Under the pieces are notes generated by a model. The model ran no database searches. It worked only from the letters and a program-made list of their open reading frames with translations, and was not told the DNA's origin. From Promethearchaeota archaeon (lineage in GTDB: Archaea > Asgardarchaeota > Lokiarchaeia > Sigyniarchaeales > SOKP01): 64,000 nucleotides of DNA. Of this stretch, positions 1 through 64,000 are shown piece after piece; within the stretch, counting starts at the first letter, position 1; every line of letters starts with the position of its first letter. Location of the stretch: positions 1 through 64,000 of the forward strand of contig JAHPZA010000004.1 of NCBI GenBank assembly GCA_019058445.1. The letters run 5' to 3'. A program made the position numbers and the translations under genes.

Positions 1-125
1 ATTTAAATTCTCAAATCTTACCCTTTATTTCAGCATCATGTTTTGTAATTATATTAATTATATGGTCATTCAACGTTTCAGAAAAAGATTCACTCCAAGA
101 AAGTATGAATAATTCGAATTCATAA
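1..125 (+). CDS. 3' end of a probable membrane protein (partial, runs off window)
   Basis: Frame 3 is open from the window edge to TAA at 123-125: LNSQILPFISASCFVIILIIWSFNVSEKDSLQESMNNSNS*, a hydrophobic stretch followed by a polar tail. Confidence 0.3.
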   Translation, partial: LNSQILPFISASCFVIILIIWSFNVSEKDSLQESMNNSNS

Positions 126-278
126 CGGGGTCGATAAAATAAAAGAAATATCGTTCCAAGAATATTATAATAGGGTATATGGCTCTGTCTTTATATAATT
201 ACAAATATACTAAATAGCACGCTTCAATTCCTTTTTGAAAATAATAATTTTTTTTTTTAATTTTTTATTATAATATTA

Positions 279-704
279 ATGATTAAATATACAAGTGAAC
301 TGTTTGCTATTGATTGGGAAGAAGTAGCTGATGTAATTGCTGAAGCACCTCTAGGAACATATAGACGTAACCCATTTAAGCTAAAAAGAGCTTTTGAGTC
401 AAGTTACCTAGTGAATTTTGTATTTGATGATGATAAGTTAATAGGAATGGGAAGAGCATTATGTGATGGTGAGTTTCAAGCAGCTTTATATGATATTGTT
501 TTGTTACCCGAATATCAAGGTAAGGGAATAGGAAAAAAGTTAGTAAACCGATTATGTTCCCAATTACCTGTTGAAAATATTATTTTGTATTCAGTTCCAG
601 GTCATGAAGGGTTTTATGTTAAGTGTGGATTTAAAAAAATGCGTACAGGCATGGCAATATTTGATGCAACTAAGTCAAAAATAGAAAGTGGATATTTAGA
701 ATAA
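279..704 (+). CDS. GNAT family N-acetyltransferase
   Basis: Acetyl-CoA motif VLLPEYQGKGIGKKL and C-terminal FYVKCGF. Confidence 0.9.
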   Translation: MIKYTSELFAIDWEEVADVIAEAPLGTYRRNPFKLKRAFESSYLVNFVFDDDKLIGMGRALCDGEFQAALYDIVLLPEYQGKGIGKKLVNRLCSQLPVENIILYSVPGHEGFYVKCGFKKMRTGMAIFDATKSKIESGYLE

Positions 705-706
705 GG

Positions 707-745
707 CCCCATGGAATGCAAATACTAAAAAATTTATTAGAACTT
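707..745 (+). repeat. Dispersed ~35-39 bp repeat, copy 1
   Basis: ccccATGGAATGCAAATACTAAAAAATTTATTAGAACTT; near-identical to 1664-1702, related to 7346-7370 and 10777-10815. Confidence 0.7.
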
Positions 746-801
746 TATGAAAGACAGAATAAGAAAATAATAATTAAATTATTAGAGTAAAAATTGAGAA
801 T

Positions 802-1413
802 TTATTTAGATTTTTTTAATTTGGGAAATAATGCTCCAGTTGTTTCTTGATATTTCCGATATTTAACACCGAATCGTCTTATAAGATCTTTTTCTTCATA
901 GTGAATCATAATAGGGGTATATAAAATAATAAATATTGAAGAAATCATAACTAAAAACCAAGAATTAAAAGCGAAACTGAGTGCGACAAATGTAGGAAAC
1001 TCTCCAAGTGTCTGTGGATGTCTAATATATTTATAAATTCCACCATACATTTCTGTATCTTTGGATGGGCTAAGAGTCTCGGAACCTGCTGCTTTAACTC
1101 CTAAAATCATTATTATAAGGCATGGAGTAGCAATGCAAATTGCTATAGTAATTCCAATCCATATGTTGGGACTTATTATGCAAGAATTAACAATTGGAAG
1201 GGGAAACCATATCCAAATTATTAAATTGATCACCGAAATCAATTCAAAGAATCCTCCTATAGTACGAAATTTCTTACAATCCTTCCATGCTTTTTCTCCA
1301 TATTTTTCGGATCGTTTTACAGGTTGAATACTTAAGAGATATAAATATCCCATTCCCAATAAAGATATTATTAAAGAACTAAAATTTATTAAAGCAATAA
1401 TCGTTTGAACCAC
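802..1413 (-). CDS. Isoprenylcysteine carboxyl methyltransferase / PEMT-like membrane methyltransferase
   Basis: Multi-TM protein with GGIYKYIRHPQ and EEKDLIRRFGVKYRKYQ motifs. Confidence 0.85.
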   Translation of the reverse strand: MVQTIIALINFSSLIISLLGMGYLYLLSIQPVKRSEKYGEKAWKDCKKFRTIGGFFELISVINLIIWIWFPLPIVNSCIISPNIWIGITIAICIATPCLIIMILGVKAAGSETLSPSKDTEMYGGIYKYIRHPQTLGEFPTFVALSFAFNSWFLVMISSIFIILYTPIMIHYEEKDLIRRFGVKYRKYQETTGALFPKLKKSK

Positions 1414-1663
1414 GCTCTTTTAGATATTATTTTAAATTTTCAATGTACTTGTTGTAAATTTTAAATAAAATAAATTTATTTTATTAAGATATAATTATTT
1501 CGCTATAATTTATATATTTGCCAAAAGCATTTATTTCTTTTACAATTTTTCTAAATACATTGAATTTTTCGGAGATTGTGAAAATTACGGATATACTGTA
1601 AATTAAATAATTTTTTTCTTTTAATTAAAATTTCTTTATCATCCCGAATCAATAAGAATGAAA

Positions 1664-1702
1664 CCCTATGGAATACAAATACTAAAAAATTTCTTGGAAT
1701 TA
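1664..1702 (+). repeat. Dispersed repeat, copy 2
   Basis: ccctATGGAATACAAATACTAAAAAATTTCTTGGAATTA. Confidence 0.7.
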
Positions 1703-1760
1703 TAAATTAAGAAAATTTATCCAGAGATTCTTGATGAAAAAAAAAATTAAGATAATTGTT

Positions 1761-1904
1761 ATGAAGATTTAACACCCACGTTTCACTATTGCAACCATTA
1801 GTATCTTTACCACCATACAAGACCACTCAGTCTTACGTAGATTCATGAACCATCAAATGTTCATACCTTGCACTTGGTTTGCCATTGGAAGGGTTCCTTT
1901 TCAT
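1761..1904 (-). pseudogene. Kelch-repeat gene remnant
   Basis: Manual translation MKRNPSNGKPSARYEHLMVHEST*D*VVLYGGKDTNGCNSETWVLNLH: one kelch blade (P-x-AR-x-x-H, hydrophobic-GG, ETW) with two in-frame stops. Confidence 0.65.
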
Positions 1905-1935
1905 CAAGGAATTATTAGTATAATTAATTTTTTTA

Positions 1936-2763
1936 CTAATTTGTTTCGAGCTTTCTAATTTTTTTTAGTAGATCCGTTGCATCCTTAAACTTTTGTGTCG
2001 CTAATGTAAAAACTTCTGAATCATATTCTCCACTTGGTAAATTTTGAGAAAAGAATTCAAAAGATAATTGAATACTCTGTAAAATATTCCCTAAATCGTG
2101 AGAATAATTATCTATTAGCTTTGAATTTAGATAACTGCTGTGATTATATTCGATATGAATTAAAAAAATTAGCATTAATAGCTGACTGTTAATAATTCCA
2201 CAAAAATAGATATTGATAAAAATCTCATTTTTAAGATAATAGACATCAAAGATTGATCCATTTGCGGTAATTATGAATGAAATTGGAAGAAAAACAAGAC
2301 TATTTATTATAAATCCGTAATACCATACAATACTCTTGCCAATTTGCTTTTTAAAATTTGAATATCTTAAGAGAGGAGTCATAATTAATATAACGAAAGT
2401 AATAAGAAAGATGATTACTCCTACATTTGATGCAATTTCTTCACCTAAAAAATAAAATAGACAAAATATAATTGTAATTACTATTCCAATAATTTCCATT
2501 ATTGATTTTACTTTAATTTCTATATAATACGTTAATAGCCCAGCTGTATTAAAAATCATTCCAAGAGATCCAAAAAAGGTGTTTAAAAATGAACTCAAAA
2601 AAAAAAGTACTGCAATTTCAGCTAAAAAATAACAATTCCATGCTATTATGAAATAGATAAATTTGATCTCTTTTTTTCTGATAAAAAAGTCAATTGAAAC
2701 AAATATACCAACAATTCTTAAAACTGAACCTACAATAATGTAAGCTATTACTAGTGGTTCCAT
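1936..2763 (-). CDS. Multi-pass (about 7 TM) membrane protein with C-terminal HisKA/DHp-like H-box, no HATPase domain
   Basis: Hydrophobic helices, then YSHDLGNILQSI, which matches the H-box LAHDMGNILSNI of the kinase at 8846; the protein ends about 50 aa later. Confidence 0.7.
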   Translation of the reverse strand: MEPLVIAYIIVGSVLRIVGIFVSIDFFIRKKEIKFIYFIIAWNCYFLAEIAVLFFLSSFLNTFFGSLGMIFNTAGLLTYYIEIKVKSIMEIIGIVITIIFCLFYFLGEEIASNVGVIIFLITFVILIMTPLLRYSNFKKQIGKSIVWYYGFIINSLVFLPISFIITANGSIFDVYYLKNEIFINIYFCGIINSQLLMLIFLIHIEYNHSSYLNSKLIDNYSHDLGNILQSIQLSFEFFSQNLPSGEYDSEVFTLATQKFKDATDLLKKIRKLETN

Positions 2764-2963
2764 TATTCTTATCCCTATGAAATACTAATTATTTATGGAA
2801 CTTCCTATATTTATAGTTTTGCTAGTTATTTTGTTCATACAGATAGAAGATTAATCCCTACAGCTGATAAATTCTCAGAAAAATCAGAAATCATTTTTAA
2901 AAATTAAAAAAAAAAATAATTTTATTTTAAGATAAATCCTCACTGAGCAACGTTAATTTGGAA

Positions 2964-3911
2964 TTAAACATATTTAGCATAATAATCTAACATTATTTGT
3001 GGCTTATGGCCAAAATAATTATAGGTATCAAATCGATGCAGCGGTTCCTCTTCTTCCAAGAAGAGTAGTTCTTTAGGTTCAGGAGATTTATCATAATAAG
3101 CTTGGATATCATCAAGAGACGCCCATTTATCAGTTTTAGCTTGAATATAGAAAACCGGGCAAGGAATACTATGACAATAATTTAATGGGCTCATTTCGCT
3201 AAACCATTTTCCACTCCAAATTCGACTGATTAAGGTTACTAGGGGAACCATCATTATAGCCATAATAACTGTATATAAGGATTTCACAAGTCTCCATACA
3301 AGGGTATTTCCCGAAATGGGTTGAACCGCTATCATACATTTTATATTTTGAAACAAGTCAGGTCTTTTATTCATTGCGATAATTATGGAATTTGCTCCAG
3401 TGCAAAAACCTAAAAAAGCCTTATCTTGATTTTTTAAATCATCTCGAGAATTAATATAATTCATTGTTCCAATAACATCCTTATATTCATCAAGACCAAT
3501 ATAAACTTTTTTAGTTTTACTTTTACCACTTTCTCCATGATTTCTCAAGTCAAAAAATAATACATTATAACCAGCTTCATTTAATTGTTTTACAGTAGGG
3601 AGAAATTTAACTGTGATTTTAGTTATTTTAGCTAATCCTTGGTTTTTTGGATCAAATCCGGCTCGACTAAAACTTGCAGGATGAACCATTATGATTAATT
3701 TTTTCGAACTTGAGGGGATGTACCACCCGTTTAATTCAACATTATCTTCAGTGTTATATGAAATATCTTCACATTTCATCCCGTAATCTTCTGGTGTTTC
3801 AGTTATGGGATGTACCATAGGATATAATAAAGATTTAGCAAAATAAATTCCCATTGCAAAATAGAACAATATTATAATCCCTATAATAATAAGAAATATT
3901 GTTGTGGTCAT
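2964..3911 (-). CDS. Membrane-anchored alpha/beta hydrolase (Cys at nucleophile elbow)
   Basis: N-terminal TM; FDLRNHGES; elbow GFCTG; acid in AKTDKW; His in PLHRF. Confidence 0.85.
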   Translation of the reverse strand: MTTTIFLIIIGIIILFYFAMGIYFAKSLLYPMVHPITETPEDYGMKCEDISYNTEDNVELNGWYIPSSSKKLIIMVHPASFSRAGFDPKNQGLAKITKITVKFLPTVKQLNEAGYNVLFFDLRNHGESGKSKTKKVYIGLDEYKDVIGTMNYINSRDDLKNQDKAFLGFCTGANSIIIAMNKRPDLFQNIKCMIAVQPISGNTLVWRLVKSLYTVIMAIMMVPLVTLISRIWSGKWFSEMSPLNYCHSIPCPVFYIQAKTDKWASLDDIQAYYDKSPEPKELLFLEEEEPLHRFDTYNYFGHKPQIMLDYYAKYV

Positions 3912-3973
3912 TTTTTTTGAGTCACATTGATTTATTTTTAATTAATACAAAGAAACTTTCTTTACAGAAAAAT

Positions 3974-4080
3974 TACGTTGCATATAATGATAAAATAATA
4001 CGTTTTTTTTTATTTAAAAATTTTACGTTTTATTCAATCTAAATTTATTACGTGGCAAATTCCCAATAAAATGAAACGTT
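3974..4080. promoter_or_regulatory. Array of five phased ACGT boxes in a divergent promoter
   Basis: ACGT begins at 3975, 4000, 4025, 4050 and 4076 (spacing 25, 25, 25, 26); the first four are TACGT. Confidence 0.65.
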
Positions 4081-4111
4081 TATAATTCAAAAATCATTTA
4101 ATAATAATATT

Positions 4112-4825
4112 ATGAATCAAGAAATAGAACCAATTTCCCCGTCTAAAAATTTAGAAATTATTGAGCAGTTAGGAAACATAATTACCGAAGATAAAGTAGA
4201 TTTTTTAATCATTTTACTCTTAACTGTTTTTAATGAATTAAAACTATCTGAACTGGCAAATTATTCTAAGAAGTCCAAAACGACAATATCACGTCATATT
4301 TATGCTATTAATAGGAAATTTAAGAACTTGATTCTATCCAGAGAATTAAAAGTAAGAGGAAATATCCCAGCTAAAGTTTATAGAATCGATCCCCTAACTA
4401 GACAAAAAATTATGTCGATGGATGTGGATGCGCAATTAATATACCAACATCCAGATTTAATCTCATTCCTTCCAATGCTGCTATCATTAAATCGTACAAC
4501 GGTATTTATAATACAGAATCTCCATGAGAATCTCATTTCCTTTTTCGATTTTTTAGAAGAAGATTTAGAAAAATTAAGAGATAAAGAAGAAGCCCCCATG
4601 TACAGCAAAATAGTTCAAAATATGCCAAATTTTGAAGCAACATATAATAAACATCTTATCTTTTTAACAGAATCCCAGAAAAACAAGATAATTCCCTTAT
4701 ACTTAAGTTTCATCGAAAAAATGCTTAAAATTTTACAGGAAACCACATCAGAAGATAAACAACCTTATTTATTCTATAATATTCTTATTGATTTAGAAAA
4801 AATCTTATCAAATAGGAAGAAATAA
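4112..4825 (+). CDS. Winged-helix transcriptional regulator
   Basis: LKLSELANYSKKSKTTISRHI HTH followed by a wing (RGNIPAKVYRI); divergent from the hydrolase. Confidence 0.75.
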   Translation: MNQEIEPISPSKNLEIIEQLGNIITEDKVDFLIILLLTVFNELKLSELANYSKKSKTTISRHIYAINRKFKNLILSRELKVRGNIPAKVYRIDPLTRQKIMSMDVDAQLIYQHPDLISFLPMLLSLNRTTVFIIQNLHENLISFFDFLEEDLEKLRDKEEAPMYSKIVQNMPNFEATYNKHLIFLTESQKNKIIPLYLSFIEKMLKILQETTSEDKQPYLFYNILIDLEKILSNRKK

Positions 4826-4972
4826 AATGATTGATTTTTTGAAAGATAGTGCTAATTTTAATTTTTAAATAATATGTTATTTCAACGAGATATGAAAAAA
4901 TCTTGAAAATTTTATAGTATTAAAAAAACATCATAAAAAGGACTTAAGGCAAGATATTCCATAGGTTTTAAA

Positions 4973-5188
4973 CTACTCTCTCCATTCTTCTTCATCAAAA
5001 ACGACAGCTTTGTACTGGATTTTATCATCAGAGACATCTACAATAGTGAAGGGTGCGCCACAATCCTCACATTCAAGAACATCGTCTTTTTCTGCATCAT
5101 CAATAGGAAATTGATAATAACAACTGGAGCATTCCAAAATAAATTTGCCCTCTTCATTTTTTGTAGCCTCATATATTTTTTCAGCCAT
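4973..5188 (-). CDS. lysW: LysW-type amino-group carrier protein
   Basis: Small acidic zinc ribbon (CSSC...CEDC) ending EEEWRE (canonical EDWGE), downstream of lysX-lysZ. Start placed at the ATG at 5188 after GGTGA SD; ORF track starts at 5200. Confidence 0.85.
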   Translation of the reverse strand: MAEKIYEATKNEEGKFILECSSCYYQFPIDDAEKDDVLECEDCGAPFTIVDVSDDKIQYKAVVFDEEEWRE

Positions 5189-5259
5189 AAATATCACCAT
5201 AATTAATATATAATAATAATATTAAGTTACATTTTTTATTATTCTTTCTATTCTTATTT

Positions 5260-6069
5260 CTAATCAGTTATAATAGTGCAATTCTCATTATTAAGAGCTT
5301 TAATGATTGGATTCTCTCGTAGACCAGATGCGATTATTACTTGTTTAATTCCTTCACTGGCAGATTTTAGAGCTGTAATCACTTTAGTTTTCATACCTCC
5401 CGATACATTTTCAAGGATTGAATCAGCTCTTGAGCTATTTATGTGAGTAATAAGGTTCTTATGTTTATCTAAAACGCCATCAACATCAGTTAAAAGTATT
5501 AATTTATCGGCTTTGGTCGCTACTGCAATTGCATCAGACATTCTATCACTATCACCACCAACAATCTCATTATCTATACTGATAGCAATGGAGGCTACAA
5601 CGGGAATATAATCTTTCTCCCAGAGTGTTTCAATTAATTGAACATTTACTTTAGAAGGTTTTCCTGTGTAGTTATCCTTGAGTTTTTTCTTTCCTTCCAA
5701 AATAACCATCGCTTTTTTAAACCTCTCGGCAATGATCAGCCCTCCGTCAACTCCCGAAATACCAACAGCAGGAAGTCCCTTAGTAACCATTTCTTTTACA
5801 ATACGTTTATTATTTAGACCAGCAACAACCATGATATAAATATCTCTGGTTTCTTCATCTACATAACGAGCTTTATATCCTTTAGTAGAATGGGTAAAAA
5901 TCTGGGGTATACCCATTTTCTCTGCTATAGCTGTAATTACATCAGCTCCAGCATGACATAAAACTATCTTTTTCTTTTCAGCATGTAGGTTTAATAAGTC
6001 TGAGATTACAAAATCTAGGTTTTCCTTTAGTAAATCTCCACCAATCTTAATAACAATTTTTTCTGACAT
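5260..6069 (-). CDS. lysZ: [LysW]-aminoadipate/glutamate kinase (amino-acid kinase family)
   Basis: IVIKIGG, LILLTDVDGVL and SGGMKTKV motifs; next to lysW and lysX. Confidence 0.85.
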   Translation of the reverse strand: MSEKIVIKIGGDLLKENLDFVISDLLNLHAEKKKIVLCHAGADVITAIAEKMGIPQIFTHSTKGYKARYVDEETRDIYIMVVAGLNNKRIVKEMVTKGLPAVGISGVDGGLIIAERFKKAMVILEGKKKLKDNYTGKPSKVNVQLIETLWEKDYIPVVASIAISIDNEIVGGDSDRMSDAIAVATKADKLILLTDVDGVLDKHKNLITHINSSRADSILENVSGGMKTKVITALKSASEGIKQVIIASGLRENPIIKALNNENCTIITD

Positions 6070-6091
6070 AGTTCTTATCCTCTTTATTTTA

Positions 6092-7240
6092 TTATTCTAA
6101 ATTGCTAACCGCACATTCCACTATTCCGCGAGCTACTTTACCTTCGCTAAATACATGAGTTAGATCTCCAAAATCGATCGTAGCATTAGCTTCGCTTGCA
6201 AATAGCTCAGCCTTACTGGTCCCTTTAATAAGCAAATCTTTTAATTCATGATAGACATCTAAATTCATATATTTAGTCATATCTGAATGGAACTTTTTAT
6301 CCTTGGCCTCAAAATCCGTTTTAAATTGTTTTTTCATGTGAGTTAATTTAAATTCTTCTGAGTTTTTTAGTTTGTTTCCAAGGGCTCTTATCTTCTTTTT
6401 TAGCTCTAGATCATCGGAATTAACGAGAATATCAATCCCTAATAAAATGCCTCGATCCTTAATTCCATCCAATTTAGTAGCACCATCTAAAACTGATTGG
6501 CACATTTTAAATGAAAATTCTTTTATCCTGTCTGTGATCTCAAATTTAACAGAGGGATTGCCTTGAGAAGTATTAGCTACGATATACTCTCTCATAGGTA
6601 TTCTAAATAAAGAGGCAAATATTTCTAGAGGCGAGCTTTTCTTTTTACCCACCACTACTCTAATATCCGCTATGTGGGATTTGTATTCTTGAACATATAG
6701 CCCCCAAGGATTGGCTAGGATACGTTTATCATCGTACAAATATTGATCTAATTCTTCCCGACTTTTAAGAAAAGTTACTCTCCAACCACGACCACCCCCT
6801 GTAGGTTTAATTACTATAGGGTAATTAAATTTGCTTTCTATAGTATCTATAATCGATTCTCGAATCTGGGGTACTCTTAATCTTGGATAATTGGTAATAG
6901 GGACCCAAATTGTTGGGGTTGATTGAAGATTAGCAGCTTCAAAGCATGCCGTAGTCAATGCTTTATTATCACAAATGTTTGTGACGGAAAGATTATTAAA
7001 TAATTCGTAGCCATTGAACGCTATCATAGGTTGAATAAAATTTACTTGAGACATTAAGCCTAATCGGTTGATAATGACAGAGTCTTTTTTATAATCCTTT
7101 ATAGGATTAAGTAGATTCCAATCTGTATCCTCCACAGAAAATATTTGATGTGAATATCCTAAAATTTCTGAGGCTTGTTCAATTCTTTTAATTTCTAACC
7201 AATCGCTTCTATATCCCGATAATATTATTATATTTGGCAT
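6092..7240 (-). CDS. lysX: RimK/LysX-ArgX family ATP-grasp ligase with a large insertion
   Basis: CDNKALT, YPIVIKPTGGGRG, YVQEY, DIRVVV, ANTSQG, GID...EAN motifs; operon context. Confidence 0.75.
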   Translation of the reverse strand: MPNIIILSGYRSDWLEIKRIEQASEILGYSHQIFSVEDTDWNLLNPIKDYKKDSVIINRLGLMSQVNFIQPMIAFNGYELFNNLSVTNICDNKALTTACFEAANLQSTPTIWVPITNYPRLRVPQIRESIIDTIESKFNYPIVIKPTGGGRGWRVTFLKSREELDQYLYDDKRILANPWGLYVQEYKSHIADIRVVVGKKKSSPLEIFASLFRIPMREYIVANTSQGNPSVKFEITDRIKEFSFKMCQSVLDGATKLDGIKDRGILLGIDILVNSDDLELKKKIRALGNKLKNSEEFKLTHMKKQFKTDFEAKDKKFHSDMTKYMNLDVYHELKDLLIKGTSKAELFASEANATIDFGDLTHVFSEGKVARGIVECAVSNLE

Positions 7241-7345
7241 TTTAGATGGCGTAATTTTTATTTTATTTTAGTCGTACTTATATATATTGACATTTATTAA
7301 TGAAATTTATGTAATAATAATTCATCAAGATGAATCCATTAGAGA

Positions 7346-7370
7346 TGCAAATATTGAAAAATTTCTTAGA
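7346..7370 (+). repeat. Dispersed repeat, copy 3 (partial)
   Basis: ATGCAAATATTGAAAAATTTCTTAGA versus copy 1 ATGCAAATACTAAAAAATTTATTAGA. Confidence 0.55.
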
Positions 7371-7394
7371 TTTATGAGAATTTTTTAATTTCAT

Positions 7395-8225
7395 CTATTT
7401 CTCAACTTCTTGGCGAATTCCCGCTATATAATCACCTAAGGGAGTACCTAATTTTAAAAGTGAAGGGTTTTCTCTCTCAATAGCAGCAATAAAATTTAGT
7501 AAATGTGTTGCTCCTGAAGAATCAGCCATATTTCTATTAAATATAACTGTCATTGGTTCTCGGCATTCTTGCCGAACATTAAGTGCAAAGTTATTTAGAG
7601 TTTCTTTAGTTAATGGTTTACCTCTAACTTGCTCTAATGTATTAAACGATGCACCACAAGGACTTTGTCTTAGGAGTGTGATTTCAGTGATTAAAGGGTT
7701 CACATCATTATTATATTCAAGGTTCACTTCATAATGGGGGGTTCCAAATTCTTTAAAAAAATCATCGATTACGGATATCCCAGTATTTGGAAGCGCATTA
7801 CACATACTTACAGGCTGTACTACATTGGAATTCGAACTTTTTACTTGATTAAAAAATCCTTCACCAAAATGAACAGGCAGAATCGTTGGTATTTGGCGAT
7901 CGCATATTTCAGTTACTACATCTGGATGTCTCAGATATAAGATTAATAGATCAGCATTCTTAATTGCAAGTTCCACTTCTTCACTAAGAAACACTTCATC
8001 TAAAAACAGAGTAGGATCCTGTTCTTCTAACAAAACAAGCTCTGTTTTAGGAAATTTCTTTTTTACAACCTCTATTGCACGATCCCCGTATTTTCCATCA
8101 GAAAATATTAAAATTTTTAACTCTTTATTCAGTATTCTTCTCATCACATTTACATTAATATCTTTCCAATATATTAAATCGGATAAAAAATTATAATTTT
8201 TCTTTTTCTCATTATTAATATCCAA
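7395..8225 (-). CDS. DUF166-like archaeal protein
   Basis: GKYGDRA, HPD, SPCGAS and conserved Cys pattern; true start probably the ATG at 8144. Confidence 0.6.
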   Translation of the reverse strand: MDINNEKKKNYNFLSDLIYWKDINVNVMRRILNKELKILIFSDGKYGDRAIEVVKKKFPKTELVLLEEQDPTLFLDEVFLSEEVELAIKNADLLILYLRHPDVVTEICDRQIPTILPVHFGEGFFNQVKSSNSNVVQPVSMCNALPNTGISVIDDFFKEFGTPHYEVNLEYNNDVNPLITEITLLRQSPCGASFNTLEQVRGKPLTKETLNNFALNVRQECREPMTVIFNRNMADSSGATHLLNFIAAIERENPSLLKLGTPLGDYIAGIRQEVEK

Positions 8226-8448
8226 TATGAGAAAAAAATATCAAGATTATTGAAATTACAATCATTTCAAATTCACCCCTAATCAATACAAATGAAACCT
8301 AATATAATCCTAATTTTTAAAAATTTTTATGAATTGTAAATTGGATTAATCTATTAAGATTTTCTTGATGCTGAAATTATAATATAATTTGTGTAGAAAA
8401 ATGTTTTTAAAGAACTTTTTTTATTAATTTATATAAAGGGGATTTAGA

Positions 8449-8823
8449 GTGACAAGCGTCTTTATCGTTGATGATGACATGTCTTTGCACACCATCTATC
8501 AACTAATTCTAGAACGGGCAGGATTTTCAGAATTTATTTTCGCAAGCAACGGTAAAGAAGCAGTTGAAAAATACATAAAGTTTAATGGATCTCCAGATAT
8601 AATATTAATGGACCATAGAATGCCCTTAATGAGTGGAATCGATGCTTTAATTGAGATTTTAGCTTTTAATAAAAATGCAAAAGTTATTTTTATTAGCGCA
8701 GATGAAGCAGTAAAGGAGCAAACGATAGCTTTAGGTGCTCGAGGATTTATTAAAAAACCCTTTGATATACACCAACTCCTAATTGTTATTAAAAATGTCA
8801 TGAATTTAGAGATAAAAATATAA
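8449..8823 (+). CDS. Single-domain response regulator (CheY-like receiver)
   Basis: IVDDD, ILMDHRMP (phospho-Asp), ISAD, KPF. Confidence 0.95.
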   Translation: MTSVFIVDDDMSLHTIYQLILERAGFSEFIFASNGKEAVEKYIKFNGSPDIILMDHRMPLMSGIDALIEILAFNKNAKVIFISADEAVKEQTIALGARGFIKKPFDIHQLLIVIKNVMNLEIKI

Positions 8824-8845
8824 GAAAAAGAGGTTAAAAATAAGA

Positions 8846-10735
8846 ATGAATGAACATAAACAAGATTTTAATAACTCAAAAGAAAATTTAGATAGAAATG
8901 AAGATCCCTTTCAAATTATTGTAGATAACGCAAATGAGGGTTTTATTATAACTGATTCAAGAGGTAATATCCTCTATTGTAATAAAGGAACTTCAATTTT
9001 AATTGGATATGATAATAATGAATTATTAGGAATGAACTTCGAAAATTTATTGCATCCAGATGAGGTCACAAAGGTAACCAATACATTTAAAAATAGGGTT
9101 GTGGGAGATAACCAAACAAATCGATATGAAACCATTTTTCTTAGCAAAAATAAGAAGGAAATACCTGTAGAATACAGTATAACAGAAATAATCTGGAAAG
9201 GCGTGAAAAACATTTTAATAACTATATGTGATATTTCTGATCGAAAAGAAGCTCAAAAAGCACTAATTGATAGTGAGAAATTATTAGATGATATACTCAC
9301 AGCATCTTCGGTAGGAATTGCTTATTCAGTTGATAGAAAGATAATATGGGCAAATGAATCAATGGTCAAATTATTTGGTTTTGAAAGTGAAGAAATGTAT
9401 AAAAACAAAGATACTCGGATTCTATATCCTAATGAAAATGAATATACACGAGTTGGGAAAATAACATATGAACAATTAACCTCAACAGGCAAAGTTGAAC
9501 TCGATGCGAAATTACAGCGGAGGGATGGCTCGATTTTTGATGCCCATATAAGAGTAAATCTTCTTAAGCCAGATGAACCCAAAAAAGGAATGATTGTAAG
9601 TATTATAGATATCACCAAACGAAAACAAGCAGAATTAAAATTAAAAGAATCTGAAAAGAGGTTCAGAGCTTTATACGAAAATATTGCTGGAGGAACACTC
9701 ATTATAGGAAATGATTATCGTATTAAAGATGTAAATGATCGTACATGTGAAATTACAGGATATACTAAAGATGAACTCATCGGGCAATTATGTGATATTG
9801 TGTGCCCAAAAGGTTCAGCATCTGAATCGTGCCCAATATGGGAAGAAAATCTTGATGAATTTAAAGGTATGGATACAGCCATTAAATGTAAGAATAGAAA
9901 GAAAAATCCTATATTAAAAAATGCAAAAAGAATCAAAATTGAAAATGAAAGTTATATATTAGAGAATTTTCAGGATATTTCTGAGAGGAAAAGAACTGAA
10001 GAAATGTTAAGAGAATCTGAAATCAAATATCGAGAAGCTTACAATAAATCAGACTTTTATAAAGATCTGTTAGCTCACGATATGGGGAATATTTTAAGTA
10101 ACATCATGTCTTCCATACAATTAATAGAAATATCAAGAAATAAAGCGGAAGATGATGAAATAAAAGAAAAATTACTAAAACTTATTAAAACACAGGTTCA
10201 GCGAGGGGCTTCTTTAATCTCAAATGTTAGAAAACTCTCATTTTTGGAGGAAAAAGAAGTAAGTATAAAAAATATTGAAATTACTAGTCTACTCGAAAAC
10301 GCCATCGAGTTAATTCGTTCTAGATTTAATCAAAGCAATGTCAAAATAAAAATTGACACGCCACAAAAAGGAATTAAGGTCAAGGGAGGTGATCTTCTTC
10401 TTGATGTTTTTGAAAACATCCTAATTAACGCAATTATTCATAATCACAATGATATAAAGAAAATATGGATAGAAGTATTTCCAATTAAAAAAGATAAAGA
10501 GAAATATGTAAGATTAGAATTTAAAGACAACGCTGTAGGAATAATTGATGATAGAAAAACTGAAATCTTTGAAAGGAGTTATAAAAAAGATAAAAGTACT
10601 GGTGGAATGGGGATAGGGCTCTCACTTGTGAAAATGATAATCGATGGATATGACGGAAAAATATGGGTAGAGGATCGGATAGAGGGAGATCATACAAAAG
10701 GAAGCAACTTCATTATTCTTCTTAAAGAGGTCTAG
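8846..10735 (+). CDS. Cytoplasmic PAS-domain sensor histidine kinase (three PAS)
   Basis: Three PAS/PAC units each ending in DI(S/T); H-box AHDMGN, N-box NILINAIIH, DNAVGI, GMGIGL. Confidence 0.93.
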   Translation: MNEHKQDFNNSKENLDRNEDPFQIIVDNANEGFIITDSRGNILYCNKGTSILIGYDNNELLGMNFENLLHPDEVTKVTNTFKNRVVGDNQTNRYETIFLSKNKKEIPVEYSITEIIWKGVKNILITICDISDRKEAQKALIDSEKLLDDILTASSVGIAYSVDRKIIWANESMVKLFGFESEEMYKNKDTRILYPNENEYTRVGKITYEQLTSTGKVELDAKLQRRDGSIFDAHIRVNLLKPDEPKKGMIVSIIDITKRKQAELKLKESEKRFRALYENIAGGTLIIGNDYRIKDVNDRTCEITGYTKDELIGQLCDIVCPKGSASESCPIWEENLDEFKGMDTAIKCKNRKKNPILKNAKRIKIENESYILENFQDISERKRTEEMLRESEIKYREAYNKSDFYKDLLAHDMGNILSNIMSSIQLIEISRNKAEDDEIKEKLLKLIKTQVQRGASLISNVRKLSFLEEKEVSIKNIEITSLLENAIELIRSRFNQSNVKIKIDTPQKGIKVKGGDLLLDVFENILINAIIHNHNDIKKIWIEVFPIKKDKEKYVRLEFKDNAVGIIDDRKTEIFERSYKKDKSTGGMGIGLSLVKMIIDGYDGKIWVEDRIEGDHTKGSNFIILLKEV

Positions 10736-10776
10736 GCCATCATTTAAAGCTCATTGTTGAACATAATGAAGCCTTG

Positions 10777-10815
10777 CCTTATGGAAGGCAAACTTTTCAT
10801 AATTTCTTAGAACTT
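10777..10815 (+). repeat. Dispersed repeat, copy 4
   Basis: ccttATGGAAGGCAAACTTTTCATAATTTCTTAGAACTT; same length and ends as copy 1, divergent centre. Confidence 0.55.
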
Positions 10816-10971
10816 AGAATTAGAGAGTAATTAGAAAAATATGTTTTTTCTTGTTTTATTGACAATACAAATTCCATCAGTAATATAAAGCTTGTATAAT
10901 TGATTAATACATAAAACTCGGATTTTTAATAGATATTAAATATAGTTTTAGAGAAAAAATGGGGATATAAA

Positions 10972-11949
10972 TTGATTAGAAATCAAAAGCAGAAAGATAA
11001 TATTAAAAATAGAGACATCAGTCACCTAGATAGTAATAGCGTATTAAAGCGAAATATGAATAACTTGAATTTCCATATTAAAGCGATTCTATTTTTATCG
11101 AGTTTAATGATGATACTATGGATAGGAGTGTTAACTATTTTTAGATTTAGTTTTGCATCAAGCGCTTCATCCACATCTGATGGTTTAGAACAAATCTATC
11201 AGTTATTAATAGTGTTTTTTGTATGCAATGCAATCGTTTTTTGTTTGGTTTGGTTGGCAGAAAGGTCATTTATTTCAGGAAAATGGTTAGTGTTCATAAT
11301 ATTTTATTCTAGTTTTATGGTTGCTTTTTTTATGCCACAAATTGAAACAATGATGTTTAACGATTCAGTTCAAATGCCCTTATGGATAATATATAGTGCG
11401 ATTTTTTCTGGATTGGTAGCTTGTTCTATTATAGCAATCTTATTAGTTAGAATGTATGGTAAATATGAAAACAATAATGAACACTTTGTTTCATCTTTAT
11501 GGGATGGAAACAAAACTGAATTATTATGGAAATTTAGTATATTAGCTGTAATTTATGCAGGATTTTATTTTTTCTTTGGATATTATATTGCCTGGCAATT
11601 CCCCGAATTAAGATTTTATTATTCTGGTACTACAGAACTAAAGGGCTTTTTTGAGCAGTGGGAATACTCTTTTTCCCAGAAACCTATTCTACCCTTTTTC
11701 CAAATAATGCGAGGTTTTCTATGGGCTTCCGTTGGATTTTTTACAACTAGAGCACTAAAAAAAGACGTCAATTGGGAAAGTTATATTATTGTAGGCTTGA
11801 TTTTAAGCATAGGTTTAAGCTTTCAATTACTAATCCCAAATCCATATATCCCAGCATCAGTAAGAATAGGTCATTTTTATGAAGCATTAATTGAAAATTT
11901 TTTATTTGGCGTAATAGCAGCAATTATGTTCAAGCAAAAAGAAATATGA
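10972..11949 (+). CDS. Hypothetical multi-pass membrane protein
   Basis: About 8 hydrophobic helices; true start may be the ATG at 11056. Confidence 0.7.
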   Translation: MIRNQKQKDNIKNRDISHLDSNSVLKRNMNNLNFHIKAILFLSSLMMILWIGVLTIFRFSFASSASSTSDGLEQIYQLLIVFFVCNAIVFCLVWLAERSFISGKWLVFIIFYSSFMVAFFMPQIETMMFNDSVQMPLWIIYSAIFSGLVACSIIAILLVRMYGKYENNNEHFVSSLWDGNKTELLWKFSILAVIYAGFYFFFGYYIAWQFPELRFYYSGTTELKGFFEQWEYSFSQKPILPFFQIMRGFLWASVGFFTTRALKKDVNWESYIIVGLILSIGLSFQLLIPNPYIPASVRIGHFYEALIENFLFGVIAAIMFKQKEI

Positions 11950-12012
11950 GCTTTATTTTGTTCTTAAATCAAAAAATAATTAAAGAAATATAAATTTATG
12001 GAGGAATAGAAA

Positions 12013-12414
12013 ATGAAATCAATTACTATTAAAAAAGCGTCTATATTAGCAACTATAATCTTTATTGGGATGATATGTTTTCAACTTCTACTAGCTCTTG
12101 GCTTTCCAATTGGACATTTAGCCTGGGGAGGTCAATATAAGGTATTGCCCATTGAATTGAGAATAGCAAGTTTAGTTGCGGTCGCAGTTTTTGTAATTGC
12201 TTCGATTTTAGTAATGTCGCGAGCAGAGATAATAAAAATCATTGAAAAACCAAAATTTCTCAAGTCCAGTGTTTTAATTTTAGCAATATATTTTGCGTTT
12301 AACGTTTTTCTAAACCTATTAACAGAAAATTTTTGGGAAATGCTTATTATGATGCCAGTTTCACTTATCTTAAGTATATTATGTTTTATAGTAGCATTGG
12401 GACCGGATTCTTAA
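12013..12414 (+). CDS. Hypothetical 4-TM membrane protein
   Basis: GGAGG SD; LGFPIGHLAWGG motif; four hydrophobic segments. Confidence 0.75.
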   Translation: MKSITIKKASILATIIFIGMICFQLLLALGFPIGHLAWGGQYKVLPIELRIASLVAVAVFVIASILVMSRAEIIKIIEKPKFLKSSVLILAIYFAFNVFLNLLTENFWEMLIMMPVSLILSILCFIVALGPDS

Positions 12415-12463
12415 AGTATCTTATTTTTTAGAATTAAAATTTATAAAATATATTAATATAATT

Positions 12464-13183
12464 ATGTGTTTTGAAGAAATAAGCGTATGTCCTGAATGTG
12501 GTACTCCAGTTGGTTATAAAGGGGTAGTAAACAAATTATATAATTTTTTATGTTCCAAATGTGGATGGGAAGGATCTAATTTTAAGACAAAGAAAATTAA
12601 AACTGATTTTAGACATCGGGCAAAACCGTGTCATGACTGTGGAATAGTTGAAGGAGAACTACATAAGGAAAATTGTGATATGGAGGTTTGCCCTTTTTGT
12701 GGGCTTCAACTGTTAACATGTGGTTGTAAGTACACAGAAATCGGCTACGATGCTGATGATCTCCCTGAAGACATCTTTAACGATGGTTTAGATGATGTAG
12801 ATTATAGTAAATGGAAAAAGAGACTACAAGAAAAAGGAAGGATTCCTTACATATTTTTTCCTAATATTTGTGATAAATGTGGAGTTTTATGGCCAATATA
12901 TATAAATATACCTCCTAAAGATCTTATGAAATATACTTTTATTGACGGAAAGCGGAAGTTATTTTGTAGAGAATGTTATAAAGAAATAAAGAGTATGATC
13001 GATAAGGGGAAAAAAGATAATATAAAATTGCCAGAGATGTGTTATTATTGTGGATTCATGGGTAATGATTTAAAAAAGATAAATGATGAGAATTGGACTA
13101 ATAAAATTGAGCCTAGGATGAGAGATAAAACCCTCTGCTCAAAGTGTTATATTAGAATTGACTCACTCTTAAATGATAATTAA
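12464..13183 (+). CDS. Cys-rich multi-zinc-finger protein
   Basis: Eight CxxC pairs (CPEC, CSKC, CHDC, CPFC, CDKC, CREC, CYYC, CSKC) plus additional Cys/His. Confidence 0.75.
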   Translation: MCFEEISVCPECGTPVGYKGVVNKLYNFLCSKCGWEGSNFKTKKIKTDFRHRAKPCHDCGIVEGELHKENCDMEVCPFCGLQLLTCGCKYTEIGYDADDLPEDIFNDGLDDVDYSKWKKRLQEKGRIPYIFFPNICDKCGVLWPIYINIPPKDLMKYTFIDGKRKLFCRECYKEIKSMIDKGKKDNIKLPEMCYYCGFMGNDLKKINDENWTNKIEPRMRDKTLCSKCYIRIDSLLNDN

Positions 13184-13283
13184 TATTCTAAGGTAAAATT
13201 TTTAAATAAATTAGACCTTAATGATAAACACTGCTCTTTAAAGAAAGTTCTAACATATTGTGTAAGATTAGGAGTAAAATTTA

Positions 13284-13988
13284 ATGAAAGATGCTGACAA
13301 GATCAAGAAAACTGAAGATATTAAAGACCATTTTGAAGAAATATCAGAACGGTATGATAAAGTTATTTTAAAGAATATTCCTTTTTATGATGAATTTTTA
13401 GATACAATGGTTAGTGTAATACCATTTGAGACAGATAAGAAGTTAAATGCCATAGATTTAGGTTGCGGTACCGGAAATCTTACAAAAAGAATTAAGCAAA
13501 ATTATCCGTATGCGAAAATTATATGTATAGATATCTCTCCAAACATGTTAGAGGTTGCAAAATTTAAGTTAAAGGAATATCAAGATATTAAATATTTTGT
13601 GAAAGATTTTTACGATTTAAAATTCGAAAATCAGTATGATGTCGTTCTATCTTCTTTTTCTTTACATCATCTCATAACTGATGAAGATAAAATAAATTTT
13701 TATCAGAAAATCTATAATAGTTTAAATGAGGGTAGTATTTTCTTTAACTTAGACGTGGTATTAGGATCTAACGAACATATCCAAAATTACTACATGGAAG
13801 CATGGAAGAAATATTTAAGAAAAGACTATTCAAAGACTGAAGTACAAACGATTTTAAAGCAATATTATTATGAGGATAGTCCTGCGAAATTGACTGATCA
13901 ATTAAAATGGCTTGAAAATATTGGATTTAAAAGTGTAGATGTAATTAGGAAGTATTTTAATTTTGCGATTTATGGTGGCATAAAATGA
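13284..13988 (+). CDS. Class I SAM-dependent methyltransferase (CmoA-like)
   Basis: IDLGCGTG, IDISPNML, SSFSLHHL. Confidence 0.9.
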   Translation: MKDADKIKKTEDIKDHFEEISERYDKVILKNIPFYDEFLDTMVSVIPFETDKKLNAIDLGCGTGNLTKRIKQNYPYAKIICIDISPNMLEVAKFKLKEYQDIKYFVKDFYDLKFENQYDVVLSSFSLHHLITDEDKINFYQKIYNSLNEGSIFFNLDVVLGSNEHIQNYYMEAWKKYLRKDYSKTEVQTILKQYYYEDSPAKLTDQLKWLENIGFKSVDVIRKYFNFAIYGGIK

Positions 13989-14059
13989 GATGTGGGGAAT
14001 AAAAGCAAAACATAAGTTAAATAAAAATTTTTATTAATGTAGATAAAAAATTTAAAATA

Positions 14060-14359
14060 TTGTGGTTAGCTTTGGAAAAGACTGTGCTTCGAGTCATTTT
14101 AAACGAAAATGAAAACAATTTTTGTGCAAAATGCTGTAAAACCAAACAAGTTATAGAACGAATGTTTGAGGCTTTTCCAGAATTTAAAGAAAAAATTGAG
14201 ATACAATATTGGGATATAAGTTCAGATCAAATTATCAAGGAGTATGGAGAATTAACAGCACCTGTAATAATATTAAATGACTTTATTTTTTCAGAAGGTC
14301 ATGTTCCAATTATTAAAAAATTATGTCGAAAAATAATGAATTCTATTAAAGACGCGTAA
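14060..14359 (+). CDS. Small thioredoxin-fold protein
   Basis: FCAKC CxxC, cis-Pro-type TAPVIILN, EGHVP. Confidence 0.65.
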   Translation: MWLALEKTVLRVILNENENNFCAKCCKTKQVIERMFEAFPEFKEKIEIQYWDISSDQIIKEYGELTAPVIILNDFIFSEGHVPIIKKLCRKIMNSIKDA

Positions 14360-14520
14360 ATTTTAATAGATTTAACCATAATTGAATAATTTGATAAATA
14401 AATAGCAAAAACGATTTAATATCTAAATAGATCTGCAATTTCTGCATTTTTTCTGGCTCAATCCAATATCCTTAAATTAATACATTCGAAATAAAAAATA
14501 TTCATATTAAGTGTAATATC

Positions 14521-15153
14521 ATGTCAGAAAAAAAAAATAAAATTAAGGAACACAATTTTGAAGGAGAATTAGATTATAAGATCGAAAATGTGGTTGCCAC
14601 AGTTGAAGTAGAAATTACAGAAAAGATAGATCTTAACCAAATTACCCGTAAACAAGTAGATGCAGAATATAATCCTGAAAGGTTTCCAGGACTCGTTATG
14701 AGAATCACTGAACCTAAGGCAACATTTCTTATCTTCTCTACGGGAAAGATGGTTGTTACAGGGCTTCGAAGAGCAGATGAGGCAAGTCCTGGAGTAGAAA
14801 AAGTAATGAAAAAAATAAAAAAAGCAGGAATTAATGTGGCAAATCCAAAAATCACGATTCAGAATATTGTCGCAAGCGGAGATTTACACACAAACATAGA
14901 TTTAAACATGGCTGCGATTATAATGGAATATGCCATGTATGAGCCAGAAGTATTCCCAGGGTTAATATATCGCATGCAAGAGCCAAGAACAGTTTTTTTA
15001 ATCTTCTCTACAGGAAGAATAGTCTGCACTGGAGCTAAGAATAAGGAAGAAGTAAGAGAGGCGGTTTTAAAATTAAATTATCAAGTACGCGAATTAGGCG
15101 TAGCTAAAAATAATCTTGCCGACACGGAATATGAAGATATTTCATTTTTTTAA
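14521..15153 (+). CDS. tbp: TATA-box-binding protein
   Basis: Two repeats: IENVVA...YNPERFPGL...LIFSTGKMVVTG and IQNIVA...YEPEVFPGL...LIFSTGRIVCTG; acidic tail. Confidence 0.98.
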   Translation: MSEKKNKIKEHNFEGELDYKIENVVATVEVEITEKIDLNQITRKQVDAEYNPERFPGLVMRITEPKATFLIFSTGKMVVTGLRRADEASPGVEKVMKKIKKAGINVANPKITIQNIVASGDLHTNIDLNMAAIIMEYAMYEPEVFPGLIYRMQEPRTVFLIFSTGRIVCTGAKNKEEVREAVLKLNYQVRELGVAKNNLADTEYEDISFF

Positions 15154-15190
15154 TTGTGCCCGATTGGTATTTACAAATTAGTTAATGAAA

Positions 15191-17683
15191 CTAACCTATA
15201 AATCTTGTTTGTACTTGTTCATATAAATTCTGCTTGTATACAGTTCTTAAACCGATAAACGAGCCCAATAAATATAGAAATAGAGGTGGTATTGTAATCA
15301 GTAAGATAGCTGGAACCCCGACAATTACTTCTATGGCAAAATCCGCTGCATAAACTTGTCCCATTTCTAGGGTTAAGGGATATGTAAATATAATAGCAAA
15401 TAAGATTGGAATTAGACCTTGTAATATGTTTTCAATTAATATAATTTTAAAAATACTTTTCTTTGAATATCCTAAGGATCTTAAAATGCCATATTCATAA
15501 TTCTTATCATAAATATTCATTACAGAGTTATAAAATACAATGAAAAAAGAGACTAACAAGGTGTAAAAAACAATTACGTATAACACAACAGCATAGTTAT
15601 TTATAAACTCAACAGCTTTTTCATTCATTACTTCCGCATCAAATATAACTTCAACATTATCAAATTTATATAACTCATCTATGATTTTTTCTTTATCAGC
15701 GTTATCATCCAACAGAATATAAATTCCATCAATGAAATTAGAATTGTTATAAAAAATCTTTTGTCCCGCGTTCAAGGTAACATAGGGAGTAACTACTAAT
15801 TCGTTATGGATTCCAACTATTTTAAATTTAAATTCTTCATTGGCAGAATTCTTAATAGTTAATTTATCTCCGAGTTTTTTATCAAGTTTATTTGCATGTA
15901 CCGAAGATATCACGATTTCATTATCATTTTTAGGTGCCCTGTTTTGTTGCGTTTCGCTTTGCCAATGAAACTGATGAAATTTTTTATTCTTTATATCCAT
16001 ACCCTGCAATATAACATTCTGATCTTCTTTATCTCCTTTTGCTTTTGCTAAGATTAATCCTTTTGTGTAAACCTTGATGTCATTAATCCCATCAATATTA
16101 TCGATATCGTTAACGATATTATCTTGACTCGAATAATTAACGCTTGTTTGAAATAGGACGTCTAAATCCCACCTTTCGCTCGTTTCAATGTTATTATTAT
16201 TATTTCTGAATGTTCTATCTACATTATAATACATCGAATCAAGTAGGCTCTCAGTAGCAGACACAATTAAAAGCGAAAAGGTCATTGCTATTACGGTAAA
16301 AGCAATCCTCTTAGGATTTCTGAACACATTTCTAAATACCAACCTACTTTCTATATTTCTAGAATTAGAGCTTTCTTTAACTTTTTTAATTTTTCTAGTG
16401 GTCTCTTTTTGCTCATAGATTAATTCCGCGATTATCTGTTTATTTATTTTTATTATAGAGAAGAAAGTGCTAAGAAACATCAGCAATCCACCAACAATCA
16501 AGCCAAGCAGTAATACATCCGGCAGAAATATGAGAGGGAAATCAAGAACTGATAAATTTGTAATTTCGGCAAACATTACATTTATCATTAAATACCCCAA
16601 TCCAAAACCTAGCATAATTCCCAAGGGAATTGAGATTACAGATATAACCATGACATTGAATAAAAAATATTTAAAAATATCTTTTCGAGTATAACCGAGT
16701 CCTAATAAAATACCAATTTGTTGCTTTTGACTATTCACATATCTATTAAAGATGATATACACAATAATTCCTCCAAGGAATGCCATAAAAAATAATAATA
16801 TTAAAAATATTTCACCCGTATCCTGGACGTCAGATTTCATTAATGAATAGGCGTAAGAATCTTCAAAATTCTCAGATTTCTCTATTTCTACATTACATAC
16901 TTCCTGGAGGTAATTCTCTACTTCGTCATTACCATCAGTGACGTCGTCTTTAAAGGTTACAGCAATATTGTTATAATCAACCAGCTTATAATAATTAATC
17001 AAATCAGTATAATCATCTGGAGTGGAGGCATTTAAACCTATAAAATATTGAATTATATAATTTTTTAATGTATTTTTAGCAAGAAAAATGACTCCCATGG
17101 ATCCTTCTACTGGAAATAAGTATTCAGGATTAGAAGTCATAAATATAAACTCAGGCGCATTACAAGTCCCATATATTTTTAATTTCGCATTATTCAAACC
17201 ATCAATTTCAATTTTATCGCCAACATCTATATTATTTTTAGTGGCATATACATCATCAATCACCGCGCTTATATTATCATCTTTATCAAAATTCTCTCCC
17301 GATATTATATTATAATCATATACTTCAGGTTCTTCTAATTCCGAGTCTAAACCTACAAGCAATACATACTTTCTTTCTTTTTGATCAGGAAATTGTAACG
17401 ATGCGGTCCATAAGAGTCTCCCCGTATACTCATCAACTTCTTCTAAAGAACCTAATCCATCTAATTGTGCTTGAGTAATCCATGTCTCATCTGATAATTG
17501 ATATGTATAATCCGCATGATTTACATCTTCAAAATATAGGTCCATCATGGGGAGGGCTGCTTGAACTCCATAATATAATCCTAAACCTCCACCGAGAGAT
17601 AAAATAATTGTCCCAATAATGAGAGAGCTTCTCCAACCTAAATTTCTAAAATCTTTTATTGCTTTTTTTACGATTATATCCAT
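15191..17683 (-). CDS. MacB/FtsX-type ABC permease (tandem duplicated)
   Basis: Two FtsX-like units (QIGILLGLGYT, EYGILRSLGYS), each with a large extracytoplasmic domain. Confidence 0.9.
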   Translation of the reverse strand: MDIIVKKAIKDFRNLGWRSSLIIGTIILSLGGGLGLYYGVQAALPMMDLYFEDVNHADYTYQLSDETWITQAQLDGLGSLEEVDEYTGRLLWTASLQFPDQKERKYVLLVGLDSELEEPEVYDYNIISGENFDKDDNISAVIDDVYATKNNIDVGDKIEIDGLNNAKLKIYGTCNAPEFIFMTSNPEYLFPVEGSMGVIFLAKNTLKNYIIQYFIGLNASTPDDYTDLINYYKLVDYNNIAVTFKDDVTDGNDEVENYLQEVCNVEIEKSENFEDSYAYSLMKSDVQDTGEIFLILLFFMAFLGGIIVYIIFNRYVNSQKQQIGILLGLGYTRKDIFKYFLFNVMVISVISIPLGIMLGFGLGYLMINVMFAEITNLSVLDFPLIFLPDVLLLGLIVGGLLMFLSTFFSIIKINKQIIAELIYEQKETTRKIKKVKESSNSRNIESRLVFRNVFRNPKRIAFTVIAMTFSLLIVSATESLLDSMYYNVDRTFRNNNNNIETSERWDLDVLFQTSVNYSSQDNIVNDIDNIDGINDIKVYTKGLILAKAKGDKEDQNVILQGMDIKNKKFHQFHWQSETQQNRAPKNDNEIVISSVHANKLDKKLGDKLTIKNSANEEFKFKIVGIHNELVVTPYVTLNAGQKIFYNNSNFIDGIYILLDDNADKEKIIDELYKFDNVEVIFDAEVMNEKAVEFINNYAVVLYVIVFYTLLVSFFIVFYNSVMNIYDKNYEYGILRSLGYSKKSIFKIILIENILQGLIPILFAIIFTYPLTLEMGQVYAADFAIEVIVGVPAILLITIPPLFLYLLGSFIGLRTVYKQNLYEQVQTRFIG

Positions 17684-18424
17684 CTAATTTTTTACCTGAG
17701 AAATTTTGTCCAATAATCCATTTTTAATACGAATAATTCTTGTTGCAAACATTTGTGCAATAGATAAATTGTGCGTTACCAAAATAATTGTAATACCAAT
17801 TTCTTTGTTCAATTCCATCATTAAATTGAGAATCCTCTCTCCTGTATCAGTGTCTAAATTTCCAGTTGGTTCGTCACATAGTAATATAAATTCTTTGCCT
17901 ACGAATTGTATTTTTGCCAATGCCCTAGCAATAGCTACTCTTTGCTGTTCACCACCACTAAGTTGTGATGGATAATGATACAATCTGTTTCCTAAACCAA
18001 CCTTTTTTAAATATTCCTTGGCGATTTTATATATATCTAACTTTTCCTTACGTTTTTTATTAAGGATATTTATCCCTATAATTACATTATCTAATGCGGT
18101 TAATGAAGGAAAAAGATTAAAGAATTGAAAAATAAATCCAACTTTATCTCTTCGATAATCAGAAAACTGTTTTTGAGTATAATCTTTAATATTTTTTCTA
18201 AAAATGATTAATTGATCCCCATCTTCATCCGGAGGAGTAATTCCTCCTAAGAGATTTAAAAATGTTGTTTTACCTGACCCTGAGGGTCCTAATACTACAA
18301 CCCTTTCACCCATTTTAATCTTTAAATTTAAATTTATTAAGGCTTCAACTTCTACTTCTCCAGAAATATAAGTTTTTGAAATATTATGTAATTCTACAGC
18401 ATTAGTATTTTTTTCTGAGATCAT
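17684..18424 (-). CDS. ABC ATPase, LolD/MacB type
   Basis: GPSGSGKT, LSGGEQQRVAIARAL, LLCDEPTGNLD, VTH. Confidence 0.95.
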   Translation of the reverse strand: MISEKNTNAVELHNISKTYISGEVEVEALINLNLKIKMGERVVVLGPSGSGKTTFLNLLGGITPPDEDGDQLIIFRKNIKDYTQKQFSDYRRDKVGFIFQFFNLFPSLTALDNVIIGINILNKKRKEKLDIYKIAKEYLKKVGLGNRLYHYPSQLSGGEQQRVAIARALAKIQFVGKEFILLCDEPTGNLDTDTGERILNLMMELNKEIGITIILVTHNLSIAQMFATRIIRIKNGLLDKISQVKN

Positions 18425-18576
18425 TTTATGTAAAACAAAACTAAAAACTATTAACCTTTATCAATATTAAAAATGAATGAAAATTTATATTTAAGTGTAA
18501 AGCTTAATTTTTATAGACTTATTATCGGATTTGGATAAAACTTTTTATGATCTCATAATCTACAGTCATCAGATAA

Positions 18577-18595
18577 TTTACGGGTTTTTCGTAAA
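18577..18595 (+). promoter_or_regulatory. Putative operator (inverted repeat TTTACG-N7-CGTAAA)
   Basis: 35 bp upstream of the wHTH gene at 18631; 16/19 identical to the site upstream of the paralog at 48990. Confidence 0.65.
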
Positions 18596-18630
18596 ACATT
18601 TTTAAAGAGAAAAATAATACTATTTTATAA

Positions 18631-19509
18631 ATGATAAACAATAAGTGTTCCCAATTCGAAGAACTTTTAATATCAATCTCTTCAATTATTTCCTACAAAA
18701 TCTTAACGTTATATAGTTCAGATAATAAGGGCTGGAATCTTACGGATACCGCTCATAATTTACAATTACCTATTTCTACTATTCAAGATTATTTATTAAA
18801 ATTGTTGAATTCTAATTTAATCTATAAAAAAGCAAAATTATATTACATTTCAAATTTTGGTAGCTTCTTTTTGACAGAACTTCAAAATTTCGAGATTTTC
18901 AATAAATTTTGTCATATTTTTGGTAAGATTCCGGCTGAAATAATTCCATCTCGTTTCATTCATGAATTAATCCCATATTTAACCGATATCAAGATAGAAG
19001 AAACTTCATGGCATTTTATGACGGTTTTTAACGAAATGATGAATCATTTCAAAAATAGTTTGAATAGACCTGAAAATGCTTTTGATCTAAAAGTATTAGG
19101 TTGGTGGGATATTGATTTCGACTTTCATATGCTAAAAACTTATTTTAAAGATTTAGAGATGAATATTGAGTCAATGCAAAGATTTTTTAAAAATTCAAAT
19201 CTTAATATCAGAGTAATTTCACATAAAAAAATTGTAGATGAAATCAAAGCAGATAAATCATTAGTAGAATTAATGAAACATTTTAATTTGTTTGATGGTT
19301 TTAGAATTTTTGATATAGAAAGCTTTAATTTTACATTTCTCAAATATAATCAAAAAATTAGTCTTTTTTTAGTCAAAGATAATGATATAGATGCTAAACA
19401 TCATATTTTTTTTGAAAACAATTCAGGTATGAATAAATTTTTTGATGATCTTTTTCATTATTATTGGAAAAGATCAATTCCAATTACTGAATTTTTAAAG
19501 AGCTATTAG
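18631..19509 (+). CDS. wHTH regulator with DUF1724-like C-terminal domain
   Basis: LTDTAHNLQLPISTIQDYLLKL HTH; IPSRFIHEL linker; C-terminal FHYYWKRS. Confidence 0.7.
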   Translation: MINNKCSQFEELLISISSIISYKILTLYSSDNKGWNLTDTAHNLQLPISTIQDYLLKLLNSNLIYKKAKLYYISNFGSFFLTELQNFEIFNKFCHIFGKIPAEIIPSRFIHELIPYLTDIKIEETSWHFMTVFNEMMNHFKNSLNRPENAFDLKVLGWWDIDFDFHMLKTYFKDLEMNIESMQRFFKNSNLNIRVISHKKIVDEIKADKSLVELMKHFNLFDGFRIFDIESFNFTFLKYNQKISLFLVKDNDIDAKHHIFFENNSGMNKFFDDLFHYYWKRSIPITEFLKSY

Positions 19510-19517
19510 TTATTTCA

Positions 19518-19649
19518 CAATACTCAAATGTGTTCACTATATTCCGTCTTTATATTTCAAATTTTTAACGCCTTAACTATTATTTCTCCAGAAATATATG
19601 TTTTTGTAATATTCGCCATTTTATTAAAATTAGTTTTTCTTTCCGTCAA
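19518..19649 (-). pseudogene. Decayed 5' fragment of an ABC ATPase paralogous to 17684-18424
   Basis: LTERKTNFNKMANITKTYISGEIIVKALKI*NIKTEYSEHI*VL aligns without gaps to ISEKNTNAVELHNISKTYISGEVEVEALINLNLKIKMGERVVVL. Confidence 0.75.
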
Positions 19650-19754
19650 GAGAAATTACCACTTTAAAATGAATTAAAAAAAATTTCAGCTTAAATTAAG
19701 TAAGATTAATATTTATATGGTTGATTCGCTTTTTTTCAACTTGGAGAATGAATT

Positions 19755-20012
19755 ATGTCTGATTTGGAAAAAATAAGAAAAATCATAGAAGCATATGAGA
19801 ATGAACCTAAGAAATGCCCATATTGCTTCAAAAAATTAAAGGCTAAATTCCTTAAAGCAGATAGTTCTGTAAGATACTATTGTTCTTTTTGTGAGCAATA
19901 TGTGGATTTTGAATGGGATTATTTGCACGCCATTGCAATTCGTTCTGAGAAATATCTAGTTGTAGATGATCCTTCTGGACTTTATGATCTTAAAAGTAAT
20001 AAGAAAGCTTGA
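19755..20012 (+). CDS. Small zinc-ribbon protein
   Basis: CPYC...CSFC; GGAG SD upstream. Confidence 0.7.
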   Translation: MSDLEKIRKIIEAYENEPKKCPYCFKKLKAKFLKADSSVRYYCSFCEQYVDFEWDYLHAIAIRSEKYLVVDDPSGLYDLKSNKKA

Positions 20013-20122
20013 TTCAAGTTATTCTCAAATTAGAACGATTTCAAAATTAAAGGAAACTTATATAAATAAATATTTAGATTATGATTATTAAAATACATAA
20101 TTTTTAAAACAGAGGTAAAAAC

Positions 20123-20842
20123 ATGGCATTACTACCTATTGATATTGCAAATGGTGTTTTTAGCATAATATTTGTTTCTATTTCAATCTTAATTGGATTA
20201 ACAATTATTTCAAAATACTTTGAACATAAACGTCGGACTTATTTATTAATAGGATTGACCTGGATCGGGATGTCTGCTCCTTGGACTCCAAGTTCAATTT
20301 CACTGTTATCATATTTACTATTTGGCACAGTTTTATCTATTGAGATCCTCTTATTCATCGCAATTTTCTTTTTACCTATTGTGCAGATTTTGTGGATTAC
20401 CGTAGTTTGTATATTTAAAGAAATTAAAAAGCGTAAATTGATTATTGGTATATTTATAATAGAGGGGATTTTGTTTGAGATTTACTTTCTGCTAAATCTT
20501 TTTACAAATTCTTCTGCTATCGGTGAATTTTCAGGTACATTTGATATGAACTATAGATTGTGGGTAAACCTCTTCTTATTCTCATTGCTGATTGTTTTTC
20601 TCATTACAGGAACAATGCTCGCATTAGAATCTTATAAATCAAATGATCCTGAAGTGAAGTTAAGAGGAAAATTCCTTTTTCTGGCTTTTTATTCCTTTAT
20701 AATAGGCTCAATCTTAGATATTTTTAGTACAAATTCTATTTTAATATTAACAATTGCGAGGCTTATATTAATTTCCAGTGCTTTTGAATTTTATCTTGGA
20801 TTTATACCCCCTGAGTGGATGAAAAAGCGGTTTACAACATAA
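20123..20842 (+). CDS. Hypothetical 7-TM membrane protein
   Basis: Seven hydrophobic helices; GAGGT SD; C-terminal PPEWMKKR. Confidence 0.75.
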   Translation: MALLPIDIANGVFSIIFVSISILIGLTIISKYFEHKRRTYLLIGLTWIGMSAPWTPSSISLLSYLLFGTVLSIEILLFIAIFFLPIVQILWITVVCIFKEIKKRKLIIGIFIIEGILFEIYFLLNLFTNSSAIGEFSGTFDMNYRLWVNLFLFSLLIVFLITGTMLALESYKSNDPEVKLRGKFLFLAFYSFIIGSILDIFSTNSILILTIARLILISSAFEFYLGFIPPEWMKKRFTT

Positions 20843-20913
20843 AAAAAGGAAAATTAATAAAAAACTTTTTTTTTATTTTAATAAAATTAATCTGATATTA
20901 GCTGTCCCCTATT

Positions 20914-21414
20914 TTAATCAAGATATTTAACAAATTCTTTCAAATTTTTACGGGGTCGAGGATCTGGAATTTCTCCTTTTGGATATCCCAGAGGAAGAAC
21001 GGTTAATACATGATCTTTTTCTTTTAATCCTAAAATTTCCTTTACAGTATCTCTATTTATTCTTCCTATCCAACATGTTCCAATGCCAAAGGTCCATGCT
21101 GCTAATGCTAATTGTAGTGATATAAAACTTAAATCCTGAACATACCAATTTGGCTGAATTTCTTTATCGCCGACTAGAACAACTAGAACAGGGGCACCTG
21201 CAGCAAATGGGCCAGTAGTACACTCGGCAGCTATTTTTTTTATAAGCTCCTTGTTTCGAATTACATAGAACTCCCAAGGTTGTCTATTCACGGCACTCAT
21301 ACAATAGCGACATGCTTCAAATATTTCAGTTAAAATTTCATCTTCAATAGGGCGATCCTCAAAACTTCTGATACTTCTACGAGTCTTTAATAGTTTTAAT
21401 CCCTCACTTTCCAT
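20914..21414 (-). CDS. Nitroreductase family protein
   Basis: RRSIRSF, SAVNRQPWEF, GIGTCWIG, PLGYP, PRK. Confidence 0.93.
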   Translation of the reverse strand: MESEGLKLLKTRRSIRSFEDRPIEDEILTEIFEACRYCMSAVNRQPWEFYVIRNKELIKKIAAECTTGPFAAGAPVLVVLVGDKEIQPNWYVQDLSFISLQLALAAWTFGIGTCWIGRINRDTVKEILGLKEKDHVLTVLPLGYPKGEIPDPRPRKNLKEFVKYLD

Positions 21415-21507
21415 TTAATATCACATTTTTTATTTCGATCGAGCAATTGAATTAGTATTTCATTTTATAATTGAACCTTAATATTTATGATTAACTATTA
21501 AATTTTA

Positions 21508-21969
21508 ATGATAATAGAAAAAGCACTTAAAAAGGATTTAGAGGAGATTTTAGAGCTCCAGAAATTAGCTTATCAGAGCGAGGCCGAAATTTATGATGAT
21601 TATTCGATTCCTCCATTGACCCAGACCTTAGAAGAAATTAAAGAAGATTTTTCTTTTCAAATTTTACTAAAAATTGTAATAAATAATAAATTAATTGGTT
21701 CAGTAAGAGCTTATAGGGAAAATGATACTTGTTATATAGGGAAACTTATTGTTCATCCAAATTCTCAAAATAAGGGTATAGGAACAAAGCTTTTGAAAGA
21801 GGTTGAAATTAAATTTAATGATGTTAAGAGGTATGAATTATTCACAGGCCACAGAAGTGAAAAAAATCTTTATTTATATCAAAAACTCGGATATCTGCAA
21901 TTTAAATCAGAGATAATCAATGAGAATCTACAACTGATATATTTAGAAAAAAAAAAGAAAATTAGTTAA
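21508..21969 (+). CDS. GNAT family N-acetyltransferase
   Basis: VHPNSQNKGIGTKL, NLYLYQKLGY. Confidence 0.92.
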   Translation: MIIEKALKKDLEEILELQKLAYQSEAEIYDDYSIPPLTQTLEEIKEDFSFQILLKIVINNKLIGSVRAYRENDTCYIGKLIVHPNSQNKGIGTKLLKEVEIKFNDVKRYELFTGHRSEKNLYLYQKLGYLQFKSEIINENLQLIYLEKKKKIS

Positions 21970-21982
21970 AATTTGTAATCAA

Positions 21983-22849
21983 CTATCCGATATCAAGGGG
22001 GTCTTGTAAAGGTCCGGTAATACCATACTTTTCAGCCCATTTTAACATATATTTCTTTCTATGCTCCCGGCTTATGTCTAAAAGAATGAATGCGGGTATG
22101 ATGAAAATCGCAATCATAATTGGCATAACCGGCCATGTTATAAGAAACATAAGATTCATTCCTTTAAGGTCAATCCTTCCAGCTCTAGCTTCCCAGAGAT
22201 ATAGAAAAAATGTATAGTATGACAAAATGACCGAAATTCCAGCATACCCTTTTAATAAATATATGTACCACCCGCCTACACTTCTCACTTCTGTCGGATG
22301 CGCTGTATATTTTACTTTTTCTTTGTTAGTGAACACAATTCCAGAATCAAGCAAGAACCATACAGGAGAGAAGATGCCCATTGAAATACCTGTCATTAAC
22401 GCGAGTAAGGTTGCGAAAGTTACCATTTCTAATTCTTCTCCACTTGAATCCTTAAGAGCAATCTGTTGTATTGCAGGATTGAATGCAAACATTAAAGCAA
22501 AATTTACAGTCATTAAAGCAGGGAATAAAGCCATTAGGAAAATTCCCTTGAATTTATCAGATTTGGGTTTATCCTGTATTCCATATATCATTTTCCTCCC
22601 AACTATACGTTTGTGAATATATAGATAAAGCGGTCCTAAAAGATATCCAACAAAAAGTCCCCCTATTATCGCCGACACAGGTATCATAATAAAAATATAA
22701 ACTGTATCATAGCCAGCATTATTAAAAGGCGATAGCCTAATGAAACTACTACCTTCTCCGCGAAGACCGAAAGAAAGAGCTAATAAGAAAAAACCACCAA
22801 AAACAATTATATAAATAATTAAATAGTTCTTATACCTCAAAAATGGCAT
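21983..22849 (-). CDS. Hypothetical multi-pass membrane protein
   Basis: About 6 TM; WFLLDSGIV and RSVGGWY motifs. Confidence 0.7.
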   Translation of the reverse strand: MPFLRYKNYLIIYIIVFGGFFLLALSFGLRGEGSSFIRLSPFNNAGYDTVYIFIMIPVSAIIGGLFVGYLLGPLYLYIHKRIVGRKMIYGIQDKPKSDKFKGIFLMALFPALMTVNFALMFAFNPAIQQIALKDSSGEELEMVTFATLLALMTGISMGIFSPVWFLLDSGIVFTNKEKVKYTAHPTEVRSVGGWYIYLLKGYAGISVILSYYTFFLYLWEARAGRIDLKGMNLMFLITWPVMPIMIAIFIIPAFILLDISREHRKKYMLKWAEKYGITGPLQDPLDIG

Positions 22850-23026
22850 GGTTAATCTTCGTTTTTGATAAATTAAAAATGATTACTGTAGATTTTATTT
22901 TTTAACAATTTAAGTTTTTATATTAGTATTTTATATTTCTAATACTTAGTGTTGCAATAAAGAAAAAAAATAACAAAGGATTACTTTTATTACAGTATTT
23001 GCCTCTTTCTTCTTTTTTTTAACGTG

Positions 23027-23590
23027 TTAATTTTTTAATTTTGCTAGTTCTTCTCCGATTTCTTTGGCTTTTTGTATCAATTCTTCTCTTTGATTAATCG
23101 CACCAATTTTACGAAGTCCAGCCCCAATTATTAAGTCTTGCACTTTATAACCCATAAATCTAAATAATTGTGAAGTAGATTCAATATAATGTTTAAATAG
23201 ATCGCTTTTAGGGTTACCATGAGTAAAAACTAATACCAAATTCTTTTTTCCAATTTTACTTTTAAAATCAGAGCCTATTTGGGAAAAATGACGATCAACA
23301 AATGCTTTTGTTTGAGCAGAGATTTGCCCAAAATATATAGGAGACCCAATTATTACTGCGTCTGCTTGTTTGATTTCTTCAAATATTTGTGGCATATCAT
23401 CCTTTATTATACAATCATCATCGGTAGTCTTACAATGATAACAGCTTTGACAGCCTTTTATATCCAGTTCGTTTAAATTAAATATTTTAGTCTCTGCACC
23501 ATGCTCCGCGCCACTTGCTAAGATAATCTCTATTAATTTTTGGGTATTCCCATCTACTCTAGGACTACCAACAACACCTATGATTTTCAT
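23027..23590 (-). CDS. Iron-sulfur flavoprotein / flavodoxin family
   Basis: GSPRVDGNT, CQSCYHC...C cluster motif, GSPIYFG. Confidence 0.9.
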   Translation of the reverse strand: MKIIGVVGSPRVDGNTQKLIEIILASGAEHGAETKIFNLNELDIKGCQSCYHCKTTDDDCIIKDDMPQIFEEIKQADAVIIGSPIYFGQISAQTKAFVDRHFSQIGSDFKSKIGKKNLVLVFTHGNPKSDLFKHYIESTSQLFRFMGYKVQDLIIGAGLRKIGAINQREELIQKAKEIGEELAKLKN

Positions 23591-23736
23591 TTGAATTATG
23601 CACCTTAAATTTAAAATGAGGTTTTTCTAATTTGACCTCAAAACTTTATTTTTCTCAAGTTAAGTGATCGATCGTTTTTAGAGATTAGTTTTTGTAAATA
23701 GATGAGAAAATATAAGTATTTGCTTAATTTTCAAAA

Positions 23737-24351
23737 TCATATAATTTTTTGATCAGGGCTTATGCAAGGGTGAGATCGGATATCAGCAGAATATGGGTTT
23801 TTTGCTTCCCCTGAATCTAAATTGCTAGTTAAGTTTTTTAGCTCATCCATTAAAGTATACATCCAATCTGCTAGTTTAATATTTAAAGGAGAATCGTAAA
23901 ATGGTACGTGGGGTTTAATATCAATTACGGGAGTGTTATCTATGGCATCTAAGCCCTCTACAATTAATTTATCTCCATTTCTTTCAATGAGTCTGACCGT
24001 AGTTTTGGCAATAGGGTTAGGCCTTACTGGCGAGCGGGTAGCGAAAATTCCTTTGGTTGGAATTTTCCTTAATCCCGCAGGATGTACTCTTTTAATTTGT
24101 CGAGCGTTAGGTGGTGTTTTATGAGTCCAAAACAATATAACAAGGTGCGAAAAATCCTCAATCCCATCCAAGCATTCTAAATATTCTTCATTTACTATTA
24201 TCTTGGATGTTATCAAATCGGTGCCTTGGTTTATTGCTGCGTCAAGATCAAGCTTTATATCTTTATTTGCATACTTTAGAACTTCTTTATCTGCTTTATT
24301 TTTCACTATTCCAATTGGTTTTACTAATAATTCAGTCATAATAATAATCAA
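23737..24351 (-). CDS. tsaA: tRNA m6t6A37 methyltransferase TrmO/TsaA family
   Basis: KPIG, FSHLVILFW, GIFATRSPVRPNPI, GLDAIDNTPVIDIKP; probable start 24339. Confidence 0.9.
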   Translation of the reverse strand: MIIIMTELLVKPIGIVKNKADKEVLKYANKDIKLDLDAAINQGTDLITSKIIVNEEYLECLDGIEDFSHLVILFWTHKTPPNARQIKRVHPAGLRKIPTKGIFATRSPVRPNPIAKTTVRLIERNGDKLIVEGLDAIDNTPVIDIKPHVPFYDSPLNIKLADWMYTLMDELKNLTSNLDSGEAKNPYSADIRSHPCISPDQKII

Positions 24352-24606
24352 GTATGAAAATTATCCATCATTTAAAAGGAGTATGAAAAGATTAGAAGAA
24401 AGTATTACTCAAATATATTTGTTATACTATAGTGTGTTATTATTTTTAGAATTGTTCAGAAAGTTGTTTCATAGGAATTATGCGGTAATCTTATATATTA
24501 ATAAAAGAATAATAAAAATCAATAATTTAGAGGGATGGGTTTTTTTAATAGGAAAACAAATTGTATTTAATTATAAGTAGAGATTTATTTACCCTAAACT
24601 GATTAA

Positions 24607-25746
24607 ATGAGTAAAGTTGGAGTGGCAACGCTTCCCCTTCATGGAGGTAAAGCCCCATCATGGTTATTTAAGCGAATGGTTTTGTTAGGAAAGCCAATTT
24701 TCAAAATATTATATGATATGGAAGGTTCAGAGGGAATTCTAAAAAGATTATCTGATACTTATTGGTTTCAAGGTTTAGCTTGCATTTTAGGATATGATTG
24801 GCATTCCAGTGGTGTTACAACTGTATTAGGAGGAGTATTAAACGAAGTACTAAATCCTAAAGAGCATGGAATAATTGTTGCTGGAGGAAAAGGTAAGATT
24901 TCTTTAAGAGTAAAAGAGCATTTACAAAGAAAAGCTAAATTGTTAGAATATAATGGAGAAGAAATTGAAAAACTTAATGAAATTAGTAGATTAGTAGCAA
25001 AAATAGACAATGCTGCTGTACAAGATGGATTCTCATTATACCACCATAATATGATTGTATCAGAAGATAATTGGGTAATTATTCAACAAGGAATGGATGG
25101 AGATATAAAGAAGGCAAGAAGATATCACTGGTTATCTGAAGGACTTACAAACTTTCTCGATAATCCACACACTGACATCAGTTCAGAGATATTAAAAGAT
25201 AAGGTGTTGAATATGGCATCCAAAGAGAGTCAAAGTTGCAGAAAAGCCTCGCTTGAGATAATATCAGAAGGTTCTAATCGAATTAAAAGATATTTAAATA
25301 AACTAAAAGATTCTAATCAAACTAATTTAGATGATTTTATAACTCCTAATAAATCTATTGAACTAATAAAGGTCCCGCATCTTGAAATGCCTATTCCTTT
25401 TACACTCAAATGGGAAAGTATAGAAATGGCTAAAGAACTTGCTTTAAATGATTATATTGAATTGTTAAAGATTCGGGGTTTAGGGGCGGGAATGATAAGG
25501 GCTTTAGCACTAATATCAGAATTTATATGGGGGGAGCCTCCAAGCTGGAAAGATCCCGCGAAATATGCATATGCTGTAGGTGGTAAAGATGCAATTCCAT
25601 ATCCGGTGAATTTAATAAGAATGGAAAAATGTGCTGAAATTTTAGAAGACGCGATTAATCTAGCTAAAATAAATAGAAAAGAAAAATTAGGAGCTTTAAA
25701 GAGATTACATAATTTTGAGAAGGGAAAAAAAGGAATTTTTATATAA
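24607..25746 (+). CDS. DUF763 family protein
   Basis: LPLHGGKAPSWLF, GYDWHSSGVTT, AKIDNAAVQDG, GGKDAIPYPV. Confidence 0.9.
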   Translation: MSKVGVATLPLHGGKAPSWLFKRMVLLGKPIFKILYDMEGSEGILKRLSDTYWFQGLACILGYDWHSSGVTTVLGGVLNEVLNPKEHGIIVAGGKGKISLRVKEHLQRKAKLLEYNGEEIEKLNEISRLVAKIDNAAVQDGFSLYHHNMIVSEDNWVIIQQGMDGDIKKARRYHWLSEGLTNFLDNPHTDISSEILKDKVLNMASKESQSCRKASLEIISEGSNRIKRYLNKLKDSNQTNLDDFITPNKSIELIKVPHLEMPIPFTLKWESIEMAKELALNDYIELLKIRGLGAGMIRALALISEFIWGEPPSWKDPAKYAYAVGGKDAIPYPVNLIRMEKCAEILEDAINLAKINRKEKLGALKRLHNFEKGKKGIFI

Positions 25747-25747
25747 C

Positions 25748-26434
25748 TTATTTTTTACCAAGAAAAGAAGTTGCAACAAATAGTACCCCACATGACAAAA
25801 CTCCAAACAATAATGTATCAAACAATACTTCGTTCTCAATGATATTACCTAAAACATCTATAACGAGAGCTGCTATTATGAATATCAACCCTATAAAGAA
25901 AAATTGCATTCTTTTTCTTGAGTTCCCTGTAGTTTTTCTTATTCCGAAAGAATATAGAGTAAAGGCAGAATAAATTAACATAAAAGCCACAAATATTGCA
26001 AATAAAGCAAAAGGAATTGGCTGGAAATGTGTTTCAGCAGTGGCAGCATCAATAACGATAATGAAATCTGTAATGATTAGCACAAGTGTGATTACCAGCG
26101 ATATAACGAGAGGTATCCAAAATCTAACTTTATGGATTTTTATCCATTTACTGGAATATATGAGAACTTGCATAGTAAAATATAGAAGTAAGACTGCCAT
26201 TACAATGGCAACCATACCCAATTTTAGAAAAGTTATTACTGCCCATTCCTGACCGATAATTGAATAAATTATAGTAGAGAGCGCATAGATCCCTACACAT
26301 GTATTGGCGAGGGCAAGAAATGTATTCCCAAGTGGTACCTGAGAGAGTTTCTTCTGTTTAATAAGCAAGAAGGCTGCAAAAAAAGAGATTACCATTGCAA
26401 TAAATTCAAAAATATATGTTATTAATTCAGTCAT
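25748..26434 (-). CDS. Hypothetical 7-TM membrane protein
   Basis: Seven hydrophobic helices, no cytoplasmic output domain. Confidence 0.75.
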   Translation of the reverse strand: MTELITYIFEFIAMVISFFAAFLLIKQKKLSQVPLGNTFLALANTCVGIYALSTIIYSIIGQEWAVITFLKLGMVAIVMAVLLLYFTMQVLIYSSKWIKIHKVRFWIPLVISLVITLVLIITDFIIVIDAATAETHFQPIPFALFAIFVAFMLIYSAFTLYSFGIRKTTGNSRKRMQFFFIGLIFIIAALVIDVLGNIIENEVLFDTLLFGVLSCGVLFVATSFLGKK

Positions 26435-26582
26435 ATATCAAAGCCTTAGCCAAGCAAACAATTTGTTTTCAATATTTAAAATCTAATAAAATTAAAATTA
26501 TTTAAATAATCCTAAAAGGAAAAATTATATTCTGAAGGTTATATTCTAATTAAAATTTAAAAAAAAGTAATAAAAAATATTA

Positions 26583-27929
26583 TTATTGCATATCTTCATC
26601 TTCTTTCAATAATTTATCAATCGAATCACGCCATTTATTTGTCCAGCTCTTAACATTATCACCAATTTTTTTACTGACCATCTTCACTCCTATCTCAAAA
26701 GGGGATTCTCCTCCCTCAGGTTTCATAAAAAACCCTCCTATATATCTAAAAACTTGTTTTACGGTGAATTTATCCACCATAAATTCCTTGAAACGAGATG
26801 AAGATTTGAACGTTAACCAGGCAATTAATATGATGATAAATGATAAAATTAAATATATGCGGTGATATAAATCACTGACCTTTAGTCCGGGGTTTATGTA
26901 TGTAGCGAGAATAGGAAAATTGCCTATATAGGTATCGCTTACGAAAAAAGAGCTAAGATACACCATATGGTATCCTAAAGCGATACCCAACACCATTAAA
27001 ACTACTCCTCGTTCTCCAAAAGTTTTCTTCATATGATGTGTAAAATAGACTCTTGATTGAAACTGTACAGGATTCTCAAAAGGTACGGGGCGGTCCGGAG
27101 ATTCCGAAATTCTTCTTGTGAGAACTTGAACTAAATATAATACGCCAAGCAAAAGCATAATAATTTCGATAACTAATGAAAAAGCATTCTCATTTGTGTA
27201 ACCAAAACTCATAATCAAATGATAAAACATAGACATGTTAAAAACTCCCAAAGCAGTCGCAAAGTTCACTGCGCCTGGTTTAGATTCAACTTTTTTAGGA
27301 GCTCCTTTCATCACACCTAACACAATTAAAGAATTTAATACTCCAAAGCAACCAAATATTATAGATGAGGGATCTCCTTGAAAGAACATATAAATATATA
27401 GTGGTAATGTAATTAAAGCAACAATTTTAAGAGCCGATCCAAAGAAAATATGGTCTTTTGGCATTCCTAAGGTAATGACTTTTTTTGGAAAGGAAGTAAA
27501 AAAATACAGGGTTAAGAAGAATAATGAAATCCCGGAAATTAAAATCCACGCAAAAAAGAAAAACAACTTCGCAAACGTAATAATTGGTGAGTCATAAGTC
27601 CAAGTGAGGGAGAAAAATGCAAATATAGAGCCGAATATAATAAGTAAGGCCAGTAAATAATATATAATTATGTTGTTAATCCTTCCTACTACTATCCCTG
27701 TGATAATAATTGCAAATGCTAAAAATAATTCAAATATTAACATCGTTCTAATAAGTTCTAGAGATCCTATTATCCATACATGAAATAACACTGCAAATAT
27801 GGTATTAACCAACATAACCACGAAGACAATTAGAGCAAATAAGATATATTCCTTTTGTTTAAGCTTTTGTACCCCACCAAAGATTCTATTTTTTAAGAAC
27901 CACATTAAAGTACGTTCTAGGTAACTCAT
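26583..27929 (-). CDS. Hypothetical polytopic membrane protein
   Basis: About 10 TM helices and a charged C-terminal tail. Confidence 0.75.
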   Translation of the reverse strand: MSYLERTLMWFLKNRIFGGVQKLKQKEYILFALIVFVVMLVNTIFAVLFHVWIIGSLELIRTMLIFELFLAFAIIITGIVVGRINNIIIYYLLALLIIFGSIFAFFSLTWTYDSPIITFAKLFFFFAWILISGISLFFLTLYFFTSFPKKVITLGMPKDHIFFGSALKIVALITLPLYIYMFFQGDPSSIIFGCFGVLNSLIVLGVMKGAPKKVESKPGAVNFATALGVFNMSMFYHLIMSFGYTNENAFSLVIEIIMLLLGVLYLVQVLTRRISESPDRPVPFENPVQFQSRVYFTHHMKKTFGERGVVLMVLGIALGYHMVYLSSFFVSDTYIGNFPILATYINPGLKVSDLYHRIYLILSFIIILIAWLTFKSSSRFKEFMVDKFTVKQVFRYIGGFFMKPEGGESPFEIGVKMVSKKIGDNVKSWTNKWRDSIDKLLKEDEDMQ

Positions 27930-28068
27930 AATAGGAAGAATGATTAGTTTACATAAAAATTTACTCTCCCAATTTATGATTTCTATAGTGGGAACATCTC
28001 ATTTTGGAATTACCAAATTATTTAAATCAATATTTTTCTAGAAATTTAGCAAAATTTTATAATCAATT

Positions 28069-29505
28069 GTGAAAAAGTGCAAAAAAATGCTTAGACAAGT
28101 TTGTGTGATTAAAAAGGATGATATACTTTATGAAAGATTATACGCTAATGCATTAAAAAAAGGGGAAATCGAAGATCTTCGCTTCAAGATCAAGAAAGAT
28201 GCCATTAAAGAAAAGGAAAATATACTTGGGTTTTTTGATTATTACAAATACCGCGTTTCGTACATCGTTGATCTTGAATTAGATATCATCTACATCTTTA
28301 TAACAGGATTGATGGATGATTATTTTAGTTTGATTAAACCTGAAATGGATAGTTTTAAGAATGAATTCTTTGAGCTTTTCGAAACAGAGCTCAATAAGGA
28401 TCAATTGAGTCCAGAAAAAATTGAAATTCTAAATAGCTATATCGATTCGATGCATAAAAATATTAAACCAAAAATTGCTGTAGTTGGATACTCTGGAGTC
28501 GGAAAGACTACAACCAAAAATTTGATTAGAATGGATGAAATACCTTCTCATCATATTCCAACAATTTCGGGAGATGTAGCTATGGCTAAGATCGGAGAAT
28601 TAGAATTTCAAATTTTTGATTTCGCAGGTCAAGAACAATTTAGCTATTTATGGAAAGGTTTTATAAAAGGAAGCAATGCAGTACTAGTAGTTACAGATTC
28701 TACTCCCCTAAATGTAGAAAAAAGCAGATTCTTTATTGATTTGAGAAATGATGAGGCTCCCTATGCCCGCATTGCTATTTTAGGGAACAAACAAGATCTT
28801 GAAAATGCCATGGACGTTGAAAGTATTGAAAATATCTTAGGGATTAAAACATATCCAATGATAGCAAATGAACCTGAGAATCGAGAAAAAATGATCCAGA
28901 TTATTGCTAATATTTTAGACATGAATATCGAAACATCTCCATTATTAGAGGGTTTAGTTAAAGAGGATAAATTTACATCAGAACCAGTAAAAGAAATGAT
29001 TAAAGGAGTGAGTTTAGATGAGAGGAAAGACTATATCAGAGAGATAAATATAGATCAAAAATTATCTAATGAAGTATCTGATGATATAAAGGGTGTAAAA
29101 GTTGAAAATATTTTGAGAAATCATCTTAAAATGATAAATTATACAGTCAAATCAATAAATAATAATGAGGAATTAACGTTCGAAGAGTTTTACAACTACT
29201 TTCAAGATTATACGAGAAATGCACTTGCATGTAGAAATATTGCGCTAAAACAATTTTTAGAAACACAATTCTCCCGCCTGCAAAAATCGATTGAAGAAGA
29301 TGAATTTATCGCCACAAAATTGAAAGATGATGTAGATGCCATAATTAATGCTCTCCTTTGTGCATATCTTACAAAATCTAATCCTCAAAAATATCCGATC
29401 TTTGAAAATATATTAAAAGATTTTACATTTAAAGGATTTGACGCACAGACCATAAAAGATATTCACGCTTATTACTTAAGAGTTATTAATAAATTTGGAG
29501 TCTAA
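28069..29505 (+). CDS. Arf/Ras-like small GTPase with N-terminal longin-like and C-terminal helical extensions
   Basis: G1 GYSGVGKT, G2 IPTI, G3 DFAGQE, G4 NKQD; probable start ATG 28087. Confidence 0.88.
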   Translation: MKKCKKMLRQVCVIKKDDILYERLYANALKKGEIEDLRFKIKKDAIKEKENILGFFDYYKYRVSYIVDLELDIIYIFITGLMDDYFSLIKPEMDSFKNEFFELFETELNKDQLSPEKIEILNSYIDSMHKNIKPKIAVVGYSGVGKTTTKNLIRMDEIPSHHIPTISGDVAMAKIGELEFQIFDFAGQEQFSYLWKGFIKGSNAVLVVTDSTPLNVEKSRFFIDLRNDEAPYARIAILGNKQDLENAMDVESIENILGIKTYPMIANEPENREKMIQIIANILDMNIETSPLLEGLVKEDKFTSEPVKEMIKGVSLDERKDYIREINIDQKLSNEVSDDIKGVKVENILRNHLKMINYTVKSINNNEELTFEEFYNYFQDYTRNALACRNIALKQFLETQFSRLQKSIEEDEFIATKLKDDVDAIINALLCAYLTKSNPQKYPIFENILKDFTFKGFDAQTIKDIHAYYLRVINKFGV

Positions 29506-29605
29506 TTTTTTTTTAGATTTAAGAATATCAATAATTTTATCTTAAAAACATATGTTTAGATAAGAATATTTCATATCGTGATAAAGTTTAGTCATTATAG
29601 GTTCA

Positions 29606-31012
29606 TTACTTTTGAAATGCTAAGGATTGTTGATATTCATACATCATTCTAAAGGCCATAACCGCATGCTTTATCCTTTCTACCACAGGTATATTTAATT
29701 TTGATGCAATATTCATGATAAATTCAAAAACCCAGCGAGAACCAAAACTAACTACTACACACGGCTTATTCGACTTTTCTGATAGTCTTTTTAACAATTG
29801 AAAACCCATTTGTATCCCTTCACCGAAACCTTCGAACTCCTCTAAAGGCCCTCTTGGAACAGTAAAAATAAATAAAATTGCATCAACATTGGTATCATTG
29901 AATAATACTCTAAGCGAAGGGATCAGTGTAGTTCCTTGGGATGGTCCTAAATCAATCGTTCCCCCAATTGATACCCAGTCGGGTATAATTTTTTTTATTT
30001 TTTGAACAGATTCTTCACTTAATGACGCTAAAGTTAATCCTTGGCGTTTTATTTCATCGCAAGCTAAAATGCCTAAACTTCCTGAACCTGTCACTACTGC
30101 AATATTTTTACCTTTAGGGAGAGTTTGAGAAGAAAATATATGAGCAATATTGAATAACTCATAAAAATTATCGACCCGAAAGATTCCAGGGTGTTGTTTG
30201 AACATAGCACCATAAATTCTGTCGTCTCCTGCGATTGAGCTAGTATGGCTTTTGACGGCCCTAGAACCGATATCGCTACGACCGTTTTTTAGAATCAAGA
30301 CGGGTTTTTTCATTTTTTTTAATGTTTTCATCAGTTCTTTGCCTCTTTTTGTGCCTTCTAAGTAAACAGTAATTACTTTTGTTTCTGGATCATCATTTAG
30401 ATATTGTAGCATATCCACCTCATCGACATCAATTTTATTACCGAGCGTTATTGATTTTGAAAACCCTATATTCTGGCTTGAACCCCAATCTATGAATACA
30501 TTACCAAGAACTCCAGACTGAGCTACAATAGAAATATCACCCTTCACTACCCTATGGAATTGTACTTCAGAAGTCGTAAACTCATTACTAAAATTAGAAA
30601 TACCCACGCAATTTGGACCAATTACTCGAGTCTTAGATTTTTTAATTATCTCAACAATTTCATCTTGAAGCTTAATATGCTTATCAAGTCCAGTCTCCGC
30701 AAATCCCGCGGACTCTAATATTATTCCTTTCACTCCCTTTTCAATACTATCTTTTATGGCTTGAGGTACATGCTTATTTCCAACTAAGATAATTGCTAAT
30801 TCAATATCATCAGGAATATCTTTAATATTTTTGTAGGATTTATGCCCTAATATTTCAGTTTTAGTTAAATGGACGGGGTATGTTTTAAATTTTGAATTTA
30901 AGAGATACTTAGTTGTTGTGTAACCAAACCTCAGGGTATCTGAGGCTCCAATAATAGCTATTGACTTTGGATCAAAAAAGTAATCTAAATCTGTCATATA
31001 TTCTAATAACAA
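29606..31012 (-). CDS. ADP-forming acyl-CoA synthetase, alpha subunit
   Basis: FDPKSIAIIGAS, SAGFAE, GPNCVG, AQSG, LGNKID, YLEG, phospho-His motif SHT; no beta subunit in the window. Confidence 0.9.
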   Translation of the reverse strand: MLLEYMTDLDYFFDPKSIAIIGASDTLRFGYTTTKYLLNSKFKTYPVHLTKTEILGHKSYKNIKDIPDDIELAIILVGNKHVPQAIKDSIEKGVKGIILESAGFAETGLDKHIKLQDEIVEIIKKSKTRVIGPNCVGISNFSNEFTTSEVQFHRVVKGDISIVAQSGVLGNVFIDWGSSQNIGFSKSITLGNKIDVDEVDMLQYLNDDPETKVITVYLEGTKRGKELMKTLKKMKKPVLILKNGRSDIGSRAVKSHTSSIAGDDRIYGAMFKQHPGIFRVDNFYELFNIAHIFSSQTLPKGKNIAVVTGSGSLGILACDEIKRQGLTLASLSEESVQKIKKIIPDWVSIGGTIDLGPSQGTTLIPSLRVLFNDTNVDAILFIFTVPRGPLEEFEGFGEGIQMGFQLLKRLSEKSNKPCVVVSFGSRWVFEFIMNIASKLNIPVVERIKHAVMAFRMMYEYQQSLAFQK

Positions 31013-31167
31013 ATATTTATCTTTAAAAGATAGTAGACCTAATATTCCATGAACCTTAAATATTAGGATATTTGATGTAAATGGTATTTAAAATCCCAGA
31101 TGTTTTTATAGATTATTATAGAATCCTATGATATACAAGAGACATATTTTAGAACTTTGAATAAAAA

Positions 31168-31701
31168 ATGATAACAGGAAGCAAAAATGTTAATATCCAA
31201 ATTATTTGTCCAATATGTAAATCCAAAAAACAGTTAAATATCCCGGAATCAATCATTAATCAAGCAAAGCAATTAACTACAATTTCTATTCAAAAAGGGA
31301 TGTTATGTAATCATCATTTCCAAGCATTTATAGATAAAAACTTTAAAGTTCGTGGTTATCAAAAGATAGATTTTGAAGTGAGCCCTATGAAAAGAGGAGA
31401 TAAAAGCTTTAAAATGGAAAAAATAGGCCGCGCAAAAAATCCCGACAATGAATTATTTGAGAATCTTATTATGGAAGGGAATTATATTGAGTATAAAGCA
31501 AATGCGCTAAATTCCAATGAACTAAAAGTTATTTCTAAAAAAAATGGAACATATAAGAGAAATAAGGACTTGACACTTAAGGAAATATATGAACTCTTTT
31601 GGGATTTTATCGATGAAGATAACAGAGAATTTAGGGAATTAATCATTAAAGATAAAAGAAGGAAGACCTTAAAAAATGCTCTTAAACCTATAGAGCATTG
31701 A
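31168..31701 (+). CDS. Hypothetical protein with N-terminal zinc-binding domain
   Basis: CPIC...CNHHFQAFIDKNFKVRGYQ. Confidence 0.7.
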   Translation: MITGSKNVNIQIICPICKSKKQLNIPESIINQAKQLTTISIQKGMLCNHHFQAFIDKNFKVRGYQKIDFEVSPMKRGDKSFKMEKIGRAKNPDNELFENLIMEGNYIEYKANALNSNELKVISKKNGTYKRNKDLTLKEIYELFWDFIDEDNREFRELIIKDKRRKTLKNALKPIEH

Positions 31702-31862
31702 TTTATTTTTCTTATTTTCTACTTTTGAAATTTTCTATGAGTTTTTCAATTCTTAAAATTGGTTTGTAAAAGGTTTTTAATTTTAAAAACCAATTTGAAT
31801 TATATATCTAAATAAAAAGGGATCATTATTTGTTAAAATTATTTCATATTTAGGGTTTATAT

Positions 31863-33011
31863 ATGTATTTAAGTGGATTAGTAAAGAAAGAGTTTGGCAG
31901 GATACAATCAGATAAACGGACATTAGTGTTAATTTTTGTCATTCCTATTATCTTGATTGTGATCTTTGGGCTTACTTCAGGAGGGGGTCCTACTGCATAT
32001 TTTGATACCGCAATCATAACCCGAGATAAAGAACCGTGCGATTGTTATAATTCTACGGATGGTTATGATGATATTTTTATAGACATTGTAGAGGATGATT
32101 GCGAAGCATGGGGTCTCTTTGAAGATTTTGAAAGCGAAGATGATGATGATTTTGATAAAATTTTTGATAAATGTGTCGAATTATTGAGAGATGAAATTAT
32201 TGATGTTTTTATAATATTACCTGATGATTTTTCGGAAACAATTACAAATGATACTAACACAGAAATCATTTATTATATTGATGGTTCCGATCAACAGGCA
32301 AAGGATGCGGTTGAAGTAGCATTGCAAGAACCAATAGGTAAATTTAGATTAGAAATAGATAAAACTACCAATTTTACTACAATGTCTCCCTATTTAGAAT
32401 ATGAAGTACCTTTCTGGGAATCTCAGGTGTTAAATTATGCATTTGCCTTGATTGCATCAATGCTTATCTTAGGATTATTAATGAATCTCACATCCTTGTC
32501 AATTGTTTCAGAAAAACCACTTCCTCGTATGTTGTTAACTCCAACAGCAAAGGACGAGATTATTTTAAGTAAATTAATTGCCAATACAATTATCATGATT
32601 CTACAAGTAACTGAAATTTTCGTAATGTCGGCCATTTTTGGATTATATTGTCTTGGTTCCCTCTTTGAACTTTATTTGGTATTATTAATGACAGGTTTTT
32701 GTGGAATATGTATGGGTTTATTTATTTCAGCAATTTCTAAAACTGAACAAGTTGCTAATCAACTCTATATGATGTTCTTTATAACTGTTATTATGTTTTC
32801 GGGCGCATTCATCAAAATTGATGCCTTGCCACTCGCAATGCAGATCATTATCAATTCACTTCCGTTAAGCCATGCTATCCCTCTTATTGTGAACATTACA
32901 ATGAAAGGACTTCCAATTGATTACGCTCACCTAGGAAGTTTAGCTTTAATATCAACAACCTTTGCCGGTATGGCTTATATCGCATTTAGATTAAAGAAAG
33001 TAGAGGTGTAA
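31863..33011 (+). CDS. ABC-2 type permease (YbhR/YbhS-like)
   Basis: KKEF...DKRTL, TM1, acidic extracytoplasmic domain, five further TM, RMLLTP, FSGAF...PLSHA. Confidence 0.9.
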   Translation: MYLSGLVKKEFGRIQSDKRTLVLIFVIPIILIVIFGLTSGGGPTAYFDTAIITRDKEPCDCYNSTDGYDDIFIDIVEDDCEAWGLFEDFESEDDDDFDKIFDKCVELLRDEIIDVFIILPDDFSETITNDTNTEIIYYIDGSDQQAKDAVEVALQEPIGKFRLEIDKTTNFTTMSPYLEYEVPFWESQVLNYAFALIASMLILGLLMNLTSLSIVSEKPLPRMLLTPTAKDEIILSKLIANTIIMILQVTEIFVMSAIFGLYCLGSLFELYLVLLMTGFCGICMGLFISAISKTEQVANQLYMMFFITVIMFSGAFIKIDALPLAMQIIINSLPLSHAIPLIVNITMKGLPIDYAHLGSLALISTTFAGMAYIAFRLKKVEV

Positions 33012-33018
33012 ATAGAGA

Positions 33019-34248
33019 TTGGCAAAATCTAAGACATCCGACAATTGGAGCAGTGGAACTTTTTTTAACAGGCTAAGATATAGTTTATGGAGAATTGTAC
33101 GACAGGTAAAAAAGGAATTCCAGCTCTTGAAAATAGATAAGATGAATTTAGTAATTGCGCTATTGATGCCTCCAGGAATAATTATGCTCTTTGCTTTTAT
33201 GTCCACTAGTGCTTCAGTCACCATACCTGTAAAAGTTAGTGTAGTTAGTTATGATTCCAATACCTTTGTAAATCAAAATAACTACTCGATAACAACAAAA
33301 TGGGATAATTATACCGAAATGTATCTGGATGCGGTAAAAGAATCAGAATTACTAGAACTAATTGAATTTTATGACGCAAGTGAAGATGAAAACGAATATG
33401 CTATGGAAACAGCACGAAATGAGATGCGAGATGGGAATATTGAATGCATCATCGTCATTCCCGTCGAATTTTCGGAGTTATTAACGACTGGCTATCCGGG
33501 GATCATAGAACTTATCCCGGATGCTTCTGATGCCGCTTCAATCCAAGATAAACTTAATGCTGTTCAAGATTCGATTAAAATCTTTGTAGAAGAAAATGAT
33601 CTTGATCCCGAATACGTGCTACAAGAATACGAGGAATTCTCAGTTCCATCCAAGTATAATTTTAGATACAACTATAATATGACCGTCTTATTACCGTTTA
33701 TGACTTTTGGAATTTCCTTTGTGTTAACTATATTAGTAGTCGTCCAGGAAAAACCTATCGCAAGACTTTTACTCACGCCAGTACAAAAAGCTGAGATTTT
33801 ACTTTCAAAATATATTGTTTATTCCATCGTATTAGCACTGCAAGTTTTTTTAGTCCTCACGGTTGCGATAGCTAACGGACTTTATGTTGCTGGAAATGTT
33901 ATTGATTTATTTCTCGGTCTATATATGTTAGGGTTTGCTGGAGTGAGTTTAGGGATGTTTGTCAGTACCGTAAGTAATACTAAAACCGAGGCAAATCAAC
34001 TCTTTTTTGCTCTTTTTATTGTTATTATATTATTAAGCGGTATGTTTGTTCCTATAGATGCAATGCCCGATTATTTACAAAATATTGCATATATTCTTCC
34101 ATTATCTCATGGAGCTCCGATTATCAAAGGAATTCTCTCTAAAGGTAAATCTTTTATTGGATTTGACTTTTTTTGGCTACTTGGTATAAGCTCAGTGCTC
34201 ATTATTCTATCATTCTTGGTAATTAATAGAAAACGATATGAGGTGTAA
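33019..34248 (+). CDS. ABC-2 type permease (second paralog)
   Basis: KKEFQLL, RLLLTPV, LSGMFVPIDAMP, PLSH. Confidence 0.9.
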   Translation: MAKSKTSDNWSSGTFFNRLRYSLWRIVRQVKKEFQLLKIDKMNLVIALLMPPGIIMLFAFMSTSASVTIPVKVSVVSYDSNTFVNQNNYSITTKWDNYTEMYLDAVKESELLELIEFYDASEDENEYAMETARNEMRDGNIECIIVIPVEFSELLTTGYPGIIELIPDASDAASIQDKLNAVQDSIKIFVEENDLDPEYVLQEYEEFSVPSKYNFRYNYNMTVLLPFMTFGISFVLTILVVVQEKPIARLLLTPVQKAEILLSKYIVYSIVLALQVFLVLTVAIANGLYVAGNVIDLFLGLYMLGFAGVSLGMFVSTVSNTKTEANQLFFALFIVIILLSGMFVPIDAMPDYLQNIAYILPLSHGAPIIKGILSKGKSFIGFDFFWLLGISSVLIILSFLVINRKRYEV

Positions 34249-35290
34249 CTTGATAAGTACTACAGATGTAAAAGAAATCGTTGTTAATGTAGAAAATTTA
34301 GAAGTAAGTTTCGGAGAAAAAAAAATCATACATAAAGTTTCTTTTAATGTAAACCGAGGTGAGATCATCGGATTTTTTGGAATCTCAGGAGCGGGAAAAA
34401 CTACAATAATTCGCGTTTTAACATGTCAGATAAGTCAAAAAAATTGGACGGGATATGTAAAGGTTACGAATCTTAACCCAGGAAGTAAAAAAAATCACGC
34501 AAAAATACTGAGTAATATCGGATATGTCCCACAATTAGAAGAACTCAATCTCTATTATGACTTAACTCCTCTTAAAAATGTGGAGATATTTGCTTCTTGT
34601 TATAACATGAAAAAAAAAGAAGCTTTAGCTATCGCGAAAGAATTATTTTCAATTTTAGATATCCCAGAAGACACTTGGAATAAACCTTTAAAAAAAATGA
34701 GTGGAGGAGAAAAAAAGAGAGTTTCTATGGCTATTGGCTTAATCCACAAGCCGGACATTCTTTTTTTAGACGAACCTACCACAGGAGTTGATGCTGCTAA
34801 GCGCTATGATGTGCTTTCATATTTAAAAAAGCTTAACCGTAGATTAGGTACCACGATGTTCTTAATAACGCATGATATGGAAGCAGCCTTGATTGTAGAT
34901 CGAGCCGCCATTTTAAGAGACGGAAAACTTCTAGAATTTGACTCTAATTCTAATTTGATTACATCATTGCCAAGTAAAGGTTTAGTAGCGCGATTTTCAA
35001 TAGAAAATTTAAATGAGGAAAAAATAAACATTATCAAACAATTTCCAAATGTTAGTAATATTAAAACTATACGAGTTGGCAATGAGACGTTTGAAGTACT
35101 TATGGACGATTTTGAAAAAAACCTCTCAAAATTAATACAGTTCATGATGGAGAAAGGTTTAAAACTCAATGCAATGAGCCGGGATGTTGCTGCGTTTAGG
35201 AGATACTTTCAACTTAGAATTCAAGAAGAAGAAGAGAAAGAGCGCCGGATAAGAATGCAACAAGAAACAAGTGAAGAGGTGCAGTTTTAA
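34238..35290 (+). CDS. ABC ATPase (DrrA/CcmA-like) with C-terminal regulatory domain
   Basis: GISGAGKT, MSGGEKKR, FLDEPTTG, ITH; probable start TTG 34250. Confidence 0.93.
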   Translation: MRCNLISTTDVKEIVVNVENLEVSFGEKKIIHKVSFNVNRGEIIGFFGISGAGKTTIIRVLTCQISQKNWTGYVKVTNLNPGSKKNHAKILSNIGYVPQLEELNLYYDLTPLKNVEIFASCYNMKKKEALAIAKELFSILDIPEDTWNKPLKKMSGGEKKRVSMAIGLIHKPDILFLDEPTTGVDAAKRYDVLSYLKKLNRRLGTTMFLITHDMEAALIVDRAAILRDGKLLEFDSNSNLITSLPSKGLVARFSIENLNEEKINIIKQFPNVSNIKTIRVGNETFEVLMDDFEKNLSKLIQFMMEKGLKLNAMSRDVAAFRRYFQLRIQEEEEKERRIRMQQETSEEVQF

Positions 35291-38200
35291 CGGAATCCAA
35301 AACTAAGCGCAAAATTAGAGTATTATTAACATTTATAGCTTTTTTCGGTGCCCAATTACTTCTAATTGGGCTTATTAATTACCCATGGATAACCTATTAC
35401 GATGAAAATGAAGTAAAAGATCTTAAAGATAATATGGTGGATTTTGTAAATAGCCATCAAAATCCAGATTCTGATCTTTTTATTGAGCCCACAATAGAGT
35501 CAACCTATAGGGCAATTGATTCACTTAATTTTTCCCATCCTGTTAGTTCCTCTACAAATATAATAAATCCTAGATATAACGACCATCTAAGTGATGATAT
35601 GAGAGATTTCTTTTTTTATTACTTATTTGAGAAACAAAATGATAATGGGTCCTTTTCAGATATTTATGGATTAGGAAACATGTACTCTACGTATCAAGTC
35701 GTTGAAACTATTTACAAATTAGATAGCTCTTTTATGATTTTACGAGATGAAGAATATGAATTTAATAAGATTAGTATGCTTCTTCAGTACTTGGGTAATT
35801 CCTTGGCAGAGAATGGGTACGGATTTAAGTTAAATGAATACTCTCCTATACCTGATATACTGTCAACTTATTGCGCTATAATTTTAGCAAATCGATTCAA
35901 TGCAGAGTCTCTTCTTAAAAATAAAAACATTACTAGGTATGTGAATTCCTCTATTATTGACATTTCGCCAGAATTGACATATTATAGGATCTTGTCTCAT
36001 TTAGAATTAGGGTTGACAATTAACATAACGCAAAAAATAGCTATTCTAGTTTATTTTGCAAGTCTCTATAATAGCCAAGATGGGGGTTTTTCTATAATTG
36101 CTGGAGGTGAGTCAGATGTCCAATCAACCTATTTTGCAATTTCCTCGTTAAATGCAATAAATAGGACGGTCTCTAACCAAAACAAATCACGATATTTCAT
36201 ATTGAATTGTTCAAGTTCAGATGGAGGTTTTGGGTATAGGCCAGACACTGTGAATGCAACGTATAACTCAGATTTTAAATCGGGATGGGCAGCCATGAAA
36301 GCTATTGACATTCTTGAAAAAAATGCCACTGTGAATAACCTCAATAATAATCTATATCGTAAGAATTATTATAATTGGTTATATGCGCATCAAGCAGAGA
36401 ATGGGTTGTTTGGGGAGATTTCACTGCAAGCAAATTATTGGGGTGTATTATCAAATTTTCAAGCTGATCCCGAAAATTTAGCTGATAAGGTGGATATAGA
36501 TGATATCTGGGATTATGTTGAAGACTGTTATGATAGTAGTGAAGGAGGGTTCGGATATAAAGCTGATGAGGAAGCAAGCTTATTTTCGACTTATAGTGCT
36601 CTTAATATTTATGAAATGTTCTATAATTATGATGAATTCGAGGGTGAGCTACCTAATACCAATAAAACTATAGAATATTTAGTTGATAGGCAAAATCAAG
36701 ATGGGGGATTTAATTTAGGTCTTGATTTATATCAAATTACTGCCTTTTTTGGACCATTAAGTGATATTTTTTTAAGTTTATTAAAAACTAATGTTTCTAC
36801 AGTAGAAAGTACATATTGGGCTCTCTCCTCCTTAGATATTTTAGGTGCAATAGATAAAGTATATGAGAAAGATTTAATGCATTGGATGTACTCCTGTCAG
36901 AACGCTGATGGGGGTTTTTCTATAATTTTAGGATTTCACAGTGATACTATATCAACCTATTTTGGATTAGCAGTTTTTAATTTATTAAATACTAAACCGA
37001 TATCCGAAATAGGGCCTATTGAGTTTTTAAAGAATGCTCAAAATGACGAGGGAAGTTTCGATCCTATGCCAGCTCTTTCATTAATATTTGATCTTCCCAC
37101 ATCATTTTTATTAACATATTTCGCAGCCATGGGACTTTACGAATTTGAATATCAACCTGAAGATGTGGAAGAATTAATTGATTGGTATGAAGATTGTTAT
37201 AGTTCAAATACAGGTGGAATGGGAGATAATCCGGGATTCGGAGGTGACTTACGAAATACTCCTTATGGGATAATCCTTATAGAAGAACTTCAATATGATC
37301 AAGCTTTTAACCCTAGACCTTGGACAGAATTAATCACAGTGATAATTTTGACAGAAATTCTACTACTTTTGTTATATGGAATTATAAACGCCATTATGAT
37401 TTTAGATGTAACGATTTCAAAAAAGATAAAGACGAAATTAGGGATTGGGGAAAAGTTTAATATCTCCTATTTAAAAAAGTCGGCTGCGATTTATTGTGAA
37501 AATTTAAATATATTTGCAGGAGGAAAATTAATTGTAGATTCTGTTTCAATGAGATTAGAACATAGTGAAATTTTAGGAGTATTAGGAGAAAGTGGAGCGG
37601 GTAAGTCGACTTTTGTAAAAGCTTTGCTAGGAATGCGTAAGTTCACTGGAATTAATCAAGTGTATGGCATGGATGTAAAAAAGTACTCAAAAAAAATGAG
37701 ACCTATCTATGGATATGTCCCCCAACAACTAATGCTGTATAATAATTTTACTGTTTTACAAAATATTTTCTACTTTGGGAAGAGATATGATTTATCTGAA
37801 AAAGAAATCATAAGTAGGACTAAAAGATTACTAAGATCGTTGGAAATTGAAGACAAAATGTATGAAAAAGTTAAGAACCTTTCAGGAGGGCAGAAACGAC
37901 GAGTAAGCATAGCATTGGCATTAATTCATAATCCTGTTATTCTTTGGATGGATGAGCCGACATCAGGCTTAGATCCTGTGGTACGAGAAAATCTCTGGAT
38001 TGCATTAACCAAAATAAATGAGCAATTTAATACTACATTAATTGTAATTACACATTATCCCGAAGAATCACGTTTCTGTCATCGTGTTGCGATATTTGGG
38101 AGGCAAAAAGGTATGATAGACTATGGGCGTCCAAGGGATTTGCTTACCCAATTACCCGGGCGTGGTCGGAAAATCGAATTATATTTCAATGAGATAAAAG

Positions 38201-38421
38201 AGGAGGCTATTAAGAGATTAGAATCTATTGATGGTGTAGAAACTGTATTAGAGAGGAAAGCAGGGACTGATTTCTTATTGTTTACTGATTTGGACTTGAA
38301 CTCTCTCTTTGAAAAAATTAAACAAGAGTTTCCAAAGTCAATTCCGCAGATGATTCAATCAGATTGTCAAATGGAAGATTTATTCAGAATTTTAGCGTTA
38401 AAGGTGCCTGTAATTGAATAA
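35287..38421 (+). CDS. Fusion: signal anchor + prenyltransferase/squalene-cyclase-repeat barrel + TM + ABC ATPase
   Basis: Repeated QxxDGGF / STY motifs; TM LITVIILTEILLLLLYGII; intact GESGAGKS, LSGGQ, WMDEPTSG, ITH. ORF track starts at 35434, but the frame is open back to 35275 and encodes a signal-anchor-like TESKTKRKIRVLLTFIAFFGAQLLLIGLI. Confidence 0.85.
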   Translation, partial: LTESKTKRKIRVLLTFIAFFGAQLLLIGLINYPWITYYDENEVKDLKDNMVDFVNSHQNPDSDLFIEPTIESTYRAIDSLNFSHPVSSSTNIINPRYNDHLSDDMRDFFFYYLFEKQNDNGSFSDIYGLGNMYSTYQVVETIYKLDSSFMILRDEEYEFNKISMLLQYLGNSLAENGYGFKLNEYSPIPDILSTYCAIILANRFNAESLLKNKNITRYVNSSIIDISPELTYYRILSHLELGLTINITQKIAILVYFASLYNSQDGGFSIIAGGESDVQSTYFAISSLNAINRTVSNQNKSRYFILNCSSSDGGFGYRPDTVNATYNSDFKSGWAAMKAIDILEKNATVNNLNNNLYRKNYYNWLYAHQAENGLFGEISLQANYWGVLSNFQADPENLADKVDIDDIWDYVEDCYDSSEGGFGYKADEEASLFSTYSALNIYEMFYNYDEFEGELPNTNKTIEYLVDRQNQDGGFNLGLDLYQITAFFGPLSDIFLSLLKTNVSTVESTYWALSSLDILGAIDKVYEKDLMHWMYSCQNADGGFSIILGFHSDTISTYFGLAVFNLLNTKPISEIGPIEFLKNAQNDEGSFDPMPALSLIFDLPTSFLLTYFAAMGLYEFEYQPEDVEELIDWYEDCYSSNTGGMGDNPGFGGDLRNTPYGIILIEELQYDQAFNPRPWTELITVIILTEILLLLLYGIINAIMILDVTISKKIKTKLGIGEKFNISYLKKSAAIYCENLNIFAGGKLIVDSVSMRLEHSEILGVLGESGAGKSTFVKALLGMRKFTGINQVYGMDVKKYSKKMRPIYGYVPQQLMLYNNFTVLQNIFYFGKRYDLSEKEIISRTKRLLRSLEIEDKMYEKVKNLSGGQKRRVSIALALIHNPVILWMDEPTSGLDPVVRENLWIALTKINEQFNTTLIVITHYPEESRFCHRVAIFGRQKGMIDYGRPRDLLTQLPGRGRKIELYFNEIKEEAIKRLESIDGVETVLERKAGTDFLLFTDLDLNSLFEKIKQEFPKSIPQMIQSDCQMEDLFRILALKVPVIE

Positions 38422-40273
38422 ACCTGCATTAAATAAACTTTTTAGAGAAGAAGATGTAAGAGATATCGAATTATCTCTCCTTAAATCTAAGATAAGCAAA
38501 GCAATTAGATTTTCTGAACGATATTGGATGATTTATAAGCAAAAAACATTTGGAATAGCTACAATTATTGATTTAAGTTATAAAAAATCTTATATTGAGG
38601 TATTATTCTCACCTACGATAGATAAAACACAAACTCAAACCTCATTGGTGCAAATCTTTACTCCTGGTAAGACTACATTTAACTTTAATGAGATTCTTAT
38701 CGAACCAGATACTGATGAGGATGGGCTTGTAAGCCCCCAAAAAATAATTCAAAGACTAAATAGATTAATTAAAAAGGAAGTAAATTACCATCTTACCATT
38801 TTAAATTATGAGCTTGAATTATTAAATGAACAATTTGAAAATTATCCAATAGAAGGGAATCCGTACTTTAGAAAAATTATTGTATATTTTCCAAATTATG
38901 TCGTGGAATTAAGAATTAATATAGAAAATTATCCTGAAGTCCCAAGTTTATCTGAAAAAGATCAATTAACTATTAGAAGATTTATTGAACCAATAGCAGA
39001 AAAAATAAGGGTAAAATTATTAGAAAGGTATGGAATATCCGCATTTGAAAGATATGGAGAAGAAGTTCATATTTATGATGATAAATTAGAGATTTTTATA
39101 GAAAAATCTAAAATGCCATTTATAGTGAAATTTAAAAGAGGATTTGAGAAAAGAGTTAGAGAACTATTTAAATTAAAACCTAAAGATGTAATTGAAGATT
39201 ATAAAGACTTAAAATATATTATAAAAGAAAGGGATTTTAACAAAATAGAGCTGATTAAAAACTGGAAAGTTGAGAATGCGCCCCATATTGTCGAGTTAAT
39301 TGAATCAATTTTGGAGATAATGAAAAATTCTCAACATCTTATCCTTAAAAATGTATCACTATTGGATAAAATTCATAATATATCATTTAAAGTTCATAGA
39401 GGACAATCAATTGGCATTTATTATAAGTTAAAAGAACCAAACCATATATTAGCTGAAAATCCTATCATTGAATTATTTCATACAATTGAGGGTAGAAGTG
39501 CCGATTATTCAGGAGAAATTTCTGTTTTTGGTACTAAATACATCCCCAATGGCTATAATAAGAGTGAAGGGATATTGATTACAACCGGTGAAATAGATTC
39601 GAAAATACGAAATATGAAAATTAAAAAAGCAATTCTTTACAATTTATATCTCATAGGAAAGAGAAAAAGCAAAAAAACGTTAATAAACAAGGCACTGGAG
39701 ATAACTGGATTATTATATAGAAAAAACGAAAAAGTGGCTAATTTAACTATATTAGAACAAATTTTATTCTCAATTTCTAGAGCTCTTTTAAGAAGGCAGA
39801 GTATTATAATGGTTTCCATCCCTCTTAGTGAAATAGGACCCTTAGAAAGTGAACAATTTAATCGTTATGTAGAAAACATTAAGCAAGAATTTCATGTTGT
39901 TCTAATAATTCACGGTCCAAAAAGTATTGTTTCAAATTGCGACAAGATTATTACAGTTAAAGATAAACAGGCAGAAATAGGTACAATTAAGCATTATATT
40001 TCAAAAATACCTCAAGCTGGGGAAATTATTACAATTGAATTAGACAAGCCTGATGAAGTTGCTCTTGAAAATATGCTTAAAATTCAAACTGGTATATTTA
40101 TTGAAGAAAGAAAAAATGAAAGATATAAGATATATTGTATAGATGAGAACCCTAATAAAATACTTGTTAAATTATTCGAAACTATTGGAGATCATATGTA
40201 CAATTTTAAAAGACATAAGGCGTCATTAGAAGAATATTTAGAATTTATGGAAATTAAAGAAAAAATGGGATAA
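38414..40273 (+). CDS. Fusion: UEV/E2/RWD-like domain + degenerate ABC ATPase
   Basis: LRINIENYPEVP and LIKNWKVENAPHIVELIESI (UBC-fold-like); IHNISFKVHRGQSIGI without Walker A, LTILEQ..ISRALL in place of LSGGQ, CDKII. Confidence 0.65.
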   Translation: MNKPALNKLFREEDVRDIELSLLKSKISKAIRFSERYWMIYKQKTFGIATIIDLSYKKSYIEVLFSPTIDKTQTQTSLVQIFTPGKTTFNFNEILIEPDTDEDGLVSPQKIIQRLNRLIKKEVNYHLTILNYELELLNEQFENYPIEGNPYFRKIIVYFPNYVVELRINIENYPEVPSLSEKDQLTIRRFIEPIAEKIRVKLLERYGISAFERYGEEVHIYDDKLEIFIEKSKMPFIVKFKRGFEKRVRELFKLKPKDVIEDYKDLKYIIKERDFNKIELIKNWKVENAPHIVELIESILEIMKNSQHLILKNVSLLDKIHNISFKVHRGQSIGIYYKLKEPNHILAENPIIELFHTIEGRSADYSGEISVFGTKYIPNGYNKSEGILITTGEIDSKIRNMKIKKAILYNLYLIGKRKSKKTLINKALEITGLLYRKNEKVANLTILEQILFSISRALLRRQSIIMVSIPLSEIGPLESEQFNRYVENIKQEFHVVLIIHGPKSIVSNCDKIITVKDKQAEIGTIKHYISKIPQAGEIITIELDKPDEVALENMLKIQTGIFIEERKNERYKIYCIDENPNKILVKLFETIGDHMYNFKRHKASLEEYLEFMEIKEKMG

Positions 40274-40312
40274 AATTAATAATCAGAGAAAATAATTAAA
40301 AAAGGTGTTACA

Positions 40313-41125
40313 ATGATAAAAAGACTGTATATTATGAGATATAATGGAACTCTCTTATATTCAAAACATCTTACTGAGGGAGAACGTTTTGATGATAATA
40401 TTTTAATTGGATTTTTTGCTTCATTAGCAAATTTTAGTAGAGAAGCACTAGAAAGTGAAATTCAATATATTGATCTCGGGCATGATAATAAATTAGTGTT
40501 GTTTCCTCATGCAAGTGAAAAATTACTCGCCACAGCTATCGTAAGTTCTATTGATGATAATGAACTTATCATGAAAATTTTGAGAGATATTTTGCAAGAC
40601 TTCATTGGAGCTTTTGCACCAGATTATAATCCAGATGAAATTAATGAAGAAGAGATGGAAAGCATCATTGAATTAAATGTGAGCGGAAAGATAAGTTATC
40701 CATTAATTAAAAGACTTATATTTTCATGGCTTTTGTTAATTCCGCTCTGCATTTTTTTAAATTTCTTAAACATTACTTCGGGAGATTATATCTTTCAAAA
40801 TTTATATCTTGATAAAGATATTTACACACAAGAGGAGATTTATACTGTGGTATTGCCTACAATGATCCGGATTTCTCTAATTGTTTTATTAATTGTATTT
40901 ATATTACCTAATCTAATTTCTGGCTATTTAGTGTTAGATGCAAAGTTTGCCTATTTAAATTCGGTAATATATATTGTCTTAATCATGGTTATATACTTCT
41001 TTACAATAGAATCTCTATTCGCCTATGTTATTCTCGCCTATCTACCGTTGGTTTTCTTAATCTCAATTGGCTTTGCTTACATAGGATTTCGATATGCTAA
41101 AAAGAGAAAAATTATTAGAAATTAG
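40313..41125 (+). CDS. Longin-like domain + 4 TM membrane protein
   Basis: MIKRLYIMRYNGTLLYSKH...ILIGFFASLANFSRE...IQYIDL longin-type pattern; four C-terminal hydrophobic helices; basic tail. Confidence 0.7.
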   Translation: MIKRLYIMRYNGTLLYSKHLTEGERFDDNILIGFFASLANFSREALESEIQYIDLGHDNKLVLFPHASEKLLATAIVSSIDDNELIMKILRDILQDFIGAFAPDYNPDEINEEEMESIIELNVSGKISYPLIKRLIFSWLLLIPLCIFLNFLNITSGDYIFQNLYLDKDIYTQEEIYTVVLPTMIRISLIVLLIVFILPNLISGYLVLDAKFAYLNSVIYIVLIMVIYFFTIESLFAYVILAYLPLVFLISIGFAYIGFRYAKKRKIIRN

Positions 41126-41177
41126 TTAATTTTCATATCTTAATAATAATACACTTATTAGTAAGCGAATGTAAGGA

Positions 41178-42140
41178 ATGGTTTCGCTAAAACCACCAGT
41201 GATTGATGGGCATATTGATACCGCACTTCAAATTTTAAGAGAACCTCGAAAGTTTGCAGAACGCTCTAAATTTGGACATTGTGATTTACCTCGTATGAAA
41301 GATGCGAATGTGCAAGCTGCGCTTTTTGCGATAGAATCTGGATATACCATGGAAAGTCTGATTACATCCATTGATATTTGGTTTAAATTAGTCTCAAATC
41401 CAGAAAATCAACTTTTCCAGATTAAAAAAATAGATGATTTTAACAGAGCGAGAGATTCTGAACACATTGGTGCTCTGCTTCATTTTGAAGGAGTTTCTGG
41501 AATGGATGATGAGTTAAAGCTTTTAAGAATTGGTTATCAACTCGGACTAAGATCAATGGGATTAACCTGGTCAAATGTCAATAAATTCGCTACTGGAGTA
41601 AGAGTGACCACTAAGCGTCAGCGAAAAACAGGAATTACAGATTTGGGAAGAAAACTTGTCAGAGAAGCGCAAACATTAGGAGTAACAATCGATGTGTCTC
41701 ACTTAAACGACACATCTTTTTGGGATTTATATGAAATTACCGAAAAACCAATTATTGCCACCCATTCAAACGTCCGTTCAGTAAGTAATCACATTAGAAA
41801 CTTAACAAATGAGCAAATTAAAGCCATACATGAAAAACACGGTACTATAGGGATTAATTTTTGTATGAAATTTTTAGATCCTGAACATCCCTATGAAGAA
41901 TATACTAACTTAGGATTAGATGTGATTAAAAAGCATATAGATCATATAGTAAATTTAGCCGATATTAATACCGTTGCTTTAGGGTCTGATTTCGATGGAA
42001 CCTCAGTCCCAAATTGCGTTAGAGACTGTACAAAACTTCCTAATTTATGGGAGTATCTTCTTGAAAACGGTTATAGTGAACAAGATATTAATAAAATCAC
42101 ACATGAGAATCTGCTAAGGGTATTTAAGGAAACGTGGTAA
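41178..42140 (+). CDS. Membrane dipeptidase family (peptidase M19)
   Basis: IDGHID, EG, LTWS, IDVSH, THSN, RNL, LGSDFDG. Confidence 0.93.
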   Translation: MVSLKPPVIDGHIDTALQILREPRKFAERSKFGHCDLPRMKDANVQAALFAIESGYTMESLITSIDIWFKLVSNPENQLFQIKKIDDFNRARDSEHIGALLHFEGVSGMDDELKLLRIGYQLGLRSMGLTWSNVNKFATGVRVTTKRQRKTGITDLGRKLVREAQTLGVTIDVSHLNDTSFWDLYEITEKPIIATHSNVRSVSNHIRNLTNEQIKAIHEKHGTIGINFCMKFLDPEHPYEEYTNLGLDVIKKHIDHIVNLADINTVALGSDFDGTSVPNCVRDCTKLPNLWEYLLENGYSEQDINKITHENLLRVFKETW

Positions 42141-42338
42141 TGAGGTTTTCCATAATGTCATGATTAATCATTATCAGAAAAAATCGTTTCATTAGTACGA
42201 ATTATTGTAGAAAACTATCATTATTAAATTTCACATTTTTATCAAAGTAGTGAAGATTTTAGAGTTCAAATAAAATCTTAAAACCTAGAAAGCAAAATTT
42301 TAAGGTTATTTAATTAAAAAAAGAAATTTCAAAATGAG

Positions 42339-42740
42339 GTGATTAGAATTTCAACACAACATATATTTCATATTAATAAAGTAGAAGAAATTGAACAGCA
42401 ATTTAAAAATGTAAAAGTTGATGCTATGCAAAAAGGTATGGCTACTGCAATGGCAAACTTGTTAACTAAATTTATTCCATTAAACCAAAGAGCGTTAAGA
42501 GGATTCATTTTTCTCTCTTTTCAAGAATGGCAGAAGAAAACAAAAGCTTTTCTGGCCGATATGAATAACGCGGAAGTGCCATTAGAAAAAAAATTTCAAA
42601 TAACTGATGAAATCAATGACATTCTATTACATAAACTTACACGTGTCTTAATTAATGAAAATGATAAGCCTTTGTTAGAAAATGGAATACGTGAAGGAAC
42701 AAAAATACTCCGTGATATTCTCAGGAAACAATGGGCATAA
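42339..42740 (+). CDS. Hypothetical protein
   Basis: Open 133-aa helical protein; the annotated GTG lies inside the SD, so the start may be ATT 42348. Confidence 0.7.
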   Translation: MIRISTQHIFHINKVEEIEQQFKNVKVDAMQKGMATAMANLLTKFIPLNQRALRGFIFLSFQEWQKKTKAFLADMNNAEVPLEKKFQITDEINDILLHKLTRVLINENDKPLLENGIREGTKILRDILRKQWA

Positions 42741-42781
42741 TAAATGATTTCAATCAAATTCTTTTCTTTTTTATTTTTTTA

Positions 42782-42799
42782 ATTCTACAATTGTAGAAT
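42782..42799. promoter_or_regulatory. Perfect 18-bp palindrome upstream of the FAD/CCG operon
   Basis: ATTCTACAATTGTAGAAT is self-complementary. Confidence 0.45.
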
Positions 42800-42943
42800 G
42801 CAAAAATTTGAAATTTAGATATATAAGCGTCTTTGTATTTTAGATTTTCAAATTTCATAGGTAAATTTAAAATTTATTTGTTAATTTTCCCTATTATAAG
42901 ATTTTTCAAATAGTTTAGAAAATTTTAAAAAAAAACAAAATGG

Positions 42944-44437
42944 TTGATTAAAATTTCATACAAATTACCAGATGAAAAAGATTTAGAGGCCATGATTGGC
43001 ATTGTAGGTAAAAAGTATGCCAGCAATAACAAGGCAATCACTGCTTCTTACCTCGCAAAGTCAGTCATGGGGCTGGAAAGCCAAATTCCAGACATCGTAA
43101 TCCGACCGAAATACGTAGAAGAGATTCGTAAAATCTTAATATATTGCTCTGCTGAGAAAATACCTGTTAGTCCTGTTTCGGCAGGATTATCCGGTGGATT
43201 TGCTTGCCCTACTATTAGACCTGGTGGTGTGCTCCTCGATTTGGGGAGAATGGATCGTATCATCGAAATTGACGAAGAAAATCGATATGCTATTATAGAA
43301 CCGGGTGTAACCAATGGTACGCTTTGGGCTTACATGCATAAGAATCATCCTGATTGGGCACCTCCAATTGCTGATGGCGCCCCTCCGGCTGCTACTGTAA
43401 TGGGAGATGCTATAGATAGAGGTTTTTCCTTATATACTTCTAGTGTAGGACCTCAAGGGGATAACTTTATGTGTGGGGAAGTTGTTTTTCCAAATGGTGA
43501 TGTCGTAAGAACAGGATCTTGGGCGCTTCCATTTGCAAAACCATTCTATAAGTATGGGCTTGGTCCAGACATGTGGTCATACCTTATGGGTAGTCAAGGA
43601 ACTATGGGAGTAATAACCAAGGCAGCTGTCAAAATATATCCTCATCCTAAATACAAAACTGTTATAGTATGGGGTATGTCTAATCCTTATGATATGCAAG
43701 ATTTAACACTAGAAGTAGGAAAACAAGAATTTGGGGTTTCTAACCATACCGTTATGGTCCAAGGAGGCAATTATCCACTCGTTATGGCACGCTGGCCAAA
43801 AGATAAAATTCCTCATAATTATGAATTTTTTAAAGAAATAGGTGTAGCAAAGTGGTGGATGAACTGGGAAACATGGGCTCAGACGCAAGAAGAATTGGAT
43901 TATTGTATTAAGAGAATCAACTCTATAGCAAAAGATTTCAAACAAAATCGTGCTAAAGACCCTGATGCTATAAAACCCCAGGAGCTTCATCCTAAACAAA
44001 TCGCAAGCAGAATGAAGAAACCTAATAAGATTGCTATTCCATATTCATTCTGGGAAGCTGGGTTCTTATTCATAACATGGTACACTCCGTGGAACGAATG
44101 TGCCGAATTCGCAGAAATGTACAACGCAGAAATGGAAAAGAGAGGTTTCCCTCCTGTGATGTGGATTGCCAGCATTGAGCGTTGCAGACAAGCAATCTGT
44201 ATGCCAATAATCTGTTTTGACAGTACTAAGGATGAGGATTTTGAAAAGGTCCAAGATTTGAATGCGGTGACTACTGAATATGGTCTAAAAAGAGGATGGC
44301 TTAACTATAGACCAGATCCATACATCCACATACAAGCTTACTATCAAGCAGGTATGTACTGGAAGTATTTACGGGCCTTTAAGAAAATGGTCGATCCTAA
44401 TATGATAATGCATCCCGGCAGATTAGCTCTGCCGTAA
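42944..44437 (+). CDS. FAD-binding oxidoreductase, VAO/GlcD family
   Basis: PDIVIRP, LDLGRMDRI, IEPGVT, RTGS, GSQGTMGVITKA, DPNMIMHPG. Confidence 0.9.
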   Translation: MIKISYKLPDEKDLEAMIGIVGKKYASNNKAITASYLAKSVMGLESQIPDIVIRPKYVEEIRKILIYCSAEKIPVSPVSAGLSGGFACPTIRPGGVLLDLGRMDRIIEIDEENRYAIIEPGVTNGTLWAYMHKNHPDWAPPIADGAPPAATVMGDAIDRGFSLYTSSVGPQGDNFMCGEVVFPNGDVVRTGSWALPFAKPFYKYGLGPDMWSYLMGSQGTMGVITKAAVKIYPHPKYKTVIVWGMSNPYDMQDLTLEVGKQEFGVSNHTVMVQGGNYPLVMARWPKDKIPHNYEFFKEIGVAKWWMNWETWAQTQEELDYCIKRINSIAKDFKQNRAKDPDAIKPQELHPKQIASRMKKPNKIAIPYSFWEAGFLFITWYTPWNECAEFAEMYNAEMEKRGFPPVMWIASIERCRQAICMPIICFDSTKDEDFEKVQDLNAVTTEYGLKRGWLNYRPDPYIHIQAYYQAGMYWKYLRAFKKMVDPNMIMHPGRLALP

Positions 44438-44446
44438 ACAAGGAGG

Positions 44447-45838
44447 TTGAAAAAAATGGCTAAAACAGGAATGGATAGATTACAAGAATTAAAAAAGGAC
44501 ATTTTCAAATGTATTCACTGTAAAGCTTGCAGGTTCGCTTATTCAGGAGAACCAGATAGGGAAGGGATTGGCGAATTTACGGGTAAACAGGGAACAGTTC
44601 TTTATGAAGGAATGGTTGATGCTTGTCCAGCAGGTATAGAATATGGATGGGAAGCGTTTTGGAATGCGGGAAAGATTTGGATTGCTCGATCAATCCTTAA
44701 TGGTGATTTAGAATTTACCGAAGAAGTCAGAGATGTATTGATGCCTTGTATTACTTGCGGACAATGTTCTGCACAATGTGAAAATAAAGTTCGAACAGTC
44801 GATATTATAGAATCCTTACGAGCAGCATGTAAGGAAGCTGGTGTCCCTATGATTGACAAACATCAATTAGTTGATAGATTGGTCAAGGAATTAAACAATC
44901 CGTATGGAGGTAAGGCAGATGAACGATTTAAATGGGCTAAAGACGCAGGCTTAGAAAAATACATTGACAATAAAGATGCGAAAATTGGGTATTATGTGGG
45001 GTGTACTGCGAGCTATCGTCAAGTTGAAGTGGCAATTGCTACTGCAAAAGTATTCGAACAATTAGGGATGAATTTTACCTTGATTTCTGACGAAGTTTGT
45101 TGCGGCAGCCCATTTTTCAGAGTCGGTGCTGTGGATACTGCTCAAGAATTAATGAATAAAAACCTTGAGGCCTTTAAAGGTTTAGAGAAGCTTTACTTCT
45201 CTTGTGCAGGATGTTATCGTACTATAACAATTGATTATCCAAAATGGATGCCCGAAGACCAAAAGCTTCCTTTCAAAACTCAGCATGCTTTTGAATTAAT
45301 TTCTAAATTAATTACAATAGGAAAAGTAAGTTTCAAACCAAATAAAGAATTAAAAGGCAAGGTGGTTACCTATCATGATCCATGTCACACAGGTAGACAC
45401 TTTGCGGTTGACATGGAACAGGAGATGATCAGAGAATCGAAGAATTTAATGTTTGATATGCGCAAAATAAAAGAGAGGCAAGAAGCATGGTTTGATGTTC
45501 CAAGAGTAATCCTAAGGAAATTAGAGGAAGATGTTGGGATAAAATTCACAGAGATGTACCGTATTAAGCTCAATAGCATGTGCTGTGGAGCAGGTGGCGG
45601 AGTCAGAGCAGGATACCCCGACTTTAGTTTGAGAACTGCGAGTTTACGATGTGATGAAGCAAATGCGGTTGGTGCGGATATTTTAACTACAGAATGTCCG
45701 TTCTGCTGGAGAAACTTGTCCGATGCAAACGATCTTTACACGCATGGCTTACAGGTAATGGGCATTCTTGAAATGATAAGTAAGTACAATCTCTTAGACC
45801 TAAAGGAAAAACCAACTCAAAAAGAACTTTTAGAATAA
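44447..45838 (+). CDS. Fe-S oxidoreductase with CCG domains (GlcF/HdrD-like)
   Basis: CIHCKAC, CITCGQCSAQC, YYVGC, CCGSP, YHDPCH, CCGAGGG, CPFC; probable start ATG 44456. Confidence 0.92.
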   Translation: MKKMAKTGMDRLQELKKDIFKCIHCKACRFAYSGEPDREGIGEFTGKQGTVLYEGMVDACPAGIEYGWEAFWNAGKIWIARSILNGDLEFTEEVRDVLMPCITCGQCSAQCENKVRTVDIIESLRAACKEAGVPMIDKHQLVDRLVKELNNPYGGKADERFKWAKDAGLEKYIDNKDAKIGYYVGCTASYRQVEVAIATAKVFEQLGMNFTLISDEVCCGSPFFRVGAVDTAQELMNKNLEAFKGLEKLYFSCAGCYRTITIDYPKWMPEDQKLPFKTQHAFELISKLITIGKVSFKPNKELKGKVVTYHDPCHTGRHFAVDMEQEMIRESKNLMFDMRKIKERQEAWFDVPRVILRKLEEDVGIKFTEMYRIKLNSMCCGAGGGVRAGYPDFSLRTASLRCDEANAVGADILTTECPFCWRNLSDANDLYTHGLQVMGILEMISKYNLLDLKEKPTQKELLE

Positions 45839-45844
45839 ACTAAA

Positions 45845-45872
45845 GAGCATTTCTTTGCTCACTAATTTTTTT
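45845..45872 (+). terminator. Short hairpin plus T-tract after the CCG gene
   Basis: GAGCA-tttctt-TGCTC followed by actaaTTTTTTT. Confidence 0.4.
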
Positions 45873-46029
45873 ATCTCTATTTAAACAATAATTCTATATT
45901 TTCTATATTAAATATTTAAATAATTCTACATTTTACTTTAAATCATAAATATTGGGCTCTGAATTATATTAATAAATCTCTGGCTATTAATTTAATATAG
46001 AATGAAAATTTCGAAAAAATGGTTTAAAG

Positions 46030-48153
46030 GTGAAATGGATGAAAGTATTATTAATCTATGGCAGTCCAAGACATAAAAAATCTGCGTCATATCATCTTGG
46101 AGAGAATTTTGCTAAAGGCATGGAAAGAGCAGGGGCAGAAGTGGACGAAATTATGCTTTGTAAGCAAAAGATTAATCATTGTATCGGTTGTTTTACATGT
46201 TGGACTAAAACTCCAGGAAAATGCATTCATAATGATGATATGGCAGATAATTTACCTAAAATAGAACAAGCAGATTTAATAGTTTATGCTGTTCCGCTAT
46301 ATATTTATACGATTCCGGGATTGGTAAAGGATTTCATGGACCGTTCACTGCCTTTATTTGAACCTTATTTAATTGAAGAAAAAGGTTTTAGTTCACATCC
46401 AAAAAGAGTTCCGAAGACACAAAACATTTTTTTAATAAGCGTGGCAGGTTTTCCCGAATTATCTCATTTCGATTCCTTAGTGCATTTGTTCAAGAAGAGA
46501 TATAGAAGAGATGAATATGTAGGTGAAATATTAGTAGGTGGATCAGAACTAATGAGTATGGATTCCATGCAATATCGATATAAGAAATTATATGATGCAA
46601 TGGAACAAGCGGGTTATGAACTCGTTAAGAATGGGAAAATTTCAGCAGATACGAAAAAGGCGATTGAAAAAGAAACAATTGTACCAAAAAATAAATTGAA
46701 GCTTTTTAGAGAAATGGCAAATAAGTATTGGGACTCCCTTTTACCAAAGGAATATTCTAAAGTTCAGCTAGAAGCAACAAATGATAAACTACTGGAGATA
46801 TCAGATGGAGGTATGGGAGCATTTTTTGCGGGAATGGCTTCACAATATAACCCAAATGTGTTATCAGGACTTAAGGCTGTTCTTCAATTTAATCTCGAAA
46901 ACGAACGATATTATCTCAAAGTTAACCAAAATATCTGTAAAGCTTACAAGGGATCCTATCCTAACCCTACTTTAACAATAAATTCACCAAAAGATGTATG
47001 GATAAAGATTTCAACGGGCAAATTAGAAGGAGCAGATGCGTTGATGAATGGGCTTTACAAAGTTGAGGGCGACTTTAAACTTCTCATGAAAATGAACGAC
47101 TTGTTCTCAAGCGATGACGATGATACTAAAGCAACAAAACCTTCCAATAAAGTCAAGCAAAAAACATCGCAAAAAACCTCAAAACAAGCAAAGCTTCTAA
47201 GCGTAAGCGCCGGAGGAAACGCGGCGTTCTTCGCCGGCATGGCGGCTCAGTTCAATCCACACGCAGAGCCTGATTTAAAGCCTGTTATCCAATTTAAGCT
47301 AGAAGACGAAAATTATCATCTCGTCGTTCAAGGAAACGAGTGTAAAGCTTACGAAGGGATCCATCCCGACCCTACCGTGACGGTTAATACTTCAGCGGAC
47401 GTGTGGATGAAAATTTCGTCCGGAGAATTAAACGGAGCCAAAGCGTTCATGAAAAAAATGTATACGGTAGACGGAGACATGGGGATTTTGCTAAAGTTGA
47501 ACAGATTGTTTTCTGGTGAGGAAGAAATTGCGGATGTCCCTTCAGAACCTCAGATTTCTGCTCGAACGCTAGAAAAGATCCCTGAAACTCGCGGACCTCT
47601 CAAGATACCGGCAATGCTGTGGCTCAACGTTGCCTTCGTGCCATGGATCATCTTTTGGATATGGCACTCAATCGCCCCGGGATTTCTTCCAATGCTAAGC
47701 GTAGCGCTCGTCTCGCTTGTTATCACGCTATACCACTTGAAGACGAATCGTCCCACCTTGTTTGAATACGGATCGTGTGTGTATTTAATTATGGCTACGC
47801 TGTTATATTGGATGGGTATTGAGTTTTTTATAACATATATTAGAATGATTAACAACATTTACTTAGGTGCTTTGTGGTTAATCTCGCTAACCAAGACATT
47901 TTCCTTGACGGCCGAATATTCTAGACACGGACTTCCCAGGGCAATCTGGAACACTCGAGCGTTCCTTGACACCAACAATATTTTAACGGGATTGTGGGGC
48001 ATATATTTTTTGTGCTCGGCAATAATGGATTTAGTCGCGATTACGTACTCTGAATTGTCGCTAGTGCTAATGATAGTTGAGTATCTTTTACTTATACCCA
48101 TGTTTTTGTTTACGTCATGGTTTCAAAAATGGTACCCATCTAAAGTGATGTAG
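46030..48153 (+). CDS. Fusion: iron-sulfur flavoprotein + two SCP2 lipid-binding domains + multi-TM domain
   Basis: GSPR, CIGCFTCW...C; two SCP2-like repeats (LQFNL...ALMNGLYKVEGD and IQFKL...AFMKKMYTVDGD); about 6 C-terminal TM. Confidence 0.85.
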   Translation: MKWMKVLLIYGSPRHKKSASYHLGENFAKGMERAGAEVDEIMLCKQKINHCIGCFTCWTKTPGKCIHNDDMADNLPKIEQADLIVYAVPLYIYTIPGLVKDFMDRSLPLFEPYLIEEKGFSSHPKRVPKTQNIFLISVAGFPELSHFDSLVHLFKKRYRRDEYVGEILVGGSELMSMDSMQYRYKKLYDAMEQAGYELVKNGKISADTKKAIEKETIVPKNKLKLFREMANKYWDSLLPKEYSKVQLEATNDKLLEISDGGMGAFFAGMASQYNPNVLSGLKAVLQFNLENERYYLKVNQNICKAYKGSYPNPTLTINSPKDVWIKISTGKLEGADALMNGLYKVEGDFKLLMKMNDLFSSDDDDTKATKPSNKVKQKTSQKTSKQAKLLSVSAGGNAAFFAGMAAQFNPHAEPDLKPVIQFKLEDENYHLVVQGNECKAYEGIHPDPTVTVNTSADVWMKISSGELNGAKAFMKKMYTVDGDMGILLKLNRLFSGEEEIADVPSEPQISARTLEKIPETRGPLKIPAMLWLNVAFVPWIIFWIWHSIAPGFLPMLSVALVSLVITLYHLKTNRPTLFEYGSCVYLIMATLLYWMGIEFFITYIRMINNIYLGALWLISLTKTFSLTAEYSRHGLPRAIWNTRAFLDTNNILTGLWGIYFLCSAIMDLVAITYSELSLVLMIVEYLLLIPMFLFTSWFQKWYPSKVM

Positions 48154-48177
48154 AAGCTCTGCTCATCAAATCCTAAG

Positions 48178-48990
48178 TTATATATTTAGATTGTTATTTG
48201 GAAGCGTCAAAGCTTTATTCCAATAGTAATCGAACACATCTGCCATCCATTTTGCTCCTTGATTATGGGTTATTTTCCAACTCTGTCTAAAATCAGCTTG
48301 TTCTGATTTATTAAAGAACGCACATCCTAAATGATTCAATGGAAATAATATAATGTGGACGGGAAACGTTGGTAAATAGCGGAAGTCATTTAACGACACA
48401 ATGTTTTCATATTTATTTATAAACTGCCATGGTGTAATTTTAACAGTTTCCAGACTTTCCAATGAAATAATAAATTTATAATCAAAATCATAAGCGGAGG
48501 TTTTTACAGTTGAGGCGATTATTGTTCCGATGCTCGCATCAAGGTTTAAATCAAATGATCCCATTACTTTTGCGTTAAACATTAGCTCTCTTTGCTGCTC
48601 ATCTTGAAAATTTTTAACAATTTCACCAAGAAATGAGGGTGCTTCGATAACTTGAGTAGGGTCTAATTCATAAATCCTAGAAAGAAATTGAATTGGTATA
48701 TCATGAAGCTCATAATTAGAGAGAAAATTAAATGAATTGGAGATTGTTTTAAGCGGTTCAAGGAATTTTTGAATAGTTTTCCATATAGGTTTTACAGAAT
48801 AGAATTTTTCTCCTTGAATAAATTGAGTATCTAATAATTTATCAAGGTGATCTTTAACTGTAGGTGGTGGGATATTCAATTTAGAAGCAATAGTTGATAA
48901 GCGTAAGTCTTTTTCATGTTCATCGAGTAATCTAAGGATTTCCTGCCGCCTCTGAGAAGAGAGTGCTTTTAAAAATTCATAAAAGTCCAT
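48178..48990 (-). CDS. ArsR-like wHTH regulator with DUF1724-like domain
   Basis: ALSSQRRQEILRLL, LSTIASKLNIPPPTVKDHLDKL, IPIQFLSRIYEL, WMADVFDYYW. Confidence 0.8.
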   Translation of the reverse strand: MDFYEFLKALSSQRRQEILRLLDEHEKDLRLSTIASKLNIPPPTVKDHLDKLLDTQFIQGEKFYSVKPIWKTIQKFLEPLKTISNSFNFLSNYELHDIPIQFLSRIYELDPTQVIEAPSFLGEIVKNFQDEQQRELMFNAKVMGSFDLNLDASIGTIIASTVKTSAYDFDYKFIISLESLETVKITPWQFINKYENIVSLNDFRYLPTFPVHIILFPLNHLGCAFFNKSEQADFRQSWKITHNQGAKWMADVFDYYWNKALTLPNNNLNI

Positions 48991-49022
48991 ATAGGTGAAG
49001 TATTTACATATGTTTATTTATT

Positions 49023-49041
49023 TTTCGGAAAAACCCGAAAA
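49023..49041 (-). promoter_or_regulatory. Putative operator, paralogous to 18577-18595
   Basis: Minus strand TTTTCGGGTTTTTCCGAAA, 32 bp upstream of the ATG at 48990. Confidence 0.65.
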
Positions 49042-49215
49042 ATTAGGATAAGCATTATTTTTCGCTAAAAATCGAGATTTATAATGGAATATAAGAAATA
49101 ATGAATTTCTTATGCTTTATTGGGCAAAGCTTAAATATAAAATGTGATATAGTAGAAACAACTAAAAATTTATAATGAAATCAAACTTAAAAAAGTAATA
49201 CATTAAAAAAACAAA

Positions 49216-50646
49216 TTGCTAATAGTGAAGATTATGGATTTAAATGAATTCAAAATCGAATTGGAAAAAGTTGTAGATAATAACCATATTATCAAGGATC
49301 AAGATAGGATCAACAGATATTCCCAAGATCAGCATTACCCGCTAATAGAGGAAAAAATACCAGAATTAGTTGTGATTCCAGAATCTTTAGAAGAAGTACA
49401 GCAAATTGTAATAGTTGCAAATCAATTCAAAATACCAATTATTCCTAAAAGCTCAGAAAAAAGCCGTTATGGGGGTACAATGGCAAATAATGGCGGACTA
49501 ATAGTTGATTTAGGAAAGTTAAATCGAATTGTGTCTGTTGATGATACAAACATGCATGTTGTAGTCGAACCAGGAGTTACATTTAAACAATTACAGAACG
49601 AGTTAGATAATTATAAACTTAGAATCCTTCCTACAATTTTTTCTAGTTCCGACTCGATTATCTCCTCTTATTTAGCGCGATATCCAACATATTCCATGGC
49701 TAAGTTTGAATATACCGATTTAGTTGTAAATCTTGAGATTGTTTTAGGGAATGGAGAGATCTTCCGAACTGGATCCTGGGCATCGGTAAAAAGCCCTCCG
49801 GTTTATCCCTATGGGTCTTCTTTAGATTTCTTTAGAATCTTTCACGGAGCGAGAGGTGGATTAGGAATTATTACAAAAGCTTCAATTCGGGTTAAGCCTA
49901 AACCTTTGGTTCAAGAGATAGTATCTGTTCCGTTTTTTACTCATAAAGATTTTGTAAATTTTGTGTATGATGTTCAGAGAAAAGAAATGGGAATTGAATG
50001 TATAGTTTTGAACAAAATAAATGCTCTGAATTATTTACATGTTGAAGATAAATCTATGGATTTTCCTAATTGGATTTTTTTGATTTGTCTGGAGGGACCT
50101 CAGAGATTTCCAGAGGAAAAGATTGAATATGAAAAAGAAGCATTAAATAGGCTTATTAAAAAACATTCTATAAACTTAAAAATGAATAATTTAATCAATC
50201 AATTAGAGCAGAAGATATTAAATGAATTTAATACACCTCAAGATCTCAAGAAAAAATCATATGATCTACCGGTATATCTAACTTTAAATAAATTTCCAGA
50301 GATTTATTCAATTATTCAAAACGAATTAAGTCAAACTAACGAAGATAAAACTGATTTGGGAGTCTCTATTATCCCTGTTGAGCGAAATCGTACAGCGTAT
50401 GTTGAATTTGATCTTTACCCCGCGTTAAATACTGAACGACAAATTACTGAATTTAAAACATTGTTTAGAAATTTAGGTGAATTAGCTTTAAAAGCGGGAG
50501 CGATTATTGATATTCCTTATGGTCCTTTAAAACAAGTAGTGTATTCCAAAGTTGGGAATTATTTAGCTTTAATCAAAGATGTAAAAGATATTTTTGATCC
50601 AAATAATATTATGAATCCTGGAAAAATAGAAAAGGAGGTGATCTAA
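49216..50646 (+). CDS. FAD-binding oxidoreductase, VAO/GlcD family
   Basis: PELVVIP, VDLGKLNRI, VEPGVT, RTGSW, GIITKA, DPNNIMNPG; probable start 49234. Confidence 0.88.
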   Translation: MLIVKIMDLNEFKIELEKVVDNNHIIKDQDRINRYSQDQHYPLIEEKIPELVVIPESLEEVQQIVIVANQFKIPIIPKSSEKSRYGGTMANNGGLIVDLGKLNRIVSVDDTNMHVVVEPGVTFKQLQNELDNYKLRILPTIFSSSDSIISSYLARYPTYSMAKFEYTDLVVNLEIVLGNGEIFRTGSWASVKSPPVYPYGSSLDFFRIFHGARGGLGIITKASIRVKPKPLVQEIVSVPFFTHKDFVNFVYDVQRKEMGIECIVLNKINALNYLHVEDKSMDFPNWIFLICLEGPQRFPEEKIEYEKEALNRLIKKHSINLKMNNLINQLEQKILNEFNTPQDLKKKSYDLPVYLTLNKFPEIYSIIQNELSQTNEDKTDLGVSIIPVERNRTAYVEFDLYPALNTERQITEFKTLFRNLGELALKAGAIIDIPYGPLKQVVYSKVGNYLALIKDVKDIFDPNNIMNPGKIEKEVI

Positions 50647-50647
50647 A

Positions 50648-51820
50648 ATGACCATTGACTTAGATGAGTATTATAAAATCATTCGAAACTGCAGTAAATG
50701 TGCCATGTGTCGTAATATGTCACCTTGGGAAATGCAGAGTAAGGAATTTAAGGATATATGTCCGAGTGGAACAAGATTTCTTTTTGAAGCGTATTTTGCT
50801 CCCGGAAAAATGGAACTCGCCCGGGCATTATTAGACAATGAAATTCAATATTCAGATCGTTTAGAACATATATTATTTGCATGTCCTTTATGCGGGGGGT
50901 GTCAGGCACAGTGTGAGGAGGTAAATATCATTAATCCCCTTGATGTAATGCAAGAATTAAGAAAAAGATATGTTGAAGCAAAAGGGCCTATACCGGCTCA
51001 TGCGAAATTTGCCGAAAGTATAAAAGAGTTGCATAATCCTTATAATGAACCTCATGAAAAGAGATTAGATTGGATTCCTGAAAATATAAATCTCAAGGAA
51101 GATGCTAAAATTGCTTATTTTGTGGGATGTACTTCCTCCTATAGAAGGGAAGAAATTGCGAAAGCAACGGCAAATGTGTTAAATTCATTAGGGGTTGAGT
51201 TTAATATCCTCCATCCAAATGAATGGTGTTGTGGCAGTCCATTATTTATGACAGGGCAAATTGATGCTGGAAAAGAAATGATGAAACATAATTTAGAAGT
51301 GATAAATGAAAAGAGAATTGAAACCTTAGTTTTTTCTTGTGCGGGATGTTATAAAACATTTAAGGAAACGTATCCGCAATTTGTCGGAGACTTAAATTTC
51401 AAAGTCTTTCATTTTACTGAATTTTTATCAGATTATTTCACCAAACACAAGATAGAACTTAAGCCTTACCCTAAAAGTATCACATATCACGATCCCTGTC
51501 ATTTAGGACGGCATTCTAAAGTATATGAAGCACCAAGAGAAGTCCTAACACAAGTACCGGGAATTAAATTAGTGGAAATGGAGAGAATTAAGGAAAATGC
51601 ATGGTGCTGTGGAGCAGGAGCAGGAGTATCATCAGCATATAAAGAATTTGCTTACTGGACTGCATCAGAAAGATTAAAAGAAGCAGAATCTACTGGTGCA
51701 GAAATTTTAACGACATCCTGTCCCTTTTGTATTACAAATTTCCTTGAAGCATCTAAAATGACTAATTGTTCATTTGAAATTATTCCCTTAATTAAAATTA
51801 TTGAGGAGAGTGTTAAATAA
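50648..51820 (+). CDS. Fe-S oxidoreductase with CCG domains
   Basis: CSKCAMC, CPLCGGCQAQC, YFVGC, CCGSP, YHDPCHLGR, CCGAG, CPFC. Confidence 0.92.
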   Translation: MTIDLDEYYKIIRNCSKCAMCRNMSPWEMQSKEFKDICPSGTRFLFEAYFAPGKMELARALLDNEIQYSDRLEHILFACPLCGGCQAQCEEVNIINPLDVMQELRKRYVEAKGPIPAHAKFAESIKELHNPYNEPHEKRLDWIPENINLKEDAKIAYFVGCTSSYRREEIAKATANVLNSLGVEFNILHPNEWCCGSPLFMTGQIDAGKEMMKHNLEVINEKRIETLVFSCAGCYKTFKETYPQFVGDLNFKVFHFTEFLSDYFTKHKIELKPYPKSITYHDPCHLGRHSKVYEAPREVLTQVPGIKLVEMERIKENAWCCGAGAGVSSAYKEFAYWTASERLKEAESTGAEILTTSCPFCITNFLEASKMTNCSFEIIPLIKIIEESVK

Positions 51821-53379
51821 TGGTTGAGTTAAAATTGTCTGATTTACATCCAGAAGTGTATTCAAAATTGGAGAAAATTGTTGGAAAAGAGAATATTTCT
51901 GATGACCCTTCAATTCTAATAGTGCACTCACGTGATCAGTCTCCTTTTGCTAATTTAAAGCCTACTCCTCCAGAATTCGTAGTTTTGCCTGAAAGCACAG
52001 AGCAGATTCAAGAAATTATGAAGGTGTCAAATGAATATAAAATTCCTGTCGTAGTTCAAAATACAGGTGTTAATGTTGCGGGTTGTTGCGTTCCCTCTGA
52101 AATCGGTTCGATCTTAGTTCATCTGAGACGTTTAAATCATATCATTGAGATTGATAATCGTAATATGTTTGCAACTGTCCAACCTCACGTGAATTACGCT
52201 GAATTGCAAGCAGAAACCATGAAAAAGGGTTTATGGCTTCCTGCTCCCGCGGCACCTTCTACTGTAGGAATTATATCTAATATGTTGTATTGTGGAATGT
52301 CTTGGTGTATGGTTAAATATGGATACGAAAGACGCGCAATTATTTCAATGACGTGGGTTACTCCCGAGGGAAAATTAATAAAAACGGGGTCTCCTTCTTT
52401 AAAAGATTTAGGACATTTCTGGTGGAACGGACCCGGACCAGATTTAAAGGGCTTATTGATAGGCAGTGTTGGGGAATTAGGGATTTGTACCGAAATGACA
52501 GTGAAATTATTTCCATGGGTGGGGGGCGCGAAATTAAGGTTAGAAGAACCTCCTGAGAACACAAAATTTTTCATTATTTCTTATAGGTCTGGTGAGAAGA
52601 TGCTCCTAGGATTGCAAGAATTAGGGCGGGCCGATATCGCCACAATAGTTACTAGGATGCCAATGGAATGGTCGATCTTAGGTATGCCAAAATCTTACGA
52701 AAAATCTAAAGAATTGTGGAATAATAAAGAGCAATTAAAAACATTTCTTCAATATAATATATTCGTTTGTTTACAAGCAATAACTTCTCACAAACAACTT
52801 GCATATGGGGAAAAAGTAATCAAGCAAATTGCTAAAGAAACAAATGGGTTGGTTTTTAATCCAGAGATGCTCCAAAAAATACGTCCAAAAAATATGGAAG
52901 GGATTCAACAGGAAGGAATGTTTAATGAATTCTTTAGAGCTAAAATATCCCCTCGAATTATGCGATTTAAAGGGGGGTTTATGCCCGCGTTTTTTCCTCA
53001 AGAGCCTATAATAAATTCTCTTAAGTCTGAAAATTTGATGGAAGAAACGCTCAAAGAATTTCCAATTTATCCACATGATCTTTATAGCAGCTGTGTAGTT
53101 CCGGTAGATATGGGACATTTTGGTTTACATGAATTAGATATTTTCTATGATCAAAACTCTCCAGAAGAATTAAAGGCAACCTTAGAATTTGCTGGTAAAG
53201 TACAAAAACTCGCCCAATCACAACACAATACGTGGCCTGCTCATAATGAGTGGAAATCATACCACTGGGACGTAGTGAAAGAGATACCAGAATTTAAAAT
53301 TCAGAAATTAATAACTGAAAAAGTTAAAAATTTATTTGATCCGAATAAAATAATGAATCCCGGTAAATGGTTAAAATAA
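51820..53379 (+). CDS. FAD-binding oxidoreductase, VAO/GlcD family
   Basis: PEFVVLP, LRRLNHI, KTGS, GPGPDL...GELGIC, DPNKIMNPG. Confidence 0.9.
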   Translation: MVELKLSDLHPEVYSKLEKIVGKENISDDPSILIVHSRDQSPFANLKPTPPEFVVLPESTEQIQEIMKVSNEYKIPVVVQNTGVNVAGCCVPSEIGSILVHLRRLNHIIEIDNRNMFATVQPHVNYAELQAETMKKGLWLPAPAAPSTVGIISNMLYCGMSWCMVKYGYERRAIISMTWVTPEGKLIKTGSPSLKDLGHFWWNGPGPDLKGLLIGSVGELGICTEMTVKLFPWVGGAKLRLEEPPENTKFFIISYRSGEKMLLGLQELGRADIATIVTRMPMEWSILGMPKSYEKSKELWNNKEQLKTFLQYNIFVCLQAITSHKQLAYGEKVIKQIAKETNGLVFNPEMLQKIRPKNMEGIQQEGMFNEFFRAKISPRIMRFKGGFMPAFFPQEPIINSLKSENLMEETLKEFPIYPHDLYSSCVVPVDMGHFGLHELDIFYDQNSPEELKATLEFAGKVQKLAQSQHNTWPAHNEWKSYHWDVVKEIPEFKIQKLITEKVKNLFDPNKIMNPGKWLK

Positions 53380-53399
53380 AATAAAAATTACAAAAAATT

Positions 53400-53831
53400 T
53401 TATTTTTTATGTTTTGGCTTCAAATTTTGAGCAATATAATATCCAATTAGAAAAACAGCTGTTAATGGAATTCGAATAGCATATGATTGAATTAGTCCAT
53501 TTAATGTTAAAAAAGTATTTCCTGCACTAAATAATAATAGATCATATACCATTCCCATTATAATAACGGGAAAAGCAGTCATTAGTAATAAGTCTTTTCT
53601 CTCAATAGGTTTTTGATCACCCCAAATAAGTAGAATAGTCCATCCAATCATAAGACCCGTTCCATGGCGTAAAGCAAGTTTGGCCTGATCTGAAGGATAT
53701 AATAACTCTAGATATACATAAGTATTAAAAACCATATATAATGTCATATCTATCGCCATCAAGGCATCTAATACTGCTCCAAGCCAATAGCAAAATCTAA
53801 CAAATATTATTTTACTTTTTTCTGAATTCAT
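53400..53831 (-). CDS. Small 4-TM membrane protein (KPIER family, copy 4)
   Basis: YWLGAVLDA and GWTILLIWGDQKPIERK; start at 53831 gives an ATGA overlap with the upstream gene (ORF track starts at 53852). Confidence 0.8.
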   Translation of the reverse strand: MNSEKSKIIFVRFCYWLGAVLDALMAIDMTLYMVFNTYVYLELLYPSDQAKLALRHGTGLMIGWTILLIWGDQKPIERKDLLLMTAFPVIIMGMVYDLLLFSAGNTFLTLNGLIQSYAIRIPLTAVFLIGYYIAQNLKPKHKK

Positions 53832-54280
53832 TGTAGATCTCCATCGTTCCATTTGGAGTTTATCTTCTTCAATTGATTTGCTATAATAAACCCAATTAGC
53901 ATTAGAATCATTAAAATCATCTGAATGATAAATGATATTAAATTAGTTCCCAATGAACTCGATTTATTTCCTAACAACAGCAGGACTAAGTCAAGAAGTA
54001 TGCCTAGCAATAGTAGAGGTAGCGCTGTGAATATTAAGATAATTCTTCTTTCTACTGGTTTTTGAACCGCCCAGATTAATAGAATTGTCCATCCAATTAC
54101 AAGCGGAATCACTTGTCTTGCTAAAAATTGAGTTATAGGTGTTAAAGTAGGATATTGCAAATATATTGTTGTACCAAATAAAACATATAATAACAAATCA
54201 CCTGCTAACAGCGCGTCTAAAATTGCAGCTAACCAATAACAAAATCGTATAAATAACATTCTTTTTTGTTTAGATTCCAC
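53828..54280 (-). CDS. Small 4-TM membrane protein (KPIER family, copy 3)
   Basis: YWLAAILDA and GWTILLIWAVQKPVERR. Confidence 0.8.
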   Translation of the reverse strand: MESKQKRMLFIRFCYWLAAILDALLAGDLLLYVLFGTTIYLQYPTLTPITQFLARQVIPLVIGWTILLIWAVQKPVERRIILIFTALPLLLLGILLDLVLLLLGNKSSSLGTNLISFIIQMILMILMLIGFIIANQLKKINSKWNDGDLQ

Positions 54281-54301
54281 TTATAATTTCACTTCCTCTT
54301 T

Positions 54302-54715
54302 TTAACTTTGACTTTCTTTTAATGCCAAATAAAAACAAATGATATAATAGACTGCAAATATTACTCGCTGTATAGTATAGCCTAACATCATTTCAAAAGC
54401 TATTAATTCGAAATTAAAAGCTAGCATCGTGGAAATCTGTAATCCAAAAACAGGTATTAATGTAAGCAGAAACATATCTCTTCGTTCGATTGGTTTTCGA
54501 TCGGCCCATATTAATAGAAAAGTCCATGCAAACACTAAAGAAGCTGCTAGACACATCGCATATTGATATTGAATCCCTCCTAGAATCGAAAGGCCTAATC
54601 CCGTAAAAGGTGACTGAGTGCCCATAAATGCCGAAAAAAACATTTCAATACCTAAAAGAGCATCTCCTAAAGCACCATACCAATAGCCTATCCTTATTAT
54701 CAATTTTTTATTCAT
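54302..54715 (-). CDS. Small 4-TM membrane protein (KPIER family, copy 2)
   Basis: YWYGALGDA and AWTFLLIWADRKPIERR. Confidence 0.8.
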   Translation of the reverse strand: MNKKLIIRIGYWYGALGDALLGIEMFFSAFMGTQSPFTGLGLSILGGIQYQYAMCLAASLVFAWTFLLIWADRKPIERRDMFLLTLIPVFGLQISTMLAFNFELIAFEMMLGYTIQRVIFAVYYIICFYLALKESQS

Positions 54716-54737
54716 AACTTATCATCTTCATTTTTAC

Positions 54738-55121
54738 TTATTTCTCTAAATTTAAACTGATATAATAACTAATTAACAAAGGAGGCATTATTGCGACTAC
54801 TTGAAATAGCCATATATTTGCTAATCCAGTAAAATCGACTAATATTTCAGTTAGAATTAAACCTGAAACGACGGGAAATGCCGTTAACAGCAAAACACCG
54901 TTTCTTTCAATTGGTTTTAAACTCCCCCAGAATAGCAGGCCAGTCCATCCAAGCATTAATGCAGCAGCCCAGCCCATGGCAAATTGGTAATCCATAGATG
55001 AGCTGGAATAGGGTATAATCATGGTTTTCGTATATATCGAAATTACCATCAAAATACCCATTAAACCGTCTAAAAATGTACCATACCAATACACTCCTCT
55101 TATAAAACGCTTTTTATCCAT
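54738..55121 (-). CDS. Small 4-TM membrane protein (KPIER family, copy 1)
   Basis: YWYGTFLDG and GWTGLLFWGSLKPIERN. Confidence 0.8.
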   Translation of the reverse strand: MDKKRFIRGVYWYGTFLDGLMGILMVISIYTKTMIIPYSSSSMDYQFAMGWAAALMLGWTGLLFWGSLKPIERNGVLLLTAFPVVSGLILTEILVDFTGLANIWLFQVVAIMPPLLISYYISLNLEK

Positions 55122-55137
55122 TTTTTAAACCTTCCTT

Positions 55138-55644
55138 TTAATTTTTATTTTTATGATTCATTAAAGATTTAATATAGTCTGAGTCAATTTGCGTTCTTAA
55201 TAAATCAGATTGACCAATAGATATTGTATTTCCATTAATATGAGAAATCTTAGCTGTAGCATGAATCACGCTTCGACCTTCTCGTATGACTTTAGCATTC
55301 ACTCTAATTTTATCTCCTACTTTTGCCTTTCCTAAGTAATTAATTTGTAAATTAATTGAGATTGAAAAGCTTTCAAGGCCTAAAGTTGCAACTGTGATTC
55401 CAATTATATCATCCATAAGAGTACACTGCATGCCTCCATGTAATAAACCCAGAGGATTTGTCATTTCTGGTTGAGTAATAAATTCTACTTCAACCTCTCC
55501 TCGCTCAGCTGATACTATTTTTCCATTAAAAGCTGAAGTTACCATTGGAGATTTATGAACATTGGGCATAGTTCTACCTATTACAGATTTTAATAGGCCT
55601 AGAATTTGTTCAGATTTGTTTTTCTTATCTTTTATATCAGACAT
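55138..55644 (-). CDS. PaaI family hotdog-fold thioesterase
   Basis: NPLGLLHGGMQCTLMDD, SINLQINYL. Confidence 0.92.
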   Translation of the reverse strand: MSDIKDKKNKSEQILGLLKSVIGRTMPNVHKSPMVTSAFNGKIVSAERGEVEVEFITQPEMTNPLGLLHGGMQCTLMDDIIGITVATLGLESFSISINLQINYLGKAKVGDKIRVNAKVIREGRSVIHATAKISHINGNTISIGQSDLLRTQIDSDYIKSLMNHKNKN

Positions 55645-55684
55645 TTTGTTTCTAACAAAGATGTTTTTTTTTATATTAATATTT

Positions 55685-55715
55685 TTTTAATATTAATAAT
55701 TTATTAATATTAAAA
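55685..55715. promoter_or_regulatory. 31-bp palindrome in the divergent paaI/padR promoter
   Basis: TTTTAATATTAATAA-T-TTATTAATATTAAAA, 15-bp perfect arms. Confidence 0.5.
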
Positions 55716-55760
55716 TATTTATAATATATAAAGATTTGTAATTAAATATAATCTTAAGAA

Positions 55761-56699
55761 GTGAGATATATGACAGTTAAAAAAGACCAATTTTTTAAGA
55801 AAATCACAAGAGCTGCCGCCGAATTTACAATTCTTTCGATTTTAGCAGAGAAAGGTGTAGCTCATCCCTATGAAATTCAAGAATTAGTTCAAGATGAACT
55901 TCTTAAAAAATATCGATTTCAAATTGAAAGTATTAAATCATTTATAGAAATTTCGGAAGCGATTATTTCTAACTTTAATGATCCGAAACATCAAAAGCAG
56001 AAAGATGTTAATCAAATTTTAAAAGGGACTAAAGATCCTCTCTTTGGCCATTTTGGAAAGATTTTTTTAGGAAAGGTAAAAGATAATAAGGATTTATTAC
56101 TTGATTTGGAACAGCTTAAAGAGGATGCGAAGAGCATACTAATTCGGAGGGGATCTGAATTAAAAATATGGGAACATATTCATTCAATTTACCAAGTAAT
56201 AAAAGAATTGAAAGAAAGAGAATTGATTGAAGAAGCTAGAACTGAGACAATTAAGGGGCGCACCAGAAAACTTTATAGAATTACAGATAGAGGAAGAAAT
56301 GAAGCTTTAAAAATGATTATTTTATTTGCAGATTTGAATCAAGTTATCATACCAAAAGCATTAATTTTTCAGGATAATTTAAATATTTTATTTCAAACGC
56401 ATTTAGATATCCTTTTTCAAATATTTAATAAAATTTTTCCTAATAAATCGATCTTTGATATTTTGCATGAAATAGAATCTTCTTTTCCTCAAGTTCAAAA
56501 AACGTTTGAAGGACTATTTCCATTATTAGATAACGATTTGTTGCTAATTTCCCTTTTATTAGAAGATTTCATTACCTCAGAGAGCATAAATCTAGCAGAA
56601 TTATCACCTAATCAACAACAATTATTTAAACACCTACTATTGAACCACCTTAAAAAACACCGTAAAAAATTAGATGATGTTATAAAAAATCTGGAATAA
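55761..56699 (+). CDS. PadR-like regulator with a long internal insertion
   Basis: ILSILAEKGVAHPYEI ... SIYQVIKELKERELIE ... GRTRKLYRITDRGR. Confidence 0.75.
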   Translation: MRYMTVKKDQFFKKITRAAAEFTILSILAEKGVAHPYEIQELVQDELLKKYRFQIESIKSFIEISEAIISNFNDPKHQKQKDVNQILKGTKDPLFGHFGKIFLGKVKDNKDLLLDLEQLKEDAKSILIRRGSELKIWEHIHSIYQVIKELKERELIEEARTETIKGRTRKLYRITDRGRNEALKMIILFADLNQVIIPKALIFQDNLNILFQTHLDILFQIFNKIFPNKSIFDILHEIESSFPQVQKTFEGLFPLLDNDLLLISLLLEDFITSESINLAELSPNQQQLFKHLLLNHLKKHRKKLDDVIKNLE

Positions 56700-56813
56700 A
56701 TAAATTTCACTTAAATTTTGCCACAAAATTCAAAAATTTATAATTGCTCTAATTTTAATACCATTATTTAGAGTAAAGATTTTAAAAGGAAAGAGTTTAG
56801 ATTGTAAAAAATT

Positions 56814-57578
56814 TTAACCTACGTTTTGTTTTTCAAATTTTTCCCAGAAATAAAATAAAATATATTTTCCAACAAGATATGCCAGTAAAATGCCTGCGAT
56901 TTCGTCTATAATATAATGTTGTTTTATGAATAGGGTAGAAAGTATTACACCAATAGCAATGATGAAAGTCGCTATTGCTATAGTTTTAGTAATCACATGG
57001 GGTTTGATTTTATAATATCGATACCAAGCATAAAAGATAATTGTAGATATTGAAGCGTGGAGACTAGGAAAACAATTAAAAGAAGTATCAGTGTGATAAA
57101 TGTTATAGACCTGATCGGCCCAAAAATTACCTCTTATTTTATGAGCTAAAAGTTCTTGTCTATACCAATAAGTTGATACAGGGAAAAAAATGTAAATAAT
57201 GATTGAAAGAGCATTTATTATCACTAATGCCCAGCCAAGCGCTACACCCTTTTCTGATTCTATAAATGCAAAAAAGATCATAGAGATTATAACCATAGGA
57301 TAGAATAAAAACAAATAAAAAATTACCATTTCTGGGACAAATGGAATTAAATCATCAAGACCGAAAAATATAAAATCCAAATGATAACCTGTCCCTTCTG
57401 GATATAAACTACCTGTCCAGTTATATAGAATTGTATTTAAAATTAGATAAAACAAAACCAACATTAAAAATAAATTTACTAGAATATATGTGATTCTTTT
57501 ACTCCAAAGAGTGGATTTTCCCTTAAAAAATATTTTTTCAATCCCATTTTGTATTTTATCATGAATTTTTATAAGCAT
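56814..57578 (-). CDS. PAP2-superfamily membrane protein (AUR1/IPC-synthase-like)
   Basis: NCFPSLHAS and KQHYIIDEIAG catalytic motifs; about 6 TM. Confidence 0.85.
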   Translation of the reverse strand: MLIKIHDKIQNGIEKIFFKGKSTLWSKRITYILVNLFLMLVLFYLILNTILYNWTGSLYPEGTGYHLDFIFFGLDDLIPFVPEMVIFYLFLFYPMVIISMIFFAFIESEKGVALGWALVIINALSIIIYIFFPVSTYWYRQELLAHKIRGNFWADQVYNIYHTDTSFNCFPSLHASISTIIFYAWYRYYKIKPHVITKTIAIATFIIAIGVILSTLFIKQHYIIDEIAGILLAYLVGKYILFYFWEKFEKQNVG

Positions 57579-57788
57579 TCACCATGAATTATAATAAAAC
57601 TCAAATCAAAATTCAATAATTCTATATTTAAACTTAATTCATATAAATTAAATAGACTAAAAAAGAAAATTTGAATAGAATAAGACTATCTGTTGTGCTA
57701 TAAAAGTATTATTATTTTAATTTTTGACAACATAAAAAGTTAAATTTTCAACTAGAAAATTCAAAAAAGAGATTAATTTCTAATATTT

Positions 57789-58181
57789 ATGCCTTTAGTT
57801 AGAGTAGAGATTTTAAAAGGAAAAAGCTCAGAATATAAAAGAGCCATACTAAATGGAATTCATGCCGCTTTAAAAGAAGCTTTAAAAATCCCCGATTATG
57901 ATAGAACACAACGATTATATGAGCTCGATAAATCTAACTTCGAAATTCATAGACAAAGATCAGAAAACTATACAATAATCGAAATAACCATGTTTAGAGG
58001 TCGAAGTCTCGAAGCGAAAAGAAAGCTATATTCAGAAATTGTGAAGAATCTAAAATGTGCCCCAGGAATCGATGGAATGGATATTGTAATTGTTGTACAT
58101 GAGCCTAAATTAGAGAATTGGGGTATTCGAGGAGGAAAACTTCCAAATGAGGCGGGATTAGAATTTAAAATCGAAGTCTAA
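57789..58181 (+). CDS. Tautomerase superfamily protein
   Basis: N-terminal catalytic Pro (MPLVRV), GRSLEAKRKLY, ENWGIRGG. Confidence 0.9.
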   Translation: MPLVRVEILKGKSSEYKRAILNGIHAALKEALKIPDYDRTQRLYELDKSNFEIHRQRSENYTIIEITMFRGRSLEAKRKLYSEIVKNLKCAPGIDGMDIVIVVHEPKLENWGIRGGKLPNEAGLEFKIEV

Positions 58182-58345
58182 CAATTAATTTTTTTTTTTA
58201 AATTATAGCATTAGTTTTTAATCCAATCTGATTGATAGTAAATAGATCTTATCTATTATCGGAAAGAATGGTCAGAAAACAAAAAGTTTTTAACATATGA
58301 GATTATTTTTTTTTATAATTAACAACTACATTGGGAATAAAAAAA

Positions 58346-58459
58346 ATGAAAACGCTTCGAAAAAGCATTACTTTTGATATAAAAATAAGTTTGAGGCGAA
58401 TTTCTTCCCTAGTCTTGTTGTTAAGTTTATTAGATCTACTTTTATTATTATTACTTTAA
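58346..58459 (+). CDS. Putative Leu-rich leader peptide of leuA (37 aa; 22 aa if started at TTG 58391)
   Basis: MKTLRKSITFDIKISLRRISSLVLLLSLLDLLLLLLL*; 13 of the last 16 codons are Leu, using CTA, TTG, TTA and CTT. Confidence 0.7.
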   Translation: MKTLRKSITFDIKISLRRISSLVLLLSLLDLLLLLLL

Positions 58460-58516
58460 GCCTCGTCTCGTTTTATAATATTTGAGGTCTTTGATCTCTT
58501 ATAAACGTGGTGGGGC
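58392..58516 (+). promoter_or_regulatory. Attenuator-like alternative RNA structures in the leuA leader
   Basis: 58460-58478 pairs with 58499-58516 around an inner GAGGTC/GATCTC hairpin; alternatively 58463-58470 pairs with 58392-58399 inside the leader ORF. Confidence 0.6.
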
Positions 58517-58552
58517 GTTGTAATATAAATAAATCAAATTAGGTAATTTAAA

Positions 58553-60166
58553 ATGACAGAAAAAGAGGACATATATGTCTCGCAGATGATGGATAAAATA
58601 CGAGGGTCATTGATCCTTCCTGAAAGGGCGTATTTTTTTGATACGACCCTTCGTGATGGAGAACAGACACCAGGAATTAGTTTCAATCATGAAGAAAAAT
58701 TATCAATAGCTCAAGCTTTAAATGAACTAGGGATTGATATCATTGAGGCTGGATTTCCCGTTATTTCTGAGGGAGATTTTAAAGCATGCAAAGATATTTC
58801 TAAAATGGGTTTAGATTCCGAAATAATGGGTTTAGCTCGCATAAAGAAAATCGACATTGATAAAGTTATTGAAGCAGATATGGATAGCATACACGTGTTT
58901 ATTGCAACTTCAGATCTTCACATGAAAGAAAAATTGCAGATGACACGAGAAGAAGTATTAAAGGATATAGCAGAACTAACTTCATATGCTAAGGAGCATT
59001 ATTCAACAGTTTTATTTTCAGCAGAGGATGCAACACGGTCTGACTTGGATTTTTTAATTAAAGCTAATAAAACTGCTGTTGAAAGTGGCGCTACTCGGGT
59101 AAATATACCAGATACTGTTGGTACCATAACTCCTAATGCTTTTGGTTATATCATTCGAAAAAATTATGAAGCACTACCTAAAAACATAAGAATTGCCGCT
59201 CACTGCCATAACGATTTTGGATTGGCAGTTGCAAATACTATTGCTGCGTTTGAGAATGGGGCGTCTGAGGCACAAACTACAATAATAGGATTAGGAGAAC
59301 GAGCGGGAAACGCGGCTTTCGAGGAAACAGCCATGTCTCTTTATGCTTTATATCGAATACCTATGAATATCAATACCAGAAAAATTTTTCCTACAGCAAA
59401 ATTAATAGAAAGCTATTGTGGTGGAAAGATTAAAATAGGAAGATTGCAGCCATTAATCGGCCAAAATGCGTTTGCCCATGAATCTGGCATTCATGCTCAT
59501 GGAATGATAAAACATGCGCGTGTGTATGAACCAATTACACCAGAATTGATAGGAATTCGACGCTCTGATGATGTTGAGCAAATAGTTAAAAAATCGATTA
59601 AATTAGGAAAGCATACAGGAGGGCATGCCCTTAAAGCAAAATTAGAGGATTTAGGAATTCATCCTACAGATATACAATTTAGAAAAATCTTCGATCATAT
59701 CAAAAGATTTGGAGATAAAGGGCATGAAGTAATGGAAGAAGATTTTTTAGCAATTGTAAAAGATGTTATGGGTGAACTACCCGAAGAAGAGCAATATGTA
59801 AAAATTGAGGAACTGACGGTTTTAACCGGCTCCGTTACTCCTACCAGTACCGTTAGGTTAAAGATTCGTAATAATGGAGATTATATAGAAAGAACTGAAT
59901 CTTCTATAGGCGTAGGTCCTGTTGATGCATCATGTAGAGCAATAGTTAAATGCTTTGAGCCTATGAGTAAAGTTAAGCTTTTGGAATATAATATTGATGC
60001 TGTGACTGGAGGAACTGAAGCTTTAGGACATGTTTCCATTGAGTTAATGGATTTAGAAACTAATAATATTGTAAGGGCATCTGCTGCTCATGAGGATATA
60101 GTAATGAGCTCCGTACTTGCGCTTATAAAAGGACTCAATCGTATCGTGAAAGATAAAAATCCATAA
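58553..60166 (+). CDS. leuA: 2-isopropylmalate synthase (DRE-TIM family with regulatory domain)
   Basis: DTTLRDGEQ, FSAEDATR, PDTVG, HCHNDFG, GERAGNA, AHESGIH, GVGPVDA. The Leu-rich leader favours LeuA over CimA. Confidence 0.85.
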   Translation: MTEKEDIYVSQMMDKIRGSLILPERAYFFDTTLRDGEQTPGISFNHEEKLSIAQALNELGIDIIEAGFPVISEGDFKACKDISKMGLDSEIMGLARIKKIDIDKVIEADMDSIHVFIATSDLHMKEKLQMTREEVLKDIAELTSYAKEHYSTVLFSAEDATRSDLDFLIKANKTAVESGATRVNIPDTVGTITPNAFGYIIRKNYEALPKNIRIAAHCHNDFGLAVANTIAAFENGASEAQTTIIGLGERAGNAAFEETAMSLYALYRIPMNINTRKIFPTAKLIESYCGGKIKIGRLQPLIGQNAFAHESGIHAHGMIKHARVYEPITPELIGIRRSDDVEQIVKKSIKLGKHTGGHALKAKLEDLGIHPTDIQFRKIFDHIKRFGDKGHEVMEEDFLAIVKDVMGELPEEEQYVKIEELTVLTGSVTPTSTVRLKIRNNGDYIERTESSIGVGPVDASCRAIVKCFEPMSKVKLLEYNIDAVTGGTEALGHVSIELMDLETNNIVRASAAHEDIVMSSVLALIKGLNRIVKDKNP

Positions 60167-60221
60167 AATACGATTTTATTTTTATTATTCTTTTTCTTTT
60201 TATTACAGTCAAATTCATAAG

Positions 60222-61406
60222 CTATTTTAAGAACTCTTCAAGAGAATTATAGACAATTTCTAAAGTATCTAAATCTGGTAAAAATGTTATTCTAAAATGA
60301 TCTTTTCCATAATTACCAAAACCAGAGCCATAAACAGTGCAAATTCCCGTCTTTTTAAGAAGATCTAACACGAATTCTTTATCATTATTCCATTGAGTAA
60401 ATTCTTTAAAATCAATTTTAGGAAATAAATAAAAAGTCCCATCAGCGTTATTACAGGTTAATCCTTCGATTTGCTTTATTCGCTTATAGGAATAATCGCG
60501 TCTCTCTCTTAATTTTTTGACCATTTCATCTGTATGAGGGCCAGGATTTCGAATAGCTTCAATAGCAGCAAATTGAGCTACAGAATTTGCACATAATCTT
60601 GCTCGAGCTAATTTTTCAATACCCTCCTTTAATTCTGCTAATTTATTTAGCTTATCATGGTAATAGATATATCCCATTCGCCACCCGGTTGCAAGATGAG
60701 CTTTTGAAAATCCATTCATTCCAATAATAGGTACGTCATTACTAAGAGAACTAGGACATACATATTCTTTTTCATAGGTTATTTGATCATAGATTTCATC
60801 AGATAAAATAGGTAAATCATATTCACCTGCTAAATCAATGATCTGTTTGATTTTATTTCTACTATATACTATTCCCGTTGGATTATTGGGAGAACAAATC
60901 AAAATGGCTTTAGTTTTATTAGTAATTTTCTTTCTCAAATCATCAATATTAGGTTCCCAATTATCACTTTCGTCAAGTTCATATTCTACTGGAATCCCAT
61001 CAAAAAATTTGGAATAATTAATATAAACTGGATAGGACGGACCAGGGATAAGAAATTCATTATTATTATCTAATAATCCGGCCATAACAAAAAAAATACC
61101 TTCTGTGACTCCAGATGTAATTAAAACATCGTCCGGCTTAAGATCTATGTCATTTTTATTATTTTCATATTTACATATCGCTTCGCGTAGCTCCCTCACA
61201 CCTAAACTATCAACATAATAATTTTGTCCAGCAAAGGTAGCATCCGCAGATGCTTGTGAAATATATTCTGGAGTTTTAAAGTCATATATAACTGGATCTC
61301 CAATATTTAAGTGATATATTTTTTGACCTGTTTTTTTCAGTTCATTCGCGACTGCTGCTACATCTCTTATTGCGTATTCGAGATCTCTTAACCTCCTAGT
61401 AACCAT
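60222..61406 (-). CDS. PLP-dependent class I/II aminotransferase (alanine aminotransferase-like)
   Basis: YAIRD, LNIGDP, PNNPTG, SDEIYD, GFSKAHLATGWRMG, HFRITFLP. Confidence 0.9.
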   Translation of the reverse strand: MVTRRLRDLEYAIRDVAAVANELKKTGQKIYHLNIGDPVIYDFKTPEYISQASADATFAGQNYYVDSLGVRELREAICKYENNKNDIDLKPDDVLITSGVTEGIFFVMAGLLDNNNEFLIPGPSYPVYINYSKFFDGIPVEYELDESDNWEPNIDDLRKKITNKTKAILICSPNNPTGIVYSRNKIKQIIDLAGEYDLPILSDEIYDQITYEKEYVCPSSLSNDVPIIGMNGFSKAHLATGWRMGYIYYHDKLNKLAELKEGIEKLARARLCANSVAQFAAIEAIRNPGPHTDEMVKKLRERRDYSYKRIKQIEGLTCNNADGTFYLFPKIDFKEFTQWNNDKEFVLDLLKKTGICTVYGSGFGNYGKDHFRITFLPDLDTLEIVYNSLEEFLK

Positions 61407-61561
61407 CGCATTTCACAGACTATTACGTGTGTATTATAAATTTATGAATAGGGTTTTTTGTATTAGAATAATGTAGAATTTTAATATCTTTTCAAAACAT
61501 AAAATTAAATGATTGAATTTTCATTAATTACAAAAAACCTAATTATGAGGTTCATAACTCT

Positions 61562-64000
61562 TTGACAATCATTGAAGGAAAAACAGCATACCCTTATATC
61601 ACCGAATTTAAAAAGGAGCCATTTAAATCATTCGCTTTTATTAAAAGAAGGGACATAGGCAATTTCTTTTTGAGTTCTTATGATAAAGCCATTCATTTTT
61701 ATCGCCATTTTAATGATAATCTATTAAAACATCCAGATTTGAACCTTGAAAATATTTATTGGTTTCTTTTGTTAAGAAAGTATTTAAAGGAAGATAAAGA
61801 GACAAAAAGCAATGAAATTTATGATTTTATAAAGAAATGCATCGTCCATGTTGATAATAAGCTTGGATTTAGATTTTCTCCGAATTCGAAAAATTACCCC
61901 GATATTTGGTCTACTTATTTTGCCTTAGCGAGTCTAAAACTATTAGGGATATTAAACGAATTCTTATCAGCTGAAGGAACAGACCAAAATATAAGAGAGA
62001 TAATGAATTTTATTTTGTCTCATAAAAAAGGGAATTTATTTGTCCATTGTCTAAATGCAGATTGTAAAATCGATAAGAAAACTTCTTCAACAAGAACTTT
62101 ATATTTTGTGTTAGAATCTTTAATATTATTAGGGATGAATATAAGTGCGAGTAGGGATAAATTTACATCCTATTTAGGCAGTTTAAAAAAAGATCCCTCC
62201 GTAGTCTACAGGTTATTATGCCTTAAGTTTTTAGATTTAGAACATGATGTTGATGAAAAAATACTTCAATACCTCTATCAATTCCAAAAGGAAAATGGAG
62301 GTTTTAGCTTTAAAAAAATTAACGGAGATTTAAATACTTCATTTTGGCTGGTATATGCATTAGATAATTATTATTGGCTGTTAGATTATAATCCCGTAGG
62401 AATTTACTCCTTTCTAAATTCTACCTTAAATGATATTTTAAGCTCGGAATCGAATAGAACTATTATTAAATTAATGGAGCTTTCAAAATCTATTATCCTC
62501 CTTTCAATAATTTGGAAGAAATTCATAGATGAGATAGAAAGAGTTATATTTAAGCAATTAGAACAAGAAGAGCATTATGTGGATTTATATTTAATCACTT
62601 CTAAATTTGGGTTAATTCATGGAATTGATGAGGTAATCTCATATATTAATTTAAACTATACTTTTAAACTAAGAATCTTAGATAATAAAATAGAATTTAA
62701 TAATTTTATGCGGAACTTAAGTAACAGTCAAAATACTATAGTTTCTGAAATTTATAACCAATTGAGGCAAAAAAATATTGTATCCCTTAGTGAAATTCAT
62801 AAAAAATATAAAAGATCTTTCAAATTAAAGGAAGACATTTTTCCCTTAGTTAAAGAATTAATGAATAGAAATTTCTTTAAGGGGAAGATTGTCAAGAAGA
62901 GGTTTAATAAGTTTTATCTATATTTAGATTTTTTCATTGAAAAAGTAATAGTTTCCGATACTGAAATTAACTTAAGCCAAATATTAAATGAAAAGGAGAC
63001 TCTGAAGGATATTAAAAATGATATTTACAATATGACTTTAAAACTTAGAAACACATCTAGACGTATAAAAGTAGAAATTGAATCTTACCTAATAATTGAT
63101 GAGATAGATTATGCTAAAGAAAGACTGAAATTTATTCTACGAAATGCCTTAATGGACGCTGATTTTCTTAATGAAAATATTGAAAATTCCTTTAATTTAG
63201 ATTTATATTATATCAATATTCATAGTGTTTTAAAAAATGAAATTTCTAACTGGTATAAAATTTATTCAGTTTTAAGCAAGCGTCTAAGTGAAATTGATTC
63301 ATATCTTAAAGAAAAAATTGCCGAAAAAGAAGAACTTCGAAACTTAAATAAAACATTAGATCAATTAGATGAAAAGATTTTTAATTTTAGCCAATCTATT
63401 AGTAGAAAAATCGACGAATTCCGAATTAACTTAAGAGAATTTAATGAAGTTGAATATATCGATTCTGGTTATTCTGAATTAATTAAAAATTTTGAGGAAA
63501 TAAGAACAAATACTCAAGAATTCGATAAGAAAATCTATGAAATCTCTCAAAAAATAGTATCAAAAGACGAATTTATCACTGAAAAAAGAAAAAAGGTGAT
63601 AAACAATTGGCTAGGCATTAATGAAGAGCTAACTGAAATATTTAATTATTATCTGAGCGGTTTTAACTTTTTCAAAGAGAATTTAGATAAGTTAAATATC
63701 ATGAGAAATGATATTAAAGGAAAATTATTAAATATCACTGAACAAACACAACTAAGAGTAAAAGAAAATCGATTTCAAGAAGCATTTGACTTGATAAAAA
63801 AAGAAACCGACGATCTTTTAAATGTAATAAAGGAAAAGATCGATAACTATCAAAAGACTATTAAGGATGAACTCGAGAATAGGCAGAAATTATATCTCCT
63901 TTTTAGAATGTTAAATAAAATGTCGGAAAATCTCGAGGAGGATATAATAGAATCTATCTCAGAACAAGTTCAATTTCTCAAAAACAAAGTCATCAAAGAA
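61562..64000 (+). CDS. Large protein (at least 813 aa, truncated by window): prenyltransferase-like repeats + PCI/wHTH-like segment + long coiled coil
   Basis: Manual translation from TTG 61562 is open to the window end: PDIWSTYFALASL, YLYQFQKENGGFS, VKELMNRNFFKGKI, then heptad-rich E/K/L/I sequence. Confidence 0.75.
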   Translation, partial: MTIIEGKTAYPYITEFKKEPFKSFAFIKRRDIGNFFLSSYDKAIHFYRHFNDNLLKHPDLNLENIYWFLLLRKYLKEDKETKSNEIYDFIKKCIVHVDNKLGFRFSPNSKNYPDIWSTYFALASLKLLGILNEFLSAEGTDQNIREIMNFILSHKKGNLFVHCLNADCKIDKKTSSTRTLYFVLESLILLGMNISASRDKFTSYLGSLKKDPSVVYRLLCLKFLDLEHDVDEKILQYLYQFQKENGGFSFKKINGDLNTSFWLVYALDNYYWLLDYNPVGIYSFLNSTLNDILSSESNRTIIKLMELSKSIILLSIIWKKFIDEIERVIFKQLEQEEHYVDLYLITSKFGLIHGIDEVISYINLNYTFKLRILDNKIEFNNFMRNLSNSQNTIVSEIYNQLRQKNIVSLSEIHKKYKRSFKLKEDIFPLVKELMNRNFFKGKIVKKRFNKFYLYLDFFIEKVIVSDTEINLSQILNEKETLKDIKNDIYNMTLKLRNTSRRIKVEIESYLIIDEIDYAKERLKFILRNALMDADFLNENIENSFNLDLYYINIHSVLKNEISNWYKIYSVLSKRLSEIDSYLKEKIAEKEELRNLNKTLDQLDEKIFNFSQSISRKIDEFRINLREFNEVEYIDSGYSELIKNFEEIRTNTQEFDKKIYEISQKIVSKDEFITEKRKKVINNWLGINEELTEIFNYYLSGFNFFKENLDKLNIMRNDIKGKLLNITEQTQLRVKENRFQEAFDLIKKETDDLLNVIKEKIDNYQKTIKDELENRQKLYLLFRMLNKMSENLEEDIIESISEQVQFLKNKVIKE

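Follow-up and report, generated by a model that had tools for sequence, protein, structure and literature searches.

We asked whether six co-oriented genes at positions 31863-41125 of the window (the whole 64,000-nt stretch of DNA analyzed) encode a single membrane machine. The open reading frames and their spacing were as the preliminary description had given them, namely a tightly spaced ABC-2 operon with two permeases (plus strand). The gene order is two permeases, plain ATPase, toroid-ATPase, E2-like/dead ATPase and longin-4TM protein (Table 1). At every junction except the one before gene 4, gaps and overlaps ranged from -11 to +39 nt. The zinc-ribbon protein P0008 is a possible seventh gene of the operon. 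Its homologs lie directly upstream of gene 1 in four of the 14 six-gene loci (L013, L017, L019 and L026). In L023 the homolog is at the operon's opposite end, and L025 has a weak match approximately 1 kb off. The P0008 family is specific to Promethearchaeota (its Atlas neighbors are unnamed Promethearchaeota clusters), and searches of Pfam and NCBIfam matched no family.

Table 1. Coordinates of the operon genes, their domains and P0008 in the window.
Feature	Coordinates	Strand	Evidence
P0008, 177-aa zinc-ribbon protein, 161 nt upstream of gene 1	31168..31701	+	
Gene 1, ABC-2 permease, 382 aa	31863..33011	+	Pfam ABC2_membrane_3 5.4e-29
Gene 2, ABC-2 permease, 409 aa, paralog of gene 1	33019..34248	+	Pfam ABC2_membrane_3 1.1e-28
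Gene 3, plain DrrA-type ABC ATPase, 350 aa	34238..35290	+	Pfam ABC_tran 7.9e-25, NCBIfam drrA 1.3e-54
Shine-Dalgarno-like motif GAGGTG, ahead of probable gene 4 start	35276..35281	+	Read in sequence
Gene 4 5' extension, K/R-rich tail and signal-anchor helix TM1	35290..35433	+	In-frame translation, hydropathy
Gene 4, toroid and active ABC ATPase, first ATG to stop	35434..38421	+	Pfam Prenyltrans 3.2e-41 and ABC_tran 1.7e-25
Gene 4 ectodomain (predicted), ~10 prenyltransferase/terpene-cyclase-type repeats	35434..37323	+	Pfam Prenyltrans 3.2e-41
Gene 4 TM2, residues 633-651	37330..37386	+	Hydropathy
Gene 4 cytoplasmic ABC ATPase and C-terminal domain	37486..38421	+	Pfam ABC_tran 1.7e-25
Gene 5, 619 aa, E2-like modules and pseudo-ATPase	38414..40273	+	Profile and fold comparisons
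Gene 5 module 1, residues ~8-107, degenerate UBC/RWD-like domain	38435..38734	+	AF2 order, hhalign
Gene 5 module 2, residues ~104-300, UBC/RWD-like domain	38723..39313	+	AF2 order, hhalign
Gene 5 pseudo-ATPase, ABC NBD fold and DrrA-C-like domain	39326..40273	+	PDB, ESM-Atlas matches
Gene 6, longin-fold domain and four membrane helices	40313..41125	+	AF2 model, fold matches
Gene 6 longin-fold domain, residues 1-128	40313..40696	+	
Gene 6 four-helix membrane domain and basic tail	40697..41125	+	AF2 helices, alignment

Both permeases passed the ABC2_membrane_3 cut-off and thus classify as ABC-2 membrane domains, and gene 2 aligned with gene 1 at a probability of 100% (hhalign). In gene 1, hydropathy placed TM1 at residues 20-38 and the next membrane helix (TM2) at residue 189, and the stretch that separates them forms an extracytoplasmic domain. 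A large outer domain in this position is likewise found in ABC-2/type V transporters (DrrAB, YbhFSR and NodIJ, relatives of ABCA/ABCG). The permeases matched the ABC2_membrane_3, DrrB and RbbA permease models, and the NBDs of the operon matched the DrrA, RbbA and NodI models, with a DrrA-C-like C-terminal domain. Walker A, Q-loop, signature, Walker B and H-loop were all intact in genes 3 and 4, whereas this was not the case in gene 5. Gene 3, whose motifs were read in translation and which also carries a C-terminal accessory domain, is the one ordinary NBD that had been described. In seven related genomes, gene 3 contains a putative tRNA-type (BHB) intron of 31-34 nt, the spliced form of which was seen in three metatranscriptomes.

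According to the preliminary description, the operon is a lipid/isoprenoid exporter that its E2-variant and longin modules may plug into ubiquitin/ESCRT or small-GTPase signaling, a reading that we now consider highly improbable. In its favor, the best PDB matches of the NBD profiles were ABCA lipid exporters (the query alignment included two full-length rows). However, ABC-2 systems share this similarity as a family, and it says nothing about the substrate.

The same description held gene 4 to be an intact NBD joined through one TM helix to a prenyltransferase-repeat domain of approximately 600 aa. These parts were all recovered, but gene 4 has in addition a second, N-terminal membrane anchor, encoded before the first ATG. 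The extension contains no ATG, GTG or TTG, and the reading frame suggests that translation probably begins upstream of the first ATG, at the non-canonical codon ACG at 35290. The translated extension aligned with ortholog N-termini, including those of three orthologs that start at a canonical codon, and GGTGA/GGAGGT motifs were found ahead of ATA, ATT or ACG codons in seven gene 4 orthologs. Both the K/R-rich tail and TM1 (residues 11-29 counted from the ACG, by hydropathy) are conserved. Because the K/R-rich tail, TM1, the ectodomain and TM2 are followed by an NBD that must be cytoplasmic, the ectodomain is predicted to lie outside the cell, between the two helices.

As judged from its repeats, the ectodomain probably consists of two alpha/alpha toroids. 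Pfam PF00432 matched it in three stretches, SQHop_cyclase_N/C matched weakly, and RabGGTase beta matched at 2e-18, a similarity at the level of the repeat only. The repeat type is the same as in RabGGTase beta and squalene-hopene cyclase, but the gene 4 domain is predicted to be extracellular and is approximately two times the size of one toroid. The catalytic residues also differ. In 17 orthologs, 54 ectodomain positions were invariant, mostly Gly, aromatic, Gln and Asp, and none was His, so that an Asp/Cys/His zinc site is lacking; in an aligned gene 4 repeat, the zinc-site His is replaced by Ser. The sequence DIDD (around residue 354) was considered as the DxDD site of a class II cyclase and rejected, as it is present in the closest relatives only. 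With no zinc site and no conserved DIDD, the isoprenoid substrate is a mere guess from the name of the fold, and an outward-facing toroid with neither prenyltransferase nor cyclase catalytic residues speaks against the lipid and signaling reading. The ectodomain contains 12 N-glycosylation sequons against 7.5 expected, a difference that is not discriminating. In the NBD of gene 4, GESGAGKST, Q764, LSGG.KRR, DEPTSGLD and H874 were invariant in the 17 orthologs.

Gene 5 had been described as a degenerate NBD fused to a UEV-like region, and both halves of this description found support. Residues ~305-619 gave PDB sequence matches to NBDs (E 2.7e-4), ESM-Atlas fold matches (TM 0.7 by target) and no Pfam match. 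When the whole model was compared with viral and atlas fold libraries, NBD matches filled every list and no other matches appeared. Motif alignments showed that Walker A, signature and Walker B are replaced in this genus and in every other family member examined. The third NBD thus has no ATP-binding motifs in any of the families, and the three NBDs are not interchangeable subunits as had been proposed. Walker A is absent in five families, whereas family f5 retains an LSEGE signature, so that the ancestral dead ATPase probably had an active ATPase as its partner and shared a single working ATP site with it.

Direct comparisons of the gene 5 N-terminus gave nothing significant in Pfam (gene 5 and 50 homologs), in a PDB profile search or in Atlas feature searches. 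Alignment by hhalign with E2 and RWD alignments gave P 0.02-0.2, genome-wide RWD and UQ_con scans produced no match at the gene 5 locus, and the UEV family proper (Vps23/TSG101, PF05743) did not match gene 5 or the 50 homologs at E up to 10. The connection runs through an Asgard triple-E2-like protein, probably a component of the ubiquitin system, which has UQ_con and RWD domains (both above cut-off) and RING/IBR-like parts. Its UQ_con domain aligned with E2 at 95%, and its middle domain aligned with its own UQ_con domain at 96.9%. Gene 5 module 2 aligned with that middle domain at 97.3% (E 1.7e-11, hhalign). Module 1 aligned at 95.8% with module 1 of orthologs from another family, which keep an LFPxDYPKKP motif and aligned in turn with the UQ_con-positive domain at 96.8%. 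By these chained comparisons, the first two domains of gene 5 are homologous to the first two of the triple-E2-like protein.

The AF2 order of elements was alpha-beta-beta-beta-(alpha)-beta in module 1 and alpha-beta-beta-beta-YPxxP-beta-alpha in module 2, in which Y173-P174..P177 and W284..PPH are invariant and a genus-specific insert of ~90 aa is present. The predicted order and the invariant Y173-P174..P177 would suit the alpha-beta4-alpha topology of a UBC fold. Sub-threshold matches of module 2 were to BRE/BRCC45 (E 0.17) and, on an ortholog, to RWD (E 0.0077); the BRE/BRCC45 match recurred in the PDB at E 0.17-0.34, which is not significant. Like BRE/BRCC45 and other tandem UEV/RWD proteins, gene 5 appears to have tandem non-catalytic UBC-fold-like domains with a YPxxP turn, but here they are fused to a pseudo-ATPase. 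Transitive profile matches thus support the assignment of the N-terminus to tandem E2/UEV-like domains. The homology to domains of a UQ_con/RWD/RING-IBR-like protein favors a role in ubiquitin signaling, against which no E2 HPN...Cys motif was seen behind the YPxxP turn in the aligned gene 5 sequences, and Cys is absent from the invariant or nearly invariant N-terminal columns.

The longin-like domain and the four membrane helices described for gene 6 were both recovered. Residues 1-128 showed the order beta-beta-alpha-beta-beta-beta-alpha and longin-fold matches, with no Pfam match. The helices at 131-166, 173-207, 210-231 and 235-263 (AF2) were hydrophobic by hydropathy; an LPNLISGY motif is conserved, and N200 and G204 are invariant in the alignment. 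Unlike the longin proteins VAMP7, Sec22, AP sigma/mu, TRAPP and Mon1-Ccz1, gene 6 carries four TM helices in place of a tail anchor. It contains no SNARE motif, only a 12-residue helix (112-123) before TM1. A complex prediction for genes 5 and 6, run without controls, scored 0.00 and counts neither for nor against binding.

Longin domains commonly serve as GTPase platforms, and an Arf-family GTPase domain was confirmed approximately 2.4 kb upstream of the operon (residues 125-265 of a 478-aa protein, 28069-29505), in agreement with the lipid and signaling reading. When ortholog loci were compared, however, the GTPase gene adjoined the operon only within the same genus, and the conserved cluster neighborhoods contain no ubiquitin or ESCRT gene. 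Neither proposed link, to ubiquitin/ESCRT or to small GTPases, was therefore upheld.

The six genes are inherited as one unit. The full set of six is collinear in 14 genomes, which represent at least 10 genera, in line with the co-conservation across Asgard genomes on which the preliminary description depended, and partial or complete clusters occurred in four further families of the class (f2, f4, f5 and f7). Some orthologous operons have gaps of 1-2 kb, and the genes inserted there had no family matches. Strong matches to genes 5 and 6 coincided in approximately 76 of 135 family genomes and approximately 55 had neither, related genomes being non-independent samples in these synteny and co-occurrence counts. 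In five genomes that lack genes 5 and 6 (97-100% complete), the gene 4 ectodomain was also absent and only paralogs 25-28% identical to gene 2 were found. An orthologous operon is covered by RNA contigs from three metatranscriptomes, which run across the junction of genes 3 and 4; stretches of L082 outside RNA contig cover carry no information. If genes 4-6 were unrelated to the transporter and their adjacency accidental, neither the conserved order across at least 10 genera and several families, nor the overlapping start and stop codons, nor the all-or-none presence and absence would be expected. This explanation is effectively refuted by synteny, and we give it almost no weight.

A more serious alternative, which we nevertheless regard as unlikely, divides the operon into two machines. 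Genes 1-3, which already supply two permeases and an NBD, would be an ordinary ABC-2 exporter, and genes 4-6 would be a non-transporting mechanotransducer like FtsEX/MacB. In the latter, an active/dead pair of the gene 4 and gene 5 NBDs would consume ATP to shift both gene 4 TM helices, which would pack on the four of gene 6, and so switch the conformation or binding state of the toroid. The position of the gene 4 outer domain between TM1 and TM2 is as in MacB/FtsX and in ABC-2 permeases, and the retained signature of the f5 dead NBD is as in asymmetric NBD pairs. Genes 4, 5 and 6 also remain adjacent in the most distant locus, L073, but the linkage of gene 3 to gene 4 is likewise retained in distant loci (L071 and L072). 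The dead NBD of this genus has lost the signature too, so that a gene 4/gene 5 ATP site would be crippled at best, and the gain and loss of all six genes together also argues against two machines. A split ABC-2 permease formed by gene 4 (2 TM) and gene 6 (4 TM) was considered and rejected: the TM region of gene 6 showed no similarity to genes 1 and 2 by hhalign, which again weighs against two machines.

We tentatively favor, at somewhat less than an even chance, a single machine of several subunits in Loki-type Asgard archaea, of the ABC-2 kind (type V, DrrAB/YbhFSR/ABCA-like). Domain content, topology logic, conservation and expression come directly from the data, and from these we infer the arrangement of the subunits. 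Genes 1 and 2 would form a heterodimeric membrane pore, and the two active ATPases, gene 3 and the ATPase end of gene 4, would power it as a heterodimer. TM2 ties the gene 4 ATPase to the toroid and TM1 is a further anchor of the toroid, so that exactly one copy of it would stand beside the outer domains of the permeases. There it may bind or accept the exported cargo without catalyzing a reaction. Genes 5 and 6 would be regulatory or scaffolding subunits at the cytoplasmic face. The operon of more distant families is simpler, with a plain NBD beside an active one that is extended at its N-terminus, which suggests that the NBD heterodimer is the ancestral state. One objection to a single machine is that two NBDs suffice for two permeases: genes 1-3 alone might make up a full exporter, and genes 4-6 a second assembly. 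Another is that the E2-like assignment of gene 5 is transitive, with no significant Pfam or PDB match. Any substrate or transport direction would be taken from family membership alone.

The single machine would differ from known ABC-2/type V systems in that its two permeases are accompanied by three NBD-like proteins. A membrane tether joins one NBD to an outer toroid of ~600 aa, another NBD, catalytically dead, shares its polypeptide with tandem E2-like domains, and a longin-4TM subunit is added. No description of an NBD-tethered outer toroid as an ABC architecture was found in the literature searched, and public records of these proteins carry automatic names only. MlaFEDB combines a core ABC transporter with a small cytoplasmic NBD regulator (MlaB on MlaF), MlaD and LptC are membrane-anchored extracytoplasmic acceptors, and the TM helix of LptC is part of LptB2FGC. 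The role proposed for genes 5 and 6 may be likened to that of MlaB on MlaF or of the LptC helix. There is no relation of sequence or fold, however: the accessory folds here are E2-like and longin, and a covalent fusion links the outer module to an NBD.

Asgard archaea have been mined for folds of later eukaryotic trafficking and ubiquitin machinery, and most such domains have no known partner. In this operon, synteny and inheritance as an all-or-none set bind tandem E2-variant-like domains and a longin domain to a membrane machine that is defined and expressed. A bolder proposal, to which we assign a low probability, is that a pseudo-ATPase with two E2-variant domains and a polytopic longin protein regulate a surface-directed ABC exporter whose toroid receives lipid-linked or envelope cargo, so that folds of eukaryotic membrane-traffic control would have been wired to a transporter before eukaryogenesis. 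The operon linkage gives a concrete biochemical handle on the E2-variant-like and longin domains.

All six co-oriented reading frames of the preliminary description were reproduced with exactly its coordinates, in a window of approximately 30% G+C, and the observation of a six-gene operon was confirmed, with strong co-conservation. Public homologs of the operon genes were labelled Promethearchaeota or Lokiarchaeota. The six genes were collinear in 14 genomes (at least 10 genera, one family), and four other families of the class also have the cluster, or its genes 3-4-5(-6). Gene 5 was strongly matched in 78 genomes and gene 6 likewise in 78, and both were present together in approximately 76 of the 135 family genomes; mismatches between the two were few and fell on short or cut contigs. 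Both genes were missing from approximately 55 of the 135, including several genomes that were 97–100% complete. Five of these complete genomes also lacked the gene 4 ectodomain and had only paralogs of gene 2 (25–28% identical). Thus, the joint presence or absence of genes 5 and 6, the gene 4 ectodomain, and gene 2 indicates that the operon was gained or lost as a whole. Related genomes are non-independent samples in these counts, but the losses fall within several genera. In one genus, two opposite-strand genes, for which no family was found, sit between genes 4 and 5 (a multi-TM protein of 239–245 aa and a protein of 152–156 aa). Of the 14 compared loci, 8 have a FAD_binding_4 oxidase gene no more than a few kilobases from the operon.

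Features of the operon in the window and of the compared loci (L0xx, related genomes or other contigs; G000, the genome of the window)
Feature	Position	Strand	Remark
Gene 1	31863-33011	plus	ABC-2 permease
Gene 2	33019-34248	plus	ABC-2 permease
Gene 3	34238-35290	plus	plain ABC ATPase
Intron site of gene 3	34760-34830	plus	intron absent
TGA opening the gene 4 frame	35272	plus	
Gene 4 5′ stretch	35275-35433	plus	159 bases, 53 sense codons
GAGGTG	35276-35281	plus	
ACG	35290	plus	likeliest gene 4 start
Gene 4 from first ATG	35434-38421	plus	
Gene 5	38414-40273	plus	619 aa
Gene 6	40313-41125	plus	
FAD_binding_4 oxidase gene	42944-44437		
Gene 3 intron	L082:1515-1546		G011
Gene 3 intron	L016 ~5786-5818		
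Gene 3 intron	L017 ~5183-5213		
Gene 3 intron	L022 ~4056-4088		
Gene 3 intron	L025 ~12700-12760	minus	
Gene 3 intron	L077, L079, L081		
Genes inserted between genes 4 and 5	L014:7686-9068		
Genes inserted between genes 4 and 5	L022:7750-9073		
Triple-UBC protein	L031:1288-2970	minus	G000 contig 10; UQ_con 34-127 and RWD 392-488 pass Pfam cut-offs
UBC-like module protein	L070:964-1830		G000 contig 6; 288 aa
Extended second NBD	L027:8360-10138		N-terminal domain of unknown family
Extended second NBD	L028:8266-10032		N-terminal domain of unknown family
Extended second NBD	L029:11863-13791		N-terminal domain of unknown family

Genes 1 and 2 matched Pfam ABC2_membrane_3 (5e-29 and 1e-28) and each other (hhalign probability 100%), and by these profiles they are paralogous ABC-2 permeases; each has a long, non-hydrophobic interval between TM1 and TM2. 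Gene 3 encodes a DrrA-type ATPase, every motif of which is intact. In four orthologous loci it appeared split by an insert of 31–34 nt at one codon boundary, which separates the Walker B motif (LDEPTT) from the D-loop (GVDA). When the 135 family genomes were scanned with a pattern for the insert, 7 of them, belonging to 5 of 13 genera, gave a single match each, and the control with the pattern reversed gave none. The insert flanks form a bulge-helix-bulge, folded partly by hand: ACC pairs with GGU in the outer helix, the central helix has 4 bp, the bulges are 3 nt long, and a hairpin lies inside. In its alignment (n = 7), 92% of cells paired and seven pairs were changed on both sides; the covariation score was reached by none of 500 shuffles, and sliding the partners cut pairing to 21–48%. 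The insert is a candidate intron of the bulge-helix-bulge (tRNA) type, the structure of which is supported by covariation. Within the literature searched, such splicing of protein genes was documented for cbf5 only (PMC2738675). Three metatranscriptome runs from salt lakes (two studies) each yielded one RNA contig that skipped exactly the 32 nt of the L082 intron, restoring ACC ACA GGT, and a further study has a DNA contig that reads through it; the skip may also stem from an intron-less allele in the same samples. The same RNA contigs run from gene 3 into gene 4, and RNA libraries therefore contain sequence from the orthologous operon.

An intact NBD tied through a TM segment to a prenyltransferase-repeat domain, as described, was found in gene 4: one hydrophobic helix connects an active ATPase, all catalytic motifs of which were invariant among 17 orthologs, with the repeat region (Pfam 3e-41). 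This fusion returned 190 database matches, and all of the 120 matches listed carried it; among those listed, every fusion with a named source came from an Asgard-labelled MAG and had an automatic name only. The 5′ stretch between the frame-opening TGA and the first ATG contains no ATG, GTG, or TTG, and its in-frame translation gives a K/R-rich tail and then a hydrophobic helix. This peptide aligns to ortholog N-termini; in three orthologs a canonical start codon precedes it, and in seven more the frame, too, opens directly after a stop codon, with GGTGA, GAGGTG, or GGAGGT preceding an ATA, ATT, or ACG 4–9 nt on. By these alignments, gene 4 begins upstream of its first ATG, most likely at the ACG placed 8 nt past GAGGTG. 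The corrected protein (approximately 1043 aa) comprises a cytoplasmic tail, TM1, a domain of approximately 600 aa, TM2, and the ATPase; the necessarily cytoplasmic position of the ATPase places the repeat domain outside the cell. The Shine-Dalgarno-like motif followed by ATA, ATT, or ACG in orthologs of several genera suggests habitual near-cognate initiation, which perhaps sets subunit stoichiometry.

The ectodomain matched RabGGTase beta (E 2e-18) at the repeat level only, with one query segment aligning to two parts of the enzyme. The 54 positions invariant among the 17 orthologs were mostly repeat-motif Gly, aromatic, Gln, and Asp, and none was His; prenyltransferases have an Asp/Cys/His zinc site, which the ectodomain therefore lacks. 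A DIDD at approximately residue 354 was confined to the closest relatives in the ortholog alignment. An enzyme of the families that the ectodomain resembles was rejected on these grounds. With approximately 10 repeats, the ectodomain may form two toroids, the arrangement of squalene-hopene cyclase. The functional reading of the preliminary description, a lipid- or isoprenoid-handling exporter possibly linked to ubiquitin/ESCRT or small-GTPase signalling, was mostly unsupported, given the missing zinc site and an upstream Arf-family GTPase that was present but syntenic within the genus only.

Gene 5 had no Pfam match. Its residues ~305–619 form an ABC NBD with a DrrA-C-like domain, by sequence (E 2.7e-4) and predicted fold; Walker A, signature, and Walker B were all replaced in 50 aligned homologs, which bears out the degenerate third NBD described earlier. 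Orthologs in families f2, f5, and f7 of the class have also lost Walker A. The retention of LSEGE and part of Walker B in the f5 proteins suggests that the gene 5 NBD formerly paired with an active partner and completed its ATP site.

For the gene 5 N-terminus, direct tests (Pfam, PDB profile search, genome-wide RWD and UQ_con scans, hhalign against E2/RWD) gave nothing significant. In a profile scan across 400 genomes from the phylum, it was related to another Asgard family of approximately 550–630 aa, with three tandem UBC-fold domains (UQ_con, middle, RWD) and a RING/IBR-like zinc finger, which forms the C-terminal end of the L031 protein of the window genome; relatives occur in L032–L044. 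The homology to the gene 5 N-terminus covers the first and second domains. In profile-profile comparisons, gene 5 residues 104–300 matched the middle domain (probability 97.3%, E 1.7e-11; percentages below are also probabilities), the middle domain matched the UQ_con domain of its own protein (96.9%, E 1.5e-10), and the latter matched bona fide Asgard E2s (95%, E 3.1e-8). Module 1 of gene 5 matched module 1 of the f5 orthologs, in which LFPxDYPKKP is kept (95.8%, E 6.7e-9), and this f5 module in turn matched the UQ_con domain (96.8%, E 2.2e-10). Three weak direct pointers are in line with this chain: Pfam RWD on one f5 ortholog (E 0.0077), BRE/BRCC45, a tandem-UEV protein, as the recurring sub-threshold PDB match, and the AF2 secondary-structure order combined with an invariant YP..P turn. 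In the aligned gene 5 sequences, this region showed no E2-type HPN...Cys motif. Through the chained comparisons, the N-terminus is read as two tandem non-catalytic UBC-fold domains; on this reading, the UBC/UEV-like region proposed earlier would be of UBC fold, but it does not belong to the Vps23/TSG101 UEV family. The same UBC-like module occurs in the L070 protein, which has no Pfam family and matches the triple-domain protein (BLAST E 5e-10).

Gene 6 encodes four membrane helices after a soluble domain of 128 residues; the longin fold attributed to it was recovered. No SNARE motif precedes the first TM helix, and an LPNLISGY motif is conserved in the membrane region.

In more remote families of the order the operon is simpler: one or two permeases accompany a plain NBD and another active NBD, which bears a soluble N-terminal extension of approximately 270 aa instead of the toroid. 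With two active NBDs in these simpler operons, the NBD heterodimer looks ancestral, and on this ground the whole operon is tentatively read as one machine; the main rival, a separate mechanotransducer formed by genes 4, 5, and 6, is compatible with the same results. In the favoured single machine, gene 3 and the gene 4 NBD would power permeases 1 and 2, the tethered toroid would serve as an acceptor beside the outer domains of the permeases, and genes 5 and 6 would provide accessory subunits at the cytoplasmic face.

Follow-up and report, generated by a model that had tools for sequence, protein, structure and literature searches.

A conserved leucine-rich leader ORF and post-stop RNA hairpin upstream of leuA in a Loki-type Asgard archaeon

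The leuA gene of the Promethearchaeota archaeon studied here is preceded by a short, leucine-rich upstream open reading frame (uORF) whose stop codon directly abuts a stable RNA hairpin, and the evidence supports the two together as a conserved cis element of leuA. This anatomy recurs among related genomes, the arms of the hairpin covary, and the logic of a uORF rich in the cognate amino acid is repeated at four genes of the genome. The uORF is probably a ribosome-read leucine sensor of some kind for leuA, judging from the sequence. The window, a 64,000-nt stretch of one contig of this archaeon, was compared with leuA loci from 63 related genomes; together they provide 64 leaders, which represent 14 genera and two families within the Promethearchaeia (Loki-type Asgard archaea).

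The leader ORF and its target gene

The leader ORF (P0001) spans 37 codons at 58346..58459 on the forward strand, as read from the translation of the sequence, and closes with a TAA stop at 58457-58459. leuA starts at 58553, which leaves a gap of 93 nt. The initial annotation had described a 37-codon ORF at this distance from leuA with 13 Leu among its last 16 codons, seven of them consecutive and four Leu codon types in use, and all of these particulars were confirmed in the translation and coordinates. The Leu clustering begins at codon 22, and the codons used are CTA, CTT, TTA, and TTG. The proposed sensing site is the terminal run of seven Leu codons at 58436..58456 on the forward strand (CTA, CTT, four consecutive TTA, and CTT).

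Whether Leu runs of this kind arise at a background rate was checked against 3259 ATG-started small ORFs located upstream of genes in the same genome, which has a GC content of 31%. The leader ORF stands out as the lone outlier: it alone has more than eight Leu among its last 16 residues (the runner-up has 8 of 16), and it alone has a Leu run longer than five. Relative to the background composition of uORFs, the enrichment has a binomial p of 4e-10, and the Leu content of the leader ORF exceeds chance. Counting against a sensor, the terminal run is largely (TTA)n and thus of low complexity as DNA.

The downstream gene (58553..60166, forward strand) encodes a protein of 537 aa (P0002), annotated as 2-isopropylmalate synthase from NF002085 and its domains. 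On NF002085 (2-isopropylmalate synthase; NCBI cut-off 517), the protein reaches 581.8 bits, and it contains the HMGL-like (PF00682), HCS_D2 (PF22617), and LeuA_dimer (PF08502) domains. A concern raised at the outset, that the enzyme could instead be a citramalate or homocitrate synthase, is countered by this score and by the presence of citramalate synthase as a separate paralog on contig C9 (TIGR00977, 672 bits, cut-off 450). A further paralog on contig C10 lacks the allosteric domain and falls under every cut-off. By these profile matches, the regulated gene is classified as a 2-isopropylmalate synthase, distinct from its citramalate/homocitrate synthase paralogs.

leuA is monocistronic, and its downstream neighbor is a convergent aminotransferase gene (60222-61406). 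On the 5' side of the leader lies a tautomerase-family gene (57789-58181; Pfam Tautomerase_2; stop codon at 58179-58181), followed just 3' of its stop by an 11-T run (58189..58199, forward strand). This run is likely the oligo-T terminator of the tautomerase-family gene, so the leuA leader would need a promoter of its own; at least five consecutive T are found within 60 nt of the stop in 58% of genes of this genome. A longer leuA start, using the Shine-Dalgarno (SD)-like 3' arm of the hairpin, was ruled out because a TAA stop lies in frame 9 nt upstream of the leuA ATG.

Conservation of the leader

The Leu-rich uORF and the post-stop hairpin are both present in 64 of 64 analyzable orthologous leuA leaders, which are relatives and not independent samples. 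The orthologous uORFs have a median length of 36 aa and a median of 10 Leu among the final 16 residues, and an ATG-started, Leu-reading frame is open in every one. Conservation is concentrated at the end of the peptide: each of the final four codons is Leu in 57-62 of the 64 leaders, and a run of at least four Leu within the last six codons occurs in 57. The Leu columns are maintained through all six codons (TTA, TTG, CTT, CTC, CTA, and CTG) while the rest of the peptide diverges. The leader is also found on a closed chromosome of 6,035,313 bp (G042, L073). Thus, relatives do carry the Leu-rich uORF together with a covarying stem, as the initial annotation had proposed to check.

No such uORF was present at the leuA loci sampled from other Asgard families (20 loci, GC 25-52%) or at those from Hadarchaeota, Methanophagales, or bacteria (13 loci); that is, no leader was found beyond families f1 and f2 among the 33 loci sampled. 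A search of positions 57500-59000 with Rfam cmscan at E<=1 returned only a sub-threshold chance match inside leuA. By blastn, the intergenic region and hairpin have no second copy in the genome, so the leader is not a repeat or mobile element.

The hairpin 3' of the stop codon

The initial annotation had described a stem-loop that begins with the base immediately following the stop, and this was borne out. The hairpin occupies 57 nt (58460..58516, forward strand) and is the minimum-energy fold of the region (-19.1 kcal/mol, z -4.1), with none of 200 dinucleotide shuffles folding as well. Its 5' arm is pyrimidine-rich and its 3' arm purine-rich, and several of its pairs are G-U. Across the 64 leaders, folded one sequence at a time, the hairpin begins 0-6 nt past the uORF stop in every case, with a median z of -4.3 and a z below -2 in 63. 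The sense-strand hairpin is more stable than its antisense counterpart in 55 of the 64, which argues that it acts as RNA and that the region is transcribed.

Covariation was measured on an alignment of 14 hairpin sequences, where 84% of cells are paired, as compared with 45-60% when the partners are slid. Double changes occur at 12 of the 17 hairpin pairs, a level reached by none of 500 shuffles. Along the same lines, exchanging arms between leaders weakens pairing, from -11.0 kcal/mol with a leader's own arms to -6.95 kcal/mol with foreign ones. RNAalifold found no structure in the raw 237-column MAFFT alignment of whole leaders because that alignment is poor. A covariance-model alignment (A3) was left out of the pair counts, as the palindromic region gave matches on both strands.

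Cognate leaders at other genes

An amino-acid-sensing leader peptide predicts cognate leaders at other genes, and two uORFs in this genome fit: one with 11 Ile among its last 16 residues lies 117 nt upstream of the citramalate synthase gene cimA, and another with 6 Trp among 18 residues precedes trpB2. A Leu-rich uORF also precedes leuS, on another contig. Among relatives, 13 loci carry the Ile leader and about 16 carry the Trp leader, while the leuS leader is kept only in a few close relatives. The proposal that further amino-acid genes would have cognate leaders therefore held for Ile and Trp, but a genome-wide scan for residue-rich uORFs gave no His- or Thr-type leader at the thresholds used, nor any of Phe, Arg, or Met type. 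A separate scan for uORFs with an immediate hairpin returned 21 modules, and only those at leuA and leuS have a residue-rich uORF.

Promoter and ribosome-binding signals

Two TATA-like elements are candidate promoters for the leader, and each would produce a different transcript. The distal one, TTTTTAA (58287..58293, forward strand; -59..-53 of the uORF ATG), would yield a leadered uORF mRNA; T is found at -57..-55 in 40-41 of the 64 leaders. The proximal one, TTTATAAT (58312..58319, forward strand; -34..-27), would yield a near-leaderless uORF mRNA; a T/A-rich block is kept at about -38..-28 across the 64 leaders. An SD-like GGGA (58333..58336, forward strand) stands 10-13 nt before the uORF ATG, and G at -12 and -11 (33 and 29 of 64 leaders, respectively) forms the most informative upstream columns.

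The genome-wide peak of SD-like motifs is at -12, which is also the position of the leuA SD, AGGT (58541-58544); the uORF and leuA are thus each preceded by an SD-like motif at the position this genome prefers. That the leuA SD is kept at -12 points to a leuA mRNA with a 5' leader. The AGGT sits in an A-rich, 36-nt spacer (58517..58552, forward strand) of tightly kept length: the distance from the hairpin end to the leuA ATG is 33-43 nt in 61 of the 64 leaders, with a mode of 36. A further TATA-like sequence, AATATAAA, at -31..-24 of the leuA ATG and just 3' of the hairpin, makes a second, internal promoter possible. No SSU rRNA turned up when the assembly was searched for a 16S rRNA from which to read the anti-SD.

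RNA evidence comes from two RNA runs of which small shares were available, as contigs, a form that does not resolve the starts, ends, or levels of transcripts and in which uncovered stretches are not evidence of absence. One metatranscriptome contig from sediment, about 89% identical and from a relative, spans 58415-58566 and joins the Leu tract, hairpin, and leuA; this is weak evidence of a joint transcript, since DNA carry-over is possible.

Other pairings and the missing U-tract

A second helix lies inside the uORF (58348..58404, forward strand), where 58348-58360 pairs with 58391-58404, a segment containing TGAGGCGA. Its support is moderate: it has a free energy of -10.5 kcal/mol and a z of -2.0, and equivalent helices in relatives have a mean z of -1.27, with 25 of 57 below -1.64. 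The partner segment in relatives mostly starts 56-72 nt before the stop, and a leader's own arms outperform foreign arms in 41 of 57.

The initial annotation had also proposed that the 5' arm of the hairpin (58463-70) could pair instead with 58392-99 inside the uORF, and that the position of the ribosome on the Leu run chooses between the two stems. The competing stem can form, with a duplex energy of -11.2 kcal/mol (z -1.8), but it is not general. The whole fold of 58385-58475 is at shuffle level (z 0.03), the equivalent pairing has a mean z of -0.53 over the 64 leaders, and only relatives at the genus level, along with a few further leaders (L001, L004-L006, and L009; z -1.8 to -2.7), have a pairing stronger than shuffles. 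Moreover, the 58392-99 segment pairs equally well or better with the uORF start region at 58348-58360.

The proposed choice between stems is not supported as described, given the lack of conservation of the competing stem and the geometry. If the mRNA channel takes in about 11-14 nt on the 3' side of the P-site, the hairpin would stay folded while a ribosome sits on the Leu run, and a ribosome terminating at the stop codon would unpair only about 5-7 nt at the base of the hairpin; melting of the hairpin by a ribosome stalled on the Leu run was set aside on this ground. Since the hairpin would be spared, classical terminator/antiterminator logic does not transfer to this leader, and the sign of regulation does not follow from the structure.

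Pairing between the leader and the leuA start region was also evaluated. Neither hairpin arm outperforms shuffles in pairing with the spacer, SD, or AUG (z 0.1 and 0.4), and the same holds for the terminal Leu codons against the spacer (z +0.39); for the last 66 nt of the uORF against the leuA ribosome-binding site, z is +0.28. With a ribosome parked on the Leu codons, the predicted accessibility of the leuA site shifts from 0.47 to 0.55-0.58, upward in 42 of the 64 leaders and downward in 6; for the leader at 58346, it shifts from 0.33 to 0.71. In these models, the rise is modest and driven by base composition.

The remark in the initial annotation that no strong U-tract follows the hairpin proved correct. 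None adjoins the hairpin here, and the spacer has no run of five or more T. Runs of this length follow the hairpin in only 4 of the 64 leaders and occur anywhere between stop and ATG in 19 of the 64, as compared with 47% of generic upstream windows; the consensus after the hairpin is N-T-T-R-W-A, then A-rich sequence. An oligo-T terminator after the hairpin was rejected because this T-tract is missing.

A proposed mechanism and its alternatives

From the sequence, we infer that leucine controls leuA through the leader, and the direction of the effect and the output step proposed below are of the same kind. The mechanism can be rationalized into three steps. (i) Transcription would begin 5' of the uORF, and a ribosome would load on the uORF. 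(ii) The dwell time of this ribosome on the Leu-codon tract would report the supply of charged tRNA-Leu; the key part of the tract would be the terminal Leu run, separated from the stop by 0-1 codon. (iii) The tract may serve as a U-rich, single-stranded linker between two conserved helices, namely, the 5' helix, in which the uORF start region takes part, and the strong 3' hairpin, whose end lies about 36 nt from the leuA start codon. The output of leuA would then depend on whether a slow ribosome occupies this linker, when Leu is scarce, or has left it vacant, when Leu is plentiful.

Of the possible outputs, we tentatively suggest termination or cleavage of the naked leader driven by a factor (aCPSF1/FttA-type or an RNase) and blocked by the parked ribosome, similar to attenuation of the tna/Rho type. 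A doubtful output is that the leader gates how readily 30S subunits reach the ribosome-binding site of leuA. Here, the ribosome-free, U-rich Leu tract and the A-rich spacer would compact around the hairpin and limit 30S entry, and a ribosome stalled on the Leu codons would hold the leuA SD and AUG open. Such translational attenuation has an experimental bacterial precedent (bioRxiv 10.1101/834739), and it agrees with the narrow range of hairpin-to-ATG distances, the genome-typical position of the leuA SD, the missing U-tract, and the upward accessibility shift in most leaders. However, neither the Leu tract nor the arms are specifically complementary to the ribosome-binding site (z +0.1 to +0.4 against composition-matched shuffles), and base composition alone explains the small shift in accessibility. 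Classical transcription attenuation, with the hairpin as terminator and the 58392-99/58463-70 pairing as an antiterminator selected by ribosome position, is improbable: the antiterminator is unconserved across the 64 leaders, the Leu codons sit between the would-be partners, so that a stalled ribosome separates them rather than freeing one, and no U-tract lies 3' of the hairpin. Archaeal RNA polymerase, in addition, is known to terminate at oligo-T and not at hairpins. What speaks for classical attenuation is that the competing pairing exists and exceeds shuffles in a few leaders besides those of the closest relatives, and that together with the 5' helix it gives this genus segments resembling 1:2, 2:3, and 3:4. 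That the output is something else altogether also seems improbable.

Two further explanations dispense with sensing by the ribosome. The uORF may be constitutive or encode a small hydrophobic, tail-anchored peptide, with the hairpin stabilizing or processing leuA mRNA. Hairpins near 5' ends can stabilize mRNAs, and in this copy about 19 mostly hydrophobic residues come after a basic N-terminus and could form a membrane helix. We consider this unlikely, since Leu content alone is conserved and D, E, N, S, or H interrupts the hydrophobic stretch in many orthologs; Ile, Val, and Phe go unused, although they are common in membrane helices and AT-rich genomes; the linkage to leuA is invariant; and a membrane peptide does not predict an Ile-rich uORF at the paralogous cimA or a Trp-rich one at trpB2. 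The leader peptide also has no Pfam or NCBIfam match. That the inverted repeat acts instead as DNA, either as the operator of a dimeric transcription factor or within an internal promoter of leuA, with a non-coding (TTA)n in place of the Leu run, is extremely improbable, even though TATA-like TTTTATAA and TTATAAA occur within the arms and another such sequence lies just 3' of the hairpin. The arms covary with no fixed half-site, giving 56 distinct 5' arms among the 64 leaders; the 144 G-U pairs in the hairpins and their sense-strand bias are meaningless in duplex DNA; the Leu frame is open in every ortholog, with Leu kept through synonymous codons; and the SD at -12 suggests a leadered leuA mRNA.

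Beyond leuA, we propose, as a possibility held with caution, that Loki-type Asgard archaea have a set of amino-acid gauges (leuA and leuS for Leu, cimA for Ile, trpB2 for Trp) with a non-bacterial output switch, in which a ribosome parked between the helices would determine whether the transcript survives or undergoes factor-mediated termination or cleavage or, alternatively, would gate 30S entry a fixed distance behind the hairpin. In either form, this would be an archaeal type of uORF control, intermediate between bacterial attenuation and eukaryotic uORF regulation.

Significance

The leuA leader represents a deeply conserved, covarying, multi-gene case in the archaeal lineage closest to eukaryotes. 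If the sensor reading is correct, archaeal ribosomes serve as metabolite sensors, which would imply that translation and what becomes of the nascent transcript are functionally coupled. Because the architecture lacks a terminator U-tract, it bears on how archaeal transcripts end prematurely and how ribosome-binding sites are gated. The leaders also help to annotate paralogs, with a Leu leader marking isopropylmalate synthase and an Ile leader marking citramalate synthase.

Comparison with known systems

Leader-peptide attenuation is a textbook mechanism of bacteria. The initial annotation had regarded such control as poorly documented in archaea, and our full-text search of a paper collection agrees, having found no description of leader-peptide control in any archaeon. 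As in the enterobacterial leuL (Rfam RF00512, Leu_leader) and in trpL, hisL, pheL, thrL, and ilvL, a short ORF rich in end-product codons, clustered as a run, lies directly 5' of the first gene of the pathway, a stable RNA structure adjoins its stop, and several amino-acid genes of one genome have cognate leaders. Unlike the leuL type, the leuA leader belongs to an archaeon, matches neither Leu_leader nor any other Rfam family, lacks both a hairpin-plus-U-tract terminator and a conserved antiterminator, and has a fixed spacing between hairpin and start codon; its Leu run is at the extreme C-terminus abutting the hairpin rather than within 'region 1'. Of the bacterial leuL/ilv layout to which the initial annotation had likened the leader, the cognate codon cluster is present, but an intrinsic terminator and a conserved antiterminator are not.

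In the Rho-dependent tnaC-tnaA system and in mgtL/corL-type leaders of enterobacteria, the position of the ribosome at the end of the leader ORF gates the access of a termination factor to naked RNA. This logic does not need an intrinsic terminator, and it gives the right regulatory sign for the geometry of the leuA leader. However, Rho is, to our knowledge, missing from archaea. The candidate factor there, aCPSF1/FttA, is not related to Rho, and its role at leuA is conjectural. TnaC also senses free Trp through its nascent peptide, whereas codon supply would be read by the leuA leader. The pheST leader (pheM) of E. coli places cognate codons before an aminoacyl-tRNA synthetase gene, as does the Leu-rich uORF before leuS, which differs in being restricted to a few close relatives and lies on a contig other than that of leuA.

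A further parallel in its sensory logic is the mycobacterial 'Cys ribulon', built on poly-cysteine leaderless sORFs (bioRxiv 10.1101/834739). The Cys ribulon and ermC resemble the leuA leader in having a sensory sORF with a cognate-codon tract and no need for an intrinsic terminator. They differ in that their stalled ribosome blocks a defined duplex sequestering the ribosome-binding site, whereas no such specific duplex is detectable at leuA. In the Cys ribulon, multiple loci come under one ribosome-pausing logic, for which the Asgard counterpart would be the set formed by leuA, leuS, cimA, and trpB2.

Leucine-Rich uORF Upstream of leuA

The leuA gene (58553–60166, + strand) encodes a protein that scores 581.8 bits against the 2-isopropylmalate synthase model NCBIfam NF002085 (cut-off 517) and in which domain searches identified HMGL-like catalytic, HCS_D2, and LeuA allosteric domains. 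Two LeuA paralogs are encoded in the same genome. The copy on contig C9 qualifies as a citramalate synthase (672 bits on TIGR00977; cut-off 450), and the third family member, on contig C10 (C10:438405–439760; L002:1426–2781), is devoid of the C-terminal allosteric domain, falls under all NCBIfam cut-offs, and may be homocitrate synthase-like or a short 2-isopropylmalate synthase. Because the leuA product passes the 2-isopropylmalate synthase cut-off and the paralogs are separate, its sequence does not point to a citramalate or homocitrate synthase. leuA is monocistronic, and its downstream neighbor is a convergent aminotransferase gene. On the upstream side, a T11 run (58189–58199, + strand) directly follows the stop codon of a tautomerase-family gene (57789–58181) and is probably its terminator, since genes here commonly end in such a T-run signal.

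As described in the initial annotation, a 37-codon Leu-rich ORF (58346–58459, + strand) runs from an ATG to a TAA that ends at 58459, 93 nt before the start of leuA. Leucine makes up 13 of its last 16 codons, seven of them consecutive, and is specified by CTA, CTT, TTA, and TTG in a window of 31% GC. A GGGA/AGGA motif occupies positions −13 to −10 of this uORF, with two conserved TATA-like blocks farther upstream. The background set comprised all 3259 ATG-started ORFs of 8–90 codons in the upstream regions of the genome, with ORFs of at least 90 amino acids as gene proxies (3846, 87% coding). Apart from the leuA uORF, no member has more than 8 Leu among the last 16 residues, and none exceeds five consecutive Leu (binomial p = 4e-10 against uORF composition, 12% Leu), which makes this uORF a lone outlier and not a product of the background rate.

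Conservation across leuA Leaders

A leuA ortholog was found in 75 of the 154 genomes of the order, and we analyzed the 64 leaders with sufficient upstream sequence. They come from two families of Promethearchaeia (Loki-type Asgard archaea), f1 (11 genera sampled) and f2 (3 genera sampled), with LeuA identities to the window protein from 95% down to 67%. The uORF is present in all 64, although these leaders are related rather than independent, and counts across them overstate the statistical weight. It has a median length of 36 codons and ends 82–132 nt, mostly 87–99 nt, upstream of the leuA ATG. Its last four codons are Leu in 57–62 leaders, a run of at least four Leu falls inside the final six codons in 57, and the median Leu count in the last 16 residues is 10. 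The rest of the peptide varies freely, and as many as five different Leu codons occur in a single Leu column; therefore, what is conserved is ‘Leu codon’ and not a nucleotide string. That the leaders have diverged everywhere but in the Leu run and the helix bears the signature of selection. No such uORF was found in four order-level relatives (families f3 and f4), in 20 leuA loci of other Asgard families or classes (upstream GC 25–52%), or in 13 Hadarchaeota, Methanophagales, or bacterial leuA loci. At three loci of f28, a family of another Asgard class, a conserved uORF opening with MNS and three to four Leu lies ~247 nt upstream of leuA and could be an unrelated Leu leader.

Hairpin Downstream of the uORF Stop Codon

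The hairpin proposed to start right after the stop codon (58460–58516) folds as proposed, at −19.1 kcal/mol (z −4.1), a stability that 0 of 200 dinucleotide shuffles attain. The element belongs to no Rfam family by search and has no further copy in the genome. In every one of the 64 leaders, the 66 nt that follow the stop adopt a hairpin as their minimum-energy fold; it begins 0–6 nt past the stop, spans 40–61 nt, and has a median z of −4.3 (below −2 in 63/64). In 55/64 leaders, stability is greater for the sense than for the antisense fold (−19.6 versus −15.4 kcal/mol), and the folds contain 144 G-U pairs; thus, the structure sits in the + strand RNA, which argues against a DNA operator.

Covariation of the hairpin arms in relatives is supported in two ways. 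When 14 leaders were aligned with MAFFT without fitting, pairing was seen in 84% of cells, versus 45–60% with slid partners, and double changes occur at 12 of 17 hairpin pairs, values that 0 of 500 shuffles reach. In an alignment-free arm swap, basal arms from the same leader pair with −11.0 kcal/mol, versus −6.95 for foreign arms, own being better in 61/64.

The 3′ end of the hairpin lies 33–43 nt from the leuA ATG in 61/64 leaders (mode 36). Within this A-rich spacer, an AGGT is located at −12, coinciding with the genome-wide peak of Shine–Dalgarno-like words at −12 (166 of 2690 genes versus a background of ~10). Just 3′ of the hairpin, at 58522–58529 (−31 to −24 of the leuA ATG), there is a TATA-like AATATAAA that could be a second promoter yielding a leaderless leuA mRNA, a reading that conflicts with the conservation of the Shine–Dalgarno sequence at −12.

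Pairing inside the uORF

Inside the uORF, 58348–58360 pairs with 58391–58404 (−10.5 kcal/mol, z −2.0). This 5′ helix is moderately supported: its equivalents in relatives have a mean z of −1.27 (25/57 below −1.64), with compensatory changes in some instances (GCUUCAA/UUGAGGC versus ACUUCAA/UUGAAGU). The tract of Leu codons therefore forms a U-rich linker that joins the 5′ helix to the post-stop hairpin.

The initial annotation had also 58392–99 pair with 58463–70 as an alternative to the hairpin. This stem can form (−11.2 kcal/mol, z −1.8) and reaches z −1.8 to −2.7 in the nearest relatives and in a small number of other leaders, but its mean z over the 64 leaders is only −0.53. Moreover, 58392–99 has a better-conserved partner in the uORF start region, and a stalled ribosome would separate the two segments, as the Leu codons sit between them. 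For these reasons we do not take the stem for a general antiterminator, and competing stems find no support as the specific mechanism.

Probable Cognate Leaders at Other Genes

Elsewhere in this genome, outside the window, a 22-codon Ile-rich uORF (C9:413878–413946, + strand; 11 Ile among the last 16 residues) lies 117 nt upstream of the citramalate synthase gene (cimA) and recurs in 13 related loci of both families; in the cimA leaders, a hairpin whose loop is pyrimidine-rich is conserved and is followed by U-rich sequence. Similarly, a Trp-rich uORF on contig C6 (C6:1236705–1236761, − strand), with six TGG in strict W-x alternation, lies 164 nt upstream of trpB2, whose product is TrpB-like (NF009057, 638 bits), and recurs in ~16 loci across families f1, f2, and f4. 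The trpB2 leaders contain a small hairpin that covaries; the last Trp/Arg codons form its 5′ arm, its loop holds the stop codon, and 35–60 nt further on comes a U5–U7 tract. Both the cimA and trpB2 leaders have a more terminator-like appearance than that of leuA.

The leuS gene (C6:1140108–1142885, − strand), whose product scores as a bacterial LeuRS (TIGR00396, 956 bits, versus 294 bits for the archaeal TIGR00395), is preceded at 195 nt by a uORF with five terminal Leu codons (C6:1143081–1143155, − strand). A hairpin starts from the first base past the uORF stop, then come interlocking complementary segments; this leader occurs in three relatives only, two congeneric and the third from a different genus within the family.

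Two further ORFs do not look like leaders. A 42-residue peptide with the Cys-rich motif SCKCGGDCIS repeated thrice (C6:449510–449638, + strand), 87 nt upstream of a radical SAM/SPASM-type protein (C6:449726–450985, + strand), has the appearance of a RiPP precursor, with that protein as the maturase, instead of a Cys leader. A 54-residue His/Cys-rich ORF (C6:939312–939476, − strand), 142 nt upstream of an acetolactate-synthase-like gene, looks like a small metal-binding protein.

Transcription and Output

In two sediment metatranscriptome runs, small parts of the window are represented by assembled contigs of relatives. One 151-nt contig, ~89% identical, covers 58415 (inside the Leu tract) to 58566 (inside leuA), the hairpin included, and others span 58372–58443. 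These are compatible with uORF–leuA co-transcription, as weak evidence, since DNA carry-over is possible and the contigs show no ends.

On the comparative evidence, which gives strong support, the leuA uORF quite likely encodes a leader peptide. Our literature search found bacterial attenuators alone and no paper on archaeal leader-peptide control; the element would be a variant of an established type of control, in a domain for which we found no published report.

The classical attenuation model does not fit. No U-tract lies 3′ of the hairpin, where the initial annotation had seen no strong one, neither hairpin arm pairs with downstream sequence, and the Leu tract has no specific pairing to the spacer or ribosome-binding site. 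When a simulated ribosome footprint masks the Leu codons, predicted accessibility at the ribosome-binding site of leuA goes from 0.47 to 0.55–0.58 (up in 42 leaders, down in 6), a modeled shift that follows from U-rich versus A-rich composition. By geometry, a ribosome on the terminal Leu codons would leave the hairpin intact, and a terminating ribosome would open its base only.

Two models would each give the right regulatory sign, and sequence alone gives no choice between them. In an occupancy model, a ribosome parked between the two helices would shield the otherwise naked U-rich linker from a termination or cleavage factor, for which aCPSF1/FttA is presumably the obvious archaeal candidate. 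Alternatively, the output step may be translational. The occupancy model resembles tnaC/Rho logic, and the translational model resembles the mycobacterial poly-Cys sORFs, a precedent for translational attenuation (bioRxiv 10.1101/834739).
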